From NCBI GenBank assembly GCA_001724265.1, contig MEDY01000079.1, positions 113,245 through 133,244 of the forward strand: a DNA stretch of 20,000 bases, in the 5' to 3' direction. Shown piece by piece: positions 1-20,000 of the stretch (the first letter of the stretch is position 1; each line of letters starts with the position of its first letter). The position numbers and the translations under genes were made by a program. Source of the stretch: Rhizaria sp. SCN 62-66. Lineage: Eukaryota. Below the pieces are notes generated by a model. That model was not told the origin of the DNA and ran no database searches. It saw nothing but the letters and a program-made list of their open reading frames with translations.

Positions 1-2033
1 TGTGCGCGGAAGAAAGGCGTGAGCACGGCGGCTTGGTACCAGCGCTCGAGCAGCTCGGCGGTCGGGTTCCCAAAAAAGCCGCCCACGTCGGCGCCGGCGA
101 AAGAGATGCCGCCGACCGAGAGCGAGAGCAGCATCGCCGTCGTGTCGTGCAGGAATTCCCACGTGGCGAAGTTGTCGCCGGTCCAGATCGCGCCGACGCG
201 CTGCGTGCCCGCGAAGAGTGCGCGAGAGAGCACGAACGTGCGGTGCGTGGGGATCGCGGCTCCGGGCACGGGCGAGACCGACACCGCGCCCGCGGGCGCC
301 CAGTCGGGCAGCACCGTGGTGGGCGGCGTCACAACGGCGGCCTGGCGCGCGGCGAGCCCGTCCTTGTTGGCCATGTGGTAGTAGAGCCCGTAGACGTTAT
401 GCACGTCGCGGTGCTCGGCCGCGCCACCGAAGTGCAGCACGTCCTTGGGCATCGTCACCTCGGGCCCGCTGAACACGGAGGGCTCGTTCATGTCGTTCCA
501 CACGTGCAGCGTGGCGCTGCTGCCCGGGTAGCGGTCCAGCGCGTAGTTCGCCGCCCACTCGCTGCGGACCTCGGCGCGCGCGAAGTCGGGGTACACGGAC
601 CGGCCGGCCCAGCAGTCGCCCTCGTAGACGTCGCCGCCGGCCACGCGCGTGAGCAGGTCCTTGTCGCGCAGCTGGCGGTACACGCCGTAGTTGTCGTCCT
701 TCTTGACGTGCGGGTCAATGATGGTGACGAGGTGGCGGCCGTGCTGCGCCAGCTCGGCCTGCATCGCCACCGGGTCCGGGAACAGCTTGTCGTCCCACGT
801 GAAGTACCGCTTGCCGTCCGTGTGCTCGATGTCGAGCCAGAGAATGTCGTACGGGATGTCGTGCGCCTCGAAGCCGGCGTTGACAGCCAGCACGTCCTCG
901 TGCGACTTGTAGTTCCAGCGGCATTGGTGGTACGCCATCGCGAACCGCGGCGGCAGCGCGGGCAGACCGGTAAGCTTGTGATACTGCGCGGCGAGCGCGG
1001 CGGGCGAGGCCGTGGCGAAGAGGAACAAGTCCATCACACCCGTCTCGGCCACCCAGTGCGTCGCCTCACCAGAGCTCTTAGCTGCGGGCGCCATGACGTC
1101 GACCCACATCTCTGACGGGTTCATGAAAAACGCGCCCGCGGTGAGCGGCCGGCGCGTCGCGCCCTCGCCAACGAGCCCGTGCGCGACGGCCAGCGGCACG
1201 GCGCCGTAGAGCGCCATCGGCGAGTCGAGCTTGTGCTCGAACACATCGAGGTTGAAGAGGCGGTACGGCTCGGTGTACTTGGCGCCGTCGCCGCGCGTGC
1301 GCTTGAGCGCGAGCGACGTCGCGTGCTCGGGCAGACCGTAGAGCGCGTCCGCAGCCGGAAACGTCACGTCGAGCGACACGGCCGTGGGGCCCGAGCGCTT
1401 CTTGTCGGTGTGGCCGTCGAAGCGCTCGCTCCACATCTCTTCGGCGTCGCTGGGTAGGCGCTCGCGACGCTGCTCGAAGCCCAGGAGCTGCTCGCCGTTA
1501 ACCACGGCCGCAACGACGCCGCCCGACGTAAGCTCCACGCGGAACGGCGCAAAGTGCACTGTGGCGCAGAGCTGTTGCTGTGCGTCGCAGAGCGTGGCGC
1601 TGGCGGCGTCGGTCTTGGTCGTGACGCCCTCGGCCAGGTCTAGCGCGGTCGGGATCAGCACGTCGCCCAGCGGGACCTCCCAGCGCTTGCCCTTGGCGGC
1701 CACCACGGCATCGCCCTCCTCAGCGCGCAGGCGCACGACGCCCGCGGCAAGGAACGTCAGCGAGGCCTTGAGCGGCGCTACAAACGTCTCGGGCGACTCG
1801 CCCTCGTTGACGAGCTCGAACGTCACGCCCGAAGCAGTCTGCATCACAGCGCTACCCTTAACGGTGTAGTTACTCGGCGCGCGCTCGCGGTTGCGCTTGC
1901 AGTAGGCCGTCTGCTGGCACGTGCGGAACTTCTTCTCGTCGACTGCGGCGGAGAAACCGAGCAGCATGCTGCAGACGAGAACGAAGAGCGCCAGCCGGCG
2001 GGCGCCCATCATCGGTGCGATCTTCAGGGGCAT
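1..2033 (-). CDS. GANAB: ER glucosidase II alpha subunit (GH31 neutral alpha-glucosidase AB), 3'-partial, continues beyond position 1
   Basis: Manual minus-strand translation from ATG 2033 (alternative in-frame ATGs at 2012 and 2009): MPLKIAPMMGARRLALFVLVCSMLLGFSAA (signal peptide-like), then VDEKKFRTCQQTAYCKRNR, matching the typical glucosidase II alpha N-terminus. Also the GH31 nucleophile motif HVWNDMNEPSVFSGPEVTMPKD (~441-506), the acid/base motif GAIWTGDN (~171-194) and GADVGGFFGNP...RWYQ...PFFRAH at the window edge. Absent from the ORF track because the frame has no stop inside the window. Confidence 0.95.
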   Translation of the reverse strand, partial: MPLKIAPMMGARRLALFVLVCSMLLGFSAAVDEKKFRTCQQTAYCKRNRERAPSNYTVKGSAVMQTASGVTFELVNEGESPETFVAPLKASLTFLAAGVVRLRAEEGDAVVAAKGKRWEVPLGDVLIPTALDLAEGVTTKTDAASATLCDAQQQLCATVHFAPFRVELTSGGVVAAVVNGEQLLGFEQRRERLPSDAEEMWSERFDGHTDKKRSGPTAVSLDVTFPAADALYGLPEHATSLALKRTRGDGAKYTEPYRLFNLDVFEHKLDSPMALYGAVPLAVAHGLVGEGATRRPLTAGAFFMNPSEMWVDVMAPAAKSSGEATHWVAETGVMDLFLFATASPAALAAQYHKLTGLPALPPRFAMAYHQCRWNYKSHEDVLAVNAGFEAHDIPYDILWLDIEHTDGKRYFTWDDKLFPDPVAMQAELAQHGRHLVTIIDPHVKKDDNYGVYRQLRDKDLLTRVAGGDVYEGDCWAGRSVYPDFARAEVRSEWAANYALDRYPGSSATLHVWNDMNEPSVFSGPEVTMPKDVLHFGGAAEHRDVHNVYGLYYHMANKDGLAARQAAVVTPPTTVLPDWAPAGAVSVSPVPGAAIPTHRTFVLSRALFAGTQRVGAIWTGDNFATWEFLHDTTAMLLSLSVGGISFAGADVGGFFGNPTAELLERWYQAAVLTPFFRA

Positions 2034-2897
2034 TAGAACCCTGGCTCGCGTCTATGCAAAAGAAAGAAAGGGAGCGGGGACATGTAGAATAGAGGTTAAA
2101 AGAGTAAAAGAGTCACATTTCGGAGCAACTCAAGTGGAAGAAGAAGGTGGCCGCGTCACCTGGATCTACTCCACCGCTTTAGCATGCATGAAATAAGGGC
2201 AACTCAGATAGATATGCAACATTTCTAAAATATGTCGTATGATATGACGACCACTCTGTCTCAAAATACCATTTCTTCACGTATATCTCGATGAGCTTAA
2301 TTGGAAATCAAAGACTTTAACATGCCCTCGATTCGTCAAAGTCGACTCGAAGGGCCGGCCGAGTGCGCACGGTCACTTTGTGACTCAGCGACTCCCAAAA
2401 ACACATCTACAGCGGTCTAAACGACACACATAGAAGTTATGATTTGATATTATATCTGTCCAGCACTATTTTTGTTTGTTTATAGGTTTTAACACGATCT
2501 TGACAATCACGGAACGCCCCGTCGTCGGCCACCTAAGCGCTGAAGAGCTCGTCGAGATGTCGTCAATCGTATCTCGTTCAAATTCCGGTGGGATACTGGC
2601 CGCGTCGAGAGCTTTCTGAGTCACATCGCTGCTTTCTAATACTAAGGCTTTGCTGTGGCGCTGCTCAACTCTTCTCTCGGCTTTGCTCAGTCGCCCTCTC
2701 GAGATCTTCGTTACCTTTCGCTCGTTGCGCCATGGCAAGTCCACTAGCGGCCGAATCTATCACCCTTGTCTCATTTGTCTCGACTCCCACAACGTTGTTT
2801 CCCTTCTTGCCACGCAGGGCAGTTTTCTTTTTTATTTAACCTCTCGACGCGTGGATTGGTTTGGCCCGACTACTTAGTGGTTTCCGTCGCAGCCAAC
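2034..2897. promoter_or_regulatory. Divergent intergenic region and probable bidirectional promoter shared by GANAB and the ABCA gene
   Basis: 864-nt AT-richer spacer between two head-to-head start codons. Promoter function is inferred from position only. Confidence 0.5.
2052..2159 (-). other. Candidate 5'-UTR intron (or trans-splice acceptor region) of the glucosidase gene
   Basis: Minus strand: CAG|GTGACG donor-like site at 2159, TTTAAC branch-like motif, long polypyrimidine tract (ccctttctttcttttgcatag) and AG at 2053-2052, 18 nt upstream of the ATG. The 108-nt length fits the other introns here. Confidence 0.5.
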
Positions 2898-5800
2898 ATG
2901 TGGTCCGCCCTCCGTAGCCTCCTGTGGAGCCGGCTCGTGCTGCGCAAGAGGAACTGGGTCACCAGCGTCCTCGAACTCGTCGTCCCTATGCTAGCCTTCG
3001 TCGTCATCTTGTACCCGTTCGCCGTTGACGTGTCGTCCCCGCTGGAGCGCGCGATCATCCCCACGGAGCCCATCGACCGCCTAGTGTACCAACAGCGCAG
3101 CGTCCTGTCGGTGTTTGTGGAGCCCGAGGCGTTCGCCAAGCCGCTCGCCACGTACCTCAAGGCCTTCAACATCACGCTGCTCGACGCGCCCAGCCGGAGC
3201 GGCTACCTTATCACGCTCGACGTCACTGGCAACAGCGGCTGGACCGCCATCAAGCACCCCGATGCCGACGTCCTCGGCCCGACGAGCACCAACGCCCGCG
3301 CCAGCGCACACGCCGATCCCATCCGCGCCGCCTTCGCCGCGCGCGCCGTGCGGGCCTCGCGCCACCGCGCATTGGCACTGCGCAAGTCGACGGCGACTGC
3401 GACCGCTGCGACCGCTGCGACCGGTGCAGCCGGTCGCAGCAATGCGGTTCGTCGCGGCAGCACCGTGCCTCGCGGTGACCTGGCGCCGCGCGACGACGAC
3501 GCCGAGGACGACAGCGGCAGCAGCGACAGCGGCGGCAGTGACGGCGACAGCGACAGCGAGAGCGACAGCGGCAGCGGCAGTGGTGACGAGAGCGACAGCG
3601 GCAGCGGGGGCGGCAGCGGCGGCGACGACGACGACGACGGCGATGCGGCCGAGAAGGAGGTCGAAGAGTTCCCGTGGCGCCCCACGTACGCGTACTCGGT
3701 GCGTCCGCAGGCGCGCTCGCCGCTGCTCTTCTCGTGGTGGAACGAGCCCTCGTCGCTCTTCTCCATCTTCCCGCGCACGTACATGGACGCCGACGCGTGC
3801 TCAGCGTTCCTGGACTGCGGCAAGGACGCGCGCGGGCCCGGCGTCGAGACGCCCGACGCGGCCGCGCGCGGACTCGTCATGTTGCAGCACCTCGTCAACT
3901 CGTTTGTGCTCGAGCTCCAGGGCGCGACCGCGCGCGGGCCGTCGTCCACCGCGGCGCCGGCGGTAAAGCTGAGCAAAGACCAGAAGCTTTCGTTCGTGCC
4001 CATGGCGCGCGCCGCGGGCACCGTGCTGCCGTCGACGGCGGGCGAGACTTCTCTGCTAGCCGCCGTCGCCGTCTTTGTCGCCGTGCTCTGTCTGGCGTCG
4101 ATGCGGCTCAGCGCGGACCTGTTCAAGTTCCGCCACTCGCGCGGCTTCGACGCGCTGCGCCTCATGGGCACTGGCCCCGGCCTCGTGTGGTTCGCGACGG
4201 CGGCCGTCGCGCTCGTCGTAGTTCTGGGCTCGTCGTTGCTGCTTGCGCTCGCCGCCACGGCGCGCGTGTTCCCGCGCACGTCGCTGCTGCACGCCTGGGT
4301 CATGTTTCTCGCCATGTGCAGCGCAATCACTGCCTACCTCGCCTGCGGGTCGGTCCTCGCGCAGCGCTCCAGTCTGCGCCTGCTCGTCGGCGTGCTGGTC
4401 AACGCCGTGCTCGTCGCCGCCGTGGGCATCTACAACGCGACCACGCCGACCGCGCGGCTGTTCGAGAACGTGCCTGACACCGTCACGGCCATGCTGGCCG
4501 TGCTGTGGCCGTCCATGGCCGCCGTGCAGATGCTGTCCGCGCTCGTCCGCCTCGAGGGCTCCGGCGTGGGGCTTATCCTCGAGGCGATCAACACCAACAC
4601 GCTCGGCGTGTCTTACCTCGTCTACGTGCCCTGCTCTTTCTTCGCCGCGTGGATGTACATCGTGCTGGGCGTGTACTGCGACAACGTCTACACGCTCGAC
4701 CGCAGCATCGCACTGTCGTGGTTCTTCTGCCTCTCGCCCTCGTACTGGTGCGGCACGCGCAACAACCGCGCGTCGGGCGTCATCACCAGTCTCTTCGTGG
4801 ACCGCAACTCGCACGCCATGGTCGGATATCTCGAGGCCGGTGATGACGACGGCGCCCGCTCCCGCGGCGGCGCCCCGCTCAGCGCCATCGACGACGTCAA
4901 CCTTGCCACCGGGCCCGGCGCTCCGCAACAGAGCGCAGGCGGTACAGGTGCAGACGCAGGCGCAGCGGCGGCGGCGGCGCAGGCGGCGAGCCGGGTGGAG
5001 CCCGCGCCGCCCGCGCCCGCGGTGCCCGGCTCCAGCGGCGGGCGCCCGTCGACGACGGCGGCGACGGCATTCGTGCAGGTCTCCCAGCTGACGTACGTGC
5101 CGCCGACGCGCCAGTCTGCGGCGCCCGTGCTGGCGCTGTCCGAAGTGAGCGCCGACTTCTACCACGGGCAGATCACGGCCGTGGTCGGCGACAGCGGCGC
5201 GGGCAAGACGACGCTGCTCAACGCCGTGGCCGCGCGCATTATGCCGACGAGCGGCAGCGTGCGAGTGATGGGCACGTCGACGCAGGCCGACGCCGAGAGC
5301 GTGCGTGCGACCGTGGGCATCTGCCCGCCCTGGAGCGCGCTCGACCCCGAGCTCACCGTCGAGCAGACGCTCGTGCTCTTCGGCGGCATCAAGGGCATCT
5401 CGCGCTGGGAGCTGGGCGGCGCGATCGAGTTCATCCTGCAGCTGTACGCGCCCGCGGCCGGCGGCGCGCCCGCGGACACGGCGCTGCTGCGCGCGACGCC
5501 CGTGCGCGCTCTGCGCCACTCGCAGCGCCAGCGCCTCGCAGTCGCCATCGCCCTGCTGGGCCCCGCGCAGGTGATCCTGCTGGACGAGCCCGCTGAGGGA
5601 CTCACGGCGCGCGACCGCGCCGGCATGTGGCAGCTGCTGCGCCGCGTCAAGGAGGACAAGACGGTGCTGGTGGCCACGCGCCATGTGTCGCAGGCGCTCG
5701 AGATCGCGGACCGCGTGCTGGTGCTCTCGCACGGCCAGCTCAGCGTGTGCGGCTCCCCGCGCTGGCTCGCCGCCAAGCTACACACCGGATACACCATCTC

Positions 5801-8800
5801 GCTCCGCTACGCCGCCCATAACGCCGCTGCTGCGATTGCTGCTGCTGTCAATGACACTGCCGAGACTGAGAGCAAGGCCGCCACCGCTATTGTTGCGGCG
5901 AGCTCGGCGGCGTCTGCGCAGGCGGACATGGCCGCGCTCGTGGCGCAGCTGCGCGAGAAGTTTCCTGACGTCATCGTCGAGCACGCGCCCGCACCTGCCA
6001 CTGCTTCCGCCGTTTCTGCCGCTGCTGACGCCGCCGCTGCACCCCCGGGCACTGCCGCCCAAGAGGAGTCTGCCTCGGCCTCGGCCCCAGCCTCGGCGAC
6101 GGGGTCGGCGACTGCGCTGGCGCGGCTGTACCTGCCGAGCGCGGCGGCGGGCGACCTTAACAGCCTGCTGGGCGCCGTTGAGGCCGCGGAGCCGCCCGTG
6201 GAGCTGGCGCTGGCGCACCGGTCGCTGCTGCAAGCGGTCCGCGAGACGGCTGCGCTCGTGCCCGTGGTCACCGACAAGCAGGTCCGCGAGGCGCGCCGCA
6301 AGATCCGCATCCGCTCGCTGCTGCTGCGCCGCTCGGAGCACAGCCGCAGCCGCAGCCGCAGCGAGGCGGCCGCGCGCAAGAAGCCCGGCAAGCCCGCGCG
6401 CGGCGCCCACGGCGTGCGCGGCGATGACAACGCCGACGGCGATGACGATGACGAGGCTGGTAGCGACGGCGCCGACCTCGACCTCGACTACGACTCGGTT
6501 GGTAACGGCGACGACTACGATGATGATGATGATGATGACGAGGTCGTGTTCCGCAGCGGCACCATCCTGCCAGACTCCGACGCCGTCTCCTCGTCATCTG
6601 CCTCCGCCGCTGCTGCCGGTGGTGCCGCTGTCCCCGCGCTGCCGGCGCTGCCCGCGCTGCCGGCGCTGCCCGCGCTGCCGGCGCTGCCCGCGCCGTCGAC
6701 GCTGTCGTGGCGCATCCCCGGCGCGCGCGCCGCGCCGCAGGCGTACGGGCACTTCGTCGAGGACGCGGGCGAGGCCAAGGTAGCCACGGCGTGCGCGTCG
6801 CCGCCCGCGCACGTGCGCGTGCTGCTGAGCAAACGCGTCAAGACGGGCTGGCGCCTGGCCCCGCCGGAGCACTTGCTGCTGCTGCTCGTAGGGATCGCCG
6901 TGTGCGTGGCCGCCGTGATCATGGGCACGGTGCGTTACCGCAACTTCACCACGCCCGGGCTGCCGCCGATGCCCAACTCGCTGGCCGAGTCTGTGGGGTC
7001 TGACCTGGTGACAGGCCGCTCGCCCGTGCTCGCCATGGGGCCCGCCAACTACCCCGTGTACACGGCCGTGGACTTCGTCGACTACGCCAACTCGACGGCC
7101 ACGCGCCCGCTCGTGCGCGGCTTCGCGCTGGGCGAGGAGATGGCCGACGCCGAGGCCGTCGCCGAGCCCGACGCGCTGGGCATGCAGCCTACGCGCGTGC
7201 TCTTCCCTGGCCCGCCCAGCGTGGATGGCATGCAGGACTACCTGCTCGTCAGCGGCGAGGACCGCCCGTTTGCGCACCAGCGCCTCTTCAGCTACGTCGT
7301 CAACAGCGCCGCGGCGTTCCCGGCGCACGAGCAGGAAGACGTCATCCAGACGCAGTTCGACGTCACAGTCTTTTTCAACACTTCGTCGGTGCTGTCGGTG
7401 CCCGCTGCGATCGAGTACTTCGACAACATGCTGCTCAAGGCGTCGCACGCGGCGCGGCTCGACTCGCGCGTGACGCTGCTGGGCGACGACGCCGCGGGCG
7501 CCGACTCGGTGCGCGACGTCGACACGCTGCTGCTGCTGCTTAAGGCGACCAAGGAGGGCGACACGGTGGCGATGAACCGCGCCGAGCTTGCGACCGTCGT
7601 GGACGCGACGGCGCCCGTGCTCATCGGGCTCGCCAACATCCGCTGGTCCGGCATGAACGTGCTGGGCAAGACGTGGCACCGCGAGCTGGCCTTCGTCCTG
7701 GGGCTGGGGCTCGTGCTGGGCGTGCTGACCAGCTTCACTGCAAACTGGCTCATCCGCGAACGCGTGTCGGGGCTCAAGGCACGCCAGTACCTCGGCTTCG
7801 GCGTCACGCCGCTGGCCTACTGGGCGCCAGTAGTCATGGTCGACGCCGCGTTCCTGGCCCTTGTCGTCGTGGTGAACCTCTTCCTGCAGACGCTGAGCTA
7901 CTGGACCGAGAACGCGGTCGGCGTGCTGGCCGTCGTGGGCGTCATCACCGGCACCTACCTGCGCAGCTTCATCTCGGCCGCGCCCATGGGCGGGCTGGGG
8001 TTCATCTTCCACGTTGCCGCCACCACGTGCTGGATGGCCATGTCCTTCTTCCTCGTTGACGTGGCCTGGATCGTGCTCGCCGCCGTCGTCGCCGCCGTCT
8101 TTGCCGTCGCCGCCGTCGTCTGCGAGCTCATCTCACCCTTCGACACCGTCTCCGCCAAGAACTGGTGCCCCTACTTCTGCGCCTCGTTCGAAGACACCAC
8201 GCGCAAGGCTTCCGGTCGCGTCGCCCGCGTCATCGCCGGCGGCGAGGCTTCCCCTGCTCCCCTCGGCGCTCCCGGCGCTGGCTCTGGCGCTGTTGGCGCT
8301 GTGGAGATGACCGCGCTTGGCGAGTCCGCCGCCACCGCTGAGGTGTGGGTGGACCCGGCTGTGGCGGCCGAGCAGTCGCGTATCGAGCGCTCGCAGTGCG
8401 CGGACCCCGTGCGGTTCCCGCTCGTCGTGCGCGACGTACGCATGCGCTCGCGCCGCGGGCAGCCCGCCGCGCTGAACCACGTCTCGGTTGCCGTGCCGTC
8501 GGGCGAGATCCTCGTCGTCGTCGGCTCCGAGGGCTCGGGCAAGACCGCGCTCACCGAGGTGCTCAGCGGCCACACGTCGCCCAGTGGCGGTGAGGTCTAC
8601 GTGCGCGGACACGCGCTTAACACGGAGCTGCGCGCGCAAAACTCGTGCGTGTCGACCTACGGCAACAAAGACGTCGTCGTGCGCCACGTCGGCTCGCTGC
8701 TGCACAGGTCCACCGCGCGCCTAGGCGCGGCCGCCAACGCGTCCTTTGCGGCACGCTCCCCCGCGGCGGCGGCGCACCGCGACGGGCTGTTCGACGTGCT

Positions 8801-9572
8801 CACCGGCCGCGAACACGTCGTCATGATCGCGCGGCTGCGCGGCGCGCCCGCCAACGCCGAGACGTTCCTCTTCGCCGAGGAAGTGCTCGCGCACATGGGG
8901 CTGCTGGGCGTGGCTGACAGCAAGCTGGTCGACTGGTCGCCCGCGTCGCGGCGCCGCCTTGCGCTTGCGCTCGCGCTGGTAGGCGACCCCGACGTGCTGG
9001 TGCTGGACCAGCCCACGCGCGACATGGACGCAGACACCCGCCGCTTCATCTGGCAGCAGGTGTTGCTTAACCACGGCAGCGGGAGCGGCGGCGCCGAGGA
9101 GCGCTCGACGGTGCTGACCACGGACTCGGTCGAGGAGGCCGCGCTCGTCGGTGACCGGATTGCGCTCATGCACGGCGGCAAGATCCGCGCGCTGGGCACG
9201 CCCGCGCGGCTGGCCAAGCTCGCCGCCGCGCTGCTGTGCCTCACGCTGCGGGTCAAACCGGGCACGAGCGCGCAGGCCGTGCGCTGGGTCAAGACCGCGT
9301 TCCCGGGCGCGAGCGTGATTGAGGACGGATCGGACGCGAGTCTCTCGCCGCGGCTCGTCTTTACGATCCCCAAGCGCGCCGACGGGCTGTACACGCCCGT
9401 GCTGGACGCGCTCGAGGCCAAGCTCGCCAAGCCAGGCGCCGGGACCGACGCGTTCATCGTCATCTTCACGCTCTGCGACGCCACGCTCGAGACGCTACTT
9501 ATGCGCGTTAACACAAGCACCGATGAGGACAACGCCGCGGCCGCCGCAGATGACTTTGACGACGACGCGTGA
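2898..9572 (+). CDS. ABCA-subfamily full ABC transporter (TMD-NBD-TMD-NBD), ~2224 aa, degenerate ATPase motifs, no obvious introns
   Basis: First ATG at 2898 gives MWSALRSLLWSRLVLRKRNW...ELVVP, resembling the ABCA N-terminal LLWKN..RKR motif plus TM1. Large extracytoplasmic loops follow TM1 of each half. Other ABCA hallmarks: WFFCLSPSYW, IRERVSGLK..QYL.GVTPLAYW, DPAVAAEQSRI, LTGREHV. Walker A motifs GDSGAGKTT (5187-5213) and GSEGSGKTA (8523-8549); Walker B motifs ILLDEP and VLVLDQP. Ends in TGA. Confidence 0.92.
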   Translation: MWSALRSLLWSRLVLRKRNWVTSVLELVVPMLAFVVILYPFAVDVSSPLERAIIPTEPIDRLVYQQRSVLSVFVEPEAFAKPLATYLKAFNITLLDAPSRSGYLITLDVTGNSGWTAIKHPDADVLGPTSTNARASAHADPIRAAFAARAVRASRHRALALRKSTATATAATAATGAAGRSNAVRRGSTVPRGDLAPRDDDAEDDSGSSDSGGSDGDSDSESDSGSGSGDESDSGSGGGSGGDDDDDGDAAEKEVEEFPWRPTYAYSVRPQARSPLLFSWWNEPSSLFSIFPRTYMDADACSAFLDCGKDARGPGVETPDAAARGLVMLQHLVNSFVLELQGATARGPSSTAAPAVKLSKDQKLSFVPMARAAGTVLPSTAGETSLLAAVAVFVAVLCLASMRLSADLFKFRHSRGFDALRLMGTGPGLVWFATAAVALVVVLGSSLLLALAATARVFPRTSLLHAWVMFLAMCSAITAYLACGSVLAQRSSLRLLVGVLVNAVLVAAVGIYNATTPTARLFENVPDTVTAMLAVLWPSMAAVQMLSALVRLEGSGVGLILEAINTNTLGVSYLVYVPCSFFAAWMYIVLGVYCDNVYTLDRSIALSWFFCLSPSYWCGTRNNRASGVITSLFVDRNSHAMVGYLEAGDDDGARSRGGAPLSAIDDVNLATGPGAPQQSAGGTGADAGAAAAAAQAASRVEPAPPAPAVPGSSGGRPSTTAATAFVQVSQLTYVPPTRQSAAPVLALSEVSADFYHGQITAVVGDSGAGKTTLLNAVAARIMPTSGSVRVMGTSTQADAESVRATVGICPPWSALDPELTVEQTLVLFGGIKGISRWELGGAIEFILQLYAPAAGGAPADTALLRATPVRALRHSQRQRLAVAIALLGPAQVILLDEPAEGLTARDRAGMWQLLRRVKEDKTVLVATRHVSQALEIADRVLVLSHGQLSVCGSPRWLAAKLHTGYTISLRYAAHNAAAAIAAAVNDTAETESKAATAIVAASSAASAQADMAALVAQLREKFPDVIVEHAPAPATASAVSAAADAAAAPPGTAAQEESASASAPASATGSATALARLYLPSAAAGDLNSLLGAVEAAEPPVELALAHRSLLQAVRETAALVPVVTDKQVREARRKIRIRSLLLRRSEHSRSRSRSEAAARKKPGKPARGAHGVRGDDNADGDDDDEAGSDGADLDLDYDSVGNGDDYDDDDDDDEVVFRSGTILPDSDAVSSSSASAAAAGGAAVPALPALPALPALPALPALPAPSTLSWRIPGARAAPQAYGHFVEDAGEAKVATACASPPAHVRVLLSKRVKTGWRLAPPEHLLLLLVGIAVCVAAVIMGTVRYRNFTTPGLPPMPNSLAESVGSDLVTGRSPVLAMGPANYPVYTAVDFVDYANSTATRPLVRGFALGEEMADAEAVAEPDALGMQPTRVLFPGPPSVDGMQDYLLVSGEDRPFAHQRLFSYVVNSAAAFPAHEQEDVIQTQFDVTVFFNTSSVLSVPAAIEYFDNMLLKASHAARLDSRVTLLGDDAAGADSVRDVDTLLLLLKATKEGDTVAMNRAELATVVDATAPVLIGLANIRWSGMNVLGKTWHRELAFVLGLGLVLGVLTSFTANWLIRERVSGLKARQYLGFGVTPLAYWAPVVMVDAAFLALVVVVNLFLQTLSYWTENAVGVLAVVGVITGTYLRSFISAAPMGGLGFIFHVAATTCWMAMSFFLVDVAWIVLAAVVAAVFAVAAVVCELISPFDTVSAKNWCPYFCASFEDTTRKASGRVARVIAGGEASPAPLGAPGAGSGAVGAVEMTALGESAATAEVWVDPAVAAEQSRIERSQCADPVRFPLVVRDVRMRSRRGQPAALNHVSVAVPSGEILVVVGSEGSGKTALTEVLSGHTSPSGGEVYVRGHALNTELRAQNSCVSTYGNKDVVVRHVGSLLHRSTARLGAAANASFAARSPAAAAHRDGLFDVLTGREHVVMIARLRGAPANAETFLFAEEVLAHMGLLGVADSKLVDWSPASRRRLALALALVGDPDVLVLDQPTRDMDADTRRFIWQQVLLNHGSGSGGAEERSTVLTTDSVEEAALVGDRIALMHGGKIRALGTPARLAKLAAALLCLTLRVKPGTSAQAVRWVKTAFPGASVIEDGSDASLSPRLVFTIPKRADGLYTPVLDALEAKLAKPGAGTDAFIVIFTLCDATLETLLMRVNTSTDEDNAAAAADDFDDDA
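6633..6686 (+). repeat. Coding tandem repeat: 3 perfect copies of CCCGCGCTGCCGGCGCTG encoding (PAL)6 in the ABCA inter-half linker
   Basis: Read directly: units at 6633-6650, 6651-6668 and 6669-6686. Confidence 0.95.
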
Positions 9573-9746
9573 ACGAACGAACGGGTTAAATGTTATTGAT
9601 GTGTGTCGTCGACTAGTAAACAGCTGTCTTTGTTCTGTGTAATAGCCCTTATCAGATGCTTATGTTGTGTTCGTGTGATGAACTGTCCGTCACAGCTGTT
9701 GTCATTGATGTTATTGTTTTAAAAAAGCACAGATCCACGAGCCTCA

Positions 9747-9773
9747 ACAAGGCTGTGTCTGACACAGCCTTGT
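9747..9773. repeat. Perfect inverted repeat with 13-bp arms and a 1-nt spacer
   Basis: ACAAGGCTGTGTC-T-GACACAGCCTTGT, ~175 nt downstream of the ABCA stop. Confidence 0.95.
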
Positions 9774-10323
9774 GTCTGTACTAGCTCAGGTTATTGCTCA
9801 CTGACCGGCAACGTTTTGTTTCTCTGTTTCAAATTCTACTTGTTGTATTACGAATAAACTTTTAAGTTAAGATATCGTGTGTTACTAATGAATATCAAGT
9901 TTTGTATGCTTCGCTGCAATTGTATCTGACATACCTTCTTAAAATTACAATTGTAACCGCAGTCCACGCTCACTCACCACAACTCGTGTCCACACATGAC
10001 GTGAGGTAAGAAAATAGAGAGAACCTTCTGATGTTGAAAGATCTTCAATGTGTTGTCGACATGGTTCATAGTAATTCATCTTTTGATTTGAACTCAAATC
10101 TGTAATTATACCATACGAATTGCTGATCTCCTGTCATAATCACACTTCAAAGGCGACCTAACACCTCGTCAAACCGAAGCCTCGCGAAGGTTCACATTTC
10201 GCAGGTCGGTGGAGTCATATCTCGTTACAACGCGTTGCGTTTTAAAGTGCGACTGTATGCGTATTTTATACGTGTTTTTACATTGCTTATAGTTGATATC
10301 TACCTTGTTTCCTTTGTGTTTAG

Positions 10324-13300
10324 ATGCCTGCTAAAGCACGACGACCTGCGTCAACGAGCAGCCAGTCGTCGCAAGCCACCTCTGGTCCTCCAGAGAGTCG
10401 CCAATTGCAACTCAACCTTCCGCGAATGTCGAGTATTGGTACATTAAGTGTGTCGCCTAACTTAGCGGTGACCAACGCCAACAATACCATTTCCGACGTG
10501 ATTGATATCAGTGACGACTCCAGCTCAGTCAGCACCACGACAACAGCTGCCCCTGATGTGGAGACGATGGATGTCATCAGGCAGTCCACGCAGACTACCA
10601 ACGCTGCGGACGCGATCGAAAAGCCCGCTCCATTGACTCGCACACTAGGTGGCGTCGGCCTGAACCAGTTTGGCGTCTTCAAGCTCGCCAGCAAGACCCC
10701 CGCGGCCACGGCTCCAGCAGCTGCGGCCCCTGCACACGGCCCGCAGCTCCCGCCCGCGCGTTCCGTGTCCACCGCACGCCCGCCGCCGGCGCCCGCCGTG
10801 GCGTCTGCCGCCGTGTTGCCGGCCGCGATTCCCGCTCAGGTGCGCCAGGCGTCGGTGCCGGCCTTCACCGTCGAGCCGGTCTCGGCCAGCGCACTGCGCG
10901 TCTCCGCCAGCTCGCTGCGCGCCGCGGCCGCCGCTGTCACGCCGCGGCGCTCGCCGCGCGCCGCGCTGGGTGACCCGCTCGACGGCGGCAGCGCCCTCAG
11001 CCTCATGTCTGCGCTACCGCCGCCGCCACCACCGCCGCCGCAGGCGCCCGTGGTGCTGGCTGCGCCGGCGCCGCTGCACCGCGAGGCGTCGGCGGTCGGC
11101 GGCCGCTACGGGCTCAAGCGCGCCAACGCGTACACCCTCGGCGATTCCATCAGCTCTGCAACAAGCGCCGCTACAGGCGCAGGCGCCGCTACAGGCGCAG
11201 GCGCCGCTGCGGCGCGCTTGCGGCGCGCGGGCAGCGTCCTGCCATTCGACGGCACCGCTCAGCAGCAGTCCCGCTCGGCGGTCTCGTGGGGGGAAGCCGG
11301 CGACGGCGGCGGCGCTGGTGGTGGCGATATAGCGGCGACGCAGCGCGACGTGTTAGCGACGCAGCGCGATGTGGTGGCGACACAACGCGACGGGCTGCGG
11401 CTGCTGGTCACGCAGTCGGGCGTTGCGGTCTCACAGCAGCACGGCGGCGGCGGCGGTGGCGGGTTCGGACTGCACTCGGTGTCGCAGTGGGACGGCGCGT
11501 GCACGCCGTCTGACCAGCCCGTGCGCGCGCGCAGCGACTTTGAGGTCGCCGAGGAGCTCCACAACCAGCGCGAGGTGCGGCTCGCCACCGCCGCCGCCGT
11601 GCAGCCGCCGGGTCTGCGCGCGCTCCGCGGCCCGCCCGTGCCGCCGCAGCGCGGCCGGCTTACCAGCGGCGTGTCGGCGCTGCGCCGCTTCGACCTCGAC
11701 TCGAGTGACAGCGCGCCCGCAGCGTCTGCGCCTGCGTTCGGCAACGCGGGCCTGCCGCCGCGTGCGCCGCTTAAGACCGCGGCGGCTCCGGCGGCTGCGG
11801 CCGGAGCGGGGCGCGGGCTACTGAGCCAAACCGTGACGTCGATTGACCCTTTTGGGCTCGGTACACAGGGAACTCAGGCTACGCAGAGCGGTGCGGGTGA
11901 TGACGCGGACAACGGCGGCGCGGGCAGCGGCCGCCGCAGCAGCAAGCGGAGCCGGCGCGCGTCGGACGGCCCGCCCGTGCCCGCGCTGCCCACGCTCACG
12001 TTCGGCGACGACGGCGACGGGGACGACGACGCCGCAGTGGAGGGCGATGTTGCGCTTACGCCGTTTGTGCCGCCCCTTTCGGGCGAGACGGCGGCGCACG
12101 ACGACGCGCTCGGGGCCCAGACGGCCCAGATGACCCAGATAGCCCGCGACGCGCGCAAGGACAGCCCTGTGATGTACGCCAGCTCGGGACGCTCGGGCCG
12201 CCCCAGGCCCAGGTCCTCGACGAGCGCCGGCGCTAGTGCCGGTGCGGGTCCCTCCGCGCTACTGGCGCCGAGCGCGCGCGCCGCGACGGCGGCCCGGCAG
12301 TGGACAACGAACCCGTTCGTGCAGTGCGTGGAGGCCTCGGCAGAGCTTGCGGCGCTGGTCGCGGCCCAGGTCCGCGCCGCGCTTGGCTCCGGGCTCGACT
12401 GGGAGCTCCCGCGTGGCGGCGCGGCGCGGACTCTTGTCGCACCGTCGGACCGCCTCAAGGCGTTGCTTGCATCCACGGTGACGAGCTTCAACCTTGAATC
12501 AGTCCCGCTTATTTCCTCCGTCTACGAGACCATTAACAATGACCGCGCAAAAGGTTTGTGCACTTGACTGACATGTTGATCATTTTTTTACTCTGTTCAT
12601 TGATTTCTCCTATATTTGTCTTAACTCACGCCGTCATGTGTATCATCTCTATCGTTTTCATTTACCTCTTGTGTTATAGGTCACTTCGGTGAAATTTTCA
12701 AAGTCATTGACAAGCGCAACGGTTGTCCTTTCGCCGTCAAGCGTCTGCGGCGCGCTGTGACGCAGCTGTCGCAGTACGAACGCGTGATCCAGGAGCCGCA
12801 GGTCTTGGCGCTGCTGCACCTGCCGCTGCGGCCACTGTGGTTGCCATCGCGCTGGAACCCGCACAGTCTGGCGCTGCTGCCGCAATGCGCGTCGTGGGGC
12901 GCGATCCGAGCCCTGGCGCTGGCGTTGGCGCTGAGCGGGTCTGCTGTGTGCGAGAGCACGGCGCGCGCCGACGCGCTGCGCTCGCTGCTGCCCGAGACGG
13001 ACGTTTTTGCGAGGCTCGCGCCAGCTGCGGACGACGACGCGGCGCACCTGCGCACCTCGCTCGGCGGCGACGGCGCCGACGCCGGCCGTGACGCCGGCCG
13101 CGATTCCGGTCGCCGCGCGGCTCCCAGCCCCGCTGTTGCGCAGCTCCTCCCCAGTCTGAGCGCCGACGCGCGCGTGGCCGCGCCCGCGCAGAGCGTGCTC
13201 GTGCCGGGACCGACCTGGGTGTCGGAGCGCATTGTCCACGTCGCCTTTGAGTGGTGCGCGGGCGGCTCACTGGCGGCGCGGCTGCGCGAGTTCCAGCAGA

Positions 13301-15064
13301 CGTCCGCAGCGGCGGCTGTATCCCCCGCGTCGTCGCCACGCGCGCCGTTTATGTGCCCATTCACGACGCTGAACGCACTGCACTCGCTGGCGGCCGCGCT
13401 GACGCGCTGTCACGACCGCGGCATCGCGCATCTTGACGTGAAGCCGGACAACGTGTTGTTGGCGCGCACCGACGCGTCTGGCGCCCCCAGTGTGCGTGGG
13501 CTGAAGCTCGGCGACTTTGGTCTTGCTCGCCCGTTCGACCTCTTCGACCCGGCTCGCGTGCACAGCGGCGAGAAGAAGCCCCTGCACGCCTGGCTCTCAA
13601 GTGCAATTGGTCTCGAGCGGGCGATTGAGAGTGCAGTCTCCCACGCGTTTACGCACCGCGCGCGCATGCTGCCGACGTCCGACGCCGGGCTCGCGGCAGC
13701 GATTGCAGTTCCGGCGCAGGACGCGCCGCAGTGGTCCGACATCGAGGGCGACAAGTGCTACCTCTCCGCCGAAAGCATCGATCCCAGGGTGTGGAAGCTT
13801 CAACGACCCGGGGTGGCACTGCCGCTTGACAAGATTGACATGTTCGCCCTCGGGGCCTCTGCTCTTGAGCTCCACACCGGGCTGCCGCTGCCTGCTGAGG
13901 GCCCCGCGTTTGAGGCTCTGCGCAACTCGCTCTCCGCCGTGAACCTTCCCGATATCTCGACGGCGAGTGACAGTACGCAGGGTTCGTTGCTGCCGAAGAT
14001 GATGCGTCCTGATACTCAAACTGCCTCACTCAGTCCGTTTACTGACGATGTTGCGCGGCTTCAACGCTGCGTTTGCTGCGTTGACGCCACGCCAGCGTTG
14101 GGGACGAGCCCAATGGCGTGTGAACTTTGTGTCGTTTCGCGACAAATCGTTGCCTCAGCGGCTCGGCGCAGTGGCCACAGCTTTGATGTTGAATCCACCA
14201 AGGCTCTCTCGCAGGCGGTTGCGCGTGCCCTAACCCCTGGTCTTACACTAATTTGCCGTTCCTTAATTACATCTCTTATGAGCCGCACAATCTTGGAGAG
14301 GTTCGTACTTATCTGTTGCTATTCTTGATCACTCCTGTTTCGACAAATCACATCGCAATATATAAGTTCGTGGCCATCGTTTTGCTCATTATGAACTGGA
14401 TGGACTTGCTTTCAATTTTTTTAGGCCATCTGCTCCTGTTGTTGTTGAGCTTATTGAAAACACGCTTAGTCGCGCAACAGGTTCTGTGGAAGCAGAGCTG
14501 TTGGCAGTTTTACAAGACACATCACTCCGCCTCCGGCTTGCTTCTTCCGCAGGCATCACACTGTCATTGAGTGTGATCGGTCCACGTCTGGAACGTGCGG
14601 GCTCACACCAACTCGCGAGTATGCTTCTAACCGCGCGGACTGAGTCACTGTTGTCACAAAACTCGACATCGCCAACACAGCCTGTAGCGATGACACAAAT
14701 CCTCCCTCTCGCCGCTGTGAAGAAACAAGCAGCACAAACTCCCGTTGTTGGCCGCCCAGGGCGCGGTGCTGGGAAAATTGGTGCACAAAGCCAAGACCAG
14801 AGCTCACCAACTTTGTCTACGCCATCGAGGCGGGAGCAGCTCAACGGCGAGGTTGAAAGCCTCATTGAGAGTCGCGACAACTTGCTCAGCGAAGTCGAGC
14901 GGCTGCGTGCCGACGTGCTCGTGTGGCAAAATCTGCGTGACTCGCACCAAACAACCACAAACACCGCTTCAGCGCCGCGCGAGCGTTCCTATCTCGGCTT
15001 CACACAAAGCCAGTCGAACACGCAAGAGTCACAAGAGTACAACGCTGGTAGCACATACTGGTAA
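10324..15064 (+). CDS. WEE1: Wee1/Myt1-family CDK-inhibitory kinase; join(10324..12553,12680..14300,14425..15064), ~1496 aa
   Basis: Splicing the two GT-AG introns joins three ORF-track entries in frame (4491 nt). The joins rebuild the Gly loop (AKG|HFGEIFKV..KRNGCPFAVKR) and subdomain XI (ER|PSA). Wee1-type motifs: EWCAGGSL, HLDVKPDN, KLGDFGLA, EGDKCYLSAE, KIDMFALG, LPAEGPAFEALRN. Long low-complexity N-terminus and a coiled-coil-like C-terminal heptad segment (LNGEVESLIESRDNLLSEVERLRAD). Confidence 0.9.
11329..11391 (+). repeat. Degenerate 21-nt coding repeat x3 (IAATQRD-VLATQRD-VVATQRD) in the Wee1 N-terminus
   Basis: Read directly from the DNA and its translation. Confidence 0.9.
12554..12679 (+). 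other. Spliceosomal intron 1 of the Wee1-like gene (126 nt, phase 1)
   Basis: AAG|GTTTGT donor, AT/pyrimidine-rich body, TTATAG|G acceptor. Removal creates the Gly codon of the kinase Gly-rich loop and restores the frame. Confidence 0.92.
14301..14424 (+). other. Spliceosomal intron 2 of the Wee1-like gene (124 nt, phase 2)
   Basis: GAG|GTTCGT donor, T-tract plus TAG|G acceptor. Removal creates the invariant kinase subdomain XI Arg (RPSA) and joins the 14486..15064 ORF in frame. Confidence 0.9.
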
Positions 15065-15240
15065 GCATACGAAGAAATTGTGTGTATTTGACAACTTTTA
15101 CATAGACAATGATAAACTAGAGTCAATATGTCATTAATACAAACGAGAAACGTTTTCAGACAGCATGTTTTCTTGCTTGATATGTAATACGTATAAGGAC
15201 TTTTTAAACATTGATTACTCAGAAAAACGCGTGTTGGATA

Positions 15241-16137
15241 TCATGTGGGCAAGAATGAAGAGAAGTAAATCGATGAAGATGTTGAACTAAACTCTTTGCT
15301 GCACGAGACAGACTTACTGTGTGCTTCAAAGCACGCTGTGACTGTTGCGTCAAAAGGTGACGCTTCAATGTTGGTTATATCACTCCTTTCCGCAACATTC
15401 TTTCCCTTCACACACGAAATAACGCGCCCCACCGGGACAGCTCCCGGCAGCAAACTCGCAGCGCAGGGCTGAAAGACCAGAAAAACGGGGGTATCGTATG
15501 TACCTCGGCCAGCGTGAGTCATTACGCTAGGAATCACCGAGCGCGGATGCATCAGCACCGTGCCGGCGGGATACGTCATCCCAGCTGGGGGCGGAGAATT
15601 CTCACTATAAACGAGGTCACCCAGTGGCAACGTGCATGGTAGCTCAGCGCAGGGAACATCGTTGCTAGGGTGATACAGTGTGACGTAAGGAAGTGCTGCT
15701 GGTGTGTTTTGGGACAGTGCAAAACAACGGTGCACCATATGCCCGAGAGCGCCGTTTTTGGCCGCAGCGCGGAAGTGCGCGGCGTGGGCCGGCAATTTGT
15801 TATCATCGAGCTTGACCACCATCATATAGCCGACGTGCCACGCACGCTGCGGGTCATAGACCTCCGCCCGAAAAACAACATCTGCCTTCACATGCTGCGC
15901 GCCCACCATCGCTGCGGCGCAGATCATGATCCGCGCGCGCGCCCGCGCCTGGAGCAGCGCAAGCGCCGCCGCGGACGGAGCGGTATGGTTCCACTCAGTG
16001 GCGGGAGATATTACTCCCCAACAGTTCACACGCAGCGGGTAGCCGCTCTCTTCGACGCTCTGTCCGATGTACATGTTAAACGAGCCACGCTCACCATCCC
16101 AGAATGGCTGAGCAAACGCACGGACATCGAGCAATGC
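15241..16137 (-). CDS. ORF with a degenerate cyclophilin-like domain (~15331-15882). In frame with the upstream ARM ORF; start and 3' end uncertain
   Basis: By-eye alignment to cyclophilin A: KLPAHAAHFRA vs KVPKTAENFRA; GHMVHRCF vs GSCFHRII; SEN vs DEN; AGTVLM vs PGILSM; GTYDTPVFL vs NTNGSQFFI; LPGAVPVGRV vs LDGKHVVFGKV; KGKNV vs EGMNI; TVTAC vs TIADC, all colinear. First own ATG is at 16074. A consensus donor GTAAGT at 15317 suggests the last ~25 codons may be intronic. Confidence 0.7.
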   Translation of the reverse strand, partial: ALLDVRAFAQPFWDGERGSFNMYIGQSVEESGYPLRVNCWGVISPATEWNHTAPSAAALALLQARARARIMICAAAMVGAQHVKADVVFRAEVYDPQRAWHVGYMMVVKLDDNKLPAHAAHFRAAAKNGALGHMVHRCFALSQNTPAALPYVTLYHPSNDVPCAELPCTLPLGDLVYSENSPPPAGMTYPAGTVLMHPRSVIPSVMTHAGRGTYDTPVFLVFQPCAASLLPGAVPVGRVISCVKGKNVAERSDITNIEASPFDATVTACFEAHSKSVSCSKEFSSTSSSIYFSSFLPT

Positions 16138-17763
16138 CTATCGTCGACGTAACATATCTTCAGCTGTTTCCACGTGTGTTGTCGGTATGAGCGCCATCCT
16201 TTCGAGCAGTGCGCGCAGTTGCCAAAGCTCGTGCAGTGCTGGGCTATCCTGAGTCATACAGTCGGTAAAACGGAGAAGGTCGATTGCCTGCAGTCCACGT
16301 GCTTTTAAAAACGCCGCGGCAAAGGCATTATGAGGCGTCATCCCCTCGGTCATCACAGTAGCATCAGGATCCGTGTCGCCAATGGCGATGAGCTGTCGCA
16401 ACACACGCAGAAGTGTCGCGGCTGTGTCGCAATCGAATCCGCTCGCATCAATGTGTGTGCCATCATCGTTGTCAACACCCAGATTTCTATCGCAAAGGGC
16501 CGCAGCCAGCAGTACGCGGGTGCAATATTCCAACCCGTCTCTTTCAAGTACCAGCTGTACAAGCTCTGGATCATAATCCGTGTCTTTTAAGAGCGCATCG
16601 AGCAAGCGTGTCACCTCGCGGGCAAGACCGGAAACAGCAGAAAATGTGCCCTCAAACACAGAGTCGGCAACTTTGAGACGCGACAGAATCTGAGAGAGAA
16701 AGTCCTCTTGAAGCAACCGCGCTGCTCCACCTGGCACGGCGGCCGCCACACGCGCCATCACCGCGACGAAGAGCGTCTGCACCCGGCCGCCGCTGACCGC
16801 TTCGCTGCCGATCGCGCCGCACAGAGCGGACAGACGCGCCGGTGTAAAAATGCGCGCGAGCATCTCGTCGCTCAGAGAGACGGCGCGGCGCAGCAGAAGC
16901 AGTCGTGAAGTCATTGCAGGACAGTCGCGCTGGGCAGCTGCGAGGTCGCCGTAAGTCACACAGTCGAACGTGTCGCTGAGGGCGAACTCTTCGAAGTCGG
17001 CACAAGAATCGCTGTCCTCAATATCAACACTGAACACGCCCGCAGTAGCGCGAAGAGTGTGCGCACGAACCAAGCCTCGAAATGAAGTCGCAGCTTCACC
17101 AAGACCCCAGCTATGCTTGAGCATGGCGAAGAGCGAGGGAGTGAGAATAGATACGGCGGGGTACAACAAAGATGAACCAGGACTTGTGCAAAGCATAAAA
17201 ACCGCATTGCAACACTTGGTATACATCACAATGTCTGTGATAGAGTTACTCTCTGTCTCCTGTGCCAGCCGGATACGCGGCATCAGATCCTGGTGCAAGT
17301 AAGCGCTGAGATAGGTCAGGGAAGAATTCTTGGCTGCCAAAGAGAGCAAAGCAAGGGTTGAGTACCTTGAGCACAGTCGGGCGGTTGTACACATCACATT
17401 GTGTGCCAGTATAGTTGTTGACCCCGTTAAAAGTGAGCATAACCCTTCGAAAGCGCCTCCCGTGGCAAGCATGGAGCAGCCTTGGTTCGAGGCAGAGATA
17501 CTACCAAAGATGGCGACGATGGAGTCACGCCGGATCTCAGCAGCCAAATCTCCGGTGAGGGTCAACGTCCGCGTCAAGAAATCAACCGTTTCAACCATCA
17601 CGGGCATCCCTGGATTATTGTGCTCGTTAAAATAGCTATCAATGACCGATTGAAACCTGTTGACGGTGGTAACGCTTGGGGACAGAGACATGACATCGGC
17701 CAGAGCCGTCGCAAATGCGTTCATCACATGCGGTGTTGCATTCGCATGTGCACCAAGACTCAT
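16138..17763 (-). CDS. Divergent ARM-repeat (importin-alpha-like) protein, copy 1, ~541 aa to the TAG
   Basis: Long helical amphipathic ORF; most likely ATG at 17763 (MSLGAHANA...), where composition shifts from AT-rich. The C-terminal LLRVLRQLIAIGDTD...NAFAAAFLKARGLQAIDLL resembles the importin-alpha terminal repeat pattern (LE.LENIL.VGE...N.YA..I.E.GGLEKIE.LQ). No basic IBB domain is visible. Confidence 0.65.
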   Translation of the reverse strand: MSLGAHANATPHVMNAFATALADVMSLSPSVTTVNRFQSVIDSYFNEHNNPGMPVMVETVDFLTRTLTLTGDLAAEIRRDSIVAIFGSISASNQGCSMLATGGAFEGLCSLLTGSTTILAHNVMCTTARLCSRYSTLALLSLAAKNSSLTYLSAYLHQDLMPRIRLAQETESNSITDIVMYTKCCNAVFMLCTSPGSSLLYPAVSILTPSLFAMLKHSWGLGEAATSFRGLVRAHTLRATAGVFSVDIEDSDSCADFEEFALSDTFDCVTYGDLAAAQRDCPAMTSRLLLLRRAVSLSDEMLARIFTPARLSALCGAIGSEAVSGGRVQTLFVAVMARVAAAVPGGAARLLQEDFLSQILSRLKVADSVFEGTFSAVSGLAREVTRLLDALLKDTDYDPELVQLVLERDGLEYCTRVLLAAALCDRNLGVDNDDGTHIDASGFDCDTAATLLRVLRQLIAIGDTDPDATVMTEGMTPHNAFAAAFLKARGLQAIDLLRFTDCMTQDSPALHELWQLRALLERMALIPTTHVETAEDMLRRR

Positions 17764-18382
17764 TTTAAAATTATCTTGCGCCACAAAAGCTATCCCCGTC
17801 CAGATGAGCTTGTTGGAGTTCTTGAAACGTGCAATCGTATCAACACGTTGTGAGTGAGGGTACAACAAAGAGAAATAGCAATCACGAAATGTACCTTCGA
17901 CAAAAAGAGCGTATATTTCGATGTTGATCATATATATTCGTGCGAAAGCTGTTATATGCGTGCGGTCTTCATTGACGTTCGTAAAACAGAGGTATCTCGT
18001 TAAGAACGAGGAGTTGGAAGAGAGAAAGAGCATCTTGCAATCCACCACAAATAGAAATCTAACCGCACAAACATGTTCATCTTGCTTTAATGAGCGGGAA
18101 ATGAATCGACCACCAGATAAAATTGCGTAATTTGTATGAAAGTACTTGTAAATAATGCGTGCATGATTATATTCCGCTTATATCCTCATTTCTCTCATAA
18201 TATTGTCAAGTTGTTGAAGAGACCGGCAAAAAAGCGTTGCAGCGCAGTATTAAGGTAACTTGCCACAATAACAATAGTATCTGCAAGACTCAGTCGTTGC
18301 ATTAAAACCGTTCTTAAAGTATTGACGCAGCGATCTGTACACGATCGAATACAAAAAGGCATGACGAAGGTCAGTTCGTTAG

Positions 18383-19186
18383 TCACTCTGATCTAAACCC
18401 ATCGCCCACTTGGTATCCGTCGTACTCATCCGCGATGTCCTCTCCGCTCAAGCGTGCCTCGAGTGCAGCGGCGTCGGTAACATCGCCGACAATAACGTCC
18501 ACAAGCTGGCGCAGTGCCACAGCCAAATCCCTCGTGTCGACAGGCACTGCTTCGTCCTGAAGCAGCTTTAAAAGCGCGTTGTGACCGCCATCCGCAAAGA
18601 AGGACGACAAAAACACGTTCCGGGGCTCGGTGACTTCGGTCAGCACCGTGGGGTCACCGTCTGTATCGCCAGTCGAAATCATGATCCGCAAATTATGAAG
18701 CAGATGATAATAAAGTGGCTGCGAGGTTGTGAATTGAGCAGCAGCTACCAGAGACCATGTGCAGTAGCGAAACGCGCCGCATTTATGCAGCTTCCGCGCC
18801 ACAGCCCCCTGGGTTGTGTTGACTTGGGCTGTCACGGTCAGCGCGTTGTGTAGCGCCCACAGCATGTCGCACGCTAGCGTCCACAGACCGAGCTTGCTAT
18901 CGTCGTCAACGCCGCCGCTCAGCGCGGGCGGCACAGGCACGACCGGGACTAACGCCTGGAGCGCGCCCGCGGCCAGAATGCGCGCCACCATCGTGGGTCC
19001 ATCGGCCATCAGGTCCGACAGCAGCCATAGTAGCGTCTGATTGTATCGGCATCGCGCGGTCCCAGTGCCGCAGCCAGCCGGCAGCCGGCGCAGGTGCACC
19101 AACGTGGGCGCCGTGAAGACCTGCGTGGGCATTTCAGGGTCGAGCGCGACAATCTCGCGAAGGAAAGTCAGCAAATGCGCACGCCT
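18383..19186 (-). CDS. Divergent ARM-repeat (importin-alpha-like) protein, copy 2; 5' end unresolved (terminal exon, truncated gene or pseudogene)
   Basis: Colinear with the C-terminal half of copy 1 (GAFRYCTWSLVAAA / GLEYCTRVLLAAA; ISTGDTDGDPTVLTEVTEPRNVF / IAIGDTDPDATVMTEGMTPHNAF). ARM H3-like motifs LWLLSDL and LWALHNAL; acidic tail. Open from just after the TAG at 19189-19187; first ATG at 19132; ends in TGA. Confidence 0.65.
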   Translation of the reverse strand, partial: RRAHLLTFLREIVALDPEMPTQVFTAPTLVHLRRLPAGCGTGTARCRYNQTLLWLLSDLMADGPTMVARILAAGALQALVPVVPVPPALSGGVDDDSKLGLWTLACDMLWALHNALTVTAQVNTTQGAVARKLHKCGAFRYCTWSLVAAAQFTTSQPLYYHLLHNLRIMISTGDTDGDPTVLTEVTEPRNVFLSSFFADGGHNALLKLLQDEAVPVDTRDLAVALRQLVDVIVGDVTDAAALEARLSGEDIADEYDGYQVGDGFRSE

Positions 19187-19413
19187 CTAGGTGTTGCCGT
19201 GCAGCTGCTCACAAATATTTGCTTGAATCACCAGCAACAAGCTAGCGGATGCTCATCTCACGTGAGTTGAGCAGATATAACCGAACAAATGTCCAGGTTC
19301 ATACCTTAAACTAAAAGGATTGCTCCCTTTTGTTTTGACAGTTGAACCTGAGACCCTCGCTCAGCTGCATTATTTTGACGATGTTGAGAGCACTCAGGGG
19401 CGAAGCTTTGAAC

Positions 19414-19506
19414 CTGACAAACAATAAATGAATCGATATGAAAAAATGTCAAAAATAAATTACAGAAATAATTAACATGTTAACATAAATCAAACAATCT
19501 AATTAC
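19414..19506 (-). other. Candidate intron upstream of ARM copy 2 (93 nt)
   Basis: Minus strand: TTG|GTAATT donor, very T-rich body, TTGTTTGTCAG|GT acceptor. A second strong donor, AAG|GTATGA, follows at 19304. Confidence 0.55.
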
Positions 19507-19927
19507 CAATTAGCATAATCCAATTGACTGTATTCTCGTTGATCTCACGGTCATATAATGTACGCTGACTCCGTTCACTGCAGTGTCCGCTGGTGCAGCA
19601 ATTCAGGTATTGAAACAACGGGCATCTAGTTATAAGTAAAATCCATTAGTGGTGTCAATATAATCATCATACACAAGAGCTACCGCGCTTTTGGCAGTAA
19701 TCTATAGAGAATCTCACATAGGTGGGATGCCTTAAGATTCAAATGCAAAAACACGCGCACGAGCTGAAATAACGCTTCAGCTCGCCCTCCCTTAGTAAGT
19801 ACTGAGTGTTGTGACACCGGGGGTGTGGAGGTACGAAGACAAAGTTGATAAAGTGCAATGCTTTAACGTCGAATGGAAGAGAAGAAAAGAATAAAACGGA
19901 ACAACAGAACAACAGCAGCAACAACAA

Positions 19928-19935
19928 ACACACAC

Positions 19936-20000
<65 letters not shown>
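19928..20000. repeat. (AC)n/(GT)n microsatellite running to the window end
   Basis: ~36 dinucleotide units with one A>G interruption at 19940, preceded by a degenerate (AAC/CAG) stretch. Confidence 0.98.

Follow-up and report, generated by a model that had tools for sequence, protein, structure and literature searches.

An ABCA-type transporter gene with both ATPase sites degenerate: a candidate pseudo-pump and possible passive lipid conduit

In this study, which was based on a window of 20,000 nucleotides (the whole stretch of DNA that was analysed), we asked what an ABCA transporter may still do when both of its ATPase sites are degenerate, as an earlier note had claimed for the gene that is called P0001 here. 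The gene is a single uninterrupted ORF of 2224 codons (window 2898..9572, plus strand, as are all of its features given below) on contig C79 (MEDY01000079.1) of a 34.9 Mb eukaryotic assembly. The sequencing runs that contain its DNA are labelled as bioreactor, wastewater and activated-sludge metagenomes.

The surroundings of the gene can be described briefly. On one side, a long ORF (3-2033, minus strand, continuing in L050 8839-9801; GC3 0.91) encodes a GH31 glycosidase whose N-terminus is hydrophobic and which we take to resemble glucosidase II alpha; it is divergent from the ABCA gene across a gap of about 860 bp. On the other side (10324-14328, plus strand), a long low-complexity ORF is followed by kinase-like exons with a Pkinase match and large Ala/Pro-rich insertions; the EGD motif past the DFG may indicate a Wee1/Myt1-like kinase. 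Two further ORFs on the minus strand (16138-18033 and 18383-19132) had no Pfam matches; they resemble importin-alpha/armadillo-repeat proteins and one another, have a lower GC (GC3 0.56 in the first) and are possibly diverged tandem paralogues. The window closes with a CA microsatellite (19926-20000), where the contig also ends. Elsewhere in the genome, the ubiquitin genes (L041, L044 and L045 on C3, C168 and C182 of G000) are monomers with an extra Met-Ser at the start; where the end was read, three more residues follow the di-Gly, and a pattern search for a polyubiquitin junction found none. The extra Met-Ser, together with the Paulinella match given below, hints weakly at Cercozoa.

On its architecture and the kinship of its nucleotide-binding domains (NBDs), P0001 classifies as an ABCA protein. 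Pfam finds two ABC_tran domains, and the order is TMD-NBD-TMD-NBD with approximately 12 TM helices, a count that comes from a hydropathy scan in which 14 hydrophobic windows were interpreted as 12 TM helices plus an exocytoplasmic helix, with TM10-12 assigned by inference from the alignment. Its closest solved relatives are ABCA7, ABCA1, ABCA3 and ABCA4 (PDB 8edw, 7tbw, 7w01 and 7lkp), and its NBDs are nearest to ABCA NBDs in both sequence and fold. By hydropathy, large exoplasmic domains of about 330 aa and 250 aa separate the first two hydrophobic segments of each half, which is a criterion for ABCA proteins (PMC3378599, partial text). TM1 and the ABCA N-terminal motif (2952..3038) align to residues 4-40 of ABCA1/ABCA7, and the first exoplasmic domain contains an acidic Asp/Ser/Gly low-complexity tract (3492..3660). 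TM2-TM6 (4032..4673; hydropathy and alignment) are colinear with the canonical ABCA TMD1, exocytoplasmic helices included. Such helices in both TMDs are a feature of ABCA structures. TMD2, which is composed of TM7 (6855..6938; hydropathy) and TM8-TM12 (7683..8144; hydropathy and alignment, with the individual helices inferred), is about 60 aa below the canonical length in the alignment and apparently has no exocytoplasmic helices between TM11 and TM12. It finds only itself in the host genome, which makes the gene single copy by TMD2. Neither TMD matches Pfam PF12698 (ABC2_membrane_3) at E 0.01, or at E 0.001 in the genome scan, the support for them being alignment colinearity. The cytosolic linker (6325..6692, approximate limits) consists of a basic Arg/Ser-rich run, an acidic Asp run and (Pro-Ala-Leu) repeats, and a C-terminal regulatory (R2) domain (9210..9510, approximate limits) is folded in the model according to AlphaFold and Foldseek.

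The motifs of NBD1 were assigned by direct reading and by alignment to ABCA1/ABCA7 and to family alignments. The Walker A motif GDSGAGKT (5187..5210) keeps its Gly and Lys (Lys770), with Asn replaced by Ser, and the Walker B and D-loop segment LLDEPAEGLT (5577..5606, LLDEP at 5577-5591) keeps Asp896 and Glu897 intact, with the D-loop Asp replaced by Thr903. Pro735 replaces the adenine-stacking aromatic of the A-loop (5100..5102), the Q-loop reads CPP with Gln replaced by Pro811 (5322..5330), the signature reads LRHSQ (5511..5525) and the H-loop reads ATRH (5673..5684); in the alignments, the switch-His column is occupied by Arg928 and not by His929. In NBD2, the Walker A motif GSEGSGKT (8523..8546) again keeps its Gly and Lys (Lys1882), with Asn replaced by Glu, and the A-loop aromatic is replaced by Ser1851 (8448..8450). 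The position of the Q-loop reads AAAHRD (8766..8783; alignment and model), where His1960 replaces Gln, and both candidate registers (His1936 or His1960) yield a His in the Gln column. The signature WSPAS (8934..8948) retains Ser2014 and has lost both Gly. The Walker B and D-loop segment LDQPTRDMD (9003..9029) retains Asp2037 and the D-loop Asp, with Glu replaced by Gln2038 (CAG, 9009-9011) and Gly by Asp2042, and the H-loop TTD (9117..9125) has Asp2076 (codon 9123-9125) in place of His. Ahead of this Q-loop lies an insertion of about 40 aa (8625..8753; in the model, residues 81-123 have a pLDDT below 50). The possibility that it is an intron was rejected, because the insertion is GC-rich and a contig of the polyA library (run X5) spans it ungapped. 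In the AlphaFold models, the ABC fold is kept with the insertion unstructured (mean pLDDT 89.6 for NBD1 and 75.2 for NBD2), and Foldseek gave ABCA7 as the best match of NBD2-R2 (E 1.8e-24); the NBD2 model was built on the input alignment and is not independent regarding the Q-loop and H-loop registers. All of the motifs and coordinates quoted in the earlier note proved exact when the sequence was re-read, and the possibility that the canonical residues are merely shifted was rejected, since the registers of the H-loops and Q-loops hold in the ABCA1/ABCA7 and family alignments. The losses extend beyond those listed there: the A-loop aromatics of both NBDs and the D-loop Asp of NBD1 are also missing, as apparently are the exocytoplasmic helices of TMD2.

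Assembled into composite sites, these residues leave neither site complete. Site 1 (Walker A/B, Q-loop and H-loop of NBD1 with the signature of NBD2) keeps Lys770, Asp896, Glu897 and Ser2014, but has Pro for Gln, Arg for His and WSPAS as its signature, whereas site 2 (the same elements of NBD2 with the signature of NBD1) keeps Lys1882 and Asp2037, but has Gln for Glu, Asp for His, His for Gln and LRHSQ. In the partial text of PMC7756269, the Walker B Glu is described as necessary for hydrolysis, the A-loop as stacking adenine and the D-loop as coupling the NBDs. Of the residues that would be expected of an active ATPase (the Lys of Walker A, the Asp-Glu pair of Walker B, the Gln of the Q-loop, the switch His and an xSGG signature from the partner), neither site has the full set. 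From the alignments and the predicted models, it can be shown that the NBDs keep the ABC fold and the P-loops and that the composite sites are without residues that hydrolysis and tight closure need, i.e., the fold is kept and the catalytic residues are gone, as in a pseudoenzyme. The human ABCA7, ABCA1, ABCA3 and ABCA4 share with P0001 the order TMD-NBD-R-TMD-NBD-R, the N-terminal and post-TM6 motifs and the NBD fold, but they have two consensus sites, whereas P0001 has none and additionally carries low-complexity insertions and a shortened TMD2. The contrast with asymmetric ABC proteins drawn in the earlier note also holds. The one-site-degenerate proteins (CFTR, SUR, MRP, TAP, ABCB11 and some human ABCAs) have similar substitutions in the Walker B Glu, the H-loop and the NBD2 signature (PMC7756269, partial text), but in them the degenerate site is NBS1 and a consensus site remains, while P0001 has losses in both sites, the more severe ones in site 2. 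Judging from these motifs, it is very probable that P0001 does not work as a normal coupled pump.

The other ABCA proteins put this finding into perspective. Besides P0001, the host genome has seven full-length ABCA genes, in all of which the NBD1 motifs are canonical; their NBD2 is canonical as far as it was read (fully in two, to the D-loop in three and interrupted by introns in two). Four canonical ABCAs of the genome (L011, L016, L017 and L021 on C352, C13, C370 and C44) are a recently expanded clade with long insertions inside NBD1, one of which sits where NBD2 of P0001 has its own. Two further PF12698 loci proved not to be additional degenerate ABCAs: the one on C61 encodes an ABCG of the PDR type, and the one on C530 (L049 258-3056, minus strand) a half-size ABCA whose H-loop is normal. 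At its C-terminus, the latter is extended by a TM segment and then by a long domain that looks hydrolase-like, a possible ABCA fusion whose extra domain may, by eye, be pectin-acetylesterase-like. Homology searches yielded 176 two-NBD ABCA proteins, the query included, of which four were skipped for alignment gaps and 172 classified. Both sites were canonical in 151 and minor changes were present in 10, while the Glu/His pair was lost at site 1 only in seven, at site 2 only in none and at both in four; because the sample comprises the top matches to P0001, no family-wide frequency can be obtained from it. The four are P0001, P0172 and a pair of isoforms from a single tick gene (P0008/P0009; P0008 is Ornithodoros turicata XP_064455465.1), and P0172 has in NBD1 the same E>Q and H>D pair that P0001 has in NBD2. 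Among the skipped proteins, P0262 (Choristoneura fumiferana XP_073953263.1), which comes from a moth, has no switch His in either NBD, and neither has the moth protein P0363; both P0262 and P0008 are named 'ABCA3-like'. The doubly degenerate state thus recurs, since the full-length tick, moth and P0172 proteins have also lost the switch His at both sites. Like P0001, they have degenerate signatures and keep their P-loops, but the substitutions are different, the identity in the searches is at most 36% and their labels are only ABCA3-like or none.

The suggestion of the earlier note that the protein may be non-hydrolysing can be retained only in part. The catalytic residues are gone from both sites, but site 1 still holds its Lys, Asp, Glu and the partner Ser, and residual hydrolysis is possible because of these residues and because ABCA4 with a single E>Q change retains 21-44% of its basal ATPase (about 44% in E2096Q). 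The same mutants lose substrate stimulation, the double mutant is dead and the authors conclude that transport requires both sites (PMC11405800, partial text). An inverted asymmetric pump, in which site 1, with Arg928 standing in for His, would slowly hydrolyse ATP and drive transport beside a dead site 2, could be built on this, and the retention of the Walker B Glu in NBD1, and in at least one NBD of every other doubly degenerate protein, fits it, as does E2096Q. We nonetheless consider it unlikely: the Gln of the Q-loop, the switch His, the aromatic of the A-loop and the two signature Gly are missing from site 1 as well, the degenerate site of human ABC proteins is always NBS1, with NBS2 as the working one (PMC7756269, partial text), and the Glu/His pair was lost at site 2 alone in 0/172 proteins compared with 7/172 at site 1 alone.

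Which positions were lost and which were kept was analysed in 41 columns whose conservation in canonical NBDs reaches 90% or more. In P0001, 14/18 gamma-phosphate and dimer positions were changed, a figure that is partly circular because the gene was picked for those changes, compared with 0/10 for the P-loop Gly/Lys and Walker B Asp and 21/54 for the others. The contrast between the P-loop class and the other positions, which was not selected for, gave p=0.023; when the four doubly degenerate proteins were pooled, 1/40 against 66/214 were changed (p=5e-5), profile detection favouring NBDs with a P-loop. Because the P-loop is selectively kept, something would still require a phosphate-binding loop, and hydrolysis, adenine stacking and tight closure would be dispensable. 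This agrees with the proposal that the protein binds ATP; that proposal became less secure because neither NBD retains its A-loop aromatic (now Pro735 and Ser1851) or its Q-loop Gln.

The searches for an orthologous protein yielded none. They comprised a near-length search on NBD1 (best named ABCAs at 27-34% identity), a phmmer search of 1.84 billion representatives with aa 1300-2224 (best score 218.8 bits, identity no higher than 36% among the 150 matches listed, a Paulinella ABCA being second best), shorter-protein searches on NBD2 and on TMD1-NBD1 (8000 candidates scored each), a metagenome-contig search (two loci at 21%) and an exact look-up; the ESM Atlas returned generic ABCA clusters only. 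In an NBD tree from a quick, unfinished search (97 rows, taken from 42 of the 176 proteins above and from 13 NBDs of the host genome), the P0001 branches had lengths of 2.99 and 2.72 (median 0.49) and were placed among other long branches; no ancestry was drawn from it, because kinship cannot be separated from long-branch attraction. Such branches, the changes at 21/54 non-catalytic conserved positions and the missing orthologue are what a redundant paralogue under relaxed selection and heading for loss would show. We regard this as very unlikely, since the 2224-codon frame is open despite about 3 substitutions per site in the NBDs, whereas in a neutral simulation 0/500 copies remained stop-free at 5% divergence, and since GC3 is 0.90, with 0.86-0.94 in each full block of 200 codons, which resembles the GH31 gene next to it and differs from the intergenic GC of 0.44. 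The selective retention of the P-loop also argues against decay, as do the differences from a second gene copy. Run X4 contains diverged pieces with 34 differences over 5529-5767 and 42 over 7579-7801, which we infer to come from the orthologue in a sister lineage, because no database protein among the listed C-half matches exceeds 36% identity. Of the 231 variant rows, 40 were listed and five dropped (three in a repeat and two in Walker A, at which cross-matches from other organisms accumulate); 20 of the remaining 35 are at third positions and 18/30 changed codons are silent against 0.27 expected, although some rows perhaps come from unrelated genes. In the three clusters that are most clearly single diverged pieces, 12/18 codons are silent. 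On this partial variant table, outside which the degenerate motif codons of the sister copy lie, P0001 is under purifying selection, and the argument of the earlier note against a pseudogene is borne out. An assembly or sequencing artefact is most improbable. The best holder of P0001 DNA among the runs is a metagenome, which would suit an artefact, but zero-difference contigs from three other studies (runs X4/X5, X6 and X7) match the NBD1 motifs to the letter and cover part of NBD2, and more than a dozen separate substitutions lie within one open frame. In the contig comparison, which covered four runs and left aside those with small word shares (X8-X14), NBD2 8897-9126 is absent from the pieces listed and is supported by a word share of 0.93 in runs X2 and X3, perhaps one data set. 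The polyA run X5 contains both gene copies as contigs, and 8/8 listed pieces lie or start inside the ORF, which suggests that P0001 may be expressed, but the pieces may also be DNA because the run holds a 45-kb record.

The explanation that we put first, tentatively, is that P0001 is an ABCA-derived pseudo-pump that acts as a passive, nucleotide-modulated lipid conduit and is kept by purifying selection. Nucleotide would dock loosely in the P-loops with no splitting coupled to transport, the NBD pair could not be locked into the normal ATP sandwich and the 12-helix membrane core would shift between conformations without direction. Lipid, assumed from the family to be of the ABCA type, would flow downhill between leaflets or to an acceptor, beside seven or more canonical ABCA pumps in the same genome. 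The reasons for preferring the conduit are that the membrane core is retained in full, along with the P-loops, and that the change in the NBD1 D-loop matches a TAP mutant. TAP1 D674A showed passive, nucleotide-gated flux without hydrolysis, whereas the double D-loop mutant was inactive (PMC4242082, partial text), and Thr903 occupies the D-loop position at which Ala turns TAP into a hydrolysis-free facilitator. However, D674A is an engineered peptide exporter of another fold class whose working-site motifs are otherwise intact. The inactive double mutant speaks against a conduit, as does the loss of stimulated ATPase in ABCA4 E>Q, read as both sites being needed. Moreover, the NBD1 signature with its Arg and His may prevent any closure, nucleotide gating may be weak or absent because both A-loops are lost, and TMD2 is shortened, with neither TMD reaching PF12698.

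Several of these features would suit a close rival of the conduit, a hydrolysis-dead scaffold or receptor that would stay in one conformation, transport nothing, bind partners through its exoplasmic domains and cytosolic tracts and use the P-loop for folding or a structural nucleotide. The bulky signature residues, the loss of both A-loops and Q-loops, the shortened TMD2 and the acidic, Arg/Ser-rich and Pro-Ala-Leu tracts are consistent with it, and SUR1/2 are ABC proteins that turned into regulators (PMC7756269, partial text). The full TM set is kept, however, low-complexity insertions are widespread in the genome, including in canonical paralogues, and no partner is evident, the neighbours being the GH31 glycosidase and the kinase-like gene; we consider the scaffold slightly less likely than the conduit.

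The doubly degenerate P0001 is real and selected, and it is probably undescribed: in the literature searched, outside which most subscription papers and supplements (arthropod ABC inventories) lay, an ABCA with both sites dead was not described. In the partial texts available, the ABCA TMD-NBD core is described as conserved (PMC13161189), and the ABCA halves of Trichomonas pair a canonical with a degenerate signature (PMC3378599). More speculatively than the conduit itself, and by analogy, doubly dead ABCA pseudo-pumps may be a recurring, undescribed class, in which independent losses of the residues for hydrolysis and dimer locking from both sites, with the P-loops retained, would have led in protists, ticks and moths to a hydrolysis-independent lipid conduit gated by nucleotide level, a natural TAP D674A facilitator. 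Degenerate-site ABC proteins are thought to retain one working site, and an ABCA that naturally has none would reveal what the membrane core is able to do without hydrolysis. This is relevant to whether ABCA proteins pump lipids or move them by reshaping the bilayer, and to how pumps turn into channels or regulators. In a tick and in a forest-pest moth, both of which lend themselves to study more readily than this protist, the label 'phospholipid-transporting ATPase ABCA3-like' also conceals probable pseudo-ATPases.

Follow-up and report, generated by a model that had tools for sequence, protein, structure and literature searches.

In the window analysed here, a 20,000-nucleotide stretch of DNA, two long open reading frames lie in the same frame on the minus strand with a single TAG between them, which raises the question of whether this codon ends one gene, is passed over within a longer one, or has divided what used to be one. 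ORF 1, the ARM-repeat half, runs over 541 codons from the ATG at 17763 (16141–17763; called by the gene finder as P0001, with its start at the ATG at 18033), and the frame at the junction reads ...GAT ATG TTA CGT CGA CGA TAG, the TAG occupying 16138–16140 and lying four codons ahead of a conserved D/E-x-R-x-F motif. Past the TAG the frame reads ALLDVRAFAQPF... and stays open for the 298 codons of ORF 2 (minus strand, 15244–16137), predicted to encode a cyclophilin-like domain (CLD) whose two N-terminal helices begin directly after the TAG, until the terminal TGA of the whole gene at 15241–15243, a position close to the C-termini of relatives. The first ATG past the TAG (16072–16074) encodes residue 22 of ORF 2. 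A sequence-only reading of this DNA had described an ARM ORF ending in TAG with some 298 further in-frame codons and the next ATG 63 nt downstream, and both statements were confirmed on the sequence (ATG at 16074). The CGA-CGA pair before the TAG was also considered as a stalling signal, for which we found no support; one other such pair occurs in the neighbouring genes.

The TAG is genuine and not an assembly error. Two other studies, P2 (2025) and P3 (2017), have the surrounding region with 0 differences, in record 1 of X2 (14900–16714) and record 7 of X4 (15496–16186), and the sequence is the same in P1, the probable source study. The truncated product P0001, which ends at the TAG, was called on six contigs, one of them of 48 kb. 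Three further runs, X5 (share 0.25), X6 and X7, contain only part of the stretch and may represent close relatives. A sequencing or assembly error at 16138–16140, one of the explanations offered by the sequence-only reading and favoured by nothing except the errors to be expected beforehand of any metagenome assembly, is effectively refuted by this identity and by these six calls. Contigs from RNA libraries, three in all, covered parts of both halves (X8 at 16800–17249; X9 at 15829–16086 and at 17256–17398), none of them across the TAG and with DNA carry-over a possible source; this cover is too sparse to show a single transcript or to rank expression.

Judged by comparison with relatives, the two ORFs once formed a single gene of about 840 codons. 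A profile search gave 125 relatives at E ≤ 1e-3, many of them full length and many continuous across the junction, as were the four relatives compared first (4/4). When the family profile was run against the six-frame translation of the window, one match was obtained, covering profile positions 2–794 and window nucleotides 17742–15247 with 1120.8 bits, straight through the TAG. In an anchored ungapped comparison all 37 relatives aligned at the TAG had a sense codon there, with Gln as the commonest residue (16/37) and Arg in 6/37; the junction reads VRRRQTAA followed by DVRPF in P0030 and MLRRR-stop-ALL followed by DVRAF in the window. An apparent insertion of three codons (RR plus the stop) at this site was an alignment artefact, as the same comparison with the 37 relatives showed none. 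The proposal of one ARM–cyclophilin gene of about 840 codons was thereby borne out as the ancestral state, with both the relatives and the profile match running across the junction. The TAG takes the Gln position of 16 of the 37 relatives and would therefore probably derive from CAG, which makes a CAG-to-TAG nonsense allele the best fit among the explanations proposed earlier; with a sense codon in every aligned relative, there is no conserved stop at the site.

The 50 nt on each side of the TAG have a GC content of 0.51, and the 63 nt from the TAG to the ATG one of 0.56, as compared with 0.39–0.49 in four intergenic spacers and 0.35 in one verified intron, so that no AT-rich spacer of the kind found elsewhere in the window separates ORF 1 from ORF 2, as had been noted before. 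Both halves also share a weak codon bias, with GC3 of 0.57 and 0.60 against 0.75–0.91 in the neighbours.

The N-terminal half was modelled with AlphaFold2 as an all-helical protein (pLDDT 85.4, pTM 0.84), and a Foldseek search of the PDB placed importin-alpha ARM domains at the top (E 8.6e-8, TMq 0.60, TMt 0.72, about 510 columns), while a protein-atlas search led to families of ARM type (Rap1GDS, UNC45-central, Arm and ARMC8). The predicted fold is thus the ARM-repeat solenoid of importin-alpha, at a sequence identity of only 10–14%, and Pfam gave no match of ORF 1 to Arm or IBB at E ≤ 1, hence neither an IBB domain nor Arm repeats by that measure. As ARM solenoids generally resemble one another, we take this for resemblance in fold to importin-alpha and not for membership; of the earlier designation as an importin-alpha-like ARM protein the fold stood, and a Pfam family match was not obtained.

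For the C-terminal half the model was firmer still (pLDDT 91.0, pTM 0.91), with helices at residues 2–9 and 15–30. Nearly all rows listed by Foldseek against the PDB were cyclophilins or cyclophilin-like proteins, with a best E of 6.5e-4 and probabilities reaching 1.00; the likeness is moderate and not close (TMt 0.50–0.56 for the best rows; identity 9–18% and rmsd 7–17 Å). The protein-atlas search gave Pro_isomerase, DUF8179 and DUF3830. As modelled, the C half is a divergent cyclophilin-like barrel, sharing the predicted beta-barrel fold of the cyclophilin PPIases (PF00160) and differing from them in its two extra N-terminal helices and a C-terminal extension. Pfam gave no match to PF00160 at E ≤ 1 for either the C half or the fused reading, and over both halves only sub-threshold noise (SelB-wing, E 0.075; Argos, E 0.12); a profile search against PDB sequences returned no cyclophilin, its only match being YabJ at a chance level of E about 0.4. 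Both Foldseek searches hence agreed with the domains named in the sequence-only reading; for the CLD, as for the ARM half, it was the fold that held and not a match by Pfam or PDB sequence. The CLD has invariant residues of the family's own (H136, C138, G192, G232, A233, P235 and G237), and the variable position x of the invariant H-x-C(-F) motif, which we take to correspond to the catalytic Arg of the cyclophilin F-H-R motif, is, across 43 sequences, Thr 14 times, Arg 10 times and Gln 7 times, and is Arg in the window. Of 57 residues conserved across the family, ORF 2 retains 51, a mid-range value (18th lowest among 43); its 298 codons are free of additional stops and frameshifts, and the native terminal stop is still in place. 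When the ARM half and the CLD were modelled as a complex, the score was 0.00; with alignments unused and the partner fold uncertain, this value has no bearing on binding. The roles in nuclear transport or as a decoy that the sequence-only reading put forward are speculative.

We consider a fixed young nonsense allele, in an undescribed and tandemly duplicating ARM–cyclophilin-like family, to be the best explanation of the locus, at a probability of roughly one half. The locus would belong to a lineage-specific, tandemly duplicating family of uncultured eukaryotes, whose ancestral product probably consisted of an ARM solenoid of about 540 residues followed by a divergent CLD of about 300 residues. 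At the start of the C-terminal domain, one C-to-T change would have made TAG out of the Gln codon CAG, and this allele is fixed in every sample examined. Translation would then stop after the ARM half, giving a 541-residue ARM-only protein, a form also found as separate genes in the family, and the CLD ORF would be left stranded further 3' on the same transcript, its product being made at most in trace amounts through ordinary near-cognate decoding of UAG as Gln. The CLD ORF would still be intact because the lesion is young. We infer here the direction from CAG to TAG, the youth of the lesion, the single transcript and what is translated. That TAG acts as a stop is suggested by the four neighbouring genes, which have no in-frame TAG or TAA in 4192 codons. 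Several observations speak against a simple nonsense allele: ORF 2 is without any decay, the RNA-library contigs lie on parts of both halves (subject to the same carry-over), pairs of ARM and CLD ORFs seem to recur in two other lineages, at least eight ARM ORFs end inside the same linker, and a tandem paralogue has a second in-frame TAG while all four real gene ends are TGA. The intactness of ORF 2, for its part, is explained equally well by a young lesion as by purifying selection.

Purifying selection would be expected if the stop were functionally read through, programmed or tolerated, so that the ARM-only protein predominated and full-length ARM–CLD protein made up a minority, the UAG being read by a near-cognate tRNA, probably for Gln. 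Such a tRNA would restore the ancestral residue, and the intact, well conserved C half with its native stop, the modelled domain that starts directly after the TAG with no spacer, the presence of both product forms as separate genes in the family, the RNA-library contigs on both halves and the ARM-ORF/CLD-ORF pairs that may recur in two other lineages are all as readthrough would have them. However, the stop is not conserved, the aligned relatives having a sense codon and the nearest relatives being fused. The base after the TAG is G, and UAG-GCA-UUG is not known as a leaky context. Nor was RNA structure found 3' of the stop, as 75-nt segments with starts between 3 nt upstream and 57 nt downstream of the TAG had folding z-scores of −1.11 to +0.75, with a gene-wide mean of 0.04 and s.d. 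of 1.04, and no RNA contig spans the TAG. Programmed readthrough, the possibility raised in the sequence-only reading, is therefore disfavoured by the unconserved stop, the context and the missing structure, and functional readthrough in its wider sense we hold to be unlikely, if still a serious contender. The published account of Drosophila kelch describes a transcript on which a UGA divides two ORFs, the proteins of both being produced (PMC2138045). The present locus resembles kelch, as described there, in having two long ORFs in one frame with a single stop between them and a folded domain after it; it differs in that the stop is UAG and not UGA, is unconserved, lacks a recognisable stimulatory context or structure, and is known from sequence alone.

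The CLD could also be made by itself from the ATG at 16074, through reinitiation or an internal promoter, the locus then encoding two proteins as the result of gene fission. CLD-only proteins, or CLDs with other N-terminal partners, do exist in the family (P0036/L001, P0037 and P0042), the downstream ORF is intact, and one RNA-library contig falls inside the C half. The product of such a start, P0013, would have 277 residues and would lack the whole of helix 1 and the N-terminal half of helix 2 in the CLD model, both predicted with pLDDT above 90, and the 63 nt between TAG and ATG look like coding sequence, without the AT-rich spacer seen at every real gene boundary here. Eukaryotic reinitiation after an ORF of 541 codons is, moreover, inefficient. 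We consequently give fission little credit.

Splicing offers another way around the stop, as a 36-nt in-frame intron (GTGGAA...GATAG, 16173–16138) would remove the TAG. This candidate begins with GT, ends with AG and has a length that is a multiple of three and a GC content of 0.44, spliceosomal introns exist in the organism, and some family ORFs end where it would begin, an example being P0060, which ends ...APDTA at just that point. Its 12 codons, however, align with coding residues of relatives, including the Gln/Arg position, and comprise a Glu that is invariant in a five-sequence alignment, whereas the verified intron at 12554–12679, a single reference, has 126 nt, a GC content of 0.35, a GTTTGT start and a pyrimidine-rich 3' end. 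No joint was found in any run, with no RNA contig covering the site. Introns of 36 or 66 nt, both suggested before, thus fared badly against a segment that is coding in relatives, and splicing of the 36-nt candidate seems very improbable.

A further possibility is that UAG is a sense codon here, reassigned or ambiguous and rarely used, probably for Gln, in which case the gene is intact. This would agree with the Gln-consensus position of the TAG, with a second in-frame TAG in homology-supported sequence of the paralogue, with TGA at the real gene ends in the window (4/4) and with the distant relative L001, whose open frame of 641 codons is interrupted solely by three TAGs, of which one immediately precedes the CLD. 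Reassignment of UAG alone, to Leu or Gln, is documented for nuclear codes, and those described include the rhizarian exLh with UAG as Leu and Iotanema spirale with UAG as Gln (PMC5304391). The likeness to the codes described there lies in the in-frame UAG at a Gln position together with UGA gene ends; the difference is that the 4192 neighbouring codons, 114 of them for Gln, contain no in-frame TAG, so that within these 20 kb two such codons occur in the two family genes and none in the four neighbours. The use of TGA at all four gene ends is weak evidence for reassignment, as it is also expected in a GC-rich genome. In addition, the TAG of the paralogue aligns with His in a region that may be a relic, random nonsense hits would produce the three TAGs of L001 in about one case out of ten and the sister copy of L001, L003, is degenerate, and family ORFs of 700–950 amino acids were called under the standard code. 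No suppressor tRNA was found, the window containing no tRNA gene or Rfam family at all, for which 20 kb is far too little to judge. We therefore regard a sense UAG as rather improbable. In its specific form, the proposal would be that an uncultured, GC-rich, non-ciliate eukaryote of activated sludge occasionally decodes UAG as an amino acid, probably Gln, in an early-stage or ambiguous reassignment, to which we assign only a slender chance; the organism behind L001 may share such decoding. Were this true, the ARM–CLD gene would be intact, and the two TAGs of the window and the three of L001 would be ordinary sense codons.

Returning to the proposed young nonsense allele, its setting is a sizeable family, met in environmental sequence only, that combines an ARM solenoid with a divergent CLD and comprises 125 representative clusters, with no Pfam model and no name. 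A literature search on the three terms of the ARM plus cyclophilin-like architecture together found no published description, and a scan of the viral contigs and genome contigs collections found no relatives. ARM-only and fused ARM–CLD products both occur in the family as separate genes, and the ARM ORFs ending inside the same linker, at least eight representatives, are on contigs of 10–191 kb. In a tree of the ARM part, the nearest rows to the window were the fused forms P0029, P0008 and P0030, and the ARM-only ORFs were scattered, their distribution taking 12 changes where shuffling gave 13.7 on average and a count this low in 94 of 500 trials; since the tree was poorly resolved (5 of 46 inner branches starred), only this lack of clustering and the nearest rows were used. 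The tree omitted the near-duplicates P0004, P0005, P0006, P0108, P0129, P0131, P0132 and P0134 as well as proteins with less than 75% of columns 285–478 filled, and its 'linker-stop' label includes ORFs ending at profile positions 440–467, perhaps for other reasons. On these comparisons, the stop appears to be specific to the lineage of the window.

The family shows birth and death of copies. Upstream of the locus, on the minus strand at 18383–19228, lies a tandem paralogue of ARM-only type with an ATG at 19132 and a TGA at 18383–18385. Its homology to residues 190–468 of P0115 reaches upstream of that ATG, the BLASTP score rising from 52.8 to 62.8 bits on upstream extension, and tblastn of P0115 matched the window at 19228–18479; residues 1–189 of P0115 had no tblastn match in the window, the N-terminal 190 or so residues of the paralogue being missing. 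It is in this homology-supported upstream part that the second in-frame TAG is found (minus strand, 19187–19189), aligned with the His of P0115. Elsewhere in the family, L001 has a degenerate copy, L003, in which 21 nt are deleted and 5 nt inserted, and L002 has a frameshift. Equal sizes of contigs suggest that partial copies stand beside full ones (P0046 with P0008, and P0058 with P0002), and, as judged solely by such equal sizes, an ARM ORF and a CLD ORF seem to share one contig in two other lineages (P0131/P0055 with P0133/P0139, and P0135/P0110). On the other side of the locus, the ORFs at 14253–15134 had no Pfam match.

There is nothing unusual in itself about one copy of a multigene family carrying a premature stop. 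What is newly seen here is the family that joins an ARM solenoid with a divergent CLD and, at this locus, what may be domain separation at an early stage, with the stop falling precisely where the second domain begins and with both parts intact. Since ARM ORFs ending in the linker recur and further in-frame TAGs exist, the locus provides an inexpensive test for leaky termination or for rare reassignment of UAG, either of which could in this way be probed in a eukaryotic lineage that is as yet unsampled.

The ARM ORF, read on the minus strand from its ATG at 17763 to a last codon CGA at 16143-16141, is directly followed by an in-frame TAG (16140-16138), beyond which the same frame stays open for 298 codons, beginning ALLDVRAFAQPF and ending with TGA at 15243-15241. 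The next ATG of this frame lies 63 nt from the TAG, and a spacer is absent there, because GC around the TAG is 0.51–0.56 versus 0.39–0.49 in the four intergenic spacers of the window and 0.35 in its one intron. Frame and composition thus agreed with the layout described in the sequence-only reading. The TAG was covered without a single difference by contigs of two studies besides the probable source (14900-16714 in record 1 of sequencing run X2 and 15496-16186 in record 7 of run X4), and the truncated product ending at the TAG (P0001) was called on six contigs, which spoke against the sequencing error raised earlier as one option and leaves an assembly error a negligible probability.

Four relatives (639–878 aa, 33–37% identity) were recovered when the read-through product served as query, all of them running unbroken across the junction. 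A profile search of 1.84 billion representative proteins reached 125 at E≤1e-3, of which 69 were at E≤1e-30. Both halves were spanned in one stretch by many of these matches (P0009, P0011, P0012, P0014, P0019, P0022, P0024, P0029 and P0047), and the family profile aligned to the six-frame translation of the window in one piece across the TAG (1120.8 bits). The proposal of one ARM–cyclophilin gene was thereby borne out, and as judged from these alignments the two focal ORFs were formerly one gene. None of the family proteins looked up carried a source-given name, and a limited literature search found no published paper uniting cyclophilin-like domain, armadillo repeat and domain architecture.

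When 37 relatives were anchored on their conserved D/E-x-R-x-F motif, the TAG fell at position -4 from it, where the relatives, whose comparison had been proposed in the sequence-only reading, have a sense codon, this being Gln in 16/37 and Arg in 6/37; P0030, for example, reads VRRRQTAA/DVRPF where the window has MLRRR(TAG)ALL/DVRAF. A three-codon insertion at the TAG was considered and rejected, the gap vanishing with this anchoring. The Gln residues favor the earlier option of a nonsense mutation, and a single CAG>TAG transition would be the simplest origin of the stop.

With regards to the folds, the AlphaFold2 model of the N half, built from an alignment of 32 relatives, was an all-helical solenoid (pLDDT 85.4, pTM 0.84), with importin-alpha ARM domains as best PDB structure matches (E 8.6e-8, TMq 0.60, TMt 0.72) at 10–14% identity. 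The C half, modeled from 43 relatives (pLDDT 91.0, pTM 0.91), formed a barrel after helices at residues 2-9 and 15-30, and almost all of its listed PDB structure matches were cyclophilins or cyclophilin-like (best E 6.5e-4, TMt at most 0.56, identity 9–18%). Protein-atlas searches agreed with both calls, and a profile search of PDB sequences found nothing relevant. The labels ‘importin-alpha-like ARM’ and ‘pseudo-cyclophilin’ consequently hold as folds but not as family membership; neither half matched Pfam at E≤1. The middle residue of an invariant H-x-C-F motif is Thr in 14/43, Arg in 10/43 and Gln in 7/43 sequences; we take this residue to be equivalent to the catalytic Arg of cyclophilins, and if so the family would depart from conventional prolyl isomerases. 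Its own invariant residues are H136, C138, G192, G232, A233, P235 and G237. Within the C half (15244-16137, minus strand), 43 family members share His136 and Cys138 without exception and Cys163 and Cys225 nearly without exception, suggesting a putative metal site, or an active site of Cys and His, specific to these cyclophilin-like proteins.

The modeled C-terminal domain starts directly after the TAG, and the internal ATG, from which P0013 is called, is residue 22 of the C half, such that a start there would cut into the predicted domain; independent expression of the cyclophilin-like domain was considered very unlikely. Contigs from RNA libraries touched both halves (run X8 over 16800-17249; run X9 over 15829-16086 and 17256-17398) with none crossing the TAG, DNA carry-over being possible, and no splice joint was seen, with no RNA contig over the TAG site. 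The sole in-frame GT...AG candidate, a 36-nt segment with GC 0.44, had been offered as an intron removing the TAG, but relatives have coding residues opposite its 12 codons and it is unlike the verified 126-nt intron of the window, making such splicing highly improbable. Functional readthrough yielding two isoforms was also disfavored and seems unlikely, as the stop was not conserved among the 37 relatives compared, the base after it is G, and 75-nt windows following it folded no better than shuffles (z -1.11 to +0.75; gene-wide mean 0.04, sd 1.04). On a poorly resolved tree of the ARM part, moreover, the window's nearest rows were fused proteins; ARM-only ORFs were scattered on this tree (12 changes versus a shuffled mean of 13.7, 94 of 500 shuffles being as low).

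The window sequence was found, using a sequencing-run index, in bioreactor, wastewater and activated-sludge metagenomes. Its neighboring genes are GC-rich (GC3 0.75–0.91), occupy both strands and have AT-rich spacers between them; they include a GH31 glucosidase, a 2224-residue ABC transporter and a protein kinase. The kinase ORF has no ATG ahead of its glycine loop and forms one gene (10324-14328, plus strand) with a 747-codon ORF (10324-12553), joined by a canonical GT-AG intron (12554-12679, plus strand, GTTTGT...TTATAG) within which an apparent TGA (12565-12567) falls; the host is accordingly a eukaryote in which spliceosomal introns are sparse. In the spacer between kinase and focal genes (14329-15240), GC rises to 0.57 at 14501-15000 and both strands carry overlapping ORFs (130–192 codons) without Pfam match; a small unrecognized gene may lie there. 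The window ends in a (CA)n/(TG)n microsatellite of some 60 nt (19941-20000).

UAG-only reassignment is known in two protist lineages, according to PMC5304391. That UAG is here read as a sense codon appeared rather improbable, since the 4192 codons of the four neighboring genes include neither TAG nor TAA in frame, although all four real gene ends in the window being TGA hints faintly in the other direction. A similarly faint hint came from an upstream tandem paralogue of ARM-only type (18383-19252, minus strand, first ATG at 19132), which aligns through a second in-frame TAG (19189-19187) upstream of that ATG. It matched residues 190-468 of the ARM-only protein P0115 over 19228-18479 at 32% identity, and its upstream part may be a relic because the first ~190 residues are absent from the window. 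The distant metagenome relative L001 (1-1923, plus strand), having a coiled-coil region and not ARM repeats ahead of its cyclophilin-like domain, also lends slight support, as its 641-codon frame without TAA or TGA is broken solely by three TAGs (412-414, 862-864 and 1027-1029), one just ahead of that domain. The codons opposite these TAGs are TTG/CTG (Leu) of paralogous repeats for one, AAG (Lys) for another and a TAG of L003 for the remaining one; L001 could come from an organism in which TAG is a sense codon or be a recently formed pseudogene. All of three random nonsense hits would, however, be TAG about one time in 10, and the sister copy L003 (1-2527) is plainly degenerate, this tandem copy having several TAGs, a 21-nt deletion taking out the conserved EESGYPRR motif and a 5-nt insertion shifting the frame, with the start of the next copy downstream. 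Another metagenome relative, L002, terminates in TAA.

At least eight representative ARM ORFs terminate in the same linker (P0001, P0060, P0062, P0076, P0087, P0107, P0108 and P0112), each on 1–7 contigs; as the longest contigs are 10–191 kb, it is the ORFs that stop there and not the contigs. Equal longest-contig sizes, with the window's own pair P0001/P0013 (48,204) as control, indirectly suggest an ARM ORF and a cyclophilin-like ORF on one contig in two further lineages (P0131/P0055 at 151,102 and P0133/P0139 at 5,988; P0135/P0110 at 5,712), as well as incomplete copies next to complete ones (P0046 with P0008, P0058 with P0002). At L002 340-700, the ARM part of the fused relative contains one frame shift (frame 1 into frame 3, at about 560-680), owing to an indel in the assembly or to damage in a further member of the family. 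The database proteins P0005 and P0143 both finish ...IGRAHV, presumably a translated Illumina adapter, both then running into untrimmed adapter at contig ends. Because of the partial copies beside full ones, the truncated paralogue, L003 and the L002 frameshift, the family looks like one of birth-and-death type, with domains often separated or lost.

For the focal gene, we consider a fixed, young nonsense allele to have a probability of about 0.5: CAG would have become TAG by one transition at a Gln position of an ARM–cyclophilin-like gene, which would then yield a 541-residue ARM-only protein and leave the cyclophilin-like ORF stranded but intact. No decay of the C half was found in its conserved residues or native terminal stop, the latter still being present; it retains 51 of the 57 residues conserved in the family (18th from the bottom among 43 sequences) with a GC3 of 0.60, the N half having 24/31 (7th lowest of 31) and 0.57. 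Such an undecayed C half would be consistent with a recent lesion and also with an ORF still in use. On present evidence the stop itself is an ordinary event, and the newness lies in the ARM–cyclophilin-like family.
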